A stretch of 64,000 nucleotides of DNA from Bacteroidales bacterium (GTDB taxonomy: Bacteria; Bacteroidota; Bacteroidia; Bacteroidales; JAGONC01). How positions within the stretch are numbered: position 1 is the first letter of the stretch; each line of letters begins with the position of its first letter. The DNA lies in NCBI GenBank assembly GCA_035342335.1, contig DAOQWY010000008.1, forward strand, positions 21,722-85,721, written 5' to 3'. Positions 1 to 64,000 of this stretch are shown in pieces. The notes beneath the pieces are model-generated. The model ran no database searches. It worked only from the letters and a program-made list of their open reading frames with translations, and was not told where the DNA came from. The translations under genes and the position numbers were made by a program.

Positions 1-668
1 TCAAGCCGGAATTTGAAAAACCCATCGACGCGGCAACCTATGAGGTCACTATCCAGCTTTTTGAGAAACAGATGCAGATACTTCACCCCTTCATGCCCTT
101 CATCACCGAAGAGATCTGGCACCGGTTAAGGGACCGGGAGGAAACGGATTGCATCATGGTGTCGAGGGTGCCATCGCGAAAACGGATCAATCACAAAATT
201 CTTCAACGTTTTGATGATGAACGGGATGTTATCATCGCCCTGCGAAGTGTCCGAAAAGAAAAAAAGATACCCCAGAAACAGGCACTGGAGTTGTCGGTAA
301 AGAAGAACTTCGGTGAAGAGCCCATCACAGCTTTTGATCCCATTATCTGTAAACTGTGTAATCTTACCGGAATAAGCTATGTTGACGAAAAACCTTCCAA
401 TGCCCTTTCCTTCATCATACGATCCACTGAGTTTTACATTCCATTCTCCTCTGCTTCCGTTGATTCTGCGGCCGAGATTCAAAAATTGGAGGAAGAACGT
501 AGTTATCAGCTGGGATTTCTGGAAGGGGTGGACCGAAAACTCAGCAACGAAAGGTTTGTCAGCAGTGCACCCTCTGCAGTGGTGGAAAAGGAGCGCAGGA
601 AGAAAGCCGATGCCGAAGCCCGCATCAAGGTGATCGAGGAACAGCTGGCGTTGCTGAGAAGAGATTAA
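1..668 (+). CDS. valS: Valyl-tRNA synthetase, C-terminal part (truncated at window start)
   Basis: Frame is open from position 3 (KPEFEKPID...). LHPFMPFITEEIW anticodon-binding motif and C-terminal coiled coil KLSNERFVSSAPSAVVEKE. Confidence 0.96.
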   Translation, partial: KPEFEKPIDAATYEVTIQLFEKQMQILHPFMPFITEEIWHRLRDREETDCIMVSRVPSRKRINHKILQRFDDERDVIIALRSVRKEKKIPQKQALELSVKKNFGEEPITAFDPIICKLCNLTGISYVDEKPSNALSFIIRSTEFYIPFSSASVDSAAEIQKLEEERSYQLGFLEGVDRKLSNERFVSSAPSAVVEKERRKKADAEARIKVIEEQLALLRRD

Positions 669-704
669 TGCACAGTCTTCAGGTTCAAAGGTCTTCAGGC
701 CATC

Positions 705-1400
705 TTATTGCCGGAATACATAAGTAATGAGGTTCGCACCCATCCTGAGCGCCTTCAGGCGGGTTTCTTCCGAGTCTTTGTGGACCAGGGGATCTTCCCA
801 TCCATCTCCCAGATCACATTCGTAGGTATAAAAACATATAAGCCTTCCCTCGTGAATCAGTCCGAAGCCCTGCGGCGCTTTCCCATCGTGTTCGTGTATC
901 TTGGGAAGACCGGTCGGGAATTCGTATTTTTGATGATATACCGGATGATCGAAGGGTAATTCGATAAAATCCAGTTCCGGGAAAACTTTTTTCATCTGGG
1001 GACGCACATAGGCATCCAGGCCATAATTGTCGTCAATATGAAGAAACCCACCTGCCAGAAGATATTTTCTGAGATTCCGTACCTCGTCGTCCGGGAAGAT
1101 GACATTACCGTGCCCTGTCATATGGACGAAGGGATAATTGAAAATTTCCGGGTCGCCTGGTGAAACGGTAGCATATTCCGGATCAAGAGATGTTCCGAGG
1201 TTCGCATTGCAAAATTTTATCAGGTTGGGCAGGGATGTGGGATTGGCATACCAGTCGCCGCCTCCGCTGTATTTAAGCAATGCGATTTGGATCCTGGATT
1301 GGGAGAATACAGCTCCGGGACCAAGCAACGTGATGACGAACAGAAAGCAAATTCTTTTCAGCCGACAGTTTACTATCATAAAATCATTCATTTGAAACAT
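705..1400 (-). CDS. DUF4159-like domain protein with signal peptide
   Basis: Motifs GGGDWYANPTSL, YPFVHMTGHG, GGFLHIDDNYG, DLGDGWED. Confidence 0.85.
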   Translation of the reverse strand: MFQMNDFMIVNCRLKRICFLFVITLLGPGAVFSQSRIQIALLKYSGGGDWYANPTSLPNLIKFCNANLGTSLDPEYATVSPGDPEIFNYPFVHMTGHGNVIFPDDEVRNLRKYLLAGGFLHIDDNYGLDAYVRPQMKKVFPELDFIELPFDHPVYHQKYEFPTGLPKIHEHDGKAPQGFGLIHEGRLICFYTYECDLGDGWEDPLVHKDSEETRLKALRMGANLITYVFRQ

Positions 1401-2085
1401 TGATCATACTGCAGGCCACAACGCCCGCTGTTTCAGTCCTTAGCCTGGCTGATCCCAGGTTTACCTGTACAAAACCAGCATCACAGGCCTGCCGGATCTC
1501 CGGCTGACTGAAGTCGCCTTCGGGACCGATCAGAATCAGAACGCTTTCTCCCCTGGAATAATTGTCCCTGAGGTGACCATTCCGGAGATCGTAATGGGCA
1601 ATGAATTTTTTATCAGAACCGGATTTTGTGACAAATGAGTGAAACGGGACCGGGGCATTGAGCACAGGCAAAGTGGCCTTGATGGATTGTTTCAATGCTG
1701 CGATCATGATCCTGTTCATGCGCTCCACGGGTATGGATTTTCTTTCAGAATGTTCACAGATGATCGGTGTGACCTGATCGATTCCGATTTCCGTCGCCTT
1801 CTCCAGGAACCATCCAAACCGGTCGATGGATTTTGTCGGAGCAATGGCCATATGCAAGCTATAGGAACGGGCACCCCAATCTGTACAGATCCTGGTTACC
1901 CTTACGGTCGTTTTTTTTAGTGAATCCGAGTCAACGACTGATTCAAATAACATACCTTTCCCGTCTGTCAGATAAACGGTATCTCCTTTCTTCAGGCGAA
2001 GTACCCGTGAACAGTGCTTCGATTCTTCTTCACTGAGTGTATAGGAATCTCCTGAACGTATATCCGGCGTGTAGAATAAATGCAT
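1384..2085 (-). CDS. rsmE: 16S rRNA (uracil1498-N3)-methyltransferase RsmE
   Basis: HCSRVLRL, EKATEIG, IGPEGDFS, LGSARLRTETAG. Start moved to MHLFYTPDI (2085) to avoid overlap with the upstream gene. Confidence 0.95.
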   Translation of the reverse strand: MHLFYTPDIRSGDSYTLSEEESKHCSRVLRLKKGDTVYLTDGKGMLFESVVDSDSLKKTTVRVTRICTDWGARSYSLHMAIAPTKSIDRFGWFLEKATEIGIDQVTPIICEHSERKSIPVERMNRIMIAALKQSIKATLPVLNAPVPFHSFVTKSGSDKKFIAHYDLRNGHLRDNYSRGESVLILIGPEGDFSQPEIRQACDAGFVQVNLGSARLRTETAGVVACSMINVSNE

Positions 2086-2105
2086 CTTATGGCAGAACCG
2101 GATGT

Positions 2106-5015
2106 CTATTCGAGCATCAGCTTCCTGGTGGTTATCGTCCTGTCGTTGATGAATTCCAGCAGGTACAATCCCCTTGGACACTCTGAAAGGTCAACCTGCA
2201 GGGATCGTATACCGGGTTGTATGGTTGATTCCCTAATCCTTTGCCCCTGTAAATTCACTATGCGAAGCCAGGCTTTTTCCCTGACTTCTCCGAAATTTAC
2301 ATTTAAAAGTCCGGTTGAAGGATTTGGGAAAACGGTCAGCTCCGAGCTCTGGTCAGGATTGTCGATACCAACCGAGTTGTAAACGACGATGTTGTCGAGG
2401 TAAAGATTATTTCCAAAGAAACTATAACATTCAAACATGATCCTGATATCGGTTTTTCCCGCCCAGGGTGTAAGGTCGAGATAGCTGCAGGCTGGTCCTG
2501 ATGATCCGCCGCACCAGTCTTCGGCATTCTGAGGCAAAAATTCTGTGTTCATGGGTGGATGGGTGATGAAATTACCTGAACCATCCTCACCGAGTGCAAG
2601 TATCCGTGTCCAGGTTTCCTGGCAGTCATCCGAGAGGTAAACGATCAGGGAGTCGGAGATACTTGTATAATACTGTGTATAGGCATGCTGGAACGTCAGT
2701 GTAATGTAATCAAATCCTGAGAAGTCGAGCGGAGGAGAGACCAGCCGGTCGCGTTCCCTTAGTTCGCTATAGGATCGGATATCCATATAGGCAGCTTTAT
2801 TGCCCGGAGTAGTGCCTGATATGGTAGTAATATCCCAGGTAATCTTGCCATCAGGATTTTGGATGCTCCATCCCTTTGCGGTGAAGCCTCCTTCAAAATT
2901 TTCTTCAAAATTGAGTGGTGTGCCTCCGGCAGAAATGAAGTTATCTTTGGTCAGGGTGGAACTTCCATTGGGATTGGTTGCTGTCAGTGCAATCGTGAAA
3001 ACACCCGGGCTTGTGAAAACCACCTGGGGATTTTGTGAAGAAGCAGTGGTCCCATTCACGTACATGAAATCCCCCGGTGTAATGCTCCAGTTCCACGATT
3101 GGGGATTATAGATGGTCAGGTCGGTGATCGTGATGGTGTCTCCCAGGCAGACGATGGATTCTTCGACGGAGAAATCAATTTCAGGCAGAATGGTTGTGCT
3201 GGCGGTGATGTAATTCTGTTTTGTAAGGGTGTTGGTGCCCAGGGCATTGCTGACCGTCAGGCTTACGTCGTATGCACCGGCAATGTAATAGATGATATTG
3301 GACGGATTTTGTTCTGTGGAGACCGAGGGTTCAGCTCCTTCGAATTCCCAAAGCCAGGAGGTTGGTTCGTAAAGGGTCTCGTCTGTGAAATTGACACCGG
3401 TAGTAACCGGTACTGTGGTGATATTGGCTTTAAACTGCGGCAGGGGGGCTGCCGCTCTTTCCAGCATGGCCCACCACGTACCCCAGGTGTTGGCCGGACT
3501 TGAAGCATATTCCTGGAGGGTCCAGAAATCCAGACTATTACTTGGATCCACGCACGTTGCCGAATAATCGCCCCATCTGTTTCTGACATCACCGTATGTT
3601 TTATAGTAAGGAGCTGTGCCATTTTTAAAAAGATAGGTCTCCCTCAGGGTGTTCAGGGGATCATCTTCTGTACGCAGGGAGTAATTGGCACTGGCATACT
3701 GGCTGGAAGAGAAACTGGAATAACCTACCAGAACCTCATTGATCCCATTCACACTAAGGGAAGGGTAAGAATAGAACATGGTACCCGTGGGATCGTCCAC
3801 CCTTCCTCTCTGGATGATGGTTCCGTTTGTGTCCACCTGCCACCATTGCACCGAACATCTGGAAGGATTGTTGGCGGGCAAAAAGACCGTATGTGCGAAC
3901 CAGAGGTATCCATTTCTGTAGGTTAACTCATGGATCCTGCTGTCTCCTCCGTCGATGCGCTGGGATGTTCCAAGCTGAGGTGAAATATTGCCATTGTTCT
4001 GTGGATAATTGTCACCCCAGGGATCCGCTGCAGAGATGGTTCCCTGGTTCTCAAGGATGGGCTCTCCGAAAACACCGGGTTTGATGCGGTACTTGCGCAG
4101 GTATCCGCTGCCGCCAACACTTCCGTCGTAGTTGGTGATCAGGTAAATATTTTCCATTTCGGGGTCAAAGGTCATTGCAGGAGCAATAGTGAATCCATTG
4201 GAGGGGACAATCCTTGCATACCCCGGCTCGGGAACGCCGGCATACAGCTCATCCTTTTCAAGGACCCAGATGGCTGCATTCTGATAACTGTTACCTGCCG
4301 TGAACATATTACCGGATACCACGACCCAGTGTTTATTGAAGCCGATGCTGGGAAAATCACACCAGGTGTAATTCAGCGGATCCGAATGAATGGCGTACAT
4401 GTTCCATTCACCCATGGGGTCTTCTGAAGCCGAAACTGCAACAAATATTTCCGAAGTGGCAGGAGTTGAATTCTTCACCGTTACAAAGATCCACCGGTTT
4501 TCATAGGGATCGAACATAAGGTTGGGATCGAATGCTCCGCTGGATCCGGGCAGTTCACTCCAGAAACTGCTGAGCGAAACCGTCGAGAGGTTATTGCCTG
4601 CTTTATCCTGGATCCTGACCTCGGTGTTGAGGGTCACCATGAGATGGTTCAAACCCACGCATCCTTTGGTATCGGGAGGAATGGCGGTTTGGTTGTCGCC
4701 CACTCCCTGGAAATCCAAGGTGGGAGCCGGCGAACTTTCCAGTGGGAGTGTCACAGGTGAATCATCCCGTGGAGGTTCTCTGTAAATGACTTCATCGGGG
4801 TTGATGGGGAAGGTAGGAGGTACCCATAATGGTTTTGGTTTTTTTATCCTGGCTGTCGAATCACACGGATGAGCAGCATCGTATTTTTTGATCTGGTCAA
4901 AGTGTACTTTGACGTGCCGGTGAGCCTTACCGGATGTTTGCATCAGTGCCTGTGAATGCACGGCTGTTGCGCAACAAACCCAGATGGCCAGTAATAGAAA
5001 CAGACTTTTTTTCAT
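2106..5015 (-). CDS. T9SS-secreted protein: N-terminal beta-rich domain, two PKD domains, jelly-roll domain and CTD
   Basis: Signal peptide; PPDT...RWGDYS N-terminal domain; PKD motifs (PTSWLWEFEG...YDVSLTVSN); CTD VFPNPSTG...GLYLLEF...RKLMLE. Confidence 0.85.
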   Translation of the reverse strand: MKKSLFLLLAIWVCCATAVHSQALMQTSGKAHRHVKVHFDQIKKYDAAHPCDSTARIKKPKPLWVPPTFPINPDEVIYREPPRDDSPVTLPLESSPAPTLDFQGVGDNQTAIPPDTKGCVGLNHLMVTLNTEVRIQDKAGNNLSTVSLSSFWSELPGSSGAFDPNLMFDPYENRWIFVTVKNSTPATSEIFVAVSASEDPMGEWNMYAIHSDPLNYTWCDFPSIGFNKHWVVVSGNMFTAGNSYQNAAIWVLEKDELYAGVPEPGYARIVPSNGFTIAPAMTFDPEMENIYLITNYDGSVGGSGYLRKYRIKPGVFGEPILENQGTISAADPWGDNYPQNNGNISPQLGTSQRIDGGDSRIHELTYRNGYLWFAHTVFLPANNPSRCSVQWWQVDTNGTIIQRGRVDDPTGTMFYSYPSLSVNGINEVLVGYSSFSSSQYASANYSLRTEDDPLNTLRETYLFKNGTAPYYKTYGDVRNRWGDYSATCVDPSNSLDFWTLQEYASSPANTWGTWWAMLERAAAPLPQFKANITTVPVTTGVNFTDETLYEPTSWLWEFEGAEPSVSTEQNPSNIIYYIAGAYDVSLTVSNALGTNTLTKQNYITASTTILPEIDFSVEESIVCLGDTITITDLTIYNPQSWNWSITPGDFMYVNGTTASSQNPQVVFTSPGVFTIALTATNPNGSSTLTKDNFISAGGTPLNFEENFEGGFTAKGWSIQNPDGKITWDITTISGTTPGNKAAYMDIRSYSELRERDRLVSPPLDFSGFDYITLTFQHAYTQYYTSISDSLIVYLSDDCQETWTRILALGEDGSGNFITHPPMNTEFLPQNAEDWCGGSSGPACSYLDLTPWAGKTDIRIMFECYSFFGNNLYLDNIVVYNSVGIDNPDQSSELTVFPNPSTGLLNVNFGEVREKAWLRIVNLQGQRIRESTIQPGIRSLQVDLSECPRGLYLLEFINDRTITTRKLMLE

Positions 5016-5096
5016 GAGAAGGAAGAAGGTTTATGTTACGTATATCAAAATTACGAATATCTGTTTAATAAAGGTAAAACTGGACTTACATTTATG

Positions 5097-8000
5097 TCAA
5101 TCAAGCACCAGTTTTCGGTTCTGAAGAAAGTGATCCCCTTTGACCTCCACCAGATAAATTCCTTTTGGCAGATGGGCAAGATTGAATTGTTTTATAAGAT
5201 TTCCTTTTGGGTTGACAAGTTTTTCCTCAAGTGCAGCCTGCCCGGCAAGGTTCAGGATCTTCAGGCTGACCTCTGAGGGCGCATGATTTACCACGAGGGT
5301 AAATTCTCCGTTGGTCGGATTGGGAAACACGATAACAGAGACCTCTTCCTGTTGTGGCTGGTCGATGGCAACCGTGGTGAACAAAGTGATATTGTCGATA
5401 TACAGATTGTTACCCAGGAAATTGTACGATTCGAACCTGATCCTGACGTCCTGCAGGCCCACCCACGCTGAAAGATCAACGGTATTGCAATCGCTGCCGT
5501 AACCCCCGCCGCACCAGTCCTCCGCGCCCTGGGGAATGAATTCCTCTGAGGTTGGCGGATGGGTGACAAAATTGCCGATACCGCATTCTCCCAGTTCCAG
5601 CAGGCGGGTCCACGTTGTGCCGCAATCCGTTGAAATGGAAATGATCAGTGAGTCGGATATCATTGTATATTCCTGTGCATATGCATGCTGGAAGCTCAGG
5701 TAGGCGTTGACATAACCGGTCAGGTTCAGCGGCGGGCTGATCAATCTGTCACGCTGACCGGGGATGACATTGTATTGGTAAATATTGACCCTGGCTGCCT
5801 TGTCACCGGGAGTCGTGCCTGCTACTGAAACGATCTCCCAGGTCTTGTACCCATCGGGGTTTTGTATATCCCAGGAACGTGATGTGAAGGTGCCGGTTTC
5901 AAAGTCTTCGGTAAATGGCAGGAATTCGCCACCGACCATGATATAGTTTTCCTTGGTCACGGAACTGGATCCATTCAGGTTGGAAACCGTTAAGGTGACC
6001 GCATAGCTGCCTGGTTCTTCGAATGAGACAACAGGATTCCGGGATGTGCTGGATGTGCCTTCCAGGAAGGTAACCGATGCAGGCTGAAAACTCCAATCCC
6101 ACGCAATCGGGCAATAGAGGGAAGAGTCGTAAAACGTGGCAACAGCTTCGCCGCTGCAGAAACTTCTCACCGGGGCTGAAAAATCGGCCAGGGGTGTGAT
6201 GGCTTCGCTGACAGTGATATAGTCTGTCCTGATCAGGGAGTCGCAACCCAGGGAATTGCTGGTCACCAGCTTGACGGAGTAGATCCCTTCATTCTCATAA
6301 ACGATCCCGGATGGATTCCTTTCGGTGGAGGAAGGGTTGCTGGCACCATCAAATGTCCAGTGCCAGGAGGTCGGGACGCCCAGCGACCGGTCTGTAAAAT
6401 TAACCTCACAGCCCGCCGGTATCAGGGTTTGGTCAACCACAAAATCAGCGGAGGGGATGCCATGGTAGGGGGCTGATTCCCATAATCCGCGGCCATAGGT
6501 AGAGGCTTTCAGCATATCGCCCTCCGGATTGACCGGATCATAAAAAATATCGATCTCGGAGACCCTTCCGGCCACGGGGAAACCGCCGGAATACTGAATC
6601 CAGTCATCCATCGACAGATCCCTGTAATAAATACCGGCATCCGTGCCCAGATACAATCCTTCCTGGCTGTTTTTATAATAAGTGATTCCGCTGAAGTAAA
6701 TATTCGGCAGCGAGCCCGTTATGTCAATCCAGCCAAGGCCCCTGTCGGATGACCGGTAGGCGTGATTACCCTGGGTCATGTAAACCACATCGGGATCAAA
6801 GGGGTGAGCTTCAATATCGCTAATGGAGCTTGAGTTGGGGAGAAAATTGTTAAGACTGATCCATTCAACGGCATCTCCAAAAGCCTGGTCGGTGCGCACC
6901 AGTGAATTGCCGCGTGCGGCATACAGAATGTTCGGATCTGCCGGGGATTGTTCCAGTACATTGACATCTGCTGTTTCTCCTTCTGATATCTTTTTCCACT
7001 GGATCGTGCCTGCTTTGACATTGTCGCAGTACCAGATATTTTTATAACCCGCGAACATGGCGGCCGGGTTTGCTTCACTCAGGATAAAGGGGGTTACCCA
7101 GGCTCCTCCTTCCGTGATCCCGTTCACACCCTCTCCGGCGATCTGGCTTGAGTTACCGTGATTGAAAAGACGGAAGATGCTTCCGTAGTAAAGTGTCGCG
7201 TAGCTATACCTGGAATCCTGGTAATCAAAGGCGCACTCCATTCCGTCTCCGCCGTAGACATTCAACCAGGCCTCACCCGTGTAGGTCGAAGTTCCGTTAT
7301 CCTGGTATCCGTTGATGACCAGGTTTCTGCTGGTTGCACTCTGGCCCAGCCGGTAGGTCTGACTGATGGCAAGGCCATTGGAGATCTCTGTCCAGGTCCC
7401 GCCATCATCGGATGAAAAATAGATGCCTCCGTCATTACCGGCGAAAAGCCTTCCGTCGTGGGGATGATACTCCAGTATGTGGAGGTCGGCGTGGACAGCG
7501 GGCACTCCGCAGTCGCCCCACCAGTGGGATACAATGAACCAGGTGGCACCGCCGTCCGTTGTCTTGAAACAGTTGACACCTCCTGCATATACCGTATTCG
7601 GATCCTGTTCATCCACAGCGATGTCCAGGTCATACCAGGCCTGGCCTCCCTCAGCGCTGTCGTTGCATCCCCAGCTCATGATGTTTGGAGATGTGGACAT
7701 GAGCGCAAAGGAGTTTCCCCCGTCCGTCGAACGGAAGATCCCCTTGTAGGAAGAGGATGTCGTGGTGAAGAAATAGACCACATTGGGGTCGGCCGGTGTG
7801 ACACCGATGGCGCCCCGGTAACCTGCCGTGATGCCATTGGTTACCTGCGACCAGGTCTCGCCAAGGTCAAAGGAGGCAAATAATTTCCCGCTTGTTGTGG
7901 TAAAAACAACATCCGGGTTGTCGATTTTGAAAACAATGTCCTTATGGTCACCTGCAAGTGTGCGGTACCAGCTTTGTCCCCCGTCGATCGTTTTGTATGC

Positions 8001-8744
8001 ACCACCGCTGGTTGCCGCCAGGATGGTACTGGGATCACCGGGATGCATGATCAGTTTGCCAACGGTTTTGTTATCCATTCCTGAATTGGTGCACATCCAG
8101 GTGATCCCGCCATCGGTCGATTTCATAACGCCCAGACCTGCCGCATCACCAGCGTCGCGGTCACCCGTTCCGAGATAGATGACATCCGGATCGTTGAAAT
8201 CAATCACGATGGAGGATACTCCCAAAGTTGGCAGTTCGTCGGTCAAACATTCCCAGGTTTCTCCGTTATCGGGGGATCGCCATAATCCGCCGGAAGGTGC
8301 TCCGATGTAGATAACGTTGGGATCGGCCGGATCGAATGCGATGGCGTTGATCCTGCCCAGGCCCTGGTAACCCCGTGCCAGCGGCACGGTAAAAGGACCG
8401 AGGTTCACCCAGTCGCCCTGATTGTCGCGGTCACTGTGCTTTTGTACATAAGCTTGATATTCATTCCAGACATGATCAGGGTCGTGTCGGGTACCATCAG
8501 GCAGGATCCTGTTCTGTGCCATGTATTCCCACCTTTTGAACGGCTTCCACCCGCTGCCCCTGGTGATCTCGCGGTTGGCCCAGTAGACATTGAATGCCCG
8601 TTGCACATCATAGAAATTCGCCGATGGATCCTGCATCATTCCGATCCAGTAGGGATAATCCGTTGTATCTGGTTGCTGCGCAATGATTTCACGAAAGGAA
8701 ACCAGTGTGGCAATGAGTAAAAAGAGGCGTAGAAATCTTTTCAT
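5097..8744 (-). CDS. T9SS-secreted BNR/Asp-box (VPS10-like) beta-propeller protein with PKD domains and CTD
   Basis: Repeated S-x-D-x-G-x-T-W Asp boxes; two PKD domains; CTD VFPNPTNG...KGIYLVEV...RKLVLD. Confidence 0.88.
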   Translation of the reverse strand: MKRFLRLFLLIATLVSFREIIAQQPDTTDYPYWIGMMQDPSANFYDVQRAFNVYWANREITRGSGWKPFKRWEYMAQNRILPDGTRHDPDHVWNEYQAYVQKHSDRDNQGDWVNLGPFTVPLARGYQGLGRINAIAFDPADPNVIYIGAPSGGLWRSPDNGETWECLTDELPTLGVSSIVIDFNDPDVIYLGTGDRDAGDAAGLGVMKSTDGGITWMCTNSGMDNKTVGKLIMHPGDPSTILAATSGGAYKTIDGGQSWYRTLAGDHKDIVFKIDNPDVVFTTTSGKLFASFDLGETWSQVTNGITAGYRGAIGVTPADPNVVYFFTTTSSSYKGIFRSTDGGNSFALMSTSPNIMSWGCNDSAEGGQAWYDLDIAVDEQDPNTVYAGGVNCFKTTDGGATWFIVSHWWGDCGVPAVHADLHILEYHPHDGRLFAGNDGGIYFSSDDGGTWTEISNGLAISQTYRLGQSATSRNLVINGYQDNGTSTYTGEAWLNVYGGDGMECAFDYQDSRYSYATLYYGSIFRLFNHGNSSQIAGEGVNGITEGGAWVTPFILSEANPAAMFAGYKNIWYCDNVKAGTIQWKKISEGETADVNVLEQSPADPNILYAARGNSLVRTDQAFGDAVEWISLNNFLPNSSSISDIEAHPFDPDVVYMTQGNHAYRSSDRGLGWIDITGSLPNIYFSGITYYKNSQEGLYLGTDAGIYYRDLSMDDWIQYSGGFPVAGRVSEIDIFYDPVNPEGDMLKASTYGRGLWESAPYHGIPSADFVVDQTLIPAGCEVNFTDRSLGVPTSWHWTFDGASNPSSTERNPSGIVYENEGIYSVKLVTSNSLGCDSLIRTDYITVSEAITPLADFSAPVRSFCSGEAVATFYDSSLYCPIAWDWSFQPASVTFLEGTSSTSRNPVVSFEEPGSYAVTLTVSNLNGSSSVTKENYIMVGGEFLPFTEDFETGTFTSRSWDIQNPDGYKTWEIVSVAGTTPGDKAARVNIYQYNVIPGQRDRLISPPLNLTGYVNAYLSFQHAYAQEYTMISDSLIISISTDCGTTWTRLLELGECGIGNFVTHPPTSEEFIPQGAEDWCGGGYGSDCNTVDLSAWVGLQDVRIRFESYNFLGNNLYIDNITLFTTVAIDQPQQEEVSVIVFPNPTNGEFTLVVNHAPSEVSLKILNLAGQAALEEKLVNPKGNLIKQFNLAHLPKGIYLVEVKGDHFLQNRKLVLD

Positions 8745-8884
8745 TATCCAAAACTATATGACCAATGCAAAGGTACGAATTAATACACCATACATTTCAT
8801 CAGAACGGTGACATTTTAACGGATCTGATGTTGAGAAAGATAGAAATATCATTATCTTTCGAGCTGTCATTTAAAGAATTCCCC

Positions 8885-10384
8885 ATGCAAACCACGGAAT
8901 CGGCAACACTCATTATCCCCCATGAACTGGCCTATTTTGACCTGGCGCAGCTGTTCGTCAGGGAAATGGCGAGAAAGATAGGATTTATGGGCAATACACT
9001 TAATCAGATCGAGATAGCCTTGGAAGAGAGTGTGACCTTTGTCATGAAACAAACGTATGACAAGGAGGAAAGCAAAACCGTGGAGATCACCTGCCAAAGA
9101 TTGGTGGGAGGAATGAAGATCATTGTCAAGGATATGGGTATTCCTTTCGATCCAAACCAAATTGCCCGTTTCAACATCACTAAAAACATTGAGGACATGG
9201 AGACGGAGGGTCTCTGGATCTATATGCTGCATAAAGTGGTGGATGATCTTTCATTCAAGAACCTTGGCCATCTCGGTAAAGAGATCCATATGGTGAAAAA
9301 TCTGCCCCAGCCAGGATCTCCGCTTACCTCGTCCCAAGAAGAGATGGTGGTCACGGAAGAAACGGCGGTCATCAGGGGAACGATTGATTACGAAGTGAGA
9401 CGAATGTTGCCGGATGAGGCCATTGAAGTTTCCAGGTGTGCCTATAAATCCCACGGCTATTCCTTCTTCGACGATCATATCTATTATCCCGAACGACTGG
9501 TTGAAATGAACAGGAATTTGGAAATGATATCGGTGGTCGCTGTTACGACGGAGAACGATTTTATGGGTCATACGGCGCTGCACTTTCAGCACGAGGATGA
9601 TACCATCGCCGAGTTGACGTTTGCTTTTGTTAACATGGAATACAGGGGACTAGGCGCTATGAACAGGATGACCGAGTTCCTGCTGCAGGTGCCCAAGAAG
9701 CGGAAGCTGACAGGTATCTATGCGTATGCGGTGGCCAATCACGTGTTTTCACAGAAAGCCCTGAGCAAATATGGGCTGAGAGATTGCGGCATCCTGCTTG
9801 CCACCAGCCCCGCCTCCTGGAAGTTCAAAGGCATTTCGGATGATACTTCCCAGCGAATCAGTGTTGTTCTTAGTTTCCGTTACATGCATCAACCCACTTC
9901 GCTGATCCTCTATCCTCCGGAACAACACCGGAAAATCATTATGGCCCTGTATGAATCCCTTGGAGCATCCCATCAGTACCACCAGGTTGAATCACAGATA
10001 GTTTCATTCAAATCACCCGTATCTGTCCTATCAACAGATATGAATGAACTGGAAGGTTGCGGAGAGATCTTCGTTATGAATTTTGGCGAAAACATCCTCG
10101 ACGAAATCAGGAAAGCTCTGCGAAGCTTCTGTGTCAGGCAGGTCTCGTCCATCATCCTGTTCCTCAAACTTACGGATCCGGTCACCTGTCATTTGACGGA
10201 AGAAGTTGAGAAAATGGGATTTTTCTTTGCAGGTATCCTGCCGGATACGATGATCGGGGATGCACTTATATTGCAGTATCTCAATAATGTGGAGTTTGAC
10301 TATGCCAAACTGGTGATCCATCAGGATTCTACCAGGGAGATTTTAGCGTACGTAAGGGCGCATGATCCGAATGAAAATCTGTGA
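8885..10384 (+). CDS. RsbW-like HATPase_c domain fused to GNAT-like domain(s)
   Basis: N-terminus IEIALEE...KDMGIPFDP...VDDLSF (anti-sigma kinase fold); GNAT motif AELTFAFVNMEYRGLG. Start MQTTES chosen; the ORF is open from 8765. Confidence 0.75.
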   Translation: MQTTESATLIIPHELAYFDLAQLFVREMARKIGFMGNTLNQIEIALEESVTFVMKQTYDKEESKTVEITCQRLVGGMKIIVKDMGIPFDPNQIARFNITKNIEDMETEGLWIYMLHKVVDDLSFKNLGHLGKEIHMVKNLPQPGSPLTSSQEEMVVTEETAVIRGTIDYEVRRMLPDEAIEVSRCAYKSHGYSFFDDHIYYPERLVEMNRNLEMISVVAVTTENDFMGHTALHFQHEDDTIAELTFAFVNMEYRGLGAMNRMTEFLLQVPKKRKLTGIYAYAVANHVFSQKALSKYGLRDCGILLATSPASWKFKGISDDTSQRISVVLSFRYMHQPTSLILYPPEQHRKIIMALYESLGASHQYHQVESQIVSFKSPVSVLSTDMNELEGCGEIFVMNFGENILDEIRKALRSFCVRQVSSIILFLKLTDPVTCHLTEEVEKMGFFFAGILPDTMIGDALILQYLNNVEFDYAKLVIHQDSTREILAYVRAHDPNENL

Positions 10385-10385
10385 A

Positions 10386-10452
10386 AATCCCGAAGGGATT
10401 GAATGTATATAGAAAAGCAATCCGGTGAATCATATCGATGCCGAAGGCATCG
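10386..10452. repeat. Pair of GAA-triloop hairpins (REP-like) between convergent genes
   Basis: AATCCC-GAA-GGGATT at 10386-10400 and CGATGCC-GAA-GGCATCG at 10436-10452. Confidence 0.6.
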
Positions 10453-10460
10453 TACATTAA

Positions 10461-12194
10461 TCATATAATGAGTTCCAATCCGTTATCCATAAGGGCACGG
10501 AACTCTTCATTTTTTATTTTGAATTGTTTCATGTGGTCATAGATATCTTCGGAAAGCTCCTGCAAAATTGGTTCTTTATGGCCTAGTTCATAAATCTCCA
10601 GGCAAAGCAGCCATTCGACTTCATTTAAATTCTTCATTTCATGCCAGACTCCCGGTAGCATCTCTAAACCTTCTCCTGATTCCCGGATATCCCTTACCTT
10701 CTGATAAAGGGCATGTACCTTCCTTGCTTCATCCGTGTGGATGATCTTGTGTGTTTTTTCAGTCGGTACGGGATAACGCAGTCCAAATGCATCCGGATCG
10801 GCTGGTCCTGAGAATGCCGATGTTATTTTCTCTCCGACTGCCATGTCGTAGCTGCCCCAGGCGGGATCAAATAAAACCTGGTCAAGATAGGTAACTTTGC
10901 ATTCTGTAAACGAGAACAGAATGTTATTACCATTCTTTTGCGTAATACCCTCCAGTTTTCCCTTAACGCGCACCCCTGACGTAAAATCCAGTGAGCAATG
11001 TTGGCCGGTGATGATCCCTAACCGCATCAGGTCATCTACCTGCATTACTTCAAGTGGCATGGAGGAAGCTTTTATTTTCCCGACCGGTGATCCAAATCCA
11101 TGGTTGTGATATTCTTTGCCGTGTCCCTCAAGTTGTTTGTTGTCGAACGCAAGAGCCGTGGGACCTGTGGTTTTGAAATATACCGGATCTGCTTGTTCCA
11201 CGATGACCTCGGTAAAGGTACCTGAGACCTGAAGGCCTGAACTGCAGACACAGGTGGCTGTATTGCCTGAGTTTATGGCCTGCCGGAGGCCGTACAATCC
11301 TCCTTTGCGGAGGGCCATCCCTTCGGCAAACTGATTCAGCACAAAGGTCAGGTGATCAAAATCGGGTGTGACAAACAGCTGAGGCTGCATGGTGGTAATG
11401 TCGAAATTGACATCTGCGGTTTCAACCGAGTAAGGTATCTTTCTGACGTGGTCTTGCAGGCAATTCTGGCTTTCACCGATAGAGGAAAGAAGTCCGGCAC
11501 CATAAATCCTTGGATTTTTAAGGTCACCCACCAGGCCGTATTCCACCGTCCACCAGTGAAGGTTGCGGATCCTGGCCATTTCGCTGGGTGTACCCAGGTT
11601 TTGTTCGATGTAAGTCAGTTCCCGTTCCGCCCTTTCAATCTCATCGGCGGGAGTGTAGGGGTCTGCTTTCAGGATGGAAAGGTGTCTGACCGCCCCATAA
11701 AGTTCATAATCCCTGGCCGAGGAGAATGCTTTGCTGCCGATCTCTCCGAATAAACGCAGGTATTCTGCATAATGGTCGTCCGCAATGATGGGTGCATGGC
11801 CTGCTGCTTCGTGGATGATATCCGGTGATGGAGTATAGTTGATCTGGTCGATGGGGCGGATATCGGCGGCTATCACCAGTACCTTGCAGGCCTGGAATTC
11901 CATAAAGGCAGAAGGGGGGATGAATCCGTCCACTGCCACGGCAGCCCAGCCGATCTCCTTCAGGATGCGGTTCATGCCGTACATGTGGGGGATTTGCTCA
12001 ATGCTGATTCCGGTTCTTCGCAGCCCATCAAGATAGGAGCCATGGGCTACACGGCTGAGGTAACGGACATTCCGGCGCATCACGTAACGCCAGACTGCGT
12101 GATCCTGAGCCGTATAGTCATTATAGGGTTGTTCGATCACCAGATCCAACAGGTGTCGGGGCAGCCGGTCGAGGATTTCATTGGATTCGTACAT
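10461..12194 (-). CDS. phhA: Aromatic amino acid hydroxylase (phenylalanine 4-monooxygenase, long form)
   Basis: YTPSPDIIHEAAGHAP iron ligands, WWTVEYGL, IYGAGLLSSIGE, DITTMQPQLFV. Start MYESNE at 12194. Confidence 0.9.
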   Translation of the reverse strand: MYESNEILDRLPRHLLDLVIEQPYNDYTAQDHAVWRYVMRRNVRYLSRVAHGSYLDGLRRTGISIEQIPHMYGMNRILKEIGWAAVAVDGFIPPSAFMEFQACKVLVIAADIRPIDQINYTPSPDIIHEAAGHAPIIADDHYAEYLRLFGEIGSKAFSSARDYELYGAVRHLSILKADPYTPADEIERAERELTYIEQNLGTPSEMARIRNLHWWTVEYGLVGDLKNPRIYGAGLLSSIGESQNCLQDHVRKIPYSVETADVNFDITTMQPQLFVTPDFDHLTFVLNQFAEGMALRKGGLYGLRQAINSGNTATCVCSSGLQVSGTFTEVIVEQADPVYFKTTGPTALAFDNKQLEGHGKEYHNHGFGSPVGKIKASSMPLEVMQVDDLMRLGIITGQHCSLDFTSGVRVKGKLEGITQKNGNNILFSFTECKVTYLDQVLFDPAWGSYDMAVGEKITSAFSGPADPDAFGLRYPVPTEKTHKIIHTDEARKVHALYQKVRDIRESGEGLEMLPGVWHEMKNLNEVEWLLCLEIYELGHKEPILQELSEDIYDHMKQFKIKNEEFRALMDNGLELII

Positions 12195-12327
12195 GGGGTA
12201 AAAGGTTACATGTTGCAAGTAAACCCGCAACCTGTATCCCGTAACAATAAACATAATAACTGTGGTTTTGTTCAGGTGAGCAGCATTTTCCCTTTCTCCA
12301 TGATCCTCAGATAGAACGATTGTTTCG

Positions 12328-12685
12328 TTATCGAACACTCCAGCGCGAATATTCCTCTCTATCAGACGGGGATGCATTGAGTTTTGCTGCCAGGATTTCA
12401 AGAAGAACAGGCCCTGACTCCTTCATCATTTCAACTTTCAGCCACGCTAATTTTTCTGCCTCCCTGAGATCCTTATGATAACCTGCCAGCTTTGTTGTCC
12501 GCTTCTTATGATGCAAAGAGTTTATATTCAACACGATACCTCCCCCCAATCGTAGTGTCGATGGATGAATTACGGATGATGTAGTGATCCTGGTTCATCA
12601 GAATGGCTGGTCTGTCAAGATGAATCTGTATCAGCGCTGCCCTGTCCGCGTGGCCGGCTGTCCCCAGGATCAGGTGACGGCTCAT
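12328..12685 (-). pseudogene. selB: Selenocysteine-specific elongation factor SelB relic (internal deletion plus frameshift)
   Basis: ATG at 12685 overlaps the selA stop. It reads MSRHLILGTAGH (start of the SelB G1 motif GTAGHxDHGKT), joined directly to ALIQIHLDRPAILMNQDHYIIRNSSIDTTIGG (domain III-like). A frameshift in a G6 run at 12542-12547 leads into GGGIVLNINSLHHKKR. Confidence 0.82.
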
Positions 12686-14097
12686 GGATAGAGGGAATGA
12701 TAGACCGGATTGATGATTTTTGCAACCAGGGCGATTTCGTGGTCAGGGATGGTCAGTACGTTGAAAAAGACGCGCCCCTGACGAAGGATGGCCAGAATGG
12801 GCAGGTCCTGAAGCAAAAGCCGGCGGTAAAATTGTTCAGCAAACTGGGTTCGTTCCCTGTTTGTTTTGTATGGACCCGTGATCCGAACGGCATAACCGGG
12901 AATTTCAGCATCCGGGAGCGATCCTCCTCCTGTCGAGGCCATATCGGGCATGACACTGGATTCGATGCTAAATTCAAGAAGAGCTTTCTGCAGTGAAATG
13001 GCTTTGTCGCGGAGCTGTTCGGGTGTTTCCCGCAACATCCGGAAAACAGGATTCGTCATCATCAGTTGGTCTTCATCGGGATAGTGCAGGCAGGTCGCTT
13101 CAAGGAAGGCAAGTGTGGTTTTCCCCACCCGCAAAGCCCTGGTCAGCGGATCCTTTTTCAGCCGGGCAATGAGCTCTTTCTTGCCGGCAATGATCCCTGC
13201 CTGCGGACCTCCAAGTAACTTATCACAGCTGAAACTGACCAGATCGGCTCCTTCTGCAAGGGTCTGCCGTACATCGGGCTCATCTTTTAAAAGTTGAACG
13301 CCGGTCTTGCGCAGCAACCCTGAACCCATATCGTAAACCACCGTTACGGAATATTTCTTCCCCAGTTCAACCAGTTCTCTCAACGATGGCTGGTCGGTGA
13401 ATCCCCTGATCACATAGTTGGATCGGTGTGCCTTCATCAGCAAAGCAGTTCTGGGTGTGATCGCCTGCTCATAATCTTCCAGCCGGGTCTTGTTCGTGGT
13501 CCCCACTTCGATCAGGCGGCAATCCGATGTTTTCATGATATCCGGCAACCGGAACGACCCACCGATCTCGATCAGCTCACCCCGGGAGACGATGACTTCT
13601 TTTTTCCGGGCCAGGGTGCGCAGGATCAGTAACACTGCCGCAGCATTATTGTTGACCACCAGAATATCCTCAGCACCGGTCAGATATCGTAAAATTCCTG
13701 TCACGTGGACATACCTGGAGCCCCGCTTCGCTTCAGCCAGGTCGAATTCGAGATTGCAATAACCGGTCAGGACATCTCTTACCTCATCCAGGATCTGTTC
13801 ACCGACAGGCGCCCGCCCGATGTTGGTGTGAATGATCACCCCGGTGGCATTGATCACCCGGCGAAGACTGTGCTGACTGACCTCATCCAGGGACTTAATA
13901 ATCATTTTATGAATTTCCTCCTGGGATGGAGCAGGCGAACCATTCCTGATCTGATCCCTGAAATGATCCAGGGTAGCGTGAATGGCATACAGGACCATTT
14001 CCCTTGAATGGATCTGAAGCAGGTTCTTTATTTCGTCGGAAGTGAGCAGGGTGCCCACGCCGGGAAGCTGTCTGAATGATCCCTCCACAGGGTTCAT
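12682..14097 (-). CDS. selA: L-seryl-tRNA(Sec) selenium transferase
   Basis: RRVINATGVIIHTNIGRAP, VNNNAAAVLL, SRGELIEIGGSFRLPD, EVGTTNKT, FSCDKLLGGPQAG with the PLP lysine. Start MNPVEG at 14097, downstream of the tRNA. Confidence 0.96.
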   Translation of the reverse strand: MNPVEGSFRQLPGVGTLLTSDEIKNLLQIHSREMVLYAIHATLDHFRDQIRNGSPAPSQEEIHKMIIKSLDEVSQHSLRRVINATGVIIHTNIGRAPVGEQILDEVRDVLTGYCNLEFDLAEAKRGSRYVHVTGILRYLTGAEDILVVNNNAAAVLLILRTLARKKEVIVSRGELIEIGGSFRLPDIMKTSDCRLIEVGTTNKTRLEDYEQAITPRTALLMKAHRSNYVIRGFTDQPSLRELVELGKKYSVTVVYDMGSGLLRKTGVQLLKDEPDVRQTLAEGADLVSFSCDKLLGGPQAGIIAGKKELIARLKKDPLTRALRVGKTTLAFLEATCLHYPDEDQLMMTNPVFRMLRETPEQLRDKAISLQKALLEFSIESSVMPDMASTGGGSLPDAEIPGYAVRITGPYKTNRERTQFAEQFYRRLLLQDLPILAILRQGRVFFNVLTIPDHEIALVAKIINPVYHSLYP

Positions 14098-14132
14098 GTT
14101 ACCATTCTTTGCGGGCACAGGTGGTCGTTTTG

Positions 14133-14224
14133 CAGAGAGGGCAGGGATCGAACCTGCCACAGCCGGTTTTATCCGCCTGTCATTGGTTTTGAAGACCAAC
14201 TGGAACACCAGTCCCGACCTCTCT
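14133..14224 (-). tRNA. selC: tRNA-Sec (anticodon UCA)
   Basis: Acceptor AGAGAGG/CCTCTCT with discriminator G; D arm GGGAC-TGGT-GTTCC; anticodon arm GTTGGT-CTTCAAA-ACCAAT; long variable arm ACAG.CGG-ATAAAA-CCG.CTGT; T arm GCAGG-TTCGATC-CCTGC. Directly upstream of selA. Confidence 0.93.
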
Positions 14225-14256
14225 AGTGATTTTGAACGGCCATGCCCTATTAATTA

Positions 14257-14264
14257 CAAATGTA
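14257..14264 (-). promoter_or_regulatory. Bacteroidota primary-sigma -7 element upstream of selC
   Basis: TACATTTG on the minus strand matches TAnnTTTG and lies about 33 bp before the tRNA 5' end. Confidence 0.55.
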
Positions 14265-14323
14265 CACAAAGAAATTCAAGTTTAATTGTCCGGGATTTTC
14301 TTTACCGGCTTATGACAGAGCAA

Positions 14324-15346
14324 TCACATTCTCTGCGCAGCAAAGTCCTTCGAGTAGTAATTCATAAAATATTCTGCTTTTTCCACCATATGAGCCGAAC
14401 CGACGAACAGTGGGCTTCGCTCGTGGATTTTTTCAGGCTTGATATCCAGGATTCGCCGGAATCCGTCGGACGCTTTTCCGCCTGCCTGCTCGGCCAGGAA
14501 GGCGATGGGAATGCATTCATATAACAGGCGAAGTTTTCCCTGTCGGTTTTTCTTGGTTCCGGGGTATAGATAGATCCCTCCGCGAATCAGGTTGCGGTGG
14601 AAGTCGGCGACCAGGGAGCCTATGTACCGTGTAGTGTAAGGTCTGTTCGATTCAGGATGGTCTTCCTGGCAATAGCGGAGGTACTCTTTGACTCCTTCCG
14701 GGAAATAGATATAATTCGCCTCATTGATGGAATAAATATTTCCCCCTTCAGGGATGCGCATGGTTTCCTCTGAAAGGATGAACAATCCAACCGTGGGATC
14801 ATAGGTGAATGCGTGAACCCCAATGCCGGTGGAGTATACCAGCATCGTTGATGAACCATAAATAACATACCCAGCGGCAATCAGGTCAGTGCCGGGTTGT
14901 AGAAAATCTTCTGTCGTACCTGGATTTCCAGCGGGTGAAATCCGGCGCCAAATGGAAAAGATGGTGCCAATGGAAACATTTACATCGATATTGGAGGAAC
15001 CATCCAGGGGATCCATGGCCACCACATACTTTCCTTTCCGGGAAAGCTCGGTGTCGAAGGTGATCAGCTCTTCATTTTCCTCGGATACAATAGCACAGCA
15101 CTGTCCCCCGCTGCGCAGCGCCCTCGTGAAATGCTTATTGGCAAATACATCCAGCTTCTTCTGCTCTTCCCCCTGCACATTGGTACTGCCCTCCAGTCCA
15201 AGTATATTGGCAAGCCCGGCACGGTTGATATCACGGTTGACAATTTTCGCTGCGATCCCGATATCATTGAGCAACCGCGATAGGTCACCTGTCGCTCCGG
15301 GAAAAGACTCCTGCTTTTCGTTGATGAACTCGATCAATGTTTTCAT
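14324..15346 (-). CDS. fbp: Class 1 fructose-1,6-bisphosphatase
   Basis: [44 protein letters not shown]. Confidence 0.96.
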
Positions 15347-15395
15347 TGAGGACTGACTTTTCAATCAATTTTCTGCCTTTTTCCGCGTATGAACA

Positions 15396-15605
15396 TTATT
15401 TTTTCTTTGCACAGAACGTATTGCACTTGAAAACCGTGTAGAGGGGGCAATGACCAATGATACCTGTCACGAAGAAGATGATGGCAATGATCAGGAAGAC
15501 GATCCCCCATCCTCCCGTGATCACTTTGGTGAAGAAAAGAATTGCGAAAATGGCCGCGATCACGATTCTGATGATCCTGTCGGCCCATCCCATGTTTTTT
15601 TTCAT
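15396..15605 (-). CDS. DUF2892 (YgaP-like) small membrane protein
   Basis: MKKNMGWADRIIR...TGIIGHCPLY with two hydrophobic helices. Confidence 0.85.
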   Translation of the reverse strand: MKKNMGWADRIIRIVIAAIFAILFFTKVITGGWGIVFLIIAIIFFVTGIIGHCPLYTVFKCNTFCAKKK

Positions 15606-15742
15606 AGTAGTAGGTTTTAAATGACTGTAAACGATTGAACGAAGATATGAAATTATTTTTACAAGCACGATCCGGTTTACTCCTTAAAGGGAAACAATGA
15701 GTTTGGAATTTTAATGATTATCATTCGTTCATACCTCTAAAG

Positions 15743-17068
15743 TCAACAATAGAGGTTGATCATCCGTTCGAACAGTTCCTGCTTGCCACTGATCTGGCGG
15801 GGTTCTCCCTGGCTGCGTGCTATTTCCCGCAAATCCTCCAGTGTGAGGCGTCCGTCTTCAAACTCTTTCCCTTTGCCCGAATCAAAGGAAGCATACCGCT
15901 CCTGCCGGAGTTTCAAATAATCCGATTCTTTCAGGATCCTGTCGGCAAGGATGAGCGCTCTGGCAAAGGTATCCATGGCCGTGATATGGGCAACGAAGAT
16001 ATCTTCCAGGTCGGTGGAGTTGCGGCGCATCTTGGCGTCGAAATTGATACCCCCCGGTGCAAGGCCACCTGCCTGGAGTATGACCAGCATCGCTTCAACG
16101 GTTTCGTAGAGATTTACCGTAAACTGGTCGGTATCCCACCCGTTCTGGTTGTCGCCGCGGTTGGCGTCGATGCTGCCCAGAAGGCCTGCATCAGCTGCCA
16201 TCTGCAACTCGTGTTCAAAGGTATGGCCAGCCAGGGTGGCATGGTTCACCTCGATGTTCAGCTTGAAGTCCTTATCCAAACCATGATGCCGCAGGAAGCC
16301 GATAACCGTTTCCGCATCAAAATCATACTGGTGCTTGGTGGGTTCCATCGGTTTGGGCTCGATTAGGAAGGTACCTTTGAATCCTTTGCTGCGGGCATAG
16401 TCCCGTGCCATGGTGAGGAAACGGGCGAGGTGCTCTTTTTCCCGTTTTGTGTTCGTGTTGAGCAGGGATAGATATCCTTCGCGTCCTCCCCAGAATACGT
16501 AATTTTCCCCTCCAAGGGCGATGGTGGCATCCAGCGCATTCTTAACCTGGGAGCCTGCGTGGGCGACGGCCAAAAAGTCGGGATTGGTTGCTGCACCGTT
16601 CATGTAGCGCGGATTCCCGAAAACGTTTGCCGTTCCCCACAGCAGCCTGACACCCGAAACGCGCTGCTTTTCCCGTGCATATTCCACCATTTGTCCCAGC
16701 CGTTCTTCATTCTCAGCCACGGTCCCATCTCCTGTAAGGTCCGTATCATGAAAGCACCAGAACGGGATCCCTGCTTTGGTCATGAACTCAAAAGCGGCAT
16801 CCATCCGGTCGCGGTTGCGCTGCATCAGGGAAGGAGCAGCCTCCCAGGGAAATACTTTCGTGCCCTGACCGAATGGATCGTTGCCGGTGTTGCATAGGGT
16901 ATGCCAGTACGCCATTGAAAAACGAAGATGCTCCTTCAGGGTTTTACCGGCCACTGCCTGATTTTCGTCGTACCAGTGGAATGCCATGGGATTTTTTGAT
17001 GCAACTCCCTCGAAAATGATCTTTTTAATTCCGGGAAAATATTCTTTGTGCCCAGTCATTATATTCAT
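15743..17068 (-). CDS. xylA: Xylose isomerase
   Basis: [47 protein letters not shown]. Confidence 0.97.
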
Positions 17069-17101
17069 AATTATTTGATCTATATATATTAATTTTATGT
17101 A

Positions 17102-18589
17102 TTATACCGTGATCAGATCAGGAGGTAAATGATTTTTCCAGTTATTGTAGGCCTGTTCAAGGGTATCTTTCTTTCTGGATGGAGTGATTTGGAACAACCT
17201 GTTCATTTTTCTGAAAACAACCTCTGTATTTTCAACAAATCCTGCTCCGACCGCGGCTCCCATGGCAGCACCCAATGCCCCGTCGGTGTCGAAAAGATGG
17301 ACCGGGATGCCCGAAACATCAGCAAGTGCCTGCCTGAAAACGCTACTCAGAAACATATTGGCAAATCCTGCCCTGATCGCGGATGGTCGTAGCCCCAATT
17401 CTCCCATGACCTCCAGGCCATAGTTCAGGGCGAATGCAATCCCTTCCTGTGACGCCCTGAAAAGATGTGCGGGCGTATGAAGGTTGAAGTTGATCCCGTG
17501 GATACTGCAACCGATATCGTGGTTTTGAAGTACCCGTTCGGCTCCATTCCCAAAGGGAAAGACCAGCAAGCCGTCGGAACCTTCAGGGATCAGCGCAGCC
17601 CGGGCGTTCATGGCCTCATAGTCCAATCCGGATGCGATGTTTTTTTTGATCCACGAATTGAGTATCCCGGTTCCGTTGATGCACAGCAGGACGCCCAGTC
17701 TTGGCCTATCTGGCCGGTGGTTGACGTGGGCGAATGTGTTGATCCGTGAAAGCGGATCGGAGATCAGCCGGTCGGTCACAGCGTACACAACCCCGGATGT
17801 GCCAGCCGTTGCAGCGACTTCACCCGGTTGGAGGACATTCAGCGAAAAGGCATTGTTCGGCTGGTCACCGGCACGGTAGGTCACCGGAATGCCGGGCTTC
17901 AGACCAAGGTTCCGGGCAAGGACAGGCAGCAGGTTACCCTGCTGGCCAAAGGTGGGTGCGACGGAGGGGAGCAGTTCCCTTTGAATTCCCGTTTTTTTGA
18001 GAAGCTCGTCAGAGATGCTTTCCTTTTTAAAATCCCAGAAGATTCCTTCTGACAATCCTGGGACGGTCGTATTCATCAGGCCGGTCAGCTTAAAGGCAAG
18101 GTAATCGCCCGGCAACATGATGCGGTGAATTCTGCGGAAAAGGTCAGGTTCATTCACCATCACCCAAAGGAGCTTCGAAGCCGTGAAATTTCCAGGTGAA
18201 TTGAGAAGATGCATTCTGCAATACTCATTTCCAAGCTGTTCAGCGATCCGGTTGCCGGTATCCACCGCCCGGCTGTCGCACCAGATGATGGAAGGTCTCA
18301 GCGGTGCGCCTGCTTCGTCCAGACAAACAAGCCCGTGCATCTGATAGGTGATGCCGATGGCTCTGATCCCTTTGGCTTCGTTCCCTGCCTGCAGAATGAC
18401 GTGACGGATGGCTGCTTTGGCATGCTCCAACCAGGATTCAGGGGATTGTTCTGCCCACCCTTTCTGTGGAGCAATGATCGGCATCTCCTGATCAGGTGTC
18501 TGTGACCTGGCAAGGCACACACCCGATTCAACATCGTAAATGGCTGCCTTGATGAACGAACTTCCAATATCAAGTCCCAGTGTTTTCAT
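17102..18589 (-). CDS. xylB: Xylulokinase (FGGY kinase)
   Basis: LGLDIGSS, YQMHGLV, IIWCDSRA, RAGDQPNNA; adjacent to xylA. Confidence 0.92.
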   Translation of the reverse strand: MKTLGLDIGSSFIKAAIYDVESGVCLARSQTPDQEMPIIAPQKGWAEQSPESWLEHAKAAIRHVILQAGNEAKGIRAIGITYQMHGLVCLDEAGAPLRPSIIWCDSRAVDTGNRIAEQLGNEYCRMHLLNSPGNFTASKLLWVMVNEPDLFRRIHRIMLPGDYLAFKLTGLMNTTVPGLSEGIFWDFKKESISDELLKKTGIQRELLPSVAPTFGQQGNLLPVLARNLGLKPGIPVTYRAGDQPNNAFSLNVLQPGEVAATAGTSGVVYAVTDRLISDPLSRINTFAHVNHRPDRPRLGVLLCINGTGILNSWIKKNIASGLDYEAMNARAALIPEGSDGLLVFPFGNGAERVLQNHDIGCSIHGINFNLHTPAHLFRASQEGIAFALNYGLEVMGELGLRPSAIRAGFANMFLSSVFRQALADVSGIPVHLFDTDGALGAAMGAAVGAGFVENTEVVFRKMNRLFQITPSRKKDTLEQAYNNWKNHLPPDLITV

Positions 18590-18590
18590 T

Positions 18591-18926
18591 TCAGTCCCAT
18601 ACGTACTTCCACGTTCCGTCGTATTGCCGTTATCAGATCGTCATATATACCCCTTTATATTCACTGATTCTTCCTGTCGAATCCTTTATCTGCCAGAGGT
18701 ATTTTCCGTAGCTGTATCCCAGATCCCCAGTTGCCGATACCTCAATGAAGTCGGGCTCCCAGTCAACGATTGCCTGCCGGTAAACTGGATGGTCATAAAA
18801 TTGATGTTCGGTTTGGCGAATCTCTTCCTTGTAATTTCCGGTGGAATTCATTTCAGTCTTTTGATTACAGGAAACCATTACCAATAGGAGGAAAACCAAT
18901 GATAACAGTTGAATGAGGTTTTTCAT
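18591..18926 (-). pseudogene. DUF4440/SnoaL-like (NTF2) lipoprotein pseudogene
   Basis: Lipoprotein signal, GDLGYSYGKY, GVYMTI, then TGA TAA, then the in-frame family tail RQYDGTWKYVWD-stop. The N-terminal half of the domain also looks internally shortened. Confidence 0.75.
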
Positions 18927-18938
18927 GAATTTTTTATT

Positions 18939-19187
18939 TCATAACCACTTATTCACTTCATCTTTATTGAAATATTCCGGATCGAACTCATCCCCCAGCC
19001 ACTCGAGATTGCTTTCATATTCCTCATGATCAGGCTGTTTAAGAATCTCCAGCATTTCTGCATAACCCCATACGCCTCCGCAGTCTTCCGGAGGACATTT
19101 CATTTCACCCACAACCGCCTCCAGACCTTTGGCTTGGAGCCCCTTAAGGCAATCTGAATCTGATAAATAGTTGTTGTCATGTTTCAA
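18939..19187 (-). pseudogene. pRiA4b ORF-3 family C-terminal fragment
   Basis: GEMKCPPEDCGGVWGY...EWLGDEFDPEYFN motif; only 82 aa, N-terminal part absent. Confidence 0.7.
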
Positions 19188-19283
19188 AAGATAGGATTAA
19201 GGTTTTACCGGGGAGTTGACTTGATGACCCAACTGAACTTTTTCTCTTACACGGTAAAGTTACATTTATTTTTGTAATTTAGT

Positions 19284-21896
19284 TTGTTTGAATCTTACGA
19301 CGCCGTGGAGTACAATCAAGCGATCAAATCAGGCAAAGAACCCAAAAAACAGAATGCCCTCGAGATCCTGGTTACGATCGCATTGTTTTTGGTTTTTCTT
19401 CTGGTTATTGCCACCGGGGTGCTTTCGTACATCCGACTTGACCAGATCATCCAAACCGTGAATTCCGCCATCAGACCCGACCAGCAGCTGATCCTGGTCA
19501 AGGAGATTTACAACGACCTGTCTGAAGCAGAAAACAGCGTTAAATCGTATTCCCTCACACGGAATAAAGAAGAATTGGACCGGTTTTATAACCTCGTGAA
19601 TACTACCGGAGAACGTTTTGATGAGCTCAAGCAGATGTGTGGCCGTGACGATCCCTCGTCTTCTCTGGTCATCACCCTGGACAGTCTGGTGGAAGAAAAA
19701 TTCATGGTTCTTGACCGGTTGCTTGCCATCCAGGATGAATTCAGGGTTCAGCAGGCCATGAACCAAGTGATGGACCGGATCCAAAAAGAAAAGATGCCGG
19801 AACTCCCTCCCGTTTCGGATACGGTCGTGGTGAGTGATACCACGAAAAAGGGCAGTTTTTTCTCGCGTATCTTTCGGCGAAAACAGTTGAAGGATCAGAT
19901 CCAGCCGGATACGGTCCTCATCACGACGACCCAACCCCCTGAAGTTTCCTTTGAAGAGATCAGTGAGCAGGTGAAGGTTGTCCGGCAGGAGGCTCTGGTC
20001 AGGGAAAAAAAGCTCCGGCAGGAGGAGTGGAACCTTATGCAACAGGACAGGGATGTCATGGACCGGATCCGTCAGGTCCTTGCACAAATGGAAACCGCTG
20101 AAAAGGACAGACTGGCGGAACGGACTGCGGATACCGAAAAAAAGGCCGGTGAGGTCAAGCAGATCATTTTTGCTTTCGGGATTTCGGCTTCCTTGTTGCT
20201 TCTGATGGCAGGCCTGGTGATCTTTCGCTATGTCAGGAAGAACAACCTGTACCAGAAGGCACTCCAAAGGGCCAGGGATGAAGCAGAAGATTTGTCGCGG
20301 ACAAAGGAACGATTTTATGCCAATATGAGCCACGAGATCCGGACGCCCATGAACATTATTTCAGGTTTTGTTGGTCAGCTCCTGAAAAGCAGGCTGGAAA
20401 AGGATCAGCACGAGCAGCTTGTGATGGTGAAAAAGTCATCCGACCATCTGCTGGGCGTCCTGAACGATCTGCTTGACCTGTCGAAGCTTCAGGCAGGTAA
20501 GCTTGGGCTGGTGCAGGAACCCTTCAGCATCCGCGAGGTCATTGATGACATGAAACGGTGGTTTGAGCCGGTTGCCATTGAAAAAAACATACAGCTGAAT
20601 GCCTGGGTCGGGCCTGGCGTTCCTCAGCTGGTGACCGGTGATCCGGTTCGGCTGCGGCAGATCCTGTTCAACCTGACCGGAAATGCATTCAAGTTCACTG
20701 AAAAAGGCGAGGTTTCCATTAAAGCCTTTCCAAGGGAGATCACCGATGATAAAGTGCTTGTCGTTTTTGAAGTGAACGATACAGGCATTGGCATCAATCC
20801 CGGGGATATCAAAAAGATTTTTGATGAGTTTGAGCAGGGGAGTGGGCAAAAAAGGCAGAATTCGGGAGGGACCGGTCTGGGGCTGGCGATCACACGGAAA
20901 CTGATCGAGTTACACGGGGGCAGCCTGAAAGTCGAAAGTGAGCCCGGGACAGGATCCAGCTTCAGCGCCAGCATTCCTTACAGGAAAGCAAAAGGAGAGG
21001 TGATTAACAAGGAAACAGTGGATACTGAGGGCAGAGAGCACCTTAACGATCTCAAGGTCCTGGTGGTGGACGATGAAGAATACAATTTAAAGTTGCTGAA
21101 GGTCATCCTGGAGCGGTATGGATGCAAAACGATGGAAGCCAGGAGCGGCGAGGATGCACTGCAGCGGGTTGAACAGCAGGCTGTTGACCTCATTTTGATG
21201 GATCTGCACCTCCCCGGGATGAGCGGTGACAAAACAGCCCTTGAGATCCATAGCCTGACAGCAAAGAAGGGTACCGCCATCCCCATCATCCTTATAAGCG
21301 CAGCAGTCACTTCCGACAGCAGGGATGCATATAGGCAGATGGGGATTGAGGACTGCATTCCCAAACCCTTCGAGGAGGATCAGCTGATCCGGTCCATTCA
21401 AAAGGCCATCTCGCGCCATCCGAAACCGAAGATCACGGAAGCTGCTCCCGAAATAATGCAAGTCCTGCAGGATGCACCTGTCCATAAGGAACGACCGGCT
21501 CAAGACATCGTGAAGGAGGAGCTACCGGTTCGTGGCCTTACCAAAGATGGGCAGCCGGTTTATGACCTTGCCTCCTTACGGGAGACAAGTGCGGGAGACC
21601 AGGTTTTCTTCAGGGAGATGGTGCAGCTTTTCATTTCGGATACGGACCGGGGTCTGGAAGAGATCACGGATTGCCTGGCACGGCAGGAGTGGACACAAGC
21701 TGCCGAAATTATACATAAGATCAGTGCTCCCTGCCGCCATCTCAAAGCGGAAAACCTATACCGTTTGTTAAAAGAGGCGGAAGCGCTCCTGAATGAGCCG
21801 GATAAGTACTGGATGTCGGCTGAAGTGATCCTTCAGGCTGTTGAGGAGTTTGAACTGATCAGGGCTGACCTTGGCGCACCGGATGAATTAAAATGA
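19284..21896 (+). CDS. Hybrid sensor histidine kinase (periplasmic sensor, HisKA, HATPase, REC, HPt)
   Basis: Two TM segments; ANMSHEIRTPM; GDPVRLRQILFNL; DTGIG; GTGLGL; VVDDEE...ILMDLHLP...PKP; HPt IHKIS. Confidence 0.93.
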   Translation: MFESYDAVEYNQAIKSGKEPKKQNALEILVTIALFLVFLLVIATGVLSYIRLDQIIQTVNSAIRPDQQLILVKEIYNDLSEAENSVKSYSLTRNKEELDRFYNLVNTTGERFDELKQMCGRDDPSSSLVITLDSLVEEKFMVLDRLLAIQDEFRVQQAMNQVMDRIQKEKMPELPPVSDTVVVSDTTKKGSFFSRIFRRKQLKDQIQPDTVLITTTQPPEVSFEEISEQVKVVRQEALVREKKLRQEEWNLMQQDRDVMDRIRQVLAQMETAEKDRLAERTADTEKKAGEVKQIIFAFGISASLLLLMAGLVIFRYVRKNNLYQKALQRARDEAEDLSRTKERFYANMSHEIRTPMNIISGFVGQLLKSRLEKDQHEQLVMVKKSSDHLLGVLNDLLDLSKLQAGKLGLVQEPFSIREVIDDMKRWFEPVAIEKNIQLNAWVGPGVPQLVTGDPVRLRQILFNLTGNAFKFTEKGEVSIKAFPREITDDKVLVVFEVNDTGIGINPGDIKKIFDEFEQGSGQKRQNSGGTGLGLAITRKLIELHGGSLKVESEPGTGSSFSASIPYRKAKGEVINKETVDTEGREHLNDLKVLVVDDEEYNLKLLKVILERYGCKTMEARSGEDALQRVEQQAVDLILMDLHLPGMSGDKTALEIHSLTAKKGTAIPIILISAAVTSDSRDAYRQMGIEDCIPKPFEEDQLIRSIQKAISRHPKPKITEAAPEIMQVLQDAPVHKERPAQDIVKEELPVRGLTKDGQPVYDLASLRETSAGDQVFFREMVQLFISDTDRGLEEITDCLARQEWTQAAEIIHKISAPCRHLKAENLYRLLKEAEALLNEPDKYWMSAEVILQAVEEFELIRADLGAPDELK

Positions 21897-23254
21897 GTAA
21901 CGAAAAGACCATGCAGGACGAACAGGTTACAATCTTTGTCGTTGAAGATAACGAATGGTATAACCGGTTACTGGTTCACCATCTGGACATCGATCCCGGG
22001 TATGTGGTTAAAAGTTTTCTCAATGGCAAGGAGTTGCTCGCCCATTTGCACGAACGGCCCGATATCATCACGCTGGATTACCGGTTACCTGACACAAAAG
22101 GGTCTGACCTGTTGAGACAAATCAGGGAGTTTGATGACGGGATCGAAGTGATCATTGTTTCTGAACAGGAAGATGTCCAAACTGCCGTTGATCTGCTTCA
22201 CGAGGGAGCGTTTGATTATCTGGTGAAAAACGAAGAGATTAGGCAGCGGTTGCACAATGCCATCCATAAGATTGAAAAAAGTGCCCGATTAAAGAAGCGG
22301 ATCAGCGTGCTGGAGCAGGAAGTGATCACCAAATATGATTTTGAGAAGGTGGTTGTGGGGAACAGTCCTGCCATGAAGAAGGTGTTACAGCTGATGGGAA
22401 AAGCAGTGGCAAACAACATTACCGTTACCGTTACCGGAGAAACCGGAACCGGAAAAGAAGTGATTGCCAAGGCCATCCATTTTCATTCACCACGAAGGGA
22501 CAAACCATTTGTTGCGGTCAATATGAGTGCCGTACCTTCAGAACTATTTGAGAGTGAATTCTTTGGATTCGAAAAAGGATCGTTCACCGGTGCTACAGTT
22601 CGCCGCATCGGTAAACTGGAAGAGGCACACGGCGGTACCTTATTCCTGGATGAAATTGCCGACACCGATATCAATTTCCAGCCCAAGCTTCTCAGGGCTC
22701 TGCAGGAACGAGAGATCAGCAGGATCGGAAGCAATGAGATCATCAAATTCGATTGTCGCATCATTGTTGCCAGCAACCGCAATCTCCAGAACGAGGTCAA
22801 AAACGGAACATTGCGGCGGGATCTCTATTACCGGTTGTTTGGATTACAAATCGACCTGCCTCCCCTGCGCGAAAGGCAGAACGATGTGCTGATCCTGGCC
22901 CGTCATTTTATGGATGCATATTGCCAGGAGAACCACCTTTCGGGTAAACTCCTGTCGGAGGAGGCGAAAAACCGGATTTTGAGCTACCCCTGGCCGGGTA
23001 ACGTAAGGGAACTGAAATCGGTGATCGAGCTGGCCATCGTCATGAGCTCAGGCGATACATTGACTGCTTCGGACATCATGCTCAGCCACTCGGATCTGAT
23101 GGCGGATATCCTGTCGGATGAAATGACACTTAAAGAATACGAAAAGACCATATTGAAATTCTATCTGAGTAAATATTCTGACAATATCAAACTCGTCGCA
23201 AAAAAACTTGGGATAGGCCAGGCCACCGTTTACCGCATGCTCAAGGAAATGTAA
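21893..23254 (+). CDS. Sigma-54-dependent response regulator (NtrC family)
   Basis: REC domain, GETGTGKE, GSFTGA loop, LFLDEI, WPGNVREL, C-terminal HTH; start overlaps the kinase stop. Confidence 0.95.
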   Translation: MSNEKTMQDEQVTIFVVEDNEWYNRLLVHHLDIDPGYVVKSFLNGKELLAHLHERPDIITLDYRLPDTKGSDLLRQIREFDDGIEVIIVSEQEDVQTAVDLLHEGAFDYLVKNEEIRQRLHNAIHKIEKSARLKKRISVLEQEVITKYDFEKVVVGNSPAMKKVLQLMGKAVANNITVTVTGETGTGKEVIAKAIHFHSPRRDKPFVAVNMSAVPSELFESEFFGFEKGSFTGATVRRIGKLEEAHGGTLFLDEIADTDINFQPKLLRALQEREISRIGSNEIIKFDCRIIVASNRNLQNEVKNGTLRRDLYYRLFGLQIDLPPLRERQNDVLILARHFMDAYCQENHLSGKLLSEEAKNRILSYPWPGNVRELKSVIELAIVMSSGDTLTASDIMLSHSDLMADILSDEMTLKEYEKTILKFYLSKYSDNIKLVAKKLGIGQATVYRMLKEM

Positions 23255-23269
23255 TTCCCACCCGCAGAT

Positions 23270-23382
23270 TATCATTTTGATACTTTCTTTTCGATTTTGA
23301 TTACCCCCATAATTTTAAATTTTCGTAACTAATTGATCATCAGAATATTATGATTAATTTATAAAAATGGCACAGGATTAGC
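23270..23382 (+). promoter_or_regulatory. Sigma-54 promoter with putative activator sites and an IHF-like site
   Basis: TGGCAC-AGGAT-TAGC (GG-N10-GC) at 23368-23382; palindrome TATCA-TTT-TGATA at 23270 with a partial copy 20 bp later; IHF-like TAACTAATTGATCATCAGAATATTA at 23326-23350. Confidence 0.75.
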
Positions 23383-23422
23383 CATTCCGCCGTATTAGTT
23401 TTTAATACCTAAACAGATCGGA

Positions 23423-23740
23423 ATGGAATCTCAGGATAATAAAAAGATCGTGGAGAAAGAAGGGGGATTCCTTGGTATGAACCAAGTCAAGATGCTCAGC
23501 AATGAATTCGTATCCGGGCAGTTCCACAGGATCGATACCCGGGTGGTCACGGAGATCCCTGTGGATGCCAGGCATTGCGAGATCATTACGGATCAGGATC
23601 CTTCGTCCTACCGGCTTGAAGAAAGCCAGGGAAGGGTAGGGTCGATCAGGATCACCGACCCGGAGAGGTTTTTGGGAAAGACCAAATACCTGGTCGTCGT
23701 CGTTCGGGATCAAAACCCCGAACTGGCGGAAGCCAGGTAG
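23423..23740 (+). CDS. Small protein resembling the C-terminal domain of a conserved Bacteroidota coiled-coil lipoprotein (Cbp1-like)
   Basis: IVEKEGGFLG...FHRID...EIPV...SSYRL...IRITDPERF..KYLVVVV pattern; own promoter and terminator. Confidence 0.6.
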   Translation: MESQDNKKIVEKEGGFLGMNQVKMLSNEFVSGQFHRIDTRVVTEIPVDARHCEIITDQDPSSYRLEESQGRVGSIRITDPERFLGKTKYLVVVVRDQNPELAEAR

Positions 23741-23754
23741 TCTATATATCTCCC

Positions 23755-23789
23755 CCGGGTGGCGTTTCCTGCCGCCACCCGGCTTTTTT
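23755..23789 (+). terminator. Rho-independent terminator
   Basis: CCGGGTGGCG/CGCCACCCGG 10-bp stem followed by CTTTTTT. Confidence 0.85.
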
Positions 23790-23825
23790 CTCTACGAAGG
23801 GAAAGGCCCCCCGATTTGTAAAATG

Positions 23826-24425
23826 TCACTGGGCAAGCCTGACGATATCGGCAATGGGCAGTGCGTTGACCAGTCCCGTAACCTCAGCCTCATCAGGTAT
23901 TCCCGTTGTTTTGAATGTCAGCAAAGAACTTCCGAAAGGCATCTGAATGTCGTAGGAAATAAGATCAGTGCTTTCGCTTTTTGTCAGCAAAGCCTTATAG
24001 CTGCCGACTTTGATCCGTTTCTGATTCGGATCGGACGAAAACATGGTGGACATGGTTAAAATGGAATTCACGGATGCCAGTAGGGGAGAATCGCTGATGA
24101 TCTCCAAAGAGGCATCGCGCGACTCATTTTGATAGTCACGGCTCACATACAATCCGGCAAAACCCATGTTGTCACCCGCCACATCATCTGCATCTGTCAA
24201 AGCATTCATTCCCCCGAGGGTGGCAGGCAGCAGTTCAAGTATTTCCTTGCCCAGGGCCTGGTTGACGCCGTTGAGTGACTCCTGAAGCATGAAGCGGGCA
24301 TTCTCCAGATCACCGGAAGCATAGGATGCTGTGGCGGTGTTCAATTGTCCGTTTACATCCTGTGCGCCTGCCTGAATGGCAAGCAACGACAGGATCATCA
24401 AAAAAGAAAATAGTACTGTTCTCAT
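23826..24425 (-). CDS. Exported hypothetical protein (paralog of the upstream gene)
   Basis: Signal peptide; LGKEILELLP, GFAGLYVSRDY, PFGSS. Confidence 0.8.
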   Translation of the reverse strand: MRTVLFSFLMILSLLAIQAGAQDVNGQLNTATASYASGDLENARFMLQESLNGVNQALGKEILELLPATLGGMNALTDADDVAGDNMGFAGLYVSRDYQNESRDASLEIISDSPLLASVNSILTMSTMFSSDPNQKRIKVGSYKALLTKSESTDLISYDIQMPFGSSLLTFKTTGIPDEAEVTGLVNALPIADIVRLAQ

Positions 24426-25198
24426 TGTTCCCCCAGTTGCTTTTTAATGTTCTCAATATCAATGGTCAATGAAGCGTTCATGAATTCATCCTCCGAGCTG
24501 AAATTGACTCCCTCCGTAACCAGTATGGAGGATTGCCCGAATGGGACGCTTAATTTGTATCCGGAGGATGCATCATACTCAATGATCGCTCTGTATTCCT
24601 TAAATTTCGTTTGCTGGATGTTTTCCTGCTGGGCACTTGACGCATAGGCTCCCGATGCCAGGTACATGTTCACTGCCGACAGCATGGCAGCATCATTGCC
24701 AATCGTTACGGAGAACTGCTGATCTCCATCGCGGTAAACCCGGTTTATGACCAGTCCGACAAAGCCAATGCCTGAGCTGGTGACATTATCTTCTTCCGGT
24801 GCGATTGACAGACTGGCGATCTTCTCGGGAAGCCCCTTCAGGATGTTTTTACCGATTTCCAGTTCAATCCCGAGGATGGCCTGACGGATCGAATACTTGG
24901 CGTCGGTATATTTTTGAGATGCAAATGCGGTCTGGGCATCGGTTATGTTCTGTTTCACATCGATCGGTTTGCTGCTCAGTCCGCCTCCCTTTGTATTGGA
25001 AGGACCGCCGGAGCCTGCCGAATTCTTTTCCGTGACCGTTTCGGATTCGTTTGGCTGATCCCCTCCCGGAGCTTTTTTAAGGATCGTTTCCTCCGCTTTT
25101 TTCTTCATTTTTTCCATAAGGTTCTGGGATGAAGCCTGCTGCGTGGTAATACCCACCAGCAATACCACCGCTCCCAGGGTGACAAGAATCTTTTTCAT
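24422..25198 (-). CDS. Exported hypothetical protein
   Basis: Signal peptide; IGKNILKGLP, GFVGLVINRVY, PFGQSS; TATCTTTG promoter motif at 25246-25253. Confidence 0.8.
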   Translation of the reverse strand: MKKILVTLGAVVLLVGITTQQASSQNLMEKMKKKAEETILKKAPGGDQPNESETVTEKNSAGSGGPSNTKGGGLSSKPIDVKQNITDAQTAFASQKYTDAKYSIRQAILGIELEIGKNILKGLPEKIASLSIAPEEDNVTSSGIGFVGLVINRVYRDGDQQFSVTIGNDAAMLSAVNMYLASGAYASSAQQENIQQTKFKEYRAIIEYDASSGYKLSVPFGQSSILVTEGVNFSSEDEFMNASLTIDIENIKKQLGEQ

Positions 25199-25280
25199 CG
25201 TTTCAACTATTAAGAATGAATATTGTTTTTCCTGCTACTTCAGTGCAAAGATACTATTTTTCATCCAGGTGCTGATGATC

Positions 25281-26960
25281 TCAGGCGGATGCGCTTTCGG
25301 CAAACCTGCCGAGGCTGAGGTATTTTTGGTAGATATGCTGGTAAGTTTCGGCAGTAGCCTTGTCCGGATAGTACACTTTATCGAATCCTTTTCCCATGGC
25401 TTTCTGGGCATCTTCCACCTTCTCATAAATGCCGGCTGCAACGGCCGCAAACATGGCAGCGCCGAAGGCACAGGTTTGCTCTGTTGATGCGACCTTGATG
25501 GGCATATTTAGGACATTGGACATGGTTTGCATTACAAAGGGAGATTTTTTAGCCACACCGCCCAGCGCGATGATTTCCTTAATCTGAACTCCCTCCCTGG
25601 TAAACCGTTCAACGATGGATCTGGAACCAAAGGCTGTGGCTTCCACCAGGGCCTTGAATATCCGTGGAGCGTCACTGCCAAGTGTCAGCCCCGTGATGGC
25701 CCCTTTGACCTCCTGGTTGGCATCCGGAGTTCTGCGGCCGTTCATCCAGTCCAGGGCAACGATGGCTGACTCCTCTGCGGGTATCCTGGCAGCTGAAGCA
25801 CTGAGCTTTGGAATGATCTGCTCCAGGATCTCTTCCTTCAGTTTTTCTTTCATTTCAGGTTGGACAAGGGTTGTGTTTGACAGTAGATTTTCGACGGGCC
25901 ATGCCAGAACATTTTTAAACCACGCATAGATGTCCCCGAATCCAGACTGGCCTGCTTCAAGGCCAACATATCCCGGGATCACCGATCCGTCAACCTGTCC
26001 GCAAATGCCGGCAATTAATTTTTCGCCGACATCTTCATAGCGGGCTGTCATGATATCGCAGGTGGAGGTTCCGATGGTCCGGGTCAGGACATTCGGTGTG
26101 GCCTGACCGCCGACAGCTCCCATGTGGCAGTCAAATGCGCCGGTGCCCACGGTAACTTGCGTTGTGAGCCCAAGCCGACAGGCCCATTCCGGTGTGAGGC
26201 ACCCGACCTTCACATCCGATGGATAAGTTTTGCTGAAAAGGTTTTGCCGAATGCGACCCAGATCGGGATCCAGCCTTGAAAAAAAGCTGGCGGGAGGAAG
26301 TCCGTTCCATTCGGGATGCCAGAGTGCTTTATGCCCTGCGGCGCAGCGGCTGCGAATGACTTCTGCCGGTTGCTGGCGGCCACATAACAGCGCGGGCATC
26401 CAGTCGCAGTGTTCGATCCAGGAAACGGCTGCCAGCCTCACACGTTCGTCCTGACGGATCACATGGAGCACCTTCGCCCAAACCCACTCCGATGAGTAGA
26501 CACCCCCGGCATATTTTGTATAATCCACTTCCTGGCTTTTTGCCAGGTGGTTGATCTCTTCTGCTTCCTTGACGGCGGTATGGTCTTTCCAGAGAATGAA
26601 CATGGCATTCGGATTCTCTTCGAATCCCGGGCTCAGGGCAAGGGGAATGCCATCAGCGCAGGTCAGCACCGGTGTGCTGCCTGTCGTATCCATCGATATG
26701 CCAACGACATGTTCAGCAAGTTCGAACGGACAGGCTGCCAGCGCCCCGCGGACCGTGTGTTCCAATGTTTCAATGTAATCCATTGGATGCTGGCGGTACT
26801 GGTTTTTCACCGGATCGCAATATTTCCTTTCGGACCACCTGGGATAATAACTGACTGAGGTGGCCAGTTCCTCGCCTGTATGGGCGTCAACGACCAGCGC
26901 ACGTGCTGAATCGGTTCCGAAATCAATTCCGATCACATAGCTCGGTGTTCTACTGCCCAT
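25281..26960 (-). CDS. araB: Ribulokinase
   Basis: IGIDFGTDSAR, LWKDHTA, YSSEWVWAK, GICGQVDGS, DWMNGRRTP; within the ara cluster. Confidence 0.94.
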   Translation of the reverse strand: MGSRTPSYVIGIDFGTDSARALVVDAHTGEELATSVSYYPRWSERKYCDPVKNQYRQHPMDYIETLEHTVRGALAACPFELAEHVVGISMDTTGSTPVLTCADGIPLALSPGFEENPNAMFILWKDHTAVKEAEEINHLAKSQEVDYTKYAGGVYSSEWVWAKVLHVIRQDERVRLAAVSWIEHCDWMPALLCGRQQPAEVIRSRCAAGHKALWHPEWNGLPPASFFSRLDPDLGRIRQNLFSKTYPSDVKVGCLTPEWACRLGLTTQVTVGTGAFDCHMGAVGGQATPNVLTRTIGTSTCDIMTARYEDVGEKLIAGICGQVDGSVIPGYVGLEAGQSGFGDIYAWFKNVLAWPVENLLSNTTLVQPEMKEKLKEEILEQIIPKLSASAARIPAEESAIVALDWMNGRRTPDANQEVKGAITGLTLGSDAPRIFKALVEATAFGSRSIVERFTREGVQIKEIIALGGVAKKSPFVMQTMSNVLNMPIKVASTEQTCAFGAAMFAAVAAGIYEKVEDAQKAMGKGFDKVYYPDKATAETYQHIYQKYLSLGRFAESASA

Positions 26961-27633
26961 AATACGAATCCTTTCCGTGCTTACGACCGTAATGTTTCGA
27001 GATGAGTGCTTTGTTCATGGCTGACTCCGGGTTGATCATCAGGGTCAAAAGCGCAATGTGTGCCAGCTCTTCAAGTATGACGCTGTGATAGACCGCCTCC
27101 GCCGGATCTTTGCCCCAGGTAAAGGGACCGTGGCTTCTCACCAGGACACCCGGAACCTGCAAATAATTCATTTCACTGAAGGTACGGACGATCAAACGGC
27201 CCGTGTCTTTCTCGTACTCGCCCTCCACCTGCTCCGGAGCCATTACGGCTGTACAGGGAATCGGCTGAGCGAAATGATCGGCATGCGTAGTGCCCAGAAT
27301 GGGAATATTCTTTCCAGCCTGTGCCCACGAAGTGGCATAGGTCGAATGGGTGTGCGCAATTCCTCCTGCTTCAGGAAAAGCCTTATACAACTGAAGATGC
27401 GTGGGTGTGTCGGTGGAGGGTTTATAACGACCTTCCACTACTTTGCCGTCAAGATCCACCACAACCATATCCCTGGCCCTCATATGCTTGTAATCTACAC
27501 CGCTTGGTTTGATGACAACCCATCCTTTTTCCCTGTCAATTCCACTGGCATTGCCAAAGGTGAATAAAACAAGTCCGTGGTTCACAAGGTCAAGATTTGC
27601 GCGATAAACGTTTTCTTTCAGTTCGTTGAGCAT
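26950..27633 (-). CDS. araD: L-ribulose-5-phosphate 4-epimerase
   Basis: IKPSGVDY, PSTDTPTH, HTHS, GTTHADHF, RKHGKDSYYGQ. Confidence 0.95.
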   Translation of the reverse strand: MLNELKENVYRANLDLVNHGLVLFTFGNASGIDREKGWVVIKPSGVDYKHMRARDMVVVDLDGKVVEGRYKPSTDTPTHLQLYKAFPEAGGIAHTHSTYATSWAQAGKNIPILGTTHADHFAQPIPCTAVMAPEQVEGEYEKDTGRLIVRTFSEMNYLQVPGVLVRSHGPFTWGKDPAEAVYHSVILEELAHIALLTLMINPESAMNKALISKHYGRKHGKDSYYGQ

Positions 27634-27657
27634 GATGCAGGTGATTCATAACTTATT

Positions 27658-29322
27658 TTACCAGAAATAGACATAAAATGCAACAATGACTCCGATGATG
27701 ATCGCTGTATTCAGGATATCCCATTTGCTGTAGCTGTTTTTTACCTCGGCAAGCTGTTCCGGGGTCACCGAAGCCAGGGTGAGCCCCTTTAAACTGGCAA
27801 AATCTTTTGGCTTTGTAAAGGAGCTGATGATGATCATCAGGACAATAACGATAAAGAACAGGGCGATTTCATAGTGCAACCAGTTGGGAGCCAAAAATAT
27901 CCTGTAGATGATCCCATCGGGATTCATTGTATCGGCAAATAATTTCAACCCGAGTCGTAACATACCCAGGACAAATCCAACGATCAATCCATAGAGGCCT
28001 GCTTTCGGGGTAGTCCTTTTGGATAGGATACCCAGGAGGAACACAGCTGCAATGCCTGGCGCCAGCAGTGATTGAACATCCTGTAAATAGGCGTACAGTA
28101 CCTTTCCCAGGCCTCTCATGATGGGAATCCATAGAATCCCCAGTATCACGACCACTGCCGTGGCAATCTTCCCGACCAGGACATAGTGCCGCTCACTCGC
28201 GTTGGGTTTGTATTTTTTATAAAAATCTATCGTAAAAAGCATGGCAGATGAGTTGAACAGGGAAGCCAGGGAGCTCATCAGGGCAGCCAGCAAGCCACCG
28301 ACCACAACACCTTTGAATCCCATGGGAAGCAGCTCTTTCACCAAAGTGGAGAATGCAGCGTCGTTACTCGAAAGCTGTATCATTCCTTTCTGGTTCATGA
28401 CATAGGCAATCATACCAGGGATCAGGAATATGAAAACGGGGGTTAGTTTCAGGTAGGCGCCGAAAATGGATCCCCTTCTTGCCTGTGTCATATTCCGTGC
28501 TGAGAGGACCCGCTGTACAATATACTGGTCGGTGCACCAGTACCAGAAGCCGATGATGGCGGAACCCAGCAATACCCCGGTCCATGGAAATTCCGCATCG
28601 TGGGGGGAACGTATGAGGTTTGCCATGCTGTCGCCATAATCATTTACCGGAGCGGCCCTCACGACTTCCATCATCTCAGACCATCCCCCGATTTTATTCA
28701 AACCAATGACCAGTACCAGTATGGAACCCAGTAACAGCACAGGCGTTTGCAGCACAGAGGTATAGAGTACGGCTTTCATCCCTCCCAGGGTCGTATAAAG
28801 GCCGGTCAGGGCGACAAGGCCCACTGCGCTTACCCAGAAGAAATCGATTTCCTGTCCGAACAGCCGGATGGCTTCGATCCCAAAAACATCCTTGAACACA
28901 ACCCCTCCGGCATAGACCGTGACTGCGACTTTTGTCAGTACGTAGCTGACCAGGGAGATTACGGACAAGAATGACCGGGATTGGGGATTATATCTTCGCT
29001 CCAGGAATTCAGGCATTGTAAAGACTTTACTCCGGGAATAGAAAGGCACAAACAGCCATCCCAGCATCAGGATGAGCCATCCGTGCATTTCCCAGTGAGC
29101 CATCGCCATTCCGCTTTCTGCACCCGCGCCTGCCAATCCGACCAGGTGTTCCGATCCGATGTTCGATGCAAAGATTGACGCACCGATTGCCAGCCAGGTG
29201 GCATCACGTCCGGCCAGAAAATAATCGGAGGTATCTTTGTCTTTCTTCAACAGTACCCAGGCAATGATCCCTGCCAGGGCAGCAATAAAGGAACACAAGA
29301 CAATCCAATCCAGTGTCGTCAT
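27658..29322 (-). CDS. Sodium:solute symporter (SGLT-like, probably arabinose uptake)
   Basis: YFLAGR, ASNIGSEHLVGLAG, WYWCTDQYIVQR, LAALMSSL; between araA and araD. Confidence 0.92.
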   Translation of the reverse strand: MTTLDWIVLCSFIAALAGIIAWVLLKKDKDTSDYFLAGRDATWLAIGASIFASNIGSEHLVGLAGAGAESGMAMAHWEMHGWLILMLGWLFVPFYSRSKVFTMPEFLERRYNPQSRSFLSVISLVSYVLTKVAVTVYAGGVVFKDVFGIEAIRLFGQEIDFFWVSAVGLVALTGLYTTLGGMKAVLYTSVLQTPVLLLGSILVLVIGLNKIGGWSEMMEVVRAAPVNDYGDSMANLIRSPHDAEFPWTGVLLGSAIIGFWYWCTDQYIVQRVLSARNMTQARRGSIFGAYLKLTPVFIFLIPGMIAYVMNQKGMIQLSSNDAAFSTLVKELLPMGFKGVVVGGLLAALMSSLASLFNSSAMLFTIDFYKKYKPNASERHYVLVGKIATAVVVILGILWIPIMRGLGKVLYAYLQDVQSLLAPGIAAVFLLGILSKRTTPKAGLYGLIVGFVLGMLRLGLKLFADTMNPDGIIYRIFLAPNWLHYEIALFFIVIVLMIIISSFTKPKDFASLKGLTLASVTPEQLAEVKNSYSKWDILNTAIIIGVIVAFYVYFW

Positions 29323-29349
29323 GTTCGGTAGATTTTGATCATTTGAGCA

Positions 29350-30834
29350 TTAGATCCCTTTTTGATAGTAGGCATGATTAAACCTGAGCTCCTTCTTAAA
29401 GTCAGGGATCGTTGTGTTTGTGTCAATGATGACCAGCTCAGTCCCGAACATTTCAGCCAGGTCTTCCATGTATTCCTTTGTCAGTGCCATGCTGAAGCTG
29501 GTATGGTGAGCGCCTCCGGCAAGGATCCAGGCGTGGGCACTGGTGTGCAGATCGGGTTCGGGTACCCACAGGGCGCGGGCGATGGGTAACATGGGCAGGG
29601 GTTTCGGAGTGATCACGTTCACCGGATTGACGATCATTCTCATTCGTCCTCCAAGGTCAACCAGTGTGGCCACGATCCCCCTGCCTGCCGGAACCGTGAA
29701 GACGAACCTCGCCGGGGCTTCTTTGCCTCCGATACCCAGCGGATGAACCTCGATCGTAGGTTTATCCGCTGCGAGCGACGGACATATTTCCAGCATGTGG
29801 GCATTCAGAACCGCAGGCTGCTCCGGATCCAGGTGATACGTATAGTCTTCCATGAAGGAGCATCCTCCCGTCATCCCTTCTGCCATGACTTTCATGATCC
29901 GTACCAGCGCTGATTGTTTCCAGTCACCCTCCGCTCCAAATCCCCAGCCCTGTTCCATCAACCGTTGGACTGCCAGGCCGGGGAGCTGTTCCAGACCGAA
30001 AAGATCCTCAAAGTTGGTGGTGAAGGCCCTGTAACCGTTCAACTCGAAGAATGCCTTCATTCCCAGTTCAATGCGGGCCTGGTAGCGAACCCGGTCGACT
30101 TGCCTTGTATTGAATGTGTATTTTTCCTGGTATTCGCTGATCAGCCATTCCACCTCTGCCCCTGATACTGCTTTCATGCTCTCCACAAGCTCTCCGATGC
30201 CATGATAATTGACCTGCCAGCCGAAGATCTTCTGAGCCTCTACCTTATCTCCTTCGGTTACGGCTACAGAGCGCATATTGTCGCCAAAACGGCAGATTTT
30301 CAATTTTCTGGATTCGTGATACCCGATCGCGGCCCGTGACCAGATCCCGATCGCATCCAGTACTTTTTCATCCTGCCAGTGTCCAACGACCACCTTACGG
30401 TGAATGCGCAGCCGTGTGCAGATGAACCCAAATTCACGGTCACCGTGTGCCGACTGGTTCAGGTTCATAAAATCCATGTCGATTTCATCCCAGGGGATAT
30501 CCCTGTTGAACTGTGTGTGCAGGTGAAGCAATGGTTTGGTTAGAATGCCGAGTCCTGTGATCCACATTTTGGCAGGTGAAAATGTGTGCATCCAGGTGAT
30601 GATACCCACACAGCTGCTGCTGGTATTTGCCAATTGACAGAGGTCTGTGATTTCGGAGGGTGTGGTCACCACGGGTTTGAAAACGACCATCACGGGAATT
30701 TTATCCGAGGCATTCAATGATCCGGCAATTGCCAGGGAATCTTCCTTCACTTTCCGAAGGGTTTCATCACCGTACAAATCCTGGCTGCCGGTAACGAACC
30801 ATAGTTCGTAATTTTGTATCTTACTGAAATTCAC
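29350..30834 (-). CDS. araA: L-arabinose isomerase
   Basis: WFVTGSQDLYG, WMHTFSPAKMW, NQSAHGDREFG, GFGAEGDWK, HMLEICP. Confidence 0.97.
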   Translation of the reverse strand: MNFSKIQNYELWFVTGSQDLYGDETLRKVKEDSLAIAGSLNASDKIPVMVVFKPVVTTPSEITDLCQLANTSSSCVGIITWMHTFSPAKMWITGLGILTKPLLHLHTQFNRDIPWDEIDMDFMNLNQSAHGDREFGFICTRLRIHRKVVVGHWQDEKVLDAIGIWSRAAIGYHESRKLKICRFGDNMRSVAVTEGDKVEAQKIFGWQVNYHGIGELVESMKAVSGAEVEWLISEYQEKYTFNTRQVDRVRYQARIELGMKAFFELNGYRAFTTNFEDLFGLEQLPGLAVQRLMEQGWGFGAEGDWKQSALVRIMKVMAEGMTGGCSFMEDYTYHLDPEQPAVLNAHMLEICPSLAADKPTIEVHPLGIGGKEAPARFVFTVPAGRGIVATLVDLGGRMRMIVNPVNVITPKPLPMLPIARALWVPEPDLHTSAHAWILAGGAHHTSFSMALTKEYMEDLAEMFGTELVIIDTNTTIPDFKKELRFNHAYYQKGI

Positions 30835-30924
30835 TTTTTTTATGATAAATTGTCAGATTGCTAAATGGTTATACATCGTTCGTCGTTCAATTGTTCAATT
30901 GTTTACTGTCAACCAACATCTGCC

Positions 30925-32613
30925 TTAATACCCCGCTGCCTGTCCATCTTTTCTGGATTCTGAAGCTCCATGATAGATTCCTGTTGCAGGATCCCGCATG
31001 ATAGCCTGGTATCCGCCGAAATTCCCGTCTGAAAAGCGGATGATGTGTCCTTTGCTTTTTAATTCGTCAATGGTTTGCTGAGGGAATCCCGATTCCATGA
31101 ACAAGATCCCCCCGTCCGACATTTTTTTTCCGGTTGGTTCGGAGGAACCACCGTGTCGGATGCGGGGTGCGTCACCCGCCTCCTGCAGGTTCATGCCGAA
31201 ATCGATCAGATTAACCACGATCTGTACATGTCCCTGTGGTTGCATGGAGCCTCCCATAACGCCAAAACTCATAAAGGGCCGGCCGTCTTTTGTGATGAAG
31301 GCTGGGATGATCGTATGGAATGGCCGTTTCCCAGATTCGAAAACATTCGGATGTCCTTGCTGAAGGCTGAAAAGCTCACCCCTGTCCTGAAGGACAAAGC
31401 CAAGCTTTCCTGGAGTCATGCCACTTCCCATGCCCCGGTAGTTGCTCTGAATCAGGGATACCATATTCCCCTGTTCGTCGGCCACCGTAAGGTAAATCGT
31501 GTTGCCGTGTTCAGGATCACCCGGTGCTACACTTCGTGCGGCTGAATCTAAATTAATCAACTTCCTTCTTTTAAATGCATATTCCTTTGAAATAAGCCAT
31601 CCGACAGGGATATCGGCAAAGGAGGGATCTGCATAGAAGTTTGCGCGGTCCTCGAAAGCAAGCTTGATAGCCTCCACCAGTAGGTGAACATAGGCGGAAT
31701 TTCCGAATCCCAGCGATTGCAGGTCGTAGCCCTCAAGGAGATTCAGTATCTGCAAAGCGGCAATGCCCTGACCATTTGGAGGTAATTCCCAAACATCATA
31801 CCCACGGTAATTGACCGATACCGGTTGAACCCACTCTGACGTGTGACTTTCCAGGTCCTTTTTCGTCAGGAAACCTCCGTGACGTTTCATATAGGCTTCA
31901 ATGCTGTCTGCAATCTCACCTGTATAGAAAATTTCCCGGCCGAGGACCGCTATTTTTTCGAGTGTAGCAGCCAGGCAGGGATTTTTAAAAACCTCTCCTT
32001 TTTTAGGGGCCCTTCCATCAGGCAGGAATATTTCGGCAAAGCCCGGGAAGCTTTTTAAAATTTCACCATTTTTTCCCCAGTAATAGGCAATCAGTTCCGA
32101 GACAGGAAATCCATTTCGGGCATAAGCAATGGCAGGTTGAAGGATATGGGTCATGGGGAGGGAACCGAAACGGTCGTGCATCTCAAACCATCCGTCCACA
32201 CAGCCCGGCACCGATACCGGAAGGGGGCCCAGGGAGGGTATTTTGTCGAGACCTTTTTCTTTAAAATAGGAAAGGGACAAAGAAGCCGGGGAACGGCCAC
32301 TGGCATTTAACCCATACAGCTGGTTGGAATTTGCATCCCAAATGATAGCGAACAGGTCACCGCCAATTCCGCACCCTGTCGGTTCCATCAGGCCGAGGAC
32401 AGCGTTGGCGGCAATGGCTGCATCAACTGCATTTCCACCCGCTTTTAGAATATCCAGTGCGACCTGGGTTGCCAACGGCTGACTCGTGGCTGCCATTCCA
32501 TGCTGAGCTATGACTTCCGAACGGGTAGCAAAAGGCAGCCCGGTGATCCTGTCCTGGGCATGTCCAAACAGATTCATAAACAAGTAGAATGAAATAACAA
32601 CCTTCTGCTTCAT
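30925..32613 (-). CDS. ggt: Gamma-glutamyltransferase
   Basis: GGNAVDAAIA, catalytic Thr in NTIYLTVAD, KRPFHTIIP, GVMGG, QPQGHVQ. Confidence 0.95.
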   Translation of the reverse strand: MKQKVVISFYLFMNLFGHAQDRITGLPFATRSEVIAQHGMAATSQPLATQVALDILKAGGNAVDAAIAANAVLGLMEPTGCGIGGDLFAIIWDANSNQLYGLNASGRSPASLSLSYFKEKGLDKIPSLGPLPVSVPGCVDGWFEMHDRFGSLPMTHILQPAIAYARNGFPVSELIAYYWGKNGEILKSFPGFAEIFLPDGRAPKKGEVFKNPCLAATLEKIAVLGREIFYTGEIADSIEAYMKRHGGFLTKKDLESHTSEWVQPVSVNYRGYDVWELPPNGQGIAALQILNLLEGYDLQSLGFGNSAYVHLLVEAIKLAFEDRANFYADPSFADIPVGWLISKEYAFKRRKLINLDSAARSVAPGDPEHGNTIYLTVADEQGNMVSLIQSNYRGMGSGMTPGKLGFVLQDRGELFSLQQGHPNVFESGKRPFHTIIPAFITKDGRPFMSFGVMGGSMQPQGHVQIVVNLIDFGMNLQEAGDAPRIRHGGSSEPTGKKMSDGGILFMESGFPQQTIDELKSKGHIIRFSDGNFGGYQAIMRDPATGIYHGASESRKDGQAAGY

Positions 32614-32719
32614 GAGAAGCAACTTTCAATTTTAGCAAATTTATAAATTAATCAAGGTTTTTATGCAATTTAACAGTTTTGTTAATGATCCCCATTGAAG
32701 CAGTTGACCTGCTGTAAGA

Positions 32720-34045
32720 TCAGGGAATGAAGACTTTTTCCTGATGCACCGGGTGATCTTTGCTGGCTATGGTCATCAAATAGATTCCTGCGGGGATTTC
32801 TCCCCTGATCCTGATGGGCTGATTCCCACTGATCACCTGCGATGAAATGTGGCTCCCCTGCATTGAGTAAAGGGAAAATAAATAAGTCGCATTATCCTTC
32901 AATCCAATACAGCTGATGGATCTGGCTGAAGAAGAAATGGTTTCCCATCTGCAGGAGATACAGTCGGCAGTCATGACTTCCGGAATGGAAAGAACTTTCT
33001 TGTAAACGAACTGTTTCCGTAGAGAATTTTCCCATTTCTGGTCCTGTGTCCGGTTTTGCAGGACGTAATCCACCTGGTCGCCTTCCAAATCGTACGAATA
33101 GATATTTCTCGATGTGTTTTCCCAGACTGAGTCGGGAGGATTCCATAAAGAGTTTACGGCATAACTGATCAATCCGAGCTCATTGTAAATGTATTCCGTC
33201 CGGGTTTTATTCTCCCAGCCAGACTGATTGACATTCCAGTGCTGGTAGACTGTTTCCAGAATGTGATGATCATTGTCATACAGGGAAAGGCTGTTGCTGG
33301 AAGGGATCCATTTCTCTGAACCATCATCCCAAACCTGCATGAGCTCATTGACCAGGTTGCCTGAAAGATCGTACAGGCTTGTCTTCTTGCTAAGGTTCAA
33401 CCAGGCTGAATCAGATGATTTCCAGTAGGAGGTCAGGATAATGGAGTCATTTCCGGTGCTGTTATACAGCGTTTCAATTTTCTGAGAGAAAAGCCATCCT
33501 GACGATTCCGGATCCCAGGTCAAGGAGATGGATTGAATCTGCTTGTCAGCACTATCGAAGAGGTATTGATTCAAACGGAAATTGACCCAGTCGCTGATGT
33601 CCGGTGACCATCTTTGCCATTTCCACTCGGTCCTTTTTCCCTGATCATCGTAAACAAAGGTAAACAGCGTATAATTATTCCACTTTTGTGCTATAAGTTC
33701 ATATTCCTGTTTCAGTTCTTCGATCCGCAGGCTGTTTTTTAGCGTGTACAGAACCCTGGAATCGTCATACCAAAAATATCCGTATGACTCGTCCCAGTGC
33801 TTTCTGTTCAGTTTGATCAGATCCGTGTTGTTGTCGTAATAAAACAGATCCAGATCCTCATTGACCCAGTATCCGATGTTGGTTCTCCAGAAATAGGAAT
33901 ACAGGGAGTCAAGAAGCTTTATGGTGTCCTTAAGAGGCTGGGCTCCAGGGGCTAAGTAGGGATACGTTTCGGGCTGAGAATGCAGGTTTCTTCCTGTAAG
34001 GGAGATGATGACAACGGTAATGCAAATGAATATCCTGAAATGCAT
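32720..34045 (-). CDS. Secreted Trp/Tyr-rich beta-repeat protein (DUF3836-like) with degenerate T9SS CTD
   Basis: Repeats of W...W.N..K..Y.YD..G at about 31-aa spacing; C-terminus LYSMQG...AGIYLMTI...EKVFIP. Confidence 0.75.
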   Translation of the reverse strand: MHFRIFICITVVIISLTGRNLHSQPETYPYLAPGAQPLKDTIKLLDSLYSYFWRTNIGYWVNEDLDLFYYDNNTDLIKLNRKHWDESYGYFWYDDSRVLYTLKNSLRIEELKQEYELIAQKWNNYTLFTFVYDDQGKRTEWKWQRWSPDISDWVNFRLNQYLFDSADKQIQSISLTWDPESSGWLFSQKIETLYNSTGNDSIILTSYWKSSDSAWLNLSKKTSLYDLSGNLVNELMQVWDDGSEKWIPSSNSLSLYDNDHHILETVYQHWNVNQSGWENKTRTEYIYNELGLISYAVNSLWNPPDSVWENTSRNIYSYDLEGDQVDYVLQNRTQDQKWENSLRKQFVYKKVLSIPEVMTADCISCRWETISSSARSISCIGLKDNATYLFSLYSMQGSHISSQVISGNQPIRIRGEIPAGIYLMTIASKDHPVHQEKVFIP

Positions 34046-34099
34046 GCCCTGGATTTTCTCGTAAAATTACGTCATTTTTGCCAAATGTGGAGGCTGATG

Positions 34100-35167
34100 C
34101 TATCCTTCAATGAAATTCACAGCTGATGCTTTGAAAGACACCCACAAGATGTCGCCTTCACGCAGTTGAAGGCTGGAGAGCGCATCCTGGGTGATGACTG
34201 CAAGAATATGGACCCCGATATCCACGGTGACCTCAAACCCCCTGATGCACGGTGAGATGTCCAGTACAATGCCCGCAAAATTATTCCGTGCACTGGAATC
34301 GGTCTGTATGCGGCTCAGGATGACGTCCTCCGCACGGAGGATGACAAAACCGCTTCCTGTCCGTTCCTGATCCTGGATGAAGAAGCACAGTTCATCCGTA
34401 ATCCGGGCCCTGCATAGCGTGCTCCCTTCCTGATCACCCGGGGGGGTCACGTAGACAGAAAAAAAGTTCTTGATTCCGATGAAGCTTGCGGTAAACGCAT
34501 TCCGTGGATGTTGAAATACATCGGCAATGGTACCTGACTGGATGATCTCACCATCATTCAGAACTGCCACTTTGTTGCCCAGGGTGATGGCTTCTTCATA
34601 GTCGTGTGTCACGTGCAGAATTGTCATCCCATCCTGGTTGATCTTCCGGAGAAGTTTCCGCAGTTCCTTTTTCAGTTCAACGTCGAGAGAGGCCAGCGGT
34701 TCATCCAGCAGGAGCACGGAGGGATTCAGGGCAAGCGTCCGGGCCAGGGCTACACGTTGCTGCTCTCCTCCGGACAATGTGCCTGGTTTGCGGTGCAATA
34801 GATGGCTGATGTTCATTTGCACGGCGAGTTTCGAAATGACAGGCTCTGCCGATGCTTTATTCACGCCCCGGCTTTTCAGGGGATAGGCAATATTTTCGTG
34901 TACAGTGAGATGTGGGAAAAGGGCATGATCCTGGTAAACAAGACCAACCCCCCTGGACTGGATCTTTTGCCGGGTGATCTCCCTATCGTTGAGATAGATA
35001 TGCCCGCTGATGGGCCTGACAATGCCCGCAATGCTTTCCAGAAGCACCGATTTGCCGGCGCCTGAAATCCCCAGGACAACGAAATAATCACCGCGGTCCA
35101 CCTGCATCTCAATATTCTGCAGAGAGAATTCTCCCAGATTCACCGAAAGCCGCTCAATTCTTAGCAT
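34100..35167 (-). CDS. wtpC: ABC ATPase of a tungstate/molybdate transporter with TOBE domains
   Basis: GISGAGKS, LSGGEQQR, LLLDEP; TOBE features SSARNNFAG and WVSFKASAV. Confidence 0.85.
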   Translation of the reverse strand: MLRIERLSVNLGEFSLQNIEMQVDRGDYFVVLGISGAGKSVLLESIAGIVRPISGHIYLNDREITRQKIQSRGVGLVYQDHALFPHLTVHENIAYPLKSRGVNKASAEPVISKLAVQMNISHLLHRKPGTLSGGEQQRVALARTLALNPSVLLLDEPLASLDVELKKELRKLLRKINQDGMTILHVTHDYEEAITLGNKVAVLNDGEIIQSGTIADVFQHPRNAFTASFIGIKNFFSVYVTPPGDQEGSTLCRARITDELCFFIQDQERTGSGFVILRAEDVILSRIQTDSSARNNFAGIVLDISPCIRGFEVTVDIGVHILAVITQDALSSLQLREGDILWVSFKASAVNFIEG

Positions 35168-35942
35168 GGCTCTTATCTTTCGTTAGCAGGCGAAGGACGA
35201 TAAATACCGCCAGGGAGACCAGAATGAACAGTACGGCCACAGGCCGTGCATACTTGAGTCCGAATGCTCCGAAACGCTCAAAGATAAGCACCGGCGTGAT
35301 CATGGGGTGATAAGCCACGATGACCACCGCGCCAAATTCGCTCATCCCGCGTGCAAACATCAGGATCAGGCCAGTGACTACGTTCCTCCAGGCCAGAGGC
35401 AGTGAAACCGTAAAAAAAACCCGCGCGGGGGATGCTCCCAGGTTGAGGCCTGCATTTTCAAGTCTGACGGGCACACCCGCAAAGCCATCCATAGCCGAAT
35501 TGACCAGAAATGGTAGGCTCACAAATGCCATGGCCAGTGCAATGCCTGCAGGAGTGCTTACAAAATCGAATCCTGCCAGCGATGCGGCCTTTCCGATCAC
35601 GGTGTCCCTTGAAATGAAACCCAGGATGGCGATCCCGGCAGCAGAATGCGGGATGACCACAGGCAGGTTGATGATGCCAAGCACCATTGGCTTGAACCGG
35701 AAATTCCTTCTGACGAGCAGGTAAGCAAGAGGAATGGCCCCAATGGCAAAGATCAGGGTTGCGGCCATACTGGTCCACAGGGTCAGCCAAACACTCCTCA
35801 TGACCTCCGGATCCTGGCTGGTCTCAAACAGATTGCCGGGTGTCGTCTTTAGAAACATCCCCAGAAGGGGAGCGATGATGAAAAGCAAAACCAGTCCCCC
35901 GAGGATGATGAGGATGAGTTGGAAGAGACCGGTGGTTTTCAT
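35154..35942 (-). CDS. wtpB: ABC permease of a tungstate/molybdate transporter
   Basis: LPVVIPHSAAGI, EAA-like loop, ARGMSEFGAVVIVAYHP. Confidence 0.85.
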   Translation of the reverse strand: MKTTGLFQLILIILGGLVLLFIIAPLLGMFLKTTPGNLFETSQDPEVMRSVWLTLWTSMAATLIFAIGAIPLAYLLVRRNFRFKPMVLGIINLPVVIPHSAAGIAILGFISRDTVIGKAASLAGFDFVSTPAGIALAMAFVSLPFLVNSAMDGFAGVPVRLENAGLNLGASPARVFFTVSLPLAWRNVVTGLILMFARGMSEFGAVVIVAYHPMITPVLIFERFGAFGLKYARPVAVLFILVSLAVFIVLRLLTKDKSHAKN

Positions 35943-35953
35943 GAAATCAAAAA

Positions 35954-36997
35954 TTAAAAATCAGCCCGGATTTCCTCGAGGGAGAAGACGGCACGGTCGG
36001 AGAAGAAATCAGCACTCGGGAACAGCCTGAAGCGGCCGCCTTCCTCGCCTTCCCCGACATCGACAATGATCACCTCCGACTGATCGTTCCGGTTAATGAT
36101 CTCACTCAGCGTAAACGCACTGCGATAACCATCTGCGCCCTTGACGGTGACCAAGCCGTTACGGAGGGCACCCGTTGCAGAATGGATATACTGTGCTAAC
36201 AGATCTTTGAGCATCACACCCTGGAAAGGAGTGACACTGTGAATCCCCCTGCCGCGCCCATAAAAAATGGTTGGATATGTAATAAATTGACAATTAGTTG
36301 GTAATATAGTAAATGAGCTTAACAGCGAGTCATTCCGGAAGATGGATACAGCATCGGTATATTTTTTATCCCGGTCAACAGGGAAGGATTTCCCCAGTGA
36401 CTTCACCGTGATGGCCACCGGATCCGATAGATTCCTTTCCGTGATCAGATCAGGGACTGCCACTATTTTCCAGGAACCGGGCAGTGGCCAGTGGTCTTTT
36501 GTTTTGGAGGGAACGATCTCCATTACCTTCGTTGCCAGGATGATCTGATGACGATTGACAGGGTAATAGATCTCGCCCCAGCTGAAAACGGCTTTCTCAC
36601 CTTCCTTGTTGGTGATCTCCACATACAGGTCAATGATGGGCGGGAATTCTTCTTTGTTTACCTTATCGGGTACAAACTGGTTCAGGATATCAAACAGAGA
36701 ATAACCGTCGTAACGGTAAGCTCCCACAAACCGGTTGGAATCACCCGACAGGATGGTTTCTTTCACAATCACGGAATGGAGGGGGAGCGAACCCAGGTCA
36801 ACATTTCCCGGACGGTAGACTTCGCCATCCACCATCAATTCCCCTTTGGTCAGTTCATGAACCGGCTCGTTGTCATAGAAATCGTTCGTCAGATCGGCCG
36901 TATCCCTTGCATTCCCTACCGTTGTCACTGTCACCGATGGATTGTTCGTGCAGGATGCCACGAGGAAGGGGATGATCATAATTAAACTGTGTTTCAT
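35954..36997 (-). CDS. Lipoprotein with two molybdopterin-oxidoreductase-like (SUOX-fold) repeats
   Basis: Lipobox LVASC; repeat 1 YDGYSLFDIL...NKEGEKAVFSWGEI; repeat 2 FQGVMLKDLL...GADGYRSAFTLSEI. Confidence 0.6.
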   Translation of the reverse strand: MKHSLIMIIPFLVASCTNNPSVTVTTVGNARDTADLTNDFYDNEPVHELTKGELMVDGEVYRPGNVDLGSLPLHSVIVKETILSGDSNRFVGAYRYDGYSLFDILNQFVPDKVNKEEFPPIIDLYVEITNKEGEKAVFSWGEIYYPVNRHQIILATKVMEIVPSKTKDHWPLPGSWKIVAVPDLITERNLSDPVAITVKSLGKSFPVDRDKKYTDAVSIFRNDSLLSSFTILPTNCQFITYPTIFYGRGRGIHSVTPFQGVMLKDLLAQYIHSATGALRNGLVTVKGADGYRSAFTLSEIINRNDQSEVIIVDVGEGEEGGRFRLFPSADFFSDRAVFSLEEIRADF

Positions 36998-37088
36998 GGT
37001 TGCTTCATTGGTTAAAAAGTTTATAATCAGTTTATGTAATTGATTGTTAGATTGTCAAATTGTTTTACTGCCAACTACTGACCGTTGA

Positions 37089-37106
37089 TCCCGACTTCCG
37101 TCGGGA
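37089..37106. repeat. REP-like palindrome
   Basis: TCCCGAC-TTCC-GTCGGGA just downstream of the wtpA stop codon. Confidence 0.55.
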
Positions 37107-37124
37107 CGTCGCTTCGCTCCGCTG

Positions 37125-38156
37125 TCAACCGCCTCCCGTTTCCCTCCTCGCATAAGCCTTGAACCGTTCAGGGATCTGGTCATACGACGCGGAAGCCGCA
37201 GGGATCACCGAAGGCTGACCGCAGGATTCCAGGATCTGTTGACCCCTGGCGGATAAGGCAAACTCCACAAATGCCTGCGCAATCGTTCCACTGGGGGCAT
37301 CCTTCAGGATCGTCAGGCTGTAAAGCATCGGCTCGCCGGTCAGGGTAATCAGCTGTCCGGGCTCCCTGCCGTTGATCTCGGTGGAAACAGTGGCGTACAG
37401 GTCGGCAAGGCCGGGTGATTTCAGGTTGATCTCCTCCGGTAACCCTATAAAATCCAGCTGATGCTGGCGGGCAACGGACCTGTAGTTGAAAACATAGTCC
37501 ACCGTGCTGGTCTCAAGCAGTGCGATCAGGTCGACTTCCTTGGGACGTATGTATTGATTGTCCTTGGATTTCAGCAGACCGGCCAGACCCGGCCTCTGGT
37601 AATGTTTTTCGGCCAGCAGAAAGGTTTGAACAGTCCTGTAGCCGCAAGGATCCTGGTTTGGATCGGACCGTGCAAACCTGACATCCTCTTTCAACAGGAC
37701 CTGATGCCAGTTGAGCGAATCGATCATTGCCCGGTATTTTGATTTTTCCGTATAGGCGATCACCATTTCGTTGGCGGCAAACTTAATGTTCCAGGATGCA
37801 AACTCCGGAATGAGCAGTTCGTCGATGACCCGATAGTCGGAAACGGCAATGATGTCGCAGGGCCGTTTCAGGTCGGTGATCTTTCTTGCACTTGCCAGGC
37901 TTCCCCCGGCCTCTGTTTTGATACGAACGTCGGGATAAAGTTCGTTGAATGCAGTTGCCATCTCCCGGAACGGTACCGCCAGGCTGCCGGCGTGAAAGAT
38001 GATCAGCTCACCCTTCATCAGGAAAGGTTTCCGTGCCTCGGGAGAGGATTCCCTGTCCGTGCCGGCCGGATGACAACCCGTTGAAACCATCAGAAAGATG
38101 GCGGGGGCCAACAGCAGCCATCGCGATCGAATCGGCAGTAGGAGGTTTTGAATCAT
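37125..38156 (-). CDS. wtpA: Tungstate/molybdate-binding protein WtpA
   Basis: IFHAGSL, RSDPNQDPCGYR, RPKEVDL (Asp/Glu metal-ligand motifs of WtpA), YRSVARQH. Confidence 0.88.
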   Translation of the reverse strand: MIQNLLLPIRSRWLLLAPAIFLMVSTGCHPAGTDRESSPEARKPFLMKGELIIFHAGSLAVPFREMATAFNELYPDVRIKTEAGGSLASARKITDLKRPCDIIAVSDYRVIDELLIPEFASWNIKFAANEMVIAYTEKSKYRAMIDSLNWHQVLLKEDVRFARSDPNQDPCGYRTVQTFLLAEKHYQRPGLAGLLKSKDNQYIRPKEVDLIALLETSTVDYVFNYRSVARQHQLDFIGLPEEINLKSPGLADLYATVSTEINGREPGQLITLTGEPMLYSLTILKDAPSGTIAQAFVEFALSARGQQILESCGQPSVIPAASASYDQIPERFKAYARRETGGG

Positions 38157-38271
38157 TTTTGGTCAAAACTATACGCAAATGGCAAAATTAACAGTTTGGG
38201 ACGAATCACTGGCTTTGCCGTGAACAATTTCTATCCCTGAGCGTTCTTATGTAACAGAAAAACCAGAACAG

Positions 38272-39918
38272 ATGAACAACGCCCTTTATGCTTTTGAATA
38301 CCCCGAAAACGAGCCGATACGTTCCTATGTTCCCGGAAGCAGGGATCGCAAGGGAGTGATCGCTGAATTGAAAAAGATGAGTAACGAGTTGGTGGATATC
38401 CCTTTGATCATTGGAGGCAAGGAAATCCGAACCGGGGACATTGATCAGGTGGTGATGCCGCACCGTCATCAGCATCAGCTTGCGGTATATCACAAAGCTT
38501 CACCGAAAGAGGTGAAGCTGGCCGTTGAAGCTGCACTGAAAGCCCACCGGCAATGGGAATCGATGTTCTGGGTGGAGCGACTGTCGATCATGCTGAAAAT
38601 TGCGGAGCTTGTCGCCACAAAATACCGTCCGGTGATCAATGCGGCGACCATGCTGGGCCAATCCAAGAGCATTTTCCAGGCTGAGATCGATGCTGCCTGT
38701 GAAACCATTGACTTCCTGCGTTTCAACGGACACTATATTTCTGATATTTACAACGAACAACCCCATTCCGAAAAGGGGATCATCAACCGGATCGAATACA
38801 GGCCGCTGGAAGGATTTGTCTTTGCCGTAACCCCTTTCAATTTCACGTCCATTGCTTCCAATCTGAACCTTGCTCCGGCGCTCATGGGAAACACGCTGAT
38901 CTGGAAACCGGCAAGCACCTCATTACTGTCGAATTACTACCTGATGAAAATTTTCCAGGAAGCTGGATTGCCTGACGGCGTGGTCAATTTCATTCCCGGA
39001 CCGGGTTCTTCCATCGGGAACGCAGTCATGGCCGACAGGCATCTGGCGGGGGTTCATTTTACGGGTTCCAATGCCACCTTCAACAGGTTATGGAAAATGA
39101 CTTCCGAGCATCTGTCCAGCTATAAATCCTATCCCATGATCGTTGGGGAGACCGGGGGCAAGGATTTTGTTTTCGTGCACACCTCCGCTGATCCCGAAGA
39201 GGTGGCTACCGCCCTGATAAGAGGTGCGTTTGAATATCAGGGCCAGAAATGTTCCGCCGCATCCAGGGCCTACATTCCTGAATCACTCTGGAAAGAGATC
39301 AGGGAACGGCTTACCGATATGCATTCCCAGATAAAGATGGGTGATCCTGCCGATTTTGAAAACTTTATGAATGCTGTGATCGACAAGGCATCCTTTGACA
39401 ATATCATGGGCTATATACATAAAGCAGAGCAGTCGGCTGATACCGAAGTCATCCTTGGCGGAAAAGGTGACCATACCGAGGGCTTTTTCATTGAGCCGAC
39501 CATCATTCTGACCAGGGACCCGCATTTTCTGACCATGGAAGAGGAGATCTTTGGACCTGTGCTGACCATCTTTGTTTATAAGGACGACCGTTTTGAAGAG
39601 ACGTTACATCTATGCGATGAAACCTCGCCTTACGGATTGACTGGCTCCATCTTTGCCCGTGACCGCTATGCACTGACCAGGGCAGGTGATCTTCTCAAAT
39701 ACGCTGCAGGAAACCTCTATTACAACGACAAGCCCACCGGGGCCGTGGTAGGGCAGCAGCCTTTCGGAGGCTCGCGGCAGTCGGGAACCAACGATAAGGC
39801 CGGGAGTTTCATGAACCTCCTTCGCTGGACAAATCCCCGCACTATCAAGGAGAACCTGCTGCCCGCAACGGATTTCAAGTATCCGTTTATGAAGAAGGAC
39901 CAGTGTCAGAAGGAATAA
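38272..39918 (+). CDS. pruA: L-glutamate gamma-semialdehyde (P5C) dehydrogenase
   Basis: PFNFTSI, HFTGS, GETGGKDF, FEYQGQKCSA, EEIFGPVL, GQQPFGG. Confidence 0.95.
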   Translation: MNNALYAFEYPENEPIRSYVPGSRDRKGVIAELKKMSNELVDIPLIIGGKEIRTGDIDQVVMPHRHQHQLAVYHKASPKEVKLAVEAALKAHRQWESMFWVERLSIMLKIAELVATKYRPVINAATMLGQSKSIFQAEIDAACETIDFLRFNGHYISDIYNEQPHSEKGIINRIEYRPLEGFVFAVTPFNFTSIASNLNLAPALMGNTLIWKPASTSLLSNYYLMKIFQEAGLPDGVVNFIPGPGSSIGNAVMADRHLAGVHFTGSNATFNRLWKMTSEHLSSYKSYPMIVGETGGKDFVFVHTSADPEEVATALIRGAFEYQGQKCSAASRAYIPESLWKEIRERLTDMHSQIKMGDPADFENFMNAVIDKASFDNIMGYIHKAEQSADTEVILGGKGDHTEGFFIEPTIILTRDPHFLTMEEEIFGPVLTIFVYKDDRFEETLHLCDETSPYGLTGSIFARDRYALTRAGDLLKYAAGNLYYNDKPTGAVVGQQPFGGSRQSGTNDKAGSFMNLLRWTNPRTIKENLLPATDFKYPFMKKDQCQKE

Positions 39919-39952
39919 ATCGGCAATCAGCAATCGGCAATCAGCAATCGGG
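39918..39952. repeat. Heptamer tandem tract (AATCRGC) between convergent genes
   Basis: aatcggc aatcagc aatcggc aatcagc aatcggg. Confidence 0.85.
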
Positions 39953-39956
39953 AAAT

Positions 39957-40889
39957 TCAGATAGCCGCTTGCAGATTTTTCAGCATCCGCACCACCCACG
40001 GCAACTTGTTTTTTCGGATAAAAGGATAAAAAACCTCTTTCGAACCAAAGCTTTTATAAAACCTGGCCAGGTCGGGATCGTTTGATCCCTCAAAATCGAG
40101 TGTAAGGTAAGATTGAGCGTGCTGTTGAATGAATGCATCAATCAAAAAGGGCATCGCCCCGTGTTCTCTTCCATAGGGAGCCAGTCCTGAAAACAGGAAA
40201 ATGACCCTTTTATGGCCAAACAAAAAAATGATCCCTGCACACAATTGGTTATCAGGGCTATATGCTCCCCATGTCTGTGCTTTTCCGTTGTGTATGCATG
40301 TATAGACCAGCCGGCGGAACCGCCGGTAATCCTTTTCCTTCAGTGTGCGCACCGTCCTGCCTCTGTTCCGGCGAAACAGGCTGATCACTTCCTCCGGACT
40401 GATGGTGCACTGATAAGTCAGTCCGTGGTTTTTGGCTTTTCTGACAGAGCGCTTTATATTTTCGGAATAGGAAGCCGCCAGCCGGTCATAGGATTCGTTC
40501 AACGATAATTCGTGGTTACGGTTCCTGCTCACGGAAAAATCCGGCAGAGTCAATTTATTAAAGGAATTCAGGCTGATCTCGATCAGTCGGAACCGGGAAG
40601 GAATTGCAGCCAGAAAGTGATTAACGGTGTTTTCGGTTATCGGACTTCTGGAAAAAATGCCGAGCTGTTGCGTAAAAAATGGCTGGTACAGATAAGATAT
40701 TCCTGCTTTTTTCTTCCAGGTAAGGGGGAAGACCCGCTCATAATCATCCTCAACCAGCGCATCCCATTCCTCCGATACCAGGTCCAGGTACCAGGAATAT
40801 CCATAGATCAGACCGTTGAAGGACTCCTGGATACACCGATCCCATTTTGTTTTATCAATATCGCTATGATGGAGATAATGGATCATCAA
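39957..40889 (-). CDS. GNAT-family (FemAB-like) acyltransferase
   Basis: IDKTKWD, YLYQPFFTQQLG, LDFEGS...LARFYKSFG. Confidence 0.8.
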   Translation of the reverse strand: MMIHYLHHSDIDKTKWDRCIQESFNGLIYGYSWYLDLVSEEWDALVEDDYERVFPLTWKKKAGISYLYQPFFTQQLGIFSRSPITENTVNHFLAAIPSRFRLIEISLNSFNKLTLPDFSVSRNRNHELSLNESYDRLAASYSENIKRSVRKAKNHGLTYQCTISPEEVISLFRRNRGRTVRTLKEKDYRRFRRLVYTCIHNGKAQTWGAYSPDNQLCAGIIFLFGHKRVIFLFSGLAPYGREHGAMPFLIDAFIQQHAQSYLTLDFEGSNDPDLARFYKSFGSKEVFYPFIRKNKLPWVVRMLKNLQAAI

Positions 40890-41001
40890 GTGGACTGACC
40901 TGGTTGGTACCCGCTAAGGTATGGAACTTTATGTTTTGTTTGAAAAAAGTACGGTTACCAGGGTAACATTTTCGGGGGTTATCGTATTAACAATAAAAAC
41001 C

Positions 41002-41376
41002 ATGAAAGGAAACCAGTTGCTGGTCAGGAAAAGTTATCTTTTCAGCCTGCTGATCATTGAACTTTACAAGATCCTGCATTACAAGCATCGGGAAGATGTC
41101 ATGTCGAAGCACATTCTGATCAAGGGGACATCGATCGGTTCCTGTCTGGAAGTGGGACAGGATGCCACATCGGATGAGGAGCAGTATGTGCAGCTGACCA
41201 TTGCCTATGAGTATGCCCGGGAGACGCACTATCACATCCGGCTGATCCGTGACAGTCACCTGGTAGATGAGGAGGTGAGTGTGGTGATGCTGGTCGAATG
41301 TGAGGAACTGATGATGATGATCAAAAAACTGCTCCAAAAGATGGAGCGCACGATGCCTTCCTGTCAGTGGAATTAA
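41002..41376 (+). CDS. Divergent four-helix-bundle protein (23S rRNA IVP / TIGR02436-like)
   Basis: KSYLFSLLIIELYKIL...SKHILIKGTSIGS...LTIAYEYARETHYHIRLIRDS...ECEEL follows the family pattern KS..F...I..LY...SKQ..RSGTSIGAN...IA.KEARET.YW..LL. A-rich initiation region before ATG 41002. Confidence 0.75.
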   Translation: MKGNQLLVRKSYLFSLLIIELYKILHYKHREDVMSKHILIKGTSIGSCLEVGQDATSDEEQYVQLTIAYEYARETHYHIRLIRDSHLVDEEVSVVMLVECEELMMMIKKLLQKMERTMPSCQWN

Positions 41377-41388
41377 ACCACCTGCAAA

Positions 41389-42699
41389 TCAACTATCCAG
41401 TGCATGAAGGATCATTTTTTCATACACTGTTCGCCACCCTTTCCATCTTTTCTGATCACCCAGTGTCTCATTGTGCCATATGCTGATGAAAATCCCGTTG
41501 ACCGCTTTGATCTCGCCGATGAGGACATTGATGACTTCCGATGCCTGTTCAGGGGAGAGGTTCTTATAGTCCCTGAGGGTTCCATCCATTACCGTGAATG
41601 GATAAATTCGCAGGGAGGTCGATTTGTCGTCATAAAGATCATAAAACAGGTAAGGAGTGCAAATGCTTGCCCTGAAGCCTGGTTCCTGGGCATACCCCAT
41701 GGTGAAATCGCATTCAATGCCTGAACTGATCAGATTCCTGAAGGTGTAAGGCATGGTGATCCGGAGGAAGTGCTCACGGCTGATGGTCACCTTGCGGTTG
41801 ATGATGGAAGCCAGCCGCAATATTTCCGACTTCAGTCGTGCAGGGTGATCATGTGAAGCATAGGAAGGATGGATGCCGATCGTATGCTCCGCGGCCAGCC
41901 GGGCCACCAGTTCCCTGAAATGCTTGTTGCGGGGGGAAAGGTTTTTGTCGTAGGGTCCATAATCTCCCAGAAGGATAAAGAAGTAGGGTGAAAGATCAAA
42001 TTTTTTATGAAGGATTGACAGGTAGCCGTATGTGTCAAAAGGGTCGCTCAACCCTCCTTGAATCACGTGGCAGCGTTCTTTCATTTCGCTGAGATCACCC
42101 CTTGAAAGCGACCGAAGGAAACCTCCGGCTGTCCTCCAGAAGCCTTTGTGACGATATGCATATGCAGAGTCAATGTCAATGGTCGGAAGGAACCTGAACG
42201 ATCTGGCGCTGAATACAAGGTTGGGGAAATGAATCAGGAGGATATCCTTCAGCTTCAGCGCCCAGATGTTCACGACGGGCTTATCAAGGAAATTTTCCTT
42301 AAAGGCAATGCTGTGAAGGGGATTGAACCTTCCGTGCTGATCTTTGTAAACCGTTTCATATTCTTCATAACGGGTGACCAGGTAAAAACTGGCGGCAAAC
42401 AGGTCAAAAGGAAAGGCCGAATTTTGATCCTGAATGGGGAAAAGCACCTTTGATCCGCTGATTTCAACACATTCCGGAACCGGGCTGTCCGTACCTTTTT
42501 CAAACAGAAGCGGCACCGCCCTGATAAAAAGTTCGTCTTCCAGTGGCTGGATGCCATAGGAAAATTTGGGGCCCGACCAGGTGAGAAAATGCCCGGAATC
42601 TGACGTCAGCAAATATTCCGTGCCGAAAAGATCATGAAAGAAAAGATGGAATATGTACCTGACGCGGTTGGTTTGTTGTTCCGTATGGATGAGGATCAT
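41389..42699 (-). CDS. Polysaccharide deacetylase family protein
   Basis: FDLFAASFYLVTRYEEY, PTIDID, IGIHPSY, REHFLR, GFRASICTP, ISIWHNE. Confidence 0.82.
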   Translation of the reverse strand: MILIHTEQQTNRVRYIFHLFFHDLFGTEYLLTSDSGHFLTWSGPKFSYGIQPLEDELFIRAVPLLFEKGTDSPVPECVEISGSKVLFPIQDQNSAFPFDLFAASFYLVTRYEEYETVYKDQHGRFNPLHSIAFKENFLDKPVVNIWALKLKDILLIHFPNLVFSARSFRFLPTIDIDSAYAYRHKGFWRTAGGFLRSLSRGDLSEMKERCHVIQGGLSDPFDTYGYLSILHKKFDLSPYFFILLGDYGPYDKNLSPRNKHFRELVARLAAEHTIGIHPSYASHDHPARLKSEILRLASIINRKVTISREHFLRITMPYTFRNLISSGIECDFTMGYAQEPGFRASICTPYLFYDLYDDKSTSLRIYPFTVMDGTLRDYKNLSPEQASEVINVLIGEIKAVNGIFISIWHNETLGDQKRWKGWRTVYEKMILHALDS

Positions 42700-42800
42700 C
42701 AGCAGGTGGCGGTTATCGTGAATGTGTTGAAAAATTAACGGGGCAAGGTAAGCAAAATTGAGTATTTTTGGAAGCAATTCGTTCCCCAAAAAAACACCTG

Positions 42801-44510
42801 ATGGAGAATTTTATTGTTTCGGCGCGCAAATACAGACCTCAGACCTTTGACACGGTGATAGGGCAACAGGCCATCACCACCACGCTTAAGAATGCCATCC
42901 GCAACCATCAGCTTGCCCAGGCTTTTTTGTTCTGCGGACCGCGAGGTGTGGGAAAGACCACCTGTGCCCGGATACTTGCCAAGACCATCAATTGTGAACA
43001 TCTTTCTGCCGATATTGTACCCTGTGATGCCTGTGAATCCTGCCTTTCGTTCAATGCCTCTGCCTCTTTCAACATTCACGAGCTGGACGCTGCCTCAAAC
43101 AATTCGGTGGATGACATCCGCAACCTGGTTGACCAGGTGAGGATACCGCCTCAGGTGGGCAGGTATAAGGTCTATATCATTGATGAGGTGCACATGCTGT
43201 CTCAGCAGGCTTTTAATGCCTTTCTCAAGACACTGGAGGAACCGCCGGCCTATGCCAAGTTCATACTGGCCACCACGGAAAAACACAAGATCATCCCCAC
43301 CATTCTTTCCAGGTGCCAGATCTATGATTTTAAACGGATCTCGGTGGAGGATATCACACAGCAACTGATAACGGTAGCTCAGAGCGAACAGGTTGCTTTT
43401 GATCCGGATGCCTTGCGGATCATTGCCCAAAAAGCTGACGGTGCCATGCGCGATGCGCTTTCCATGTTTGACCAGATCGTGAGTTTTTCAGGAAGCCAAC
43501 TGACCTATGAAACGGTGATCAGCAACCTCAATGTGCTCGACTATGACTATTATTTTAAAATGACCGATAGCATCCTGCAAGCCGATATTTCTTCTTCACT
43601 CTTGATCCTCAATGAAATACTGGATAATGGATTCGATGGGCAGCATTTCCTGATCGGCATGGGAGAGCATCTGAGAAATTTACTGGTCTGTAAAGATCCC
43701 TCTACGGCAAAGTTACTGGAGACAGGTGAAGGACTTCGTGAGCGATATGTCGGCCAAAGCAGGAAATGCCTGGTCGATCTGTTGCTTAATGCATTGGATA
43801 TCAATAATAAATGTGATCTGAACTATAAGGTCAGCAATAACAAGCGTCTTCACCTTGAAATTGCCCTGATGCAGATGTGCTCTCTTTCGGGAAAAGACGA
43901 CCGGTACAAAATGCAAGCAGAAAAGACAGTTCAACCTGCTGAACAGAAGCCGGAACCGGTTAACGCCCCGGTAGTCCCAAAGGAATTTAAAGTTCCGGTT
44001 GAATCCCCTCCGCAGCAGTCACCCGCACGTGGAAGTTCCGTAAAAACAGGCTGTGGCGTGTCCATCAAGGAGAAAATTGCTATCTCAAAAGAAGGTGACA
44101 CAGCTAACGGGAATAATCCGGAATACCCGACGGTCAGGTTTGAAGATTCGTTTGATCAGATACAGCTGGAGGAAGCCTGGTCGGTCTATGCATCCACGAT
44201 CGCCGATACATTCCCTAATCTGCACAGTACCCTGACCAAACGCAAACCAGTACTTCAGGATGATTTTGCCATTGAGCTGACGATCGACAACAAGGTACAG
44301 GAAGATGAACTGAATGATAAGAAGCAGGATATGCTTGGCTTTCTCCGTGCACGGCTGAAGAACGACCGTATCCTGTTATCCACTAGGATCTATGCCAATG
44401 CACAGGATCAACGGCCCTACACTCCCCTTGAAAAATATAAGAGGATGGCAGAAAAAAATCCTGATCTTATCCATTTCAAAGATCAGCTGGGGTTGGAGAT
44501 CGACTTTTAA
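42801..44510 (+). CDS. dnaX: DNA polymerase III subunit gamma/tau
   Basis: ARKYRPQTF, GPRGVGKTT, ELDAASN, IIDEVHML, LKTLEEPP, SRCQ. Confidence 0.97.
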   Translation: MENFIVSARKYRPQTFDTVIGQQAITTTLKNAIRNHQLAQAFLFCGPRGVGKTTCARILAKTINCEHLSADIVPCDACESCLSFNASASFNIHELDAASNNSVDDIRNLVDQVRIPPQVGRYKVYIIDEVHMLSQQAFNAFLKTLEEPPAYAKFILATTEKHKIIPTILSRCQIYDFKRISVEDITQQLITVAQSEQVAFDPDALRIIAQKADGAMRDALSMFDQIVSFSGSQLTYETVISNLNVLDYDYYFKMTDSILQADISSSLLILNEILDNGFDGQHFLIGMGEHLRNLLVCKDPSTAKLLETGEGLRERYVGQSRKCLVDLLLNALDINNKCDLNYKVSNNKRLHLEIALMQMCSLSGKDDRYKMQAEKTVQPAEQKPEPVNAPVVPKEFKVPVESPPQQSPARGSSVKTGCGVSIKEKIAISKEGDTANGNNPEYPTVRFEDSFDQIQLEEAWSVYASTIADTFPNLHSTLTKRKPVLQDDFAIELTIDNKVQEDELNDKKQDMLGFLRARLKNDRILLSTRIYANAQDQRPYTPLEKYKRMAEKNPDLIHFKDQLGLEIDF

Positions 44511-44539
44511 TATGCGGAACAACCGTCAAATCAGCTGAA

Positions 44540-45490
44540 ATGCAGAAGATCTACACAACAGGGGAATGCATTCTTGATATCGCTTTCCGTGACGGAGCTC
44601 CTTTCTTCATTGGTCCGGGCGGTTCAAAGTTAAATACAGCCGTGTCTCTTGGCAGGGCAGGTATGCCGGTTTCGATGATATCCGACTGCAGTGACGATCC
44701 GGTTGGCACCTTCATAATGTCCTTCCTTCATCAGAATGGCGTTTCGACCGAATTTATCGCCCGTTACAGGGGTCAGGTTCGGGTGGCCTTCGCTTTCCTC
44801 GACGACAGGAATGATGCAGATTATACCTTCTACCCCGGCTCCCGGCTTGCGGACCGGCAGGAGGAGAAAGAGCCTGTTTTTGCTCCGGGCGATATCTTTG
44901 TCTATGGCTCCTTTTATGCCTTGAAGGAGGCCAATAGACTCAGAATTAACCGGTTACTTGATCTGGTATCGCTTTGTGATTGTATCCGGATCTATGATCC
45001 CAATTACCGGAAGCCTCACCTGAAGGAACTGGACGTCGTTGGGCCCTATATCCACGATTGTATCCGTCAGGCGGATATTGTCAGAGGATCCGATGAGGAT
45101 TTTGGTAATATTTTCAATACGACCGATCCGGACCGTATCTTCGATGCAATCAGGACATCTGGCGGACGAACGCTGATCCTGACCCAGGGTGGGAGGGATG
45201 TGTTGCTTTTTTCAGAAAGGATAAGGAAGTCGTATCCCGTTCCCGGGATCCAGACGGTCAGCACCATCGGGGCAGGCGATGGCTTCAATGCGGGATTGAT
45301 CTATGAGCTGGTCCGTTGCAGGATATCCCGTCATGATCTGCCGGCCCTGGAGGAAAGCGTGTGGGATAAACTTGTTCGTACGGCCATTTCGTTTGCATCG
45401 CACGTATGCTGTGAAAAGAACAATTACATATCCGTTGCATTTGCCTCGAAGCTCAGGTCAGCAGGGAAGGGCAATCATTTAACCATTTGA
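44540..45490 (+). CDS. PfkB-family carbohydrate kinase
   Basis: PGGSKLN, YDPNYR, STIGAGDGFNAG. Confidence 0.88.
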   Translation: MQKIYTTGECILDIAFRDGAPFFIGPGGSKLNTAVSLGRAGMPVSMISDCSDDPVGTFIMSFLHQNGVSTEFIARYRGQVRVAFAFLDDRNDADYTFYPGSRLADRQEEKEPVFAPGDIFVYGSFYALKEANRLRINRLLDLVSLCDCIRIYDPNYRKPHLKELDVVGPYIHDCIRQADIVRGSDEDFGNIFNTTDPDRIFDAIRTSGGRTLILTQGGRDVLLFSERIRKSYPVPGIQTVSTIGAGDGFNAGLIYELVRCRISRHDLPALEESVWDKLVRTAISFASHVCCEKNNYISVAFASKLRSAGKGNHLTI

Positions 45491-45517
45491 CCATTTATCA
45501 ACAGATCTCTTGGAACT

Positions 45518-46066
45518 ATGATGAAATTTCTGGCAAAACTGATCCTGTCGCTTTTCGGCTGGAAAGTGTTGGGAGGACTGCCCGCCGGCATCAGGAAATG
45601 TGTTGTGCTTGTCGCACCGCACACCAGCATGTGGGATTTCGTCGTGGGCCGCCTTGCCTTCACGGTCCTCCGTGTTCCGGTAAAATTCCTGATCAAGAAG
45701 GAAATATTCCGGAATGGACTGGGTCGGGTATTGAAAGCGATGGGAGGAATACCGGTCGACCGGTCAAAAAGTAACAACATGGTTGAACAGGTGGCGAATG
45801 TCTTTGATCAGTACGAATCGTTATTTATTGCCATTACCCCTGAGGGCACGCGCAAGCTGGTCACCAACTGGAAAAAAGGCTATTATTATATTGCCCTGAA
45901 GGCAAAGGTGCCCATTGTCCTTGGGTTCCTCGATTATAAAGAAAAAAGGTGCGGCCTGGGACAGGTCGTGATTCCATCGGGTGATTACGACAAGGATTTC
46001 CGGCAGATCGAAGCCTTTTACCGTGGCCGGCAAGGGAAACACCCTGAACGATTCAATCTGAGCTGA
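45518..46066 (+). CDS. 1-acyl-sn-glycerol-3-phosphate acyltransferase-like protein
   Basis: APHTSMWD (HX4D), GGIPVDR, TPEGTR. Confidence 0.9.
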   Translation: MMKFLAKLILSLFGWKVLGGLPAGIRKCVVLVAPHTSMWDFVVGRLAFTVLRVPVKFLIKKEIFRNGLGRVLKAMGGIPVDRSKSNNMVEQVANVFDQYESLFIAITPEGTRKLVTNWKKGYYYIALKAKVPIVLGFLDYKEKRCGLGQVVIPSGDYDKDFRQIEAFYRGRQGKHPERFNLS

Positions 46067-46098
46067 GGAAGGATCGGCACTTTGGACGGTACAGGAGT

Positions 46099-47646
46099 TT
46101 ATTCGCTGTCGCCCAGGTAGTGGACAACCAGACGGTTGGAAACGCCGGGCCGCCCGATGGGTTCACCGAGCACAAATACGACAGCGTCCCCGGCCTTTGC
46201 CCATCTGCGCTGAATGAGCATTTGATCCACCTGCCGGATGAACTGACTTCCGCTTTTGGGAAGTTCCATATAGATGGGCATCAACCCGTACAGCAATGCC
46301 ATTTTCCTCAGGTCTTCCCTGTGGTTGCTGAATCCGAGGATGGGCAGCGGGATATGATACTGCGAGAGGTAAACCACATTTTCTGCACGATGGGTCCATG
46401 TAATAATCATTTTTATGTCCATGTCCTCTACGATGGTCTTTACTCCGTGGGCAATGGCGGCACTTTCCTTCCTTCCCTGCCGGAAATGGTGAGGCAGGGC
46501 AAGCGGGGCTGCGTGGTAACGCAGGTAATGGTTTGTTTTCTCGGTGACCCGGTTCATCATCCTGACAGCTTCCAGCGGATAATGTCCAACAGCCGTTTCC
46601 CCGGAAAGCATCACTGCATCCGCACCATCAAAGATGGCGTTGGCCACGTCGGAAACTTCAGCACGCGTGGGAGAAGGTGACTCGATCATGCTTTGCAGCA
46701 TCTGCGTTGCCACGATCACCGGTATCCCGTATTCGTGGCAGAGGTGAATGATCCTTTTCTGATGGACCGCCACTTCTGCCAGTTCCACCTCCACACCCAG
46801 ATCGCCGCGCGCCACCATCACCAGATCGGTCTCACGCATGATCTCTTCCAGGTTGACCAGCGCCTGGGGCTTCTCGATCTTACTGATCACCGGAATGAAC
46901 TGTGTGTCGCGCAAAGGATCTGTTTTGTGAGATCCCTGAGGCGTCCTTTCGGTCCCGGGTCTTTCAGATCTGGCGTTCAGCTCTCTCAGACGTTCTTTCA
47001 GGATATGGATGTCCTTTGCAGTCCTGACGAAACTTAAGGCGAGAAAATCGATCCTGTGCTCAACGGCAAAATCAATGAACCGGTGATCCTTTTCGGTGAG
47101 GGCCTCAACCGACAGGTCAGTATCGGGCAAATTGACTCCTTTCCGGGAAGTGATCAGCCCGGTATTCAATACGTTGCAAATGAGCCTCGGGGTTTCGCCG
47201 GGTCCTTCTTTTTTCTGTTTGCATACCAGTGCGATGGCGCCATCATCCAGCAGGATGCGGTGCCCCGGCTGCACTTCCCGTATGAATCCAGGGTAGTTCG
47301 TGGTCAGGATGACACGCGCTGCCTCTTCGTGGCAGATGGCCAGTTCATCTTCACTCACAAATTCAACGATCTTTGCCGCAGTCAACAAAATACCTCCCTC
47401 GGGAACTTCCCCGATACGGATCTTCGGACCGGACAGGTCTCCGATGATGGCTACGGGCATGTCAAGTTCAGAGCTGATCTGCCTGACTTTTTCAACCAAC
47501 GTGGCGTGGGTCTCCAATGATCCGTGGGAAAAATTCAACCGGAATGCATCCACACCCTCTGCCATCAGTTTTCGGATCATGGAAGGCGATTCGCTTGCCG
47601 GTCCCAGGGTTGCAATCACTTTTGTCAGGAGAAATTTCTGGCTCAT
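46099..47646 (-). CDS. pyk: Pyruvate kinase
   Basis: TKVIATLGPAS, RLNFSHG, SKIEKP, MVARGDLG, ATQMLQSM, MLSGETAVG. Confidence 0.97.
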   Translation of the reverse strand: MSQKFLLTKVIATLGPASESPSMIRKLMAEGVDAFRLNFSHGSLETHATLVEKVRQISSELDMPVAIIGDLSGPKIRIGEVPEGGILLTAAKIVEFVSEDELAICHEEAARVILTTNYPGFIREVQPGHRILLDDGAIALVCKQKKEGPGETPRLICNVLNTGLITSRKGVNLPDTDLSVEALTEKDHRFIDFAVEHRIDFLALSFVRTAKDIHILKERLRELNARSERPGTERTPQGSHKTDPLRDTQFIPVISKIEKPQALVNLEEIMRETDLVMVARGDLGVEVELAEVAVHQKRIIHLCHEYGIPVIVATQMLQSMIESPSPTRAEVSDVANAIFDGADAVMLSGETAVGHYPLEAVRMMNRVTEKTNHYLRYHAAPLALPHHFRQGRKESAAIAHGVKTIVEDMDIKMIITWTHRAENVVYLSQYHIPLPILGFSNHREDLRKMALLYGLMPIYMELPKSGSQFIRQVDQMLIQRRWAKAGDAVVFVLGEPIGRPGVSNRLVVHYLGDSE

Positions 47647-47657
47647 CGTGTATCAGT

Positions 47658-50285
47658 CTAATAAAAAACAACTTCAACATCAGGTCGCAGACCTCTGAAT
47701 TTGGCTACCTTCTTCTCATTCAGTTTCGAATTGTAACATCGGATGATCTTCAGATTGGTAAGTTCGACCAATTCATTCAAACTTCCTACCGATGTATTGT
47801 AAAAATCGAACTCGGTAAGATTTGCAAGGGTTGAAATCCATTTCAGGTTTTTGACCGGCGTTCCCGAGATGTTCAGGTATTCCAGCCCGGTGAGCAGTGC
47901 GGCCAGTGTGTAATCCGAAACCTGCGTGTCCGAAAGGTCAAGGTGCTTCAGGGATGTCAGCGATGCAATGTGCGCTAGTTCACTGAAAGGACTTTTCCTG
48001 CAGATCAGTTTTTCGAGGCGGCTGGCATCCTTGATGGGCATCAGGTCCGTGATCCGGGTCTCGCTGATGATCAGGCTTTTCATTCGTTTTAACATTCCAA
48101 GCGGTTCAATGTCCTGAATTTTCATCGTATTCTCAAGGATCAGCTCTTCCAGGTTCATTACCCTGTGCAGTTCTTCCTTCCCCGGAGGATCGTCCAGATC
48201 AAGTGCATCCAGGAATATGCTTTTCCACTCGTCAGTCAATCCATCCCACCACTTCTGCAACCGTGGTGTCATATAGATCACCTCGCAAATGGGTTTGCTG
48301 TCCATAAATGAAAAAATTTCATCCTGGCCCAGTTCAGTCTGATCTGCCCGTACCATGCTCAGTTTTTCAAGACCGGTCAGGGACTGAAGGGATGTGACGC
48401 GGGTGTTTTCGATGTTCAGTTCAAGGAGGTTATGAGCCTGTGCAAGCGGCTCCAGATCGGTGACCTGTGTATCGGAAAGGTCCAGCCGTTCGATCATCCG
48501 CAGGTTTCGCAGCGGTTCGATGGTGGCCACCTCCGTTCCAGCCAGACACAATGCCCTCAGGTGAATGCTTCTTTGCAACGAATCCAGGGAACGGACAGGC
48601 GTACCGGAAATGTCCAGATCGTCGAGATTGATCAGGACGGAAAGAGGATCCAGCGTGGTGATCAGACTGTCACCTTTTAGTTGCAGTTGCCGGATCAACG
48701 TGATCTGGTGCAGATCCTCCTTCTCGGGTTCTGCTTCCAGGCCAATCTGCTCCGCAAAGAGTTCCTTCCACCGCTCATTAAGGGAATTCCACCATCGGGT
48801 CAGTTCGCCTGTTTCATAGATAACCAGGGTAGCGGGTTTACTGATCATGAAAATGTTTGCTATTTCGCCGGTCACCTTGCTGTGATCACAGTAAATGCGT
48901 TTCAGCTCAGGCAACGGGAGAAGGGGATCCAGGTTGTCGACAGGGGTGTAGTCCATGTACATATACTGCAGCGCGATGAGCCCTCTCACCGGCTCAAGGT
49001 CCCCGATCATCGTATTGCCAATGTTGAGATAACTGAGCTCTGTCAGGTTCCGTACAGGCTCCAGGGATGTCACACGGGTATTGTAGGACAGATCCAGCCG
49101 GGTCAAATGGGTGAGAGTCTGAATAGGTTCCAAGTGGGCGATGTCTGTGTTATGGCAAAGGAGACTTGTAAGTTCCCTTAAATCCGCAAGGGGTTCGAGA
49201 CTTCGTACCAGTGTCTTGCTGCAATTGAATACCTTGAGCTTCTTAAAGCCTGCGATGGTATTTAACGTATCAATCTGCGTATCCTCTATGTTTAAATCGC
49301 TCATATTCAGTGAGTAACGTAGTGGTTCCAGGGAGCTTACGGGTGTTGCTGCGCAATTCAGATGCTCCAGTTTTGACAGGCTGCGCAGGGGAGTGAGGTC
49401 CTCAATGGCAGTCTGCGAAAGGGAGAGTGACTTCAGCCGGGTCAGTTTTTTGAGCGGTTCGAGGTTGTTAATCAATGGATTACCGTCGAGGCTGATCTTT
49501 TCAAGTGACCAGATTTGCCTGATGCTTTCATAGATGGGACCGGTGTTGATGAAGAGCGTATCCAGAAGGGGATCCAATGGGTCCGGTTGTAAAACGACGG
49601 CCGAATCATCAAAGGCGATGACGTGGTGCAATGGAGTGGATAGGGGTTGACTGATCTCTTTGGAAAAGACTTCTTTCCATTCGACGGGAAGCCGCGACCA
49701 CCAGTTGGCCATGTCTTCATTTTCACTCAGCTTTGTTGTATAGATGCTGGCAATCTTGAGATCTTTCCGGTCCTGATCCAGGTTGATTTCCATGAAGCGG
49801 ACCTGCGTGGTGTTGACGGTGCTGTCATCAATGGTTTCGGCGTGTAAATTCCGGTTGAGGGAAACCCTGAAATAGATCTGGCCTTCTTCGTTCACTTCAG
49901 GTGAGATCTCTTCGATGGTGAATGTAAAAACGACCTGTTTGAAAAAGAAATTGATGTCTTTCAGGTAAGCCTGAACATTTTTATTGGTCACTACCTGCCG
50001 GTTTTCATCCAGATCATCTTCGATCTGGACTTTTTCATCGCGAAAGAATTTCAGGTAGCTTTCATTGATGATAATGTCTTTTTCCCGGATGGTGACCGTA
50101 GGATCACCCAATGTATTGAAGGCCGATTCGACAAAATGAACCATCTGCCTTACCTGCACTAGGTAAGATTCCATTTCCTGGCCGGTTTCTTTTACGTGGG
50201 TGTTTACCTGTGCTGAGGCAGGGAAAATAAAAAGGATGCAAATCAGGATCAATCCACAGAGCGCAGAAAGTAGCTTTTTACTCAT
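47658..50285 (-). CDS. Exported leucine-rich-repeat protein with an N-terminal non-LRR domain and three WW-capped LRR modules
   Basis: Signal peptide; internalin-like LxxLxLxxTxIxDLxPL repeats; three WWxxLxxxWKxxF caps. Confidence 0.88.
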   Translation of the reverse strand: MSKKLLSALCGLILICILFIFPASAQVNTHVKETGQEMESYLVQVRQMVHFVESAFNTLGDPTVTIREKDIIINESYLKFFRDEKVQIEDDLDENRQVVTNKNVQAYLKDINFFFKQVVFTFTIEEISPEVNEEGQIYFRVSLNRNLHAETIDDSTVNTTQVRFMEINLDQDRKDLKIASIYTTKLSENEDMANWWSRLPVEWKEVFSKEISQPLSTPLHHVIAFDDSAVVLQPDPLDPLLDTLFINTGPIYESIRQIWSLEKISLDGNPLINNLEPLKKLTRLKSLSLSQTAIEDLTPLRSLSKLEHLNCAATPVSSLEPLRYSLNMSDLNIEDTQIDTLNTIAGFKKLKVFNCSKTLVRSLEPLADLRELTSLLCHNTDIAHLEPIQTLTHLTRLDLSYNTRVTSLEPVRNLTELSYLNIGNTMIGDLEPVRGLIALQYMYMDYTPVDNLDPLLPLPELKRIYCDHSKVTGEIANIFMISKPATLVIYETGELTRWWNSLNERWKELFAEQIGLEAEPEKEDLHQITLIRQLQLKGDSLITTLDPLSVLINLDDLDISGTPVRSLDSLQRSIHLRALCLAGTEVATIEPLRNLRMIERLDLSDTQVTDLEPLAQAHNLLELNIENTRVTSLQSLTGLEKLSMVRADQTELGQDEIFSFMDSKPICEVIYMTPRLQKWWDGLTDEWKSIFLDALDLDDPPGKEELHRVMNLEELILENTMKIQDIEPLGMLKRMKSLIISETRITDLMPIKDASRLEKLICRKSPFSELAHIASLTSLKHLDLSDTQVSDYTLAALLTGLEYLNISGTPVKNLKWISTLANLTEFDFYNTSVGSLNELVELTNLKIIRCYNSKLNEKKVAKFRGLRPDVEVVFY

Positions 50286-51105
50286 GGTAAATGAATTTCA
50301 GCATCAGTTCTTTTTCATCAGGTGATATCCTGAGGAGATTGGCTATCAGCCACCCTGAATTTTTGGATTTTCGGTTGAAGTCAACCAGTTCAAAATACCA
50401 TCCGGGGACTTGGAAAAAGTGAAACTTAACCTGCTGAACGGTTTTAAAGGAGAGGTTTCCATTCTTCACTTCATAAATGAAAAGGGTCAGAAAATCCGGG
50501 TGGTACTCACGGGAAGTGTACAGCTCAACTTCATCTTTGTTCTTGAAAACGTGGATGAGGTTCATAAAGTCGAGCTCGTGGCTCAAGGGATGAAGAAATT
50601 TGAGCTGGTCAGGAGCGGAATTGAAAAAAAGCTTGCTGAATGGTTCGAAATAGATATTGGTAATCACCCACTTTGATCCAACCTTTTCTTCCTGAAGCTG
50701 GAGAAAAAGGGTGAGCGGTACTTCACTGCCGTGATAGAAAAATTTGGTTGCGACCTCGGCAAACCAGTCTCCTCCGTGAAAGTCAAGATATACCGGTTTG
50801 TTCCCGTTTATGACGGTATGAATGAAGTCCTGCCGGGCAAGGTCGGTAATGGCAGGATTTTCATTGTCAAAGAGGACCGATAGATATTTGCTTCGAAGGG
50901 TGGGATCCCTGTAAAGCGGGTTTTCCGGGTAGATCCGCTGCCCATCGAGGTTTTCCTCACAGTTGAAACGCCGAAGGAACTGGTTCACCTGTTTGGTCTG
51001 GGCCATCAGGATCTCCTCATCACCCAGGTAATTACCTATGGATTGCGCCGGCAGATCCGGCGCAATCCATAGTATCAACCAACCAACAAAAAGGATTTTT
51101 CTCAT
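50278..51105 (-). CDS. Exported hypothetical protein
   Basis: Signal peptide MRKILFVGWLILW; start overlaps the upstream stop (ATGA); KQVNQFLRRFN, HPLSHELDFM, FHFFQVPGW. Confidence 0.8.
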   Translation of the reverse strand: MRKILFVGWLILWIAPDLPAQSIGNYLGDEEILMAQTKQVNQFLRRFNCEENLDGQRIYPENPLYRDPTLRSKYLSVLFDNENPAITDLARQDFIHTVINGNKPVYLDFHGGDWFAEVATKFFYHGSEVPLTLFLQLQEEKVGSKWVITNIYFEPFSKLFFNSAPDQLKFLHPLSHELDFMNLIHVFKNKDEVELYTSREYHPDFLTLFIYEVKNGNLSFKTVQQVKFHFFQVPGWYFELVDFNRKSKNSGWLIANLLRISPDEKELMLKFIYHE

Positions 51106-51677
51106 GGCAAGGTTTCGGTCACCCTGACATCGCCCAGCAGCACATCCCAAAATCCGATCAGGCGTCCTCCGATCTGGGTCTGTTTACGCTCCACATAGAC
51201 CGTAATATCCTTTTTTGTGGTATCCTTATAGACCAGCTGATCGCCTGTAATCCCCTCAAACCGCTGAAAAATGGTGATCACCCCCACGAAACGCCCATCC
51301 GGCTGCTGTTCCAAATCGCTGATATATTGAATGTTAAACCATTGGATCTTCACTTTGTCGTAGTTCAGCTGCATGAGCCGTTCCAGGTATTCCCTGATGC
51401 CGTAATATTTGACTTCGTCGAGGAACAACGATGAAACACCCATCTGGCTTCCGGGCATGAACAGCTCCAGGGTGCGCTCTATGACCCGGTTGGCTTCCGA
51501 CCAGGGCGTTTCTTTGTCGCCGATGATGCTGATGTATTTGCTCAGGTCGCGAACTTTCTCAAGGGCCAGGGAATCAATGGCGGCCTTTCGTTCGGGACTG
51601 ATCTCAGGCTGTGCAGTCGCTGGGGTTCCCCAAAATGCCAGTCCAATGGCAATGAACAGAATTTTTATGGGATTCAT
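51102..51677 (-). CDS. Exported hypothetical protein (predicted NTF2-like alpha+beta fold)
   Basis: Signal peptide; helices followed by long beta strands ending WDVLLGDVRV. Confidence 0.8.
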   Translation of the reverse strand: MNPIKILFIAIGLAFWGTPATAQPEISPERKAAIDSLALEKVRDLSKYISIIGDKETPWSEANRVIERTLELFMPGSQMGVSSLFLDEVKYYGIREYLERLMQLNYDKVKIQWFNIQYISDLEQQPDGRFVGVITIFQRFEGITGDQLVYKDTTKKDITVYVERKQTQIGGRLIGFWDVLLGDVRVTETLP

Positions 51678-51682
51678 ATTGA

Positions 51683-52387
51683 TTACTTTTTAATGAGTTC
51701 TAATTCAGTGATCAACCCTTCTTCATTGATTTTGATGTTGCTGATCCGGTTGATGTTGTTTTTGGTGTCGTCGAGATACTGCAGGTATTTCAGGATGGTG
51801 GTGGGCTCATCGTAATCGGTCATTCCGCCCTCCTGCGAGATGATGATCAGGACTGGAACGGATTCGCTGGCGAACATTTTCAACGCCTGGCTGATAAAAG
51901 TATCTGATGCGCTGTAATTCTTGTTGTTGACCAGGTCGTTGAAAAATCCTTCAAGTATGTCGGAAGTGCCGGCTCTTGCTGCTTCTTCAACCTCCTGTGG
52001 CGGGATCACCTGCTCAGGCTTCCTGGCCATCTCTTTTTCTTTGTTGATTTTTTGTTCGGCAAGATCAATCAGGCTATTGATTTCCGCATCCTGAAAACGC
52101 TGTGATTTGATTTCTTCGAGGGTAGCCTCTTTCGTGCTCAGCGGAAGGGATCCGTCATCATTGAGGATCTCCAGCAGCTGGCCTTTTGCCTTTAACAACT
52201 GGTCGGGATCATCGTGAACAGTGGTCACCTGCTTGGTCTTTCCCGCTTTTTTCTTACCTGCACATCCGCTGTTCCCTGTCATGACGGCACTGGCGAACAA
52301 CAGGATCAATGCATAGTAGAACAATGACCGTAAACGAATATGGACTTTGCGCGGAGGATTCATGGACGAAAAATTAAGTTGGTTCAT
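51683..52387 (-). CDS. Putative lipoprotein
   Basis: Hydrophobic segment then SG-C-AGKKK; helical region; C-terminal DYDEPTTILKYLQYL. TAGTTTTG promoter motif at 52428-52435. Confidence 0.75.
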   Translation of the reverse strand: MNQLNFSSMNPPRKVHIRLRSLFYYALILLFASAVMTGNSGCAGKKKAGKTKQVTTVHDDPDQLLKAKGQLLEILNDDGSLPLSTKEATLEEIKSQRFQDAEINSLIDLAEQKINKEKEMARKPEQVIPPQEVEEAARAGTSDILEGFFNDLVNNKNYSASDTFISQALKMFASESVPVLIIISQEGGMTDYDEPTTILKYLQYLDDTKNNINRISNIKINEEGLITELELIKK

Positions 52388-52508
52388 ACTAAAAACACAC
52401 AGGTATCCCTGCTTCAGGGAAGTTCCGCAAAACTACTAAGATAACGGAAAGAATTGATTTTATTGTATGGCAAAATAATAACCGGATGGTGTTAACAACA
52501 CGGCGTCC

Positions 52509-53612
52509 CTATTCCTCAAACACCTGACCGAAGTAATAGATCCGCGTGGTATTGGGCCCTGTTTTATACATGATCAGGTTACGGTTCATTTCAAGATCCG
52601 TCACCAGTTCATAGGTGACCACGTGTTTTTCACAATTCTGAACCACCTGGACATTTTGATTATCGTCAATATAAGATATTGAATTCCAGTCAAGTACATA
52701 TTTGTCCGGTACGTACCGTTCGATGATCTGAACCGTTCCATTGCAATGTGTTTTGAAATAACCCTGGTCGATAAAGATCATCGCTTCATCATTAACTTCA
52801 AAGTGTTCAGGCCGGTTCGGAAGCAGGGTGGTGGTGATGCCTTTGTTGAAGGATTTCAGGTTGCCCATGTCATCAACGTAAACCACCATGTCGTCTCCGA
52901 CTTCGAAGGCTTGCGGCCGGTAATATTCCAGTTCAAACACCTCGCCTTTATAAAAGACCTTGAAAATGTTCCGTGGTTCATCCATATAGGCAACGATATT
53001 TTTTCCTGTTTTGTAAGTGATGTATTCCCCGAATTCATCAATCACCCAGATATCACCAGCCCAGAAAACCTTGAATTTATTATCCACGGTCGTAACATAG
53101 GCAAGCGTATTATCGCCGCTTTTCAGGCGTTCGAACGGAAAGTCAAGCAATCCATCCTCCAGTGTCTCCGTTTTTCCTTTATAATAAATATTGACCGTCC
53201 TGCTGATCCGGTCGTACCAGGTGATCAGGCTGTCCTGAACCACATATCCTTCCACGGCCGTACAAAGTATTTTTATTTTACCGCGGTCGAAGACTTTCAA
53301 AAAATCCAGGTATTTGTATCCCAGCAGGTAGTCCGTGGCGTAATACCTCATACCGGCTCCTGCATTGTCCAGCTCATAGACCTCGCCATTGTAGTAGACC
53401 TTTAAACCCCCTGCATTGTCGATATAGGCTAAATGATTGCCCCCTACCTTATAGGACTGGATCTTGAGATTTTCCAGCTGTTCGGTCTTCCCTGCATCAA
53501 AAACATAAAAATGGTTCTGGATGTCGGAGAATGCCGCCAGGTGCTGCGCTACAAGACTGCCAGGTAAGATGTTGACAATGAGTAATATAATAAATAAAGT
53601 ATTTTTGATCAT
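52509..53612 (-). CDS. Exported beta-repeat (propeller-like) hypothetical protein
   Basis: Signal peptide; repeats of about 38 aa, G...AY.D....FKVFY.G....LE. Confidence 0.75.
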   Translation of the reverse strand: MIKNTLFIILLIVNILPGSLVAQHLAAFSDIQNHFYVFDAGKTEQLENLKIQSYKVGGNHLAYIDNAGGLKVYYNGEVYELDNAGAGMRYYATDYLLGYKYLDFLKVFDRGKIKILCTAVEGYVVQDSLITWYDRISRTVNIYYKGKTETLEDGLLDFPFERLKSGDNTLAYVTTVDNKFKVFWAGDIWVIDEFGEYITYKTGKNIVAYMDEPRNIFKVFYKGEVFELEYYRPQAFEVGDDMVVYVDDMGNLKSFNKGITTTLLPNRPEHFEVNDEAMIFIDQGYFKTHCNGTVQIIERYVPDKYVLDWNSISYIDDNQNVQVVQNCEKHVVTYELVTDLEMNRNLIMYKTGPNTTRIYYFGQVFEE

Positions 53613-53708
53613 ATGGAATCGTTTATGGTTTTTCAAAACGGGGATTGATTCATTCATCATAGCATTTTTTTTATCAGAGGTTCACTGCAGGAGTGACCAA
53701 TATCGAAG

Positions 53709-55166
53709 TTAAAAAATGAAGAAGTGGTAATTCCATGCGTTCAAATCAACATACAGGCCAAAGTCGGTCAGTTCTTTATTTGACCGCAGGTAGGTTGTAT
53801 CGTGCAGTTCATCGCTCAGGATCACCTCTTTGCCCGGGTCATCCGCCCATGGCCAGCTGACGAGTCCCTGTGCCTGCATTCCGGAATAATTGATGACCAC
53901 CAGGGCTCTTCGGTCAGGCAGTGACCATGACCAGGCCAGCAGGTTGCGGACCGTATCGTTTCCAGGCCAGCCGTTGACCGCGCACAGCGCCCACTCACCT
54001 TTATGAAACAGGGTTTGCGAGATCAGATGAAGCAGGTTCCGGTAAAATTCCTGCAGGTCGTGATTACGAATCTCCGGCACCGGTTTGGCAAGAAAAACGG
54101 GTATTCGGGTCTGGTATCCTTCCTGCTGCCCGTGATGGAACATCCGTGCCCCGGGAAGCGTGGCGAAAATGACGGCAGCGGCGGAATGACGCGGTACCTC
54201 CAGCTGCGAGGAAATGCGCAGCTCATCGTGGTTCTCAATGAAACGCATCAGTTTTTCCTGGTAATCCAGGCCAGCCAATGCATGCAACCGGATGCTCTCT
54301 GCCGTGTCGTGGAGCAGGCGGTCGTAAAGGCGTTTGTCATAACAGAAATCAAATCCCTGCTGTTGGAGTTCCCATTCCATCTCCCAGTAAACTTCAGCAA
54401 TGAACAGGAATGCCGGGAACATTTTTTTCACTTCAGGGATGATTTCCATCCAGAATTCACTGGTTGGCTTCGGTCCTGCTTTGTTTCCCCAGGTCTGTTC
54501 AAAGATCCGGTTGGTCATCAGCATGGCCATGTCACAGCGAACACCATCGCACAGGGATGCAATCGCAAGGAGTGTTTTTACTGAGGCTTTACGCAGCTCA
54601 CCGGAAAATGCGTTTAGCTGCACCACATCAGGCCACGGAGGGAAAAAGGGATCCCTGGCCCGGGCAATGACCCTCCCGTTGATGGGGATGAAGTCGTCGG
54701 GTGTTTGGAGAAGATCGTTTTCCATTCCCTGGATGAAATAGTCCGGGTGTTCCCTCGTCCACGGATGATCCGGTGCGACGTGGTTGGGAACGAAGTCAAG
54801 GATCAGGCCCATTCCCCTTGCTTTTAATTCCGTTCGTGCTTTCAGGATCCCTTCCTGGCCACCGAGCATTTGATCAATGGTGTAGTCCTGGATACAGTAG
54901 GCCGAACCTACCATATCCATCGGGGTAAAACCGGGTAAAGCCATCTGGCAGGCGTGGATGATATCAGGATGCTGCAGGGCGATCTCCAGTCCCGCCGGGC
55001 TACGTTTCCACACGCCCATGAGCCACAGGTAATCAAATCCCTGTTGTGCGATTTCATCCCATTCCAGCGCAGGAACATTCACGAGTGTGACCGCCTGGTC
55101 GTATTTGATGGTGAGTTCACTCAGCCATACCCAGGTGTTGATCTCCAGGATTAGGGGGTTTTTCAT
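53709..55166 (-). CDS. Alpha-amylase family (GH13) glycoside hydrolase
   Basis: LDFVPNH, DGVRCDMAML, FIAEVYW, RFIENHDE conserved regions. Confidence 0.9.
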   Translation of the reverse strand: MKNPLILEINTWVWLSELTIKYDQAVTLVNVPALEWDEIAQQGFDYLWLMGVWKRSPAGLEIALQHPDIIHACQMALPGFTPMDMVGSAYCIQDYTIDQMLGGQEGILKARTELKARGMGLILDFVPNHVAPDHPWTREHPDYFIQGMENDLLQTPDDFIPINGRVIARARDPFFPPWPDVVQLNAFSGELRKASVKTLLAIASLCDGVRCDMAMLMTNRIFEQTWGNKAGPKPTSEFWMEIIPEVKKMFPAFLFIAEVYWEMEWELQQQGFDFCYDKRLYDRLLHDTAESIRLHALAGLDYQEKLMRFIENHDELRISSQLEVPRHSAAAVIFATLPGARMFHHGQQEGYQTRIPVFLAKPVPEIRNHDLQEFYRNLLHLISQTLFHKGEWALCAVNGWPGNDTVRNLLAWSWSLPDRRALVVINYSGMQAQGLVSWPWADDPGKEVILSDELHDTTYLRSNKELTDFGLYVDLNAWNYHFFIF

Positions 55167-55179
55167 GGTTGTTCGTGTT

Positions 55180-55275
55180 ACAGGTTCACAGGTCTACAGG
55201 TCTACAGGTCTACAGGTCTACAGGTCTACAGGTCTACAGGTTCACAGGTCTACAGGTCTACAGGTCTACAGGTTG
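55180..55275. repeat. Octamer tandem repeat, 12 units (ACAGGTCT with ACAGGTTC/ACAGGTTG variants)
   Basis: Counted directly: nine ACAGGTCT, two ACAGGTTC and one ACAGGTTG. Followed by a heptamer tract (about 55283-55340). Confidence 0.95.
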
Positions 55276-55318
55276 ATGAAGGATTTCATTTTACATATTT
55301 CATTTTACATATTTCATC

Positions 55319-56080
55319 CTACATCCTACATCCTATATTCTTCATTTTAACGATCATCACGCTCGATTCCATATCGGGTACAGACACCAGGCTTTCCGGG
55401 ATGTTTTGGATGAACTCATCCACTGCCCGCACGGCGCCTTCCCACTTATGGTTGTAGTCGTGAACGATGATGACGCCGCCGGGTGACAGCCTCGGATAAA
55501 AAAAGGCAAGGCCTGCCGCGATGGGCTGATACAGGTCCGCATCGATCGAAACAAATGCAAAGGTCTCCTCTTCCAGACCTGTTGCCGTATCAGGGAAATA
55601 CCCCGGATGAAAAACGATGTTTTCGTTGCCCCCGATCTTGTTCCTGACTTTTTCCAGTCGCGTGTCGGAAAACCGCTCCGGAGAATAAGTGGCCGCCTCG
55701 CCCGTTTCACCTTTCAGGTCCGACGCGGGGAATCCTTCGAAGGTGTCGAACAGGTGCAGTGTCCGTGATGGCGCCATCCAGTGAATGATCCGCGCTGTTT
55801 CACCCTTGTACACGCCGAGTTCGGCAAACGCACCCGGAACGTTCTCCTTTTTCATCCGTTCGGTCTGGAACCAGAAATTGAAAAAACGGACTTTATCGGG
55901 AGTCTGTTTTTCGATCTTTTGCAGCTCCCGGGAAACGGATTTCATTTTCACGGAATGCTTCCAGGCTACGGGCTGGTAATCCGTGTCAAAGAAGGATCCC
56001 CAGATATGACGGATCAGGAAGATGAATATGATCAGGATGATGACCAGCTGGAGGATCTGAAAAAGAAGGCGCCCGTCCAT
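55319..56080 (-). CDS. TylF/MycF-family O-methyltransferase
   Basis: GAFAELGVYKG, LFDTFEGF, GYFPDT, SIDADLY, GGVIIVHDY. Confidence 0.9.
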   Translation of the reverse strand: MDGRLLFQILQLVIILIIFIFLIRHIWGSFFDTDYQPVAWKHSVKMKSVSRELQKIEKQTPDKVRFFNFWFQTERMKKENVPGAFAELGVYKGETARIIHWMAPSRTLHLFDTFEGFPASDLKGETGEAATYSPERFSDTRLEKVRNKIGGNENIVFHPGYFPDTATGLEEETFAFVSIDADLYQPIAAGLAFFYPRLSPGGVIIVHDYNHKWEGAVRAVDEFIQNIPESLVSVPDMESSVMIVKMKNIGCRM

Positions 56081-56130
56081 TCATTCAAATTTTATCAAAG
56101 GAACAAAATAATCCGGAGAAAGGCAAATAT

Positions 56131-57531
56131 TTACACCTGTTTTAGTTTCCATTTTCCCTTCCTGAAGATGAGCACGGCTGTGACGGTCATCGCTGCTTCT
56201 GCAATCAGGATCGCATAGTAAACTCCCTGTTCATTCATCCGGGCCGGTACAGCCAGCAACCAGGCCACCGTTAGTTCCAGCAGCCAGTAGCAAAAGAAGT
56301 TGATCTTGACAGGGGTTAGCGTATCTCCGGCTCCGTTGAAGGAGTTAACGATCACCATTCCCACCCCGTAAAAGATGAATCCGTAGCTCATGATGCGGAG
56401 GCAATGAGAGCCGCTTTCAATGACGGATTGTTCCGGAGTGAAGAAACGTATGAACGGTTCGGGGCTGACAGCGAACAGCAGCCCGATGCCTCCCATAATG
56501 ATGAAGTTGATGACACTGGTCGTCCAAACGGCACGTTCAGCCCTGCCAGGCAGCCTGGCTCCGAGGTTTTGTCCGACCAGGGTGGCGGCGGCATTGGCAA
56601 TGCCCGAAGAAGGAAGCATGGAAACCAGGATCACACGGATGGCGATGGTGTATCCGGCCACAGCCTCGCTGCCGAATAAGGCGATGATGCGGACCAAAAG
56701 GATCCAGCTGGAAGTTGCGATCAGGCTCTGGCCAATGCCGCCCATTGAAAGCCTGAACAGTTTCAGGATTTCTTTCAGGTTGATGTTCAGATATTCCAGC
56801 GACAGGCTGACCCTGTGTTTCCCACGGAATAAGAGGAATAGCTGGTAGACGACCGCCAGGCCGCGTCCCAGAACGGTTGCCAGGGCAGCTCCCTTGATTC
56901 CCATCTCCGGGAAAGGACCCCATCCAAAAATCAGGACCGGATCGAGCACAATGTTGAAGAGATTGGCGATGAACAGAATCTTCATGGAGATGGCTGCGTC
57001 GCCGGCACTTCGGAAAACGGCATTGATGATGAACAACAGCATGATGACGATGTTACTGCCGATCATCAACGAAGTATATCCCGAGAACCTTTCAACCTCC
57101 TCCGGAGGAGATCCCATCAGGGTAAGGACCTCCTCAGCAAAGAACCAGCCCGGAATTCCCAGGATCAGCGAGACAGCGACGGCGGCGACGATGGCCTGAA
57201 AAGCTGCCCTGCATGCCCCCTGATGGTCCTTTTCCCCGATACGGCGCGACACCAGTGCCGTGGCAGCAATGCTCATCCCTCCTGCAATGGCATACACGAT
57301 CGTGATCACCGATTCGGTGATGCCGACGACGGCGACTGCATCAGCCCCCAGCCGGGATACAAAATAAATATCGACGATGGCAAAGATCGATTCCATCACC
57401 ATTTCCAGGACCATGGGAATGGAAAGCAGCATGATGGCACGGCCCAGGCTCCCCGATGTGAAATCCTGCTCTGTCCCGGCTATGGATTCATACAAATCCC
57501 GGAAAAAACGACGGAGATTCAAATTGTGCAT
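56131..57531 (-). CDS. MATE family efflux transporter
   Basis: LSIPMVLEM, NIVLDPVLIFG...GIKGAALAT, ATLVGQNLGA; about 12 hydrophobic segments. Confidence 0.93.
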   Translation of the reverse strand: MHNLNLRRFFRDLYESIAGTEQDFTSGSLGRAIMLLSIPMVLEMVMESIFAIVDIYFVSRLGADAVAVVGITESVITIVYAIAGGMSIAATALVSRRIGEKDHQGACRAAFQAIVAAVAVSLILGIPGWFFAEEVLTLMGSPPEEVERFSGYTSLMIGSNIVIMLLFIINAVFRSAGDAAISMKILFIANLFNIVLDPVLIFGWGPFPEMGIKGAALATVLGRGLAVVYQLFLLFRGKHRVSLSLEYLNINLKEILKLFRLSMGGIGQSLIATSSWILLVRIIALFGSEAVAGYTIAIRVILVSMLPSSGIANAAATLVGQNLGARLPGRAERAVWTTSVINFIIMGGIGLLFAVSPEPFIRFFTPEQSVIESGSHCLRIMSYGFIFYGVGMVIVNSFNGAGDTLTPVKINFFCYWLLELTVAWLLAVPARMNEQGVYYAILIAEAAMTVTAVLIFRKGKWKLKQV

Positions 57532-57561
57532 CTTTTTACGCCCTGACCACGAAAGCTCGAT

Positions 57562-57631
57562 AATTGTCGATTGTCAATTTAAAATTGTCAATTGACAATC
57601 GAAAATTGACAATTGACAATTACCATTTGCC
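57562..57631. repeat. Palindromic heptamer tandem tract (AATTGTC/AATTGAC)
   Basis: Ten heptamer units forming an imperfect inverted repeat centred on GTCAATTGAC (57587-57596). Confidence 0.85.
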
Positions 57632-57633
57632 TG

Positions 57634-58536
57634 CTACCGCTCCTCCTCCAGCATCCGTTTCGCCTCTTTCATCGCCTTCATCTGTGCATCGGATATGACC
57701 GGATAGCTAAGGTTAAGGGATTTGATGGCCGAAACGATGATGTCGGCCACCAGGGCGCGGGCGAACCACTTGTGGTCGGAAGGAACGATATACCACGGCG
57801 CATAATCGGTAGATGTCTCTCTGAGGGTATCTTCAAATGCTTTCTGATAATCTTTCCAATAGGCACGTTCAGCCACATCAGACGTCGAAAACTTCCAGTA
57901 TTTTTCCGGATTTTCCAGCCGGTCGAGGAACCTTTTTTTCTGTTCTTTTTTTGAAACGTGCAGGTAAAACTTAAGGATGATCGTACCGTTCCTGAACAGG
58001 TGATGCTCGTATTCCCGGATCGACTCATACCGTTTCTGCCAGAAGGTTTCATCCAGCTTGAAGTTGGGTAGTTTCTCGTTGTTCAGGATCTTGGGGTGAA
58101 CCTTCACCACCAGTACTTCTTCATAATGCGATCGGTTAAAGATCCCGATGCGCCCTCTTTCCGGCAGCCGGAGGGAACACCGCCAGAGGAAGTCGTGGTC
58201 CAGTTCCTCGGCCGAGGGCTGCTTGAAGCTGTACACCTGGCATCCCTGAGGATTGACCCCCGACATCACGTGCTTGATGATTCCGTCCTTGCCTGCAGCA
58301 TCCATCCCCTGGAAAACCAGCAGCAATGCGTACGTGTCACTGGCATAGAAGAGGTCCTGCATCTCTGCCAGGTCTTTGACGTTCTGAGCCAGGCGATCTT
58401 CAAGGTGCTCCTTCACTGTTGATTTTTTGAAATCCTGAAGGCGCGGCATAAATCCATACTCGGTGTCGACCTCGTCAAGATTGATCTTTTCACCGCCTTT
58501 GACACGGAAAAGATCCAGAATGCGTTTTTCGTACAT
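57634..58536 (-). CDS. ppk2: Polyphosphate kinase 2 family protein (class III-like)
   Basis: FQGMDAAGKDG, NPQGC, FNRSHYEEVLVVKVHP, WYIVPSDHKW. Confidence 0.93.
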   Translation of the reverse strand: MYEKRILDLFRVKGGEKINLDEVDTEYGFMPRLQDFKKSTVKEHLEDRLAQNVKDLAEMQDLFYASDTYALLLVFQGMDAAGKDGIIKHVMSGVNPQGCQVYSFKQPSAEELDHDFLWRCSLRLPERGRIGIFNRSHYEEVLVVKVHPKILNNEKLPNFKLDETFWQKRYESIREYEHHLFRNGTIILKFYLHVSKKEQKKRFLDRLENPEKYWKFSTSDVAERAYWKDYQKAFEDTLRETSTDYAPWYIVPSDHKWFARALVADIIVSAIKSLNLSYPVISDAQMKAMKEAKRMLEEER

Positions 58537-58765
58537 AATAAATGGGATTAAGGGTTATTGGTTGATATTTGGGATTATTGATTGTTATTTGCAGTTATTC
58601 GTGGTCATTCATAGTCATTTTTAGACATTCAAAGTTATTTATAGTTATTGGTTGGTCTGACTTGCAAGGATCGGGAGTAAATGATCCCGGTAAAAATAGT
58701 CAATTTATGAAAATATTGTATAATTTTACACACTCACACCCACACCCATTCCCACACCCGCTTCC

Positions 58766-58839
58766 GGGGTATTAGCTCAGCTGGCTAGAGCGCTACATTC
58801 GCATTGTAGAGGTCGCCGGTTCGAATCCGGTATGCTCCA
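58766..58839 (+). tRNA. tRNA-Ala (CGC)
   Basis: GGGGTAT/ATGCTCC acceptor with G3:U70; anticodon arm CTACA-TTCGCAT-TGTAG; T loop GGTTCGAATCC. Confidence 0.96.
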
Positions 58840-58857
58840 CGCAGATATACGATGAAA

Positions 58858-58913
58858 TGATTAACCGATATCGGATATCGGATTTAAATCCAAAATCAAA
58901 TATCGGTTAATCA
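58858..58913. repeat. 14-bp perfect inverted repeat downstream of tRNA-Ala
   Basis: TGATTAACCGATAT (58858-58871) and ATATCGGTTAATCA (58900-58913). Confidence 0.8.
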
Positions 58914-59008
58914 GTTAATCGGATATCAATATCTACCGGAGAACCCTGTTGATAAATTTTGCTTTTCCGCGTTGCGCAGCGATTTGCCATCGTCATAATA
59001 TTTTTCCC

Positions 59009-59578
59009 ATGAAAAACGAAGACATGCTTTCCCTTTCGAAGATCATCCTTGCGCCGTGGATACAAAAAGCCACAGCGCTGATAGGCGTGTCACGCAAAGT
59101 GGGAGGGAACCAGTTCAGGCACGCCATGGCCACCATGGCCATCATCCTCGACTACAAGATACTGGATCCTGTATTGCTCAAAGCTTCCGTCATTCACGAC
59201 CTGCTGGAAGATGTACAGGATACCGATCAGCGGGCACTCCGGTTCATTGACGAGGATGGCCCTGCAGTGGTGGAACTTGTGCTGGAAGTAACGCGCAATC
59301 CCTGTGAGAAAAAGGAGGTGTTCCTGGAAAGGTTGCTCACCCAGGGAAGTGACCGGGCCAAGCTGCTCAAGTCGGCCGACCGCATCAGCAATTTGCTGGA
59401 TCTGCACCTGACCATCTACGACCCTGAACGATATGAGCGCCATATCAACCAGACCATTACCTATGTCCTGCCGATGGCCTGGCAGGTGAACCGGGATATG
59501 GCCCACGAGATGATCGACCTGATCAACATCCGTTCGAGGAATCTGGGATTACCCGAGATCGAGAATCCGTTCAGTTAA
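59009..59578 (+). CDS. Stand-alone HD-domain protein, RelA/SpoT hydrolase (SAH/Mesh1)-like
   Basis: RKVGGNQFRH, ASVIHDLLED, VLEVT, KSADRISNL. Confidence 0.8.
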   Translation: MKNEDMLSLSKIILAPWIQKATALIGVSRKVGGNQFRHAMATMAIILDYKILDPVLLKASVIHDLLEDVQDTDQRALRFIDEDGPAVVELVLEVTRNPCEKKEVFLERLLTQGSDRAKLLKSADRISNLLDLHLTIYDPERYERHINQTITYVLPMAWQVNRDMAHEMIDLINIRSRNLGLPEIENPFS

Positions 59579-59976
59579 CCGTTGACGATCATCAGGGTAG
59601 GAGGCGAGATGTAATTTCAGACATCATCACAGGAAGCCGGGAGATGTTGCTTTTTAGTCAGCTGTTGAAAGGCCATTGCTGATTTTTTTAGCAAGAGGAA
59701 TAACGAGCTAAAAATTTTGTTTACGAACAATATTCCTGATCATGCCCCTGAAAAATAATATTTCCTTCTTTTATTTACTTTTAGTTTCTTTCGTTTTCTT
59801 ATATCATGTTAATTATCAATGATATAAAAATTTGACTAAAAGCAAAATTTTACATCCGAAAGTAATAAATTCGCAAAAAACTTTAAACCATATTTAAACC
59901 AGACATGCAATTCACGTATATTTGTTTTCATTTTTAAAATAAAAAGAGTATAAATAATTTGTAAAAATTTGCTTCC

Positions 59977-61176
59977 ATGTCCAAGATTAAACCGATACTT
60001 TTTACCAGTAAAAAACTTGCGAATGGAAAACATCCGGTCATGCTGCGGATCACTCACCATAAAGTTGGCTATGTAGCCATCGGTTGTTCCTGCCGTCCTG
60101 AAGAGTGGGATGATGAATATTCCCGCCTGAAACCCGGTTTTCCGAATGCCAAGAGATGGAATAACCGGATTTTATCCGATTATGCCCTGGCAGAGCAATT
60201 TATCCTGGATATGGAAGCCAAAGGAAAATCGTTCACTGTTGAGGATGTGGTTAAGCATTTACGCAATGATTATGAGGAGATTGGATTCATGAAGTTTACC
60301 CAGCAGGAAATCGACCGTATGAAAGAGGTCAATAAGCTGGGTAATGCAGCTGTTTATCAAATGGCATTGAGTCTTGTCAAGAAATTCAGGAACGAAAAGG
60401 AGTTCGTCTTTGATGATCTGAATTATACAATGCTCAAAGAGCTCGAAACCTTTTGTTATAAGCACAACAACAGTAATAATACCGTCTGTTATTATATGCG
60501 CACGATCCGGGCTATATATAACAGGGCAATAAAAGCAGGGTGTGCATCAAATGACCTGTATCCTTTCAGAACCTATAAGTTCAAATACATCAATCCCCGG
60601 AAAAGGGCACTGAGCCAGGATGAAATCCGCATTCTTAAGAATAAGAAACTCAAAAAGGGCTCGGAACTCTGGCATGCCCAGAACCTTTTTTTCTTCAGCT
60701 TCTATTGCATGGGTATGAACTGGACGGATATGGCCCGGTTGAAAGTCAGTAATATCAGGAATGGCCGGATCTACTATAAACGGACCAAGACCGGCAGGGA
60801 ATATAACATTAAGATATCCGATCCCATAAAGAAGATCCTTTCACACTATTTGAATGGTAAATCAACAGACGATTACATATTTCCCATCATATCCCGGAAA
60901 GATAGCCATGAGCTGATCAGGAAGGATATAACGCTTCATATGCAATGGTTCAATGATACATTGAAGGATCTGGCCAGTACCTGCGGCATCCAGACCAACC
61001 TGACCTCCTATGTTGCACGGCATTCCTGGGCAACCATTGCCAGCCGGAAAAACATCAACATTGGCATCATCAGCGAAGGATTGGGCCACAGGGATATCAA
61101 AACCACCCAGACCTACCTGGCTAATTTTGGGAGTGATGAACTGGATGATGCCAATGATATAATTATTGATATCTGA
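59977..61176 (+). CDS. Site-specific tyrosine integrase (Bacteroidota type with arm-binding N-terminus)
   Basis: NGKHPVMLRIT arm domain; YMRTIRAIYNRA SAM-like domain; RTKT, YVARHSWA, LGH, TTQTY. Confidence 0.93.
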   Translation: MSKIKPILFTSKKLANGKHPVMLRITHHKVGYVAIGCSCRPEEWDDEYSRLKPGFPNAKRWNNRILSDYALAEQFILDMEAKGKSFTVEDVVKHLRNDYEEIGFMKFTQQEIDRMKEVNKLGNAAVYQMALSLVKKFRNEKEFVFDDLNYTMLKELETFCYKHNNSNNTVCYYMRTIRAIYNRAIKAGCASNDLYPFRTYKFKYINPRKRALSQDEIRILKNKKLKKGSELWHAQNLFFFSFYCMGMNWTDMARLKVSNIRNGRIYYKRTKTGREYNIKISDPIKKILSHYLNGKSTDDYIFPIISRKDSHELIRKDITLHMQWFNDTLKDLASTCGIQTNLTSYVARHSWATIASRKNINIGIISEGLGHRDIKTTQTYLANFGSDELDDANDIIIDI

Positions 61177-61195
61177 CCGCCTGATCCTCTGATCA

Positions 61196-61499
61196 AAAAA
61201 ATTTTCTTGCATTTTGTCCTGTGCTTATCATGATGTTATTCAGCATGTTAAATTAAATCCTGATTTCTTTCTGAAAATCTCGGTGAGTTTTGTCGGCAAC
61301 TTAAATTTCTCTTACTGTACCGGATGCTCAATACTTTACTATTTCCAAATAAATCTTGTTGCATTTTGTCTGTAACTTATGTCACTGTATATCTGTATAT
61401 TAGATTCACCCCCTATTATTCCTTGAAAATCACGGTGCATTTTGTCCCTGACTTAAATCCCTGTTTATCTTCATATTAAGTTAAAAATGAATTTTTTAT
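61196..61499 (+). repeat. Four degenerate direct repeats with an exact 76-bp period
   Basis: TTTTGTC-N5-CTTA begins at 61212, 61288, 61364 and 61440. Confidence 0.85.
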
Positions 61500-61509
61500 A
61501 AAAATTAAA

Positions 61510-61538
61510 ATGCTGTTAAACAGCATCTTATTTTTTTT
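61510..61538 (+). terminator. Possible intrinsic terminator after the repeat array
   Basis: ATGCTGTT-A-AACAGCAT inverted repeat followed by CTTA and a T8 run. Confidence 0.5.
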
Positions 61539-61646
61539 CATTTGTCCTCTGAATGCTTTTCGTTGCTTTTGCTTGTCCTTTTTTGCCCAATAGTACTCCA
61601 ATAGTTTTGCTTCCATAATCTTTTTAATTCATTAAAATCTGACAAA

Positions 61647-61961
61647 ATGGAAGTAATTACAATTGAATCCAAGGCTTTTCTTGAGCTTATGAAGAAGCTC
61701 GAAGAAATTGAGACCAGAGTCACCGAAACCGGCCAATCTGATCCAGAGATCCTTCAGGGTAAAAAAGGAACCAAAGAGGCATGGCTTGATAATGATGATG
61801 CATGCCATTTATTAAGAGTCAGTAAGAGGACCCTGCAGAACTACCGTGACAATGGAACCCTGCCCTTTTCCAAGTTTGGCAATAAGATCTATTACAAGGC
61901 CGCTGACATCGAAAAGCACCTGAATAAACACTATGTCAGAGGCTTCAGGACGGCTCGATAA
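61647..61961 (+). CDS. HTH_17 / MerR-like excisionase-family DNA-binding protein
   Basis: MEVITIES...WLDNDDACHLLRVSKRTLQNYRDNG.LPFSK.GNKIYYK. Confidence 0.9.
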   Translation: MEVITIESKAFLELMKKLEEIETRVTETGQSDPEILQGKKGTKEAWLDNDDACHLLRVSKRTLQNYRDNGTLPFSKFGNKIYYKAADIEKHLNKHYVRGFRTAR

Positions 61962-61989
61962 TATTGTCAAATCAGTAAAATAACATTAT

Positions 61990-64000
61990 ATGACTGCATC
62001 TTATTGCGAACAGCGATTATCTGAGCTTGGAATCGCCCCTGAACACAATCAGATCCCTCTGGAATACGATAGCGAACGGCAGATAATCTATGGATACTCG
62101 CCTCAGCAGGCCACATTCTTTCAGAGTGACCGGAAAGATAATATCAGGATCAACTATGTGACGTTGGAGGGGAATCTGGCAGACTTTGAGAACCAGGGCA
62201 AGCTGCAGGATTATTACCGTACCAGGATCCACCCGGACTTAGTCAAGGGGGATGCCAAATACATGAGCCCTAAAGGATCGAAAAGCTGCTTCTTTTATCC
62301 CCCTCTCATTATTAAATCATTCAGGGAACATCTGCCGCTTCATACCCTGGGTGTCGTGGAAGGAGAGTTCAAGGCTTTTAAAGCCTGTCTGCACGAAATT
62401 CCGGTTGCAGGTATCCAGGGGATCCACAATTTCAAAGACCGGGAAACGCTGGATCTGCCTGAAGACTTCAAAGATCTCATTAAGCGCTGCCAGGTCCGCA
62501 ACCTGATATTCCTGATGGATGCGGATTGCATTTCGGAAAAGTACGTGCAGAACAATTACCCCAGCAAAGACCTGTTCATCCGGCTGAACTCTTTTTATAC
62601 GGCTGTCAGGGCGTTCAGGGAGTTGAGCAAGGAATTTGAAATGGATGTGTACCTGGCCCATATCCGGGCAGAGTTTGAAGAAACGGCCAAGGGACTGGAT
62701 GATCTGCTGGTCCTGATGAATGGCAGGGAACAGCTGGTCAGGGAGGATTTGATGGCATTGACCAGGGCAAAGGATTTCTTTGAGATCATGAATATCTCCG
62801 ATTTCTCTCTGTTCAAAATTAAAACTCATTTCCTGCTCAGTGAAGATAAGAAGGGGCGGCCCGTTCTATTCTACGACCGGTTTAAGCATATCCTCGGGGA
62901 AGAGCCCTTCACGTTCAAATTCAGAAAATGGCAATACAAGGGGGGAGATCTGATGAACCTGGACGGTAATACGACTACTATAACAACTAAACCTGGGGGT
63001 GATTTCGTGTTTCGAAAGGATCTCCAGTTCTGGCAGGAAAAATCGACTAAATCAGGAGATAATTACCTGATTGATTATAAGTTTGATTATTACAATGCCT
63101 ATCAATTTTTAACAGCCAATAATTTTTACCGGTTTCGTAGGATCGGCAAGGAAAAGGACAAGGATTATGTATATGTGAGGATTGAAAATAAGATTCTCAC
63201 AGAAGTACTTCCCTATATGATGAGGGATTTCCTTGTAAGCTTCGTGAAGACCCTGAATAAGAAAGACCTTCTCAATATGATTTATAAAGGATGTGGCCAG
63301 TACCTCAATGAACCATCTCTTTCAAATATCGACCTGATCCAACTCGACATTGTCAGAAGCGGACCCGATTTTCAATATATGTTTTTCAACAATTTTGTCT
63401 GGAAAGTATCCAGTAATGAAATTGAGCAAATCCCTTATGATTCTTTTGAGGGCTATATCTGGAGGGAGAACGTCATAAATTTTTCACCGACACTCGTGGA
63501 GCCATTATTTAATGTGGACTTCGAAAGCGAAAAATTCCATCTTTCCATCAATGACGATCATGATTCTCATTTTCTCAGGTTTCTTTTAAATACCAGCCGG
63601 ATGTACCATAAAGTCGAAAACAGCATGTTAACCAATGAAATGAAATACGAGGAGGTTGTTCATTTTTTGAATAAAATCTCAGCCATTGGTTACCTGCTGC
63701 ACAATTTCAGGAATGACAGCCGGACATGGGCGGTTGTGGCCATGGACAACAGTATCTCAGAAGTAGGTGAAAGCAATGGAGGAACCGGTAAATCGTTGCT
63801 GGGATTTGCTTTTGATGAGGTCTGCAAAAGTATCTACATTGAGGGAAAATCCAAAAAACTGACAGACAATCCACATATCTGGGCTCTGGTAAATGAGCGT
63901 TCAGATATGATCTTTATTGACGATGTACGAATGGATGTTGATTTTGAATTCTTTTATACCGTAATCACCGGTAAGGTTAGTGTGAATCAAAAGAACATTC
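61990..64000 (+). CDS. Primase-helicase fusion (DUF3854/TOPRIM-like plus P-loop NTPase), truncated at window end and absent from the ORF track
   Basis: Translated by hand from ATG 61990: KYMSPKG, VVEGEFKA, GIQG, LMDAD, KGLDD (TOPRIM); later GGTGKS (Walker A) and IFIDD (Walker B). No stop seen before 64000. Confidence 0.85.
   Translation, partial: MTASYCEQRLSELGIAPEHNQIPLEYDSERQIIYGYSPQQATFFQSDRKDNIRINYVTLEGNLADFENQGKLQDYYRTRIHPDLVKGDAKYMSPKGSKSCFFYPPLIIKSFREHLPLHTLGVVEGEFKAFKACLHEIPVAGIQGIHNFKDRETLDLPEDFKDLIKRCQVRNLIFLMDADCISEKYVQNNYPSKDLFIRLNSFYTAVRAFRELSKEFEMDVYLAHIRAEFEETAKGLDDLLVLMNGREQLVREDLMALTRAKDFFEIMNISDFSLFKIKTHFLLSEDKKGRPVLFYDRFKHILGEEPFTFKFRKWQYKGGDLMNLDGNTTTITTKPGGDFVFRKDLQFWQEKSTKSGDNYLIDYKFDYYNAYQFLTANNFYRFRRIGKEKDKDYVYVRIENKILTEVLPYMMRDFLVSFVKTLNKKDLLNMIYKGCGQYLNEPSLSNIDLIQLDIVRSGPDFQYMFFNNFVWKVSSNEIEQIPYDSFEGYIWRENVINFSPTLVEPLFNVDFESEKFHLSINDDHDSHFLRFLLNTSRMYHKVENSMLTNEMKYEEVVHFLNKISAIGYLLHNFRNDSRTWAVVAMDNSISEVGESNGGTGKSLLGFAFDEVCKSIYIEGKSKKLTDNPHIWALVNERSDMIFIDDVRMDVDFEFFYTVITGKVSVNQKNI

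Follow-up and report, generated by a model that had tools for sequence, protein, structure and literature searches.

The displacement of a native gene by a xenologue is a general concept. For selB, we found no report of such a displacement in a literature search that lay mostly outside subscription journals. What has been published is the joint transfer of selA, selB and selC with fdhA, in Pseudomonadales and others (Zhang et al., 2006; PMC1794560). According to the accessible text of that paper, FdhA containing selenocysteine (Sec) is often the only selenoprotein and is thought to maintain the trait, transfer of the trait is said to need selA, selB and selC in one cluster, and the trait had not been found in Bacteroidetes in 2006. 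A second selB is described, in the accessible text of Mukai et al. (2017; PMC5389517), from Syntrophobacterales and Desulfobacterales, where SelB* lies beside selC*, a tRNA-Cys.

Here, we analyzed a window, the whole 64,000-nucleotide stretch of DNA under study, from a Bacteroidales genome (G000; a 53-contig assembly of 3.41 Mb with an estimated completeness of 100% and contamination of 0.23%), and compared it with three congeners (G001, G002, and G003) and with relatives from two other genera (G004, G005, and G007). Sequencing runs containing the window stretch came from activated sludge, digesters, and wastewater, and there was no RNA run among those listed. The window carries a genuine selB pseudogene. 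We consider it likely that an imported selB, which arrived with a Sec formate dehydrogenase, has displaced it, and we predict that Sec decoding persists.

The native operon and its selB relic

On the minus strand of the window, a promoter-like octamer was followed by tRNA-Sec, selA, and the selB relic, and then, from ~12197, by an aromatic amino acid hydroxylase gene (Table 1). The tRNA-Sec scored 59.8 bits against RF01852 (gathering score 47), and its cloverleaf folded with a z of -3.15. Genome searches with ARAGORN and RF01852 showed it to be the sole tRNA-Sec of G000, the remaining RF01852 matches coinciding with ordinary tRNA genes, and in nucleotide alignments it was identical to the tRNA-Sec of all three congeners at every base. 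The single-copy selA scored 541 bits against TIGR00474 (cut-off 268) over model positions 1-453 of 455, with no stops. The tRNA(UCA) and the full-length selA reported in an earlier note on this DNA were therefore both borne out. The promoter motif of that note fared less clearly: the octamer is present, and G001 and G003 have TACTTTTG and TACCTTTG of the same pattern at the equivalent position, but a sigma-70 scan at 14264-14257 returned nothing, and the octamer is a candidate by its match to TAnnTTTG, the Bacteroidota -7 promoter consensus.

SelA was 69-72% identical to its counterparts in the three congeners and 47-58% identical to eight other matches, and the nearest labelled selA loci (L282-L285) belonged to Bacteroidales or Bacteroidetes genomes. 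Its amino-acid divergence ratio, 1.25, falls within the range of six control genes (1.01-2.65), and three of four strain differences are synonymous, the fourth leading to a residue present in the congeners; selA therefore looks to be under constraint.

In all three congeners, an intact selB directly follows selA. The relic at this place in G000 totals 414 nt (12685-12272, minus strand), compared with ~1,950 nt for the full gene. Alignment to the SelB of G001-G003 revealed two deletions, of ~906 and ~634 nt, and a one-base insertion, the remaining pieces mapping to congener residues 1-14, 318-349, 351-379, 400-429, and 643-668. The earlier note had described an ORF that overlaps the selA stop, starts MSRHLILGTAGH, and jumps to domain III; this ORF (12685-12506) was recovered, and its SelB similarity was confirmed by the alignment; it also matched the SelB beta-barrel model of Pfam at 26.9 bits, marginally below the cut-off of 27 (E 6e-6). 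The loss of most of the G domain and of domain II was also verified, the in-frame deletion of ~906 nt having removed residues 15-317, as was the frameshift in the G6 run, which has one extra base relative to all three congeners. The gap between residues 379 and 400 in piece 3 corresponds to a variable insertion of the congeners. The previous description of a gene fading out without its winged helices held for residues ~430-642, which were removed by the out-of-frame loss of ~634 nt, but the last 26 SelB residues and a TGA stop (12274-12272) follow, ending 56 nt beyond the coordinate given in the earlier note. The relic can encode neither a GTPase nor a complete winged-helix region.

The nucleotide alignments gave no assignable microhomology where the deletions are joined. 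The amino-acid divergence of the relic is twice that among the congeners on the same columns, but this ratio, 1.99, still lies inside the control-gene range, so that the frame breaks, and not the rate, prove decay. Polymorphism in the relic (4 sites in 414 nt) did not differ significantly from that in selA (4 in 1419 nt; p 0.08). Behind selB, the congeners carry genes for an amino-acid-permease-family transporter, a sensor kinase, and a response regulator (~4.3 kb, opposite strand; L068:2255-6385); this block is absent in G000 (window 12197-12272), where the hydroxylase gene lies 75 nt behind the relic.

Authenticity was examined with contigs, not raw reads, from four runs of four studies, and all matched the relic without indels or joints. 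Contigs X1 and X3 are a possible source of the assembly; X4, which covers the whole stretch, and X6, which covers the whole relic, come from two studies and are not flagged as such. Both carry the same deletions and frameshift, together with strain-level substitutions and no indel or joint, so that the relic is common to different strains and is not the assembly artifact that the earlier note had named as a possible objection.

Table 1. Coordinates of the features discussed. Positions without a locus or genome label refer to the window.
Feature	Position	Strand	Basis or remark
Promoter-like octamer TACATTTG, upstream of selC	14257..14264	-	Sequence; candidate by pattern
selC, tRNA-Sec, UCA anticodon, intact	14132..14224	-	ARAGORN; Rfam RF01852
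selA, selenocysteine synthase, 471 aa, intact, native	12682..14097	-	TIGR00474
Relic piece 1, residues 1-14; start codon overlaps selA stop	12644..12685	-	13/14 residues identical to G002 SelB
Relic piece 2, residues 318-349 (domain III)	12545..12640	-	25/32 identical to G002; Pfam PF25461 match
G6 run, one-base insertion (frameshift)	12542..12547	-	Extra base in nucleotide alignments with all three congeners
Relic piece 3, G002 residues 351-379 and 400-429	12361..12540	-	19/29 and 21/30 identical to G002
Relic piece 4, last 26 SelB residues and TGA stop	12272..12355	-	20/26 identical to G002 643-668, E 4e-11
CxCxxU gene	L069:9736-11541	-	In-frame UGA; usually just upstream of selC
CxCxxU gene	L070:9801-11597	-	In-frame UGA
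CxCxxU gene	L179		In-frame UGA
Two selB loci of G211	L233, L234		One beside CxCxxU gene, other beside Sec fdh
Two selB loci of G122	L241, L255		One beside CxCxxU gene, other beside Sec fdh
Two selB loci of G389	L236, L256		One beside CxCxxU gene, other beside Sec fdh

An intact selB and a predicted Sec formate dehydrogenase gene on a second contig

A genome search of G000 returned a single selB above cut-off, an intact gene of 660 aa on contig C30 (G000:C30:12035-14017), whose product scored 322.6 bits against TIGR00475 over model positions 1-579 and contains the G motifs GHIDHGKT, DVPGH, and TKAD. It immediately precedes fdhA, a gene of 906 codons with a single in-frame UGA at C30:15337 (context HCARL-U-HSSTV), 356 codons preceding and 549 following it. 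When read through the UGA, the product reached 812.6 bits against TIGR01591 (cut-off 666), and FdhA is predicted to contain selenocysteine. No FdhA orthologue was found in the three congeners (best identity 29-30%).

The UGA is followed by a hairpin with a 6-bp stem and a 7-nt loop that starts GG, 17 nt after the UGA. Its predicted energy of -7.2 kcal/mol is marginal relative to the bSECIS consensus (loop of 3-9 nt, G within the first two loop positions, spacing of 16-37 nt, energy <= -7.5 kcal/mol), and a different hairpin is the preferred fold of the 48-nt stretch (z -0.21). The 15-nt hairpin top (GTT GCG GGA CTG GCA) is identical in all nine Sec-type genes of the FdhA clade, different in two more distant Sec-type genes, and variable in the eight Cys-type genes listed, in a comparison of 30 loci of which 11 had no match to the search pattern.

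The genome search placed one selD of G000 above cut-off. It lies on contig C3 (L009:319-2532), encodes a 737-aa Cys-type fusion of NifS and SelD that scored 398 bits against TIGR00476, and is adjacent to a likely selenouridine synthase gene, which shares 74% identity with that of G002. Both things that the earlier note had proposed to look for, a selD and a UGA-containing gene with a SECIS-like hairpin, are thus present in the genome, the hairpin being conserved. Matches to selD in frames of similar length also occur in G001, G002, G005, and G007. In G005 the match is single, as in G000, yet the operon is complete and the CxCxxU client described below is retained; one SelD can therefore suffice. 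The three congeners additionally carry yedF with a stand-alone selD (GGCSAK motif; e.g., L140:7954-9627 in G002), a pair not found in G000, where the equivalent site is C4:49238-49709.

Further selenoproteins were also sought. FdhA was the sole selenoprotein recognized in a codon-model scan of 54,664 TGA codons, judged by eye on the best 90 of 197 plus a motif list, and again in a hairpin-filtered scan, among 202 of 815 candidates; small or novel selenoproteins can escape both scans. The families NF049945, PF00578, and NF049943 had no in-frame stop in G000, G001, G002, G003, and G107. In an all-against-all search of the loci for conserved TGA codons, only FdhA and the CxCxxU family were credible among the matches listed, many of which were off-frame. 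Elsewhere, the selB of G049 (L072:5963-7773) is divided between two frames, of 451 and 152 aa, and a nearby formate dehydrogenase gene contains an in-frame UGA, whereas G381 (92% complete, 420 contigs) has an FdhA gene with an in-frame UGA (G381:C76, L208) and no selB match at E 1e-90.

The selB-fdhA pair lies in an island of ~11 kb (C30 ~11320-22700) between hoxW and a pyrD-like gene, with the gene order rubrerythrin-like, selB, fdhA, fdhB, MFS, mobA, and porin; the genes downstream of fdhA encode a NuoE/NuoF-like subunit, an MFS transporter, a MobA-like protein, and a porin-like protein. The placement rests on one contig, which has native genes at both sides. In all five relatives spanning the site (G001, G003, G004, G005, and G007), hoxW and the pyrD-like gene are adjacent without the island; the contig of G002 stops short of the site and was left out of the comparison. 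From this absence in five of five relatives we infer, by parsimony, that the island was acquired.

The ancestry of its selB points the same way. The relic is 70-73% identical to congener SelB over 132 columns and 41% identical to the island SelB. In a 40-row SelB tree, relic and congeners formed one group (bootstrap 100), and four f101-family genomes formed another with the island SelB (100); a rooted 16-row tree agreed, the bootstraps for island SelB with f101 in the two trees being 100 and 98. An AU test on the 16 rows rejected a single clade of island SelB and congeners (p 9.5e-6). The nearest FdhA sequences are likewise from f101 (88% and 85% identity). Thus, the C30 selB is of different ancestry from the relic and was probably imported on the 11-kb island. 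No close donor was found, the best SelB identity being 64% and the island DNA matching at best at 60-70%, and codon use and G+C of the island are host-like; the import is therefore undated, and the order of events is one that we infer. In G225 and G321, the two f101 genomes in which both loci were inspected, selB accompanies selA and is separate from the fdh cluster, and the exact gene order of the island is therefore without precedent among the genomes seen. No remnants of a donor selA, yedF, or selD were seen in the island.

Client genes and the fate of the native selB

Upstream of selC in G001, G004, and G005 lies a gene for a protein of ~600 aa with CARDB-like and type IX sorting domains, which is the likely native client of the operon. 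It contains an in-frame UGA in the motif GCYC-L/Y-S-U and is referred to as CxCxxU. A search of 401 genomes of the order yielded 20 strong matches in 15 genomes, each with exactly one TGA, and three weak matches without TGA; all 15 genomes fall among the 47 of 401 that have selB. With selB in 47 of 401 genomes of the order, the Sec trait is uncommon, as the earlier note had said of Bacteroidota, but not rare.

The CxCxxU genes share a hairpin of 10 bp after the UGA, in which 90.6% of cells pair and four pairs change on both sides; two of 500 shuffles scored as high, and slid controls were 18-45% paired. The first base of its 7-nt loop, 23 nt downstream of the UGA, is an A, which distinguishes it from the loop of fdhA. 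CxCxxU is thus a candidate selenoprotein family. It was found neither in Table 1 of a review (PMC13188914) nor by word in the accessible text of that review, nor by word in the main texts of BSepDB and deep-Sep, and NCBIfam returned nothing beyond the sorting domain. A protein-database search returned no longer relatives of the domain; this search is weak because gene callers would split the gene at the UGA.

The gene was not found in G000 or G002, and fragments of it were found in G003. A covariance model of the hairpin, applied to 150 candidates per genome, picked out the CxCxxU gene alone in G001 and G005; G000, G002, and G003 yielded no match. G002 and G003 (L066, L067) have an intact selC-selA-selB, but neither an intact CxCxxU gene nor a Sec FdhA, and no selenoprotein client was found in them, which may reflect either further clients or an earlier stage of decay. 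In G007 (97% complete; L254, G007:C16), no selA, selB, or selC was found, and a CxCxxU fragment of 122 codons remains. One family displays what looks like a series of states: the full system (G001, G004, and G005), a broken client (G003), a client not found (G002), a swapped SelB (G000), and machinery not found (G007).

In G000, the native selB is inactivated at its ancestral place, and the replacement is of another lineage and lies in an acquired segment. Apart from the window SelB, the components of the Sec trait are there: selC, intact SelA, intact SelB on C30, SelD, and the UGA-bearing fdhA. On our reading, displacement of the native selB, the native SelA and tRNA-Sec would yield Sec-tRNA from selenophosphate supplied by the NifS-SelD fusion, and the imported SelB would deliver this Sec-tRNA to the UGA of fdhA; this decoding would in turn keep selA and selC under selection. 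Two steps are less secure. Loss of the CxCxxU client likely made the native SelB dispensable, although this loss does not by itself explain decay, since G002 and G003 keep a native selB without the client; and arrival of the island may have preceded the break of the native selB.

The reverse order, with the native selB inactivated before the import, a short lapse of the trait, and a revival of the intact selA and selC by the island selB, would lead to the same end state, and G003 and G002 show machinery persisting without a found client. We nevertheless consider this order improbable: the relic has two large deletions, a frameshift, and extra substitutions, whereas selA and selC show no disabling change; the tRNA-Sec has remained identical to that of the congeners; and host-like codon use of the island fits an older arrival.

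Very improbable, in our view, is a loss of the trait in progress, with Sec decoding disappearing and selB going first. This was the leading inference of the earlier note, and it is refuted by that note's own criterion, an intact selB elsewhere, and contradicted by the presence of intact selA, selC, and selD and of fdhA with its UGA and conserved hairpin, as well as by a rate of change in selA not in excess of the control genes. The destruction of the native selB would fit it, as would the failure to find the native client and the yedF-selD pair of the congeners, and G007 illustrates that full loss does occur in the family. Of the other options offered in that note, a second selB elsewhere proved to be the right one, and no SelB-independent function of SelA and tRNA-Sec needs to be invoked.

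An ancient paralogy, with both selB genes and the fdh block ancestral in the family and the block lost in the relatives, is slightly less credible still. It would agree with the host-like codon use and G+C of the island and with the finding of both SelB types in three genomes of other families, but it requires an identical 11-kb loss, leaving hoxW beside the pyrD-like gene, in two congeners and in three genomes of two other genera. Moreover, the island SelB and FdhA are nearest to a single other family, f101, and the flanking hox genes are 79-92% identical to those of the congeners, whereas, in the congener loci that were compared, orthologues were lacking for six of the seven island genes, and island and congener SelB share ~45% identity. 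That the assembler created the deletions, conceivable for a 53-contig assembly found in metagenome runs and compared by contigs, has a negligible chance given the agreement of four runs from four studies, two of them differing by substitutions and unflagged as source.

Dedicated SelB-SECIS pairs and comparison with known systems

Sixteen genomes with an intact CxCxxU gene were available, and three of them (G122, G211, and G389, from three families) also have a Sec formate dehydrogenase. All three have two selB loci (Table 1), compared with none of the other 13, which have one selB; the Fisher p of 0.002 is inflated by the physical linkage of selB and fdh. In each of the three, selA and tRNA-Sec are present once. 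In G211, selB is accompanied by selC but not selA in the fdh cluster, and by selA but not selC in the native one; the other duplicates are gone, and both selB genes have been kept. The second selB of G389, next to fdhA, is interrupted by a contig end, which leaves two complete two-selB cases. These three genomes hint that each SelB may serve its own SECIS class; co-regulation with fdh or incomplete purging would also explain the same selB counts.

An N-E-K signature in the last winged helix was present in 19 of 19 native-type SelB rows and in none of 29 others; the 19 rows belong to one clade, and by itself the pattern carries no co-evolution signal. In many of the 47 genomes with selB, neither of the two clients was found. 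We propose tentatively, as something somewhat short of probable, that Bacteroidales contain several SelB-SECIS pairs that read each other poorly, that an imported selenoprotein would bring and keep its own SelB, and that SelA and tRNA-Sec would be shared. SelB of the N-E-K clade would then read the long CxCxxU hairpin and the other clades the fdh hairpins, and the window would represent a next step, in which the client was lost, its cognate SelB deleted, and the trait carried by the imported pair. According to section 5 of PMC13188914, some SECIS elements depart from the consensus, which points to distinct classes. The obstacles to expressing heterologous selenoproteins have been attributed to the SelB-ribosome interaction and not to SECIS recognition, in the accessible text of a review citing Tormay and Bock (1997) (PMC8659212). 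No report of two SelB proteins serving two SECIS classes was found in our literature search, to which subscription journals were mostly closed.

A pseudogene with a spare copy is by itself of modest interest. If our reading is correct, however, the Sec machinery would be swappable part by part, contrary to the argument that transfer requires selA, selB, and selC together, and a broken selB in an operon would be no evidence of trait loss. Natural SelB and SECIS pairs from one order, and even from single genomes, would offer a test for more than one bacterial SECIS code, a question that bears on selenoprotein mRNAs outside one consensus and on orthogonal Sec-insertion systems.

As in other xenologous displacements, the native selB decays at its ancestral site and a homologue of another lineage is found elsewhere; unlike in those, selB is part of a recoding system with an RNA signal in the client mRNA, and the client would have changed together with the factor. 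With the co-transfer described by Zhang et al. (2006), as far as its accessible text goes, this locus shares the association of Sec machinery with a Sec-containing FdhA. In contrast to that case, G000 already had the trait and its island holds selB only, so that the working set would consist of native selA and selC and an imported selB. The SelB*/selC* arrangement, in the accessible account of Mukai et al. (2017), resembles G000 in that a genome whose Sec system is complete holds a further selB. SelB*, however, pairs with a second special tRNA, whereas no tRNA gene was called on contig C30, G000 has one tRNA-Sec-like gene, and its second selB pairs with a selenoprotein gene. Finally, the set predicted here has the four components of the Escherichia coli system, SelA, SelB, SelC, and SelD, with the UGA of FdhA at the catalytic position, and as with the fdhF SECIS (consensus in PMC13188914, section 5), the fdhA hairpin loop begins with G, 17 nt after the UGA. 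It differs from the E. coli system in that its components lie in three places and would be of two origins, and in that its SelD is a Cys-type NifS fusion beside a selenouridine synthase gene.

Follow-up and report, generated by a model that had tools for sequence, protein, structure and literature searches.

The window, a stretch of 64,000 nucleotides from a Bacteroidales bacterium, contains a group of five genes on the minus strand, here designated A to E. Gene B (positions 51683 to 52387) encodes a lipoprotein of 234 aa, gene C (51102 to 51677) an exported protein of 191 aa predicted to consist of a single NTF2-like domain that includes a long, conserved beta-hairpin, gene D (50278 to 51105) an exported alpha/beta protein of 275 aa and gene E (47658 to 50285) an exported protein of 875 aa composed of a putative NTF2-like N-domain and blocks of leucine-rich repeats (LRR). 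These four are read in the order B-C-D-E and, as the initial annotation had it, are tightly coupled: a gap of 5 bp between B and C is followed by overlaps of 4 bp (C/D) and 8 bp (D/E). Ahead of them, at positions 52428 to 52435 of the minus strand, stands the TAnnTTTG box to which the initial annotation had already pointed; it is the sole minus-strand copy of the motif between positions 47600 and 53800. The motif is enriched upstream of B, occurring there in 52 of 71 related loci, whereas the opposite strand, taken as control, has it in 22 of 71. TAnnTTTG is the consensus of the -7 promoter element, and the box likely has this role in the operon B-C-D-E. In generic scans of the region neither sigma-70 promoters nor terminators rose above chance level.

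The four genes from B to E make up a single conserved operon. Their order on a single strand was kept in 67 of 80 related loci, and 10 of the 13 others were truncated by contig ends. As exceptions, L083 showed no E and L090 neither D nor E within 10 kb; in genome G342 C was encoded on a different contig. An apparent D-E fusion at L017 crossed a run of N and was treated as an assembly artefact. Apart from B to E no neighbour family was found in more than 15 of the 80 loci. Among 61 relatives of the source genome, C, D and the N-domain of E were present in an identical set of 15, each in single copy. In comparison with three close relatives, all genes changed far less at non-synonymous than at synonymous sites and are thus under purifying selection. 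The distance matrices of B, C, D and E were correlated (r 0.62-0.72), a correlation that reflects only shared descent. In one order 66 of 201 genomes had a match to the C family; with these and the 15 of 61 relatives, the cassette is common in environmental Bacteroidota.

Gene A (positions 52509 to 53612) encodes an exported 10-bladed beta-propeller of 367 aa which matches PF21734 (E 4e-84). The co-oriented beta-repeat gene of the initial annotation is therefore present, but it does not belong to the conserved unit: A lay upstream of B in only 4 of the 80 loci and was found in 7 of the 15 cassette carriers and in one non-carrier among the 61 genomes. It is a lineage-limited neighbour.

The products of all five genes possess one N-terminal hydrophobic stretch each, while every later segment has a mean hydropathy of 1.44 or less. 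Export signals had been claimed for all of them, and the hydropathy profiles from which we judged the N-termini bear this out. The product of B shows a lipobox with Cys42 (translation possibly starts at Met9), followed by a small N-terminal domain, a linker and a truncated NTF2-like domain at the C-terminus. As the Cys box recurs in 88 of 91 open reading frames homologous to B, the membrane anchor proposed earlier is supported. Lipoprotein export signals of Bacteroidota have an acidic pattern. According to PMC11885536, a lipoprotein export signal after the Cys leads to surface exposure of the lipoprotein. In the 88 homologues with a Cys box the acidic signal was absent: residues +2 to +7 had a net charge of zero or above in 88/88 and two acidic residues in 0/88. 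Furthermore, searches of Pfam and NCBIfam detected no C-terminal sorting domain of the type IX secretion system (T9SS) on the products of A to E. Because B has no acidic surface-export signal and the subunits have no T9SS sorting domain, B would face the periplasm.

The initial annotation had recognised by eye a degenerate module common to the products of B, C and E, and the motifs it quoted are all present in the translations. BLASTP and phmmer gave no significant match between the three segments. With shallow profiles the pair B-C was significant (E 1.8e-6, 1e-5), C-E gave E values of 0.006 and 0.026, and B-E was on its own insignificant (0.012, 0.092). A deep C profile built from 147 sequences was then aligned by HHalign to the B-type domain (positions 51686 to 51982, minus strand, 99 aa) with a probability of 95% and an E value of 5.7e-8 over 66 columns, scoring 48.0, whereas shuffles reached no more than 38.0 and the reversed sequence 11.8. 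Its alignment to the full-length E-type domain (49716 to 50210, minus strand, 165 aa) had a probability of 78% and an E value of 1.8e-5 over 140 columns (score 37.3; highest of 40 block shuffles 19.4, reversed sequence 16.6). In other genomes the C HMM matches the E-type domain directly. By profile-profile comparison the three domains are paralogous, and the common module is confirmed with the qualification that the copy in B is truncated, its last long strands being missing.

The AlphaFold2 model of C (pLDDT 88.9) shows N-terminal helices packed on a curved antiparallel sheet, i.e. the alpha+beta cone of NTF2-like proteins. It matched 181 chains with Z>=8, and the alignment with 3rob_A (VIA-align Z 15.2, rmsd 2.4) covered 129 residues. 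C thus shares the cone, at Z scores of 12-15, with the NTF2-like superfamily, to which 3rob, LinA, scytalone dehydratase, the CaMKII hub, VirB8/CagV and the ARC6 IMS domain (PF13355) belong. The NTF2-like fold that had been suggested for the module is thus predicted for C from its model; for the C-domain of B and the N-domain of E it would follow from profile homology to C. The cassette differs from this superfamily in its sequences (2-18% identity to the matched structures, without a match in Pfam or NCBIfam or a significant one among PDB sequences) and in having three paralogous copies per operon, one of them truncated, together with a partner, D, that has no clear fold match. Pfam matches to B, C and D were absent at E<=0.1, the N-domain of E likewise matched no Pfam or NCBIfam family, and PDB searches with profiles of B, C, D and E gave no match below E 0.29. 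No curated NTF2 family (SnoaL, DUF4440, VirB8, ARC6 IMS, Imm-NTF2) recurred among 49 sequences of the C family or 50 of the E N-domain. In the Atlas the cluster of C is named 'putative NTF2 family' and the nearest Pfam entry, ARC6 IMS, is weak (0.76). Although the NTF2-like and LRR folds are old, the domains of the cassette, with 1294 clusters at 50% identity in the C family, are uncatalogued.

C is the most conserved member, with 67-99% identity across two orders. Its polar residues Y150, K156 and T189 are invariant and S82, Q138, D152 and T154 nearly so; they may indicate a catalytic or ligand-binding site. Since the best structural matches of C, such as LinA and scytalone dehydratase, are pocket-bearing, one might take the NTF2-like domains for enzymes or for binders of small molecules in the style of SnoaL or ketosteroid isomerase, acting in a common periplasmic pathway that does not require a single complex. 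The H-P-x-S-H-E motif kept in close homologues of D could be read in the same way. However, the low identity (2-18%) and the nearly tied top rows pick out no single enzyme family, the domain of B is devoid of the cone's final strands, B, C and E differ in their conserved residues, and no metabolic gene consistently adjoins the cassette. In distant homologues of D, moreover, the motif is variable at its first His and at the Glu, whereas 17 of 19 keep the second His. We therefore consider an enzymatic role decidedly unlikely. NTF2-like domains are also known from non-catalytic assembly roles, as in VirB8 and the CaMKII hub.

D, which had been left aside in the initial annotation, is a core member of the cassette and, found in just those 15 genomes of the 61 that have C, a core partner of C. 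Its predicted model (pLDDT 86.4) found no Foldseek match at E<=0.001; the best Z score was 4.9 and the weak rows were mostly NTF2-like, and no profile alignment between D and C was obtained. The fold searches thus gave no clear solved relative, which is no proof that the fold is new. The label 'YARHG domain-containing' given to the D cluster in the Atlas was set aside as it has no Pfam support, and an internal duplication within D was unsupported (E 0.028).

The remainder of E is made up of three LRR blocks (positions 47661 to 49715, minus strand), each opened by a WWxxLxxxW cap (at residues 195, 498 and 679) and closed by a hydrophobic C-cap. The repeats are 22 residues long, 17 of them being found by a simple pattern, and match LRR_4 (E 1.5e-45) as well as the models of internalin-type proteins, which also have 22-residue repeats. 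Scores are nevertheless far below the internalin cut-offs (149 versus 1050 bits), and E differs from internalins in the three separately capped blocks and the putative NTF2-like N-domain. A wall or T9SS anchor was not detected: E gave no Por_Secre_tail match at E<=0.1 and terminates in an LRR C-cap.

Because immunity proteins with NTF2 and LRR folds are known from polymorphic toxin systems (PMC3482391), also in Bacteroidetes and there for protein-protein binding, the immunity complex envisaged in the initial annotation deserves consideration. Such a cluster would neutralise incoming toxins in the manner of Imm-NTF2/Imm-LRR or act against phages. Concave LRR positions do diverge somewhat faster than the other LRR region (47-62% versus 59-72% identity), but purifying selection still acts on them (pN 0.21-0.35, pS 0.78-0.93). 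Unlike the variable poly-immunity loci, the exported cassette is single-copy, strongly conserved and fixed in order. Neither C nor 48 relatives matched Pfam Imm-NTF2, and none of the five proteins was recognised by PADLOC at E<=0.01. The neighbours of related loci vary and look housekeeping-like by eye, and no cognate toxin or recurrent toxin-like gene was seen among the clustered families. The immunity reading is unsupported and in our opinion highly improbable.

An accessory role in secretion (type VI or type IX), which had also been put forward initially, or in gliding is hardly better placed, and we regard it as very unlikely. It is true that SprA was found in all 15 carriers, that TssC or TssN was encoded within 5 of 39 hand-picked distant loci and OmpA-domain genes in 10, and that VirB8-like scaffolds appear low in the fold list of C (CagV, Z 12.1). 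Profiled across the 61 genomes, however, the cassette (15/61) tracks none of the marker genes: SprA occurs in 60 and GldD in 56 of them, most SprA genomes having no cassette; three carriers have no GldD match; and TssC is confined to one relative, itself a carrier, and is missing from the source genome. The products of A to E match no TssN/O/P/Q/R or Gld family. Like the assembly proposed below for the cassette, the TssNQOPR complex of T6SS-iii is a multi-subunit envelope complex specific to Bacteroidota, and homologues of it were undetected outside T6SS loci (PMC10781749). Some distant C homologues adjoin T6SS genes, but the cassette stands alone, with no Tss match and without TssC in 14 of 15 carriers.

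The 39 distant loci point to a wider family with a highly modular structure, in which C and D form the constant core; D was seen in 18 of the loci (none in the other 21) and an E-type domain in 23. TPR arms on the same domains occurred in 10, TPR replacing LRR in 9 of 15 E-like proteins scanned and at L095. The Sel1 proteins of L135 and L136 start weakly E-like (probability 45% and 17%). E-type domains thus carry interchangeable arms: LRR here, TPR elsewhere and probably Sel1. Caspase-like proteases were joined to the same domains in 11 loci. Five of these proteins, all encoded shortly upstream of the C gene, end in a domain of B length that aligned to C with a probability of 80% (E 1.4e-5) and to B with 33% (E 4.6e-4); PF00656 was found in 4/4 scanned. 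At six further loci a caspase-like domain was fused to C. A kinase and PP2C lay near C homologues in three loci; the kinase tail showed a moderate link to C (E 3e-4) and to B (score 19.65 versus a shuffle maximum of 18.6). Two other nearby kinases (L095, L144) and three PP2C tails were not B-type, and a candidate B-type tail on the DnaJ protein of L134 did not beat shuffles. B-type domains thus belong to an anchor in the operon of the window and to a caspase-like protease elsewhere, and perhaps to a membrane kinase too.

These fusions raise the possibility of a periplasmic sensor-effector switch, in which foreign or damaged protein would be sensed by the repeat arm and a protease or kinase be switched on as the NTF2-like domains cluster, the output for the operon of the window being encoded elsewhere. 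In the five B-tailed proteases the His-Gly and Cys motifs are retained, and most of these proteins have a signal-like start, in agreement with such a role. In the caspase domains fused to C, by contrast, the His-Gly motif was absent from the two in which the site was located, and the other four gave no match to the pattern. Only 2 and 1 proteins were recovered when the kinase tail and one caspase tail served as queries, and kinase, PP2C and caspase seeds matched none of the close loci L001-L090. The source genome, which is 100% complete, contains no match to PF00656 or FHA and no Pkinase above the cut-off, and a wide B profile found only B itself among its open reading frames. We consider the switch unlikely.

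Our preferred explanation, held with moderate confidence, is that the products of B, C, D and E form a periplasmic docking hub tethered to the outer membrane and presenting the three-block LRR arm. Lipoprotein B would anchor the hub in the outer membrane, facing the periplasm, and the NTF2-like domains would be non-catalytic assembly modules joining B, C and E. D would pack on C, and the arm of E would be held out to bind envelope proteins. As the operon of the window has no output domain, the hub would most likely serve to position the arm at the outer membrane. A hetero-oligomer is suggested indirectly by co-occurrence, by domain swapping in relatives and by P0126, a natural fusion in which the N-domain of B (E 5e-9), the C-domain of B (5e-27) and C (2e-72) lie on one chain; co-occurrence and fusion would also fit a pathway without a stable complex. 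If the docking hub is real, it introduces a new adaptor domain, points to partners for a large number of 'hypothetical' exported proteins and offers an assembly mechanism for exported bacterial caspase-like proteases.

Adaptor platforms such as the PIDDosome and the inflammasome are built on death folds, and the EAD concept has been applied to bacterial conflict systems. A bolder generalisation, which we think doubtful, would see in the cassette the LRR-armed, lipid-anchored member of a hitherto undescribed signalosome family in the periplasm of Bacteroidota. Its NTF2-like domain would be a homotypic, death-fold-like but extracytoplasmic adaptor, D a new fold, and the C-D core would link swappable LRR, TPR or Sel1 sensor arms to swappable outputs (caspase-like protease, membrane Ser/Thr kinase, lipid anchor). 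The likeness to death-fold platforms and to EAD-coupled conflict systems (PMC7159879), with repeat sensor, adaptor and caspase-like protease joined through one small common domain, is a functional analogy only. The NTF2-hub family differs in fold, in extracytoplasmic location and in having no NTPase, and the version in the window is without a protease. The four-gene unit falls outside every system considered, in agreement with the initial annotation, which recognised no characterised function. Searches of mainly open literature, main texts only, found no description of the cassette. Cultured carriers such as Flexithrix dorotheae (L071) exist, so the cassette is testable.

We regard the operon B-C-D-E as a real, conserved and uncatalogued system composed of known folds and one unassigned protein. 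On the minus strand of the window it encodes a 234-aa lipoprotein (B, 51683-52387), a 191-aa protein (C, 51102-51677), a 275-aa protein (D, 50278-51105) and an 875-aa protein (E, 47658-50285) with an N-terminal domain and three blocks of 22-residue leucine-rich repeats (LRRs). B and C are 5 bp apart, C and D overlap by 4 bp and D and E by 8 bp. Upstream of B lies gene A (minus strand, 52509-53612), encoding a 10-bladed propeller (PF21734). The products of A to E each have a single N-terminal hydrophobic stretch, with no further membrane segments downstream. Pfam at E≤0.1 gave nothing for B, C, D or residues 1-190 of E, and for the same proteins and the first 190 residues of E nothing came near any NCBIfam family cut-off. 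Literature searches, covering abstracts and passages of main text, found no description of the cassette. The A-B interval contains a TAnnTTTG box, the Bacteroidota promoter consensus. Of 71 loci, 52 have such a box ahead of B and 22 have one on the control strand.

The order B-C-D-E, noticed initially in the window alone, is kept in 67 of 80 loci, the best 80 of 220 relatives in GTDB contigs. Ten of the remaining 13 stop at a contig edge, the reading frames of L037 are broken and, within 10 kb, L083 is without E and L090 without D and E. Every other neighbour family is present in 15 or fewer of these best 80 loci, and the conserved unit is B-C-D-E. In the same 80, gene A adjoins B in 4 and a pyruvate kinase gene lies 3' of E in only 3; A is present in 7 of 15 genomes carrying the cassette. 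In the window the pyruvate kinase gene (46099-47646, minus) begins 11 bp past the E stop and may be co-transcribed with E. Profiles of C, D and the N-terminal domain of E matched the identical 15 of 61 relatives, one copy each, these kin not being independent. More widely, the C family occurs in 11 of 301 genomes across the phylum and in 66 of 201 genomes of another order, probably Cytophagales to judge from the named loci. Against three close relatives, at which synonymous sites are near saturation, all genes have far fewer non-synonymous than synonymous changes. The window's genome also encodes a distant C paralogue (G000:C12:44233-44739; L096:10219-10872, minus; E 1.5e-7) with a lipoprotein-like start, lying upstream of a carboxypeptidase-regulatory-domain gene and a probable two-component pair, with no adjoining D or E.

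The initial annotation proposed that B, C and E share a module. Pairwise sequence searches did not detect it, while shallow profiles linked B with C (E 1.8e-6 and 1e-5) and, weakly, C with E and B with E (E 0.006-0.09). A search of 1.84 billion representatives with the C profile gave 1294 clusters; the 150 listed yielded a deep profile of 147 sequences. HHalign aligned this to the N-terminal domain of E (140 columns; probability 78%, E 1.8e-5; score 37.3, with 40 block shuffles reaching at most 19.4) and to the C-terminal domain of B (66 columns; 95%, E 5.7e-8; score 48.0, with shuffles reaching at most 38.0 and the reversed control 11.8), the E-values being those of single comparisons. It gave no alignment with D. 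A 49-sequence C HMM directly matched E-type and B-type ORFs in whole genomes. By these sequence comparisons the domain is real, and the register first drawn by eye is consistent with the profile alignments.

The suggested NTF2-like fold is supported for C by its predicted structure. The AlphaFold2 model of C (pLDDT 88.9) resembles NTF2-like folds with Z up to 15.2, no one family standing out. The model of D is also confident (pLDDT 86.4), and its fold search gave no clear match (best Z 4.9). That the NTF2 domains are catalytic or ligand-binding seems to us improbable; we favour a putative docking module.

The LRR blocks of E each begin with a WWxxLxxxW cap (residues 195, 498 and 679), whose tryptophans are at least 90% conserved in 59 non-redundant homologues. 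They derive from the 69 matches, out of 84, that passed a completeness and 780-960-aa length filter, and any claim of fixed length is limited because the filter itself selected them. Against three close relatives, concave positions vary somewhat more than other LRR positions, though they are still constrained. No T9SS sorting domain was found on the cassette proteins.

We give about an even chance to a predicted hub in the periplasm that is tethered and holds out the LRR arm. C and D would form its constant core, E-type copies would supply the repeat arm and B-type copies an anchor or output. Lipoproteins without an export signal are treated as periplasm-facing in PMC11885536. Sequence features point to such an orientation for B in the window, because its post-Cys residues are positively charged and, of the 88 among 91 homologous ORFs that have the Cys box, none has two acidic residues there. 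Its placement in the outer rather than the inner membrane is an assumption.

Distant C homologues were surveyed at 39 loci, a non-random sample (L095, 36 hand-picked for long contigs and variety, and two plasmids). D was found in 18 of them, an E-type domain in 23; a TPR arm replaces the LRR in 9 of 15 scanned E-like proteins, and in L095. Some distant C homologues have no D or E beside them (L092-L094, L117, L139 and L143), and in the protein P0126 both B domains are joined to C in one chain. In five of the 39 a caspase-like protease, in most cases with a signal-like N-terminus and in all with a B-type tail, is encoded shortly upstream of C (L124:5330-6439, L125:5423-6574, L133:2831-3904, L135:2365-3468 and L142:3754-4896). 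All retain the His-Gly and Cys motifs; the catalytic dyad is given as His-Cys in PMC6426788. Their tails, of about 100 residues, B's length, give an alignment with C at a probability of 80% and E 1.4e-5 and a weak one with B at 33% and E 4.6e-4. Two of these loci also have Sel1-repeat genes. In six further loci, L127-L132, a caspase-like domain, apparently without the catalytic His, is fused to C itself, with no D or E alongside. One membrane kinase, encoded immediately 5' of C-D, bears a tail moderately similar to C (E 3e-4); B-type tails considered on two further kinases and on a DnaJ protein did not pass the similarity test. Word-based searches gave one match for the caspase tail and two for the kinase tail, so that such tails appear either rare or too divergent for this method. 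The proteases with B-type tails merit separate study. A sensor-effector switch whose output is unlinked is a rather unlikely reading of the cassette: the close loci contain no kinase, PP2C, caspase or TssC, and the window's genome gave no match to caspase or FHA and none to a kinase that passed the cut-off. Kinase with PP2C occurs in 3 of the 39 distant loci. Immunity is the least probable role considered; PADLOC matched none of A to E.

The initially suggested role as a secretion accessory is very improbable. TssC or TssN accompanies 5 of the 39 distant loci, but TssC occurs in 1 of 61 relatives and was not found in the window's genome, and SprA (60 of 61) and GldD (56 of 61) each occur in far more genomes than the cassette does. 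A kinase or T6SS setting is thus a feature of only a part of the distant relatives.

OmpA-domain genes occur in 10 of the 39. L118, L119, L121, L137, L140 and L144 have a long C variant, immediately after it an OmpA-domain (peptidoglycan-binding) gene, then an E-type gene; three of the six have T6SS-iii genes. In L144 (Runella rosea plasmid NZ_CP030851.1) the C homologue lies amid FHA, PP2C, kinase, caspase, VWA, WG-repeat and pesticin-like muramidase genes. L114:4275-18943 contains two C genes, D, an E-like gene, two Ser/Thr kinases, PP2C and three FHA proteins. Long C variants (P0137, P0143 and similar) share with the neighbouring L113:9296-10189 family an uncatalogued N-terminal beta-rich domain of about 180 residues, without a Pfam match.

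Elsewhere in the window, a short tandem repeat (about 55190-55290) lies between amylase-like and methyltransferase-like genes; translated in a spurious minus-strand ORF, it gives a repeated 8-residue unit. A stretch of lower GC content, down to 0.37-0.38 (59977-64000), begins at an ORF that looks integrase-like by eye (59977-61176) and probably marks the boundary of a mobile element.

Follow-up and report, generated by a model that had tools for sequence, protein, structure and literature searches.

A spaced box array between the integrase and excisionase genes of a Bacteroidales island, probably a variant operator region

What is the function of the repeat array that occupies the gap between an integrase gene (int) and an excisionase-like gene (xis) in this Bacteroidales island? 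An earlier note on this DNA had offered three readings: an iteron-like origin for the primase-helicase, an array of integrase-arm and DNA-bending sites, or a repeat-structured RNA. We analysed the whole 64,000-nucleotide stretch (the window) together with the rest of its genome (G000) and related islands. The array is real, selected and narrowly distributed, and it is most likely a variant operator region. A set of protein-binding sites was the best supported part of the earlier proposals, whereas the origin and arm-site readings were weakened and the RNA reading was left unsupported.

Anatomy of the array

Four copies of TTTTGTC-N5-CTTA, at 61212, 61288, 61364 and 61440, were confirmed in the window with a period of exactly 76 bp. 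When at most one mismatch was allowed, the window contained seven matches; shuffled sequences averaged 0.96, and not one of 100 had as many as seven. The exact motif has one further copy in the 3.4-Mb genome, and a unit HMM searched genome-wide recovered only the array's own four units. Constant-period four-copy arrays of comparable strength were present at 12 places in the 3.4 Mb. The 76-bp period of the array was not among the calls of Tandem Repeats Finder.

The array consists of four tandem copies of a roughly 48-bp unit (Table 1), with its boxes located 200–430 bp upstream of xis and all on one strand. Each unit contains a 12-bp box A (consensus TTGCATTTTGTC), six loose bases and a 27-bp imperfect dyad segment with the pattern TTA-N5-CTG-N5-CAG-N5-TAA. 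The conserved TG steps within the unit, at −7, 0 and +19, are off a 10-bp phase. Dyad symmetry gave p 0.004 with a hand-picked fifth copy and p 0.17 for units 1–4 alone; because its significance depends on the fifth copy, it is tentative. The closing hairpin with its T run, which had been described before, is indeed present at 61510–61536. It is terminator-like on both strands and is possibly a weak terminator; the hairpin region showed 77% identity to 61225–61250, the dyad of unit 1 (repeat family D9).

A 152-bp higher-order repeat of alternating units had also been proposed. Autocorrelation was in its favour (0.59 at 152 bp, 0.51 at 76 bp), but the alternation was weak, and units 1, 3 and 4 grouped together. 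The pairwise identities, out of 76 positions, were 33 (units 1 and 2), 47 (1 and 3), 45 (1 and 4), 36 (2 and 3), 43 (2 and 4) and 50 (3 and 4), indicating that unit 2 is an outlier rather than part of a 152-bp alternation. The unit interiors were less variable than had been thought: units 1, 3 and 4 share 34–39 of 65 non-core positions, compared with about 20 by chance. The suggested resemblance to IHF-type sites was not borne out, as the array contained no match to the IHF consensus WATCAANNNNTTR.

Three further candidates were tried and rejected. Tandem promoters were discarded because TTTG-19..21-TAnnTTTG fits no unit consistently; small peptides starting at the minus-strand ATG of box A, because unit 2 lacks the ATG and the frames differ between alleles; and dif/Xer sites, because the units do not have the 11-6-11 layout and the XerD-like words elsewhere in the genome are unrelated.

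Table 1. Features of the island, in window coordinates unless another contig or locus is named.
Feature	Position	Strand	Remarks
attL core / left junction of island	59740..59752	+	identity with G004:C8 starts here
10-bp-phased TG(C/T) run	59834..59881	−	adjoins arm motif; likely excisionase site in att arm
Tandem TTTAAACC-N3-TTTAAACC, candidate arm-type sites	59882..59900	+	upstream of related integrases
Tyrosine integrase, 399 aa	59977..61176	+	PF17293, PF13102, PF00589
Unit 1	61207..61253	+	box A 61207–61218; imperfect dyad 61225–61251; perfect 7-bp inner arms in L006
Unit 2	61283..61329	+	variant box A 61283–61294; dyad decayed; same variant box in G004:C5 allele
Unit 3	61359..61405	+	box A 61359–61370; dyad segment 61377–61403
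Unit 4	61435..61481	+	box A 61435–61446; dyad segment 61453–61479
Hairpin and T run	61505..61538	+	fifth unit dyad, box-less, 52 bp past the dyad of unit 4
Five TG(C/T) repeats, 10–11-bp phase	61541..61588	+	likely excisionase operator
TAGTTTTG, predicted Bacteroidota −7 element of xis-primase operon	61602..61609	+	consensus match
Inverted near-copy of box A over xis start codon	61638..61652	−	TTGTC at −6, other strand
Excisionase-like winged-HTH protein, 104 aa	61647..61961	+	PF12728 (HTH_17); PHROG excisionase families
Primase-helicase, 873 aa	61990..64000	+	ORF runs beyond window end
AGTACAA cluster, SaPI-like origin candidate	G000:C8 87243–87472; L379 9290–9515; L381 2575–2815		first location just beyond window end

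Conservation and distribution of the boxes

We compared the array with two islands of genome G004. The G004:C8 island, from the same genus, is 97.7% identical across the int-xis gap. The G004:C5 island (locus L008) is more distant, with 71% identity in the integrase and 83% in the excisionase; its allele has three boxes at spacings of 56 and 78 bp, and a GC-rich insert replaces unit 1. Over units 3 and 4, the window and G004:C5 are identical at 23 of 24 box A positions and 30 of 38 positions of the +15 to +33 segment, compared with 24 of 54 in the linkers (+34 to +60). By unit, these figures were 12/12 and 13/19 for unit 3, and 11/12 and 17/19 for unit 4. The third codon positions of xis were kept at 66 of 105. 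The identical columns are conserved among the units as well as between the alleles.

Contigs with the three-box allele were also found in runs of two further studies (X6 and X11), which gave no contig with the window-type array. Among the 19 differences listed for L008 1091–1272, one hits box A (40 of 144 differences shown), and the three-box contigs contain one insertion offset by one deletion between units 3 and 4 (12 of 16 gaps shown). Judged from these alignments, which cover two truly diverged alleles from one genus, selection acts on the boxes but has not preserved the 76-bp period, since the box sequence was kept while the spacing became 56 and 78 bp. These spacings do not support the earlier idea of selection on geometry; 76 bp corresponds to 7.2 helical turns, so adjacent boxes lie off one face of the DNA. 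The 20-bp loss of spacing in G004:C5 is about two helical turns, in a single case.

The GC-rich insert (L008 1300–1495) sits between int and the first box. Part of it (1395–1465) resembles a small mobile repeat in that many unrelated contigs contain it. In one X11 contig, 34 other letters replace 113 bp of the insert.

The box A array was present at at least 4 of 189 loci listed, two being the same DNA, and box A was not found downstream of integrases of at most 50% identity among the 185 loci listed. A two-box pattern occurred in one of 401 genomes of the order, which was the island's own genome (G004 was outside that draw), and a box-plus-CTGT pattern in two of eight genomes of the family. 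No relatives were found among the viral contigs scanned with the integrase, primase and excisionase, and the viral contigs that matched the array pattern had no adjoining island proteins. Searches of plasmids and phages by blastn returned only short AT-rich pieces, and no comparable array emerged when 74 regions upstream of xis were scanned for spaced 11-mer repeats. We found no description of such an array in the literature covered, which was mostly outside subscription journals and consisted of main texts. This narrow distribution limits the general importance of the array.

Candidate sites elsewhere on the island

The conserved core of the island is about 6.3 kb, and no right end of the island could be located on the contig. 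The insertion point in the window is likely a secondary site. Left of 59749, the contigs of three of four runs continue into a tRNA-Val fragment, and two sister islands in G004 occupy the anticodon loops of tRNA-Val(CAC) and tRNA-Val(GAC). At 59562–59749 of the window, the 3' end of an HD-domain gene no longer matches three relatives beyond 59562; the next 186 bp, up to the island, are different sequence. The DNA that follows the gene in the relatives is non-adjacent in G000, suggesting a rearrangement at the left junction. By gene content, the island cargo is defence-like: G000:C8 86482–104464 carries an AbiEi-like gene (no intact partner ORF was seen), an ion-transport protein, a GmrSD-type nuclease and DruE-like and DrmD-like helicases, followed by RadC copies. 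No relaxase was found among the 17 ORFs scanned.

The arm domain of the integrase is identical at 65 of 90 positions between the alleles. Tandem TTTAAACC was found upstream of six of the seven integrases with at least 45% identity, 3 of 70 at 35–45% and 1 of 100 below 35%, and TTTAAACC-N3-TTTAAAC recurs near two tRNA-Val genes of G000. The latter sequence is likely the arm motif of the integrase. It is absent from the array, in which the best single-site match had two mismatches and no tandem was seen. Its placement, at the att end and outside the array, weakened the arm-site reading. Conversely, box A was sought at the element end, and no full box A was present in the att arm. The TG[CT] offsets in the att arm were 6, 27 and 37 in the window and L006, and 6, 17, 23, 27 and 37 in L008. 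In G000, the tandem arm-like motif lies about 90 bp from two intact tRNA-Val genes, at G000:C43 2841–3005 and G000:C27 15185–15348; these places are probably scars or far ends of related islands.

An alignment-based model of the primase-helicase reached pLDDT 90 (a single-sequence model, at pLDDT 31, was unusable), and its best Foldseek match was the SaPI5 primase-helicase 7ola (E 6e-10). In this model, the island primase folds like SaPI Rep/PriRep. The available part of the SaPI report places 6–12 iterons just downstream of rep, opposed about an AT-rich centre (PMC9371898). Similarly, 6–9 copies of AGTACAA in both orientations cluster downstream of the primase-helicase in all three islands. 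Clusters of at least five copies were found downstream at 11 of 20 primase loci and upstream at 1 of 20; three of these loci belong to this island family, and without them the counts were 8 and 1 of 17. One downstream cluster is a coding repeat, and one locus was dropped as its contig ends inside the gene. The motifs downstream of other primase homologues include TGTAACA (11–13 copies), GCTACAA (9 copies) and GCACTAA (7 copies).

The SaPI layout, as far as that part of the report describes it, thus belongs to the downstream cluster, whereas the array is upstream of rep, with boxes that are one-directional and widely spaced (PMC9371898). Given the downstream iteron clusters and the SaPI-like fold, the array is unlikely to be a replication origin, which weakens the earlier suggestion that it serves the primase-helicase in that way. 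The primase-helicase itself is a mosaic: residues 51–300 are 90–100% identical per block to the G004:C5 protein and 74–82% to P0121, and the C-terminal part has the reverse pattern (window 61990–64000, P0121, P0122, L381).

The HTH and wing residues of the excisionase (55–67 and 74–93) were invariant in eight of eight aligned relatives. The phased TG(C/T) run just upstream of the predicted −7 element has offsets of 11, 22, 32, 42 and 52, identical in all three islands examined (window, L006 and L008), and two of its five repeats contain the TTGTCC core of box A. The Bacteroidota −7 promoter consensus is TAnnTTTG, and TTTGCTTCCATAA-like stretches were found upstream of other xis homologues. In the 480 bp before xis, TTGTC occurs seven times, whereas 500 shuffles averaged 1.5 copies and never exceeded 5. 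The inverted box A at the xis start matches 11 of 12 positions in the window and L006, and 9 of 12 in L008.

Among 72 other xis homologues, 13 had multi-copy short motifs upstream at p≤0.05; as this figure comes from the more favourable of two tests, with a loose threshold, about 5–7 would be expected by chance alone, and the count is only modestly above chance. Neither GGACA nor GACAA showed enrichment before 71 other xis homologues (z 0.8 and 0.3). On other islands, element-specific multi-copy motifs (GGTCTC, GGGTAC and GGGACC) lie upstream of small HTH genes (L409 4940–5190, L410 5090–5230 and L408 5715–5850). The leader at window 61599–61660 can pair back onto the xis start codon (z −1.4); if the predicted promoter is right, this fold would form only in read-through transcripts.

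The operator reading and its alternatives

The array very probably has some DNA-binding role. Because the TTGTC core is common to box A and the phased run at the xis promoter, the best reading is an operator bound by the excisionase. We tentatively propose that the array consists of duplicated operator units bound by the island's own excisionase. In its favour, other motifs elsewhere fill the origin and arm-site roles, the units share no RNA fold, and the HTH and wing of the excisionase are invariant across the alleles while the integrase arm domain is not.

On this proposal, one unit would have been duplicated several times inside the int-xis gap, after which unit 2 and the fifth copy would have decayed. 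The even spacing would then reflect the length of the duplication, with no required geometry. The copies of box A may act as high-affinity sites at which the winged-HTH excisionase nucleates, to spread head-to-tail from there and bend or loop the DNA; such spreading would damp its own promoter as well as read-through from int. The array could also soak up low levels of excisionase, so that excision and the start of replication would occur only above a threshold. The dyad may be a site for another, dimeric protein.

Related proteins provide a partial precedent. Like RdfS of Mesorhizobium ICEMlSymR7A and Streptomyces BldC, as described in the accessible part of one report, the excisionase belongs to the PF12728 family and has an extra N-terminal segment before the HTH, and phased short repeats are found at the att arm and at the promoter of its own gene (PMC11963761). 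According to the same part of that report, RdfS binds attP and its own promoter with one protomer per 10 bp, its sites have no consensus and about 40 bp are covered; BldC recognises direct repeats of 9 bp and assembles into filaments (PMC11963761). Unlike the RdfS sites described there, the present array has a strict 12-bp box every 56–78 bp over 300 bp, with an imperfect dyad after each box. The near-invariant 12-bp box A is stricter than RdfS-type sites, which counts against the excisionase, as do the TG steps off the 10-bp phase, the absence of box A from the att arm and the lack of enrichment of its core before other xis genes. The primase iteron motif is likewise identical between the alleles, so invariance by itself does not point to the excisionase. 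The gene order, in which a tyrosine integrase that targets tRNA genes precedes a small excisionase with separate promoter control, resembles that of NBU1, Tn4555 and CTnDOT in the portions of the reports available (PMC5704250, PMC3809561). Unlike those elements as portrayed there, this island has a spaced array, and neither a relaxase (17 ORFs scanned) nor RteC (four genomes of the genus) was found.

How small Bacteroidota islands with an integrase, an excisionase and a SaPI-like primase-helicase are switched on has been little studied, and candidate arm sites, excisionase sites, promoter and origin are now mapped on the 6.3-kb core. If the excisionase binds the array, it would be an operator of threshold type with widely spaced sites, in contrast to the usual 10-bp filaments; involvement of RNA or the integrase would make the array a new control device.

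Phage P4 has the iteron regions ori1 and crr, and crr is a model for a different role of the boxes. Like P4, the present island is satellite-like, with an integrase, a small excisionase-regulator, a fused primase-helicase and repeats outside the main origin; unlike in P4, box A differs from the island's iteron, and the search for a conserved RNA structure was negative. The boxes might be secondary sites for the primase-helicase (Rep), forming an accessory replication or copy-control region that cooperates with the downstream origin. This is conceivable because the opposite strand of box A (GGACAAAATG) is similar to the iteron core (GTACAAAAT), and one origin cluster contains an in-phase AGGACAA/AGGATAA variant. 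Furthermore, the C-terminal two-thirds of the primase track the array allele (84–100% identity per block to the G004:C8 type and 48–96% to G004:C5), and an AT-rich stretch follows unit 4 (80–88% A+T at 61457–61537). However, none of the 11 box A copies has the AGT of the iteron, G004:C5 preserves little of the AT-rich stretch, clusters at primase loci lay downstream far more often than upstream in the counts given above, and the boxes point one way, whereas SaPI iterons are opposed round an AT-rich centre downstream of rep in the part of the account available (PMC9371898). We consider this role unlikely.

A transcript of the array offers a second alternative. In this scheme, read-through RNA from int would end at the hairpin, and each single-stranded box A would pair with the xis start and block its translation, for which the antisense RNAs P4 CI and P1 C4 are models. 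Box A is complementary to the window xis start at 11 of 12 bases, with duplex energies of −10.9 to −14.9 kcal/mol and shuffle p 0.02–0.07 for the four window units. The array shares the strand of int and has a terminator-like hairpin at its end, and the whole int-xis gap folds with z −2.2. In G004:C5, however, the xis start differs and box A is uncompensated (p 0.58, 0.007 and 0.31 for its three units), and the hairpin loses flanking pairs. Every ATG-type box retains the same G-G mismatch, and the match to the xis start was spotted post hoc, A-rich start contexts being common among homologues. No shared fold emerged: unit fold z-scores ranged from −1.75 to +0.76, RNAalifold gave 0 consensus pairs, and Rfam had no match to the array at E≤1. 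These results do not support the structured repeat RNA once suggested, and pairing of box A with the xis start is quite unlikely.

Two proposals of equally low probability involve other DNA-binding proteins. In the first, which we regard as distinctly improbable, each dyad would be a non-recombining, att-derived mimic of the core site that sequesters the integrase or lets it repress the operon. Among 43 tRNAs, the att-containing tRNA-Val(CAC) gave the best match to the 25 bp that follow box A, in each case at the stretch next to the crossover (shuffle p 0.03 for the window and 0.0035 for L006), and unit 4 of G004:C5 matches its own tRNA-Val(GAC) in the same register. However, the tRNA test was post hoc on non-independent units, and G004:C5 overall ranks its own tRNA 16th of 43. 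The dyad profile places att sites in the top 0.4–9% of genome positions, as the best of several offsets, and the unit HMM misses att sites. In addition, the symmetric register has a 9-bp spacer, compared with the 7-bp overlap that the available part of the source gives as typical of this integrase class (bioRxiv 10.1101/2023.11.06.565760).

In the second, given the same small chance, the boxes would bind an RteC-like activator or repressor from outside the island, supplied by a helper element or the host. The available passages of the reports state that mobilizable islands need helper regulators for excisionase expression (PMC5704250) and that RteC binds upstream of the CTnDOT excision promoter (PMC3809561), and a strict 12-bp box fits a specific transcription factor. 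However, RteC was not found in four of four genomes of the genus, no host promoter is marked by the motif (the best host matches are intragenic), and the boxes are far from xis, 200–430 bp upstream.

A very improbable combination, built on the sequence matches of box A and dyad, would have the int transcript end in a repeat RNA whose boxes are antisense to the xis start and whose other part mimics the tRNA attachment core, silencing excision and maybe addressing the integrase. If true, it would be a multi-unit RNA control device new for tyrosine-recombinase islands. Least likely of all is a neutral, decaying and functionless tandem duplication, which the unconserved period, the insert in place of unit 1 in G004:C5 and the confinement to a narrow island family would fit, but which is opposed by the retention of box A (23/24) compared with linkers (44%) and xis third codon positions, and by the conservation of the same columns among units and between alleles.

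Other repeats and a tRNA call were noted outside the island core. Short-period intergenic repeats lie at window 55179–55335, 57562–57621 and 58840–58931 (8-bp units in 12 copies, 7-bp and 14-bp units). A palindromic repeat that follows tRNA-Ala has further copies elsewhere in the genus. A tRNA-SeC was called at window 14132–14224 (minus strand) in this Bacteroidales genome.
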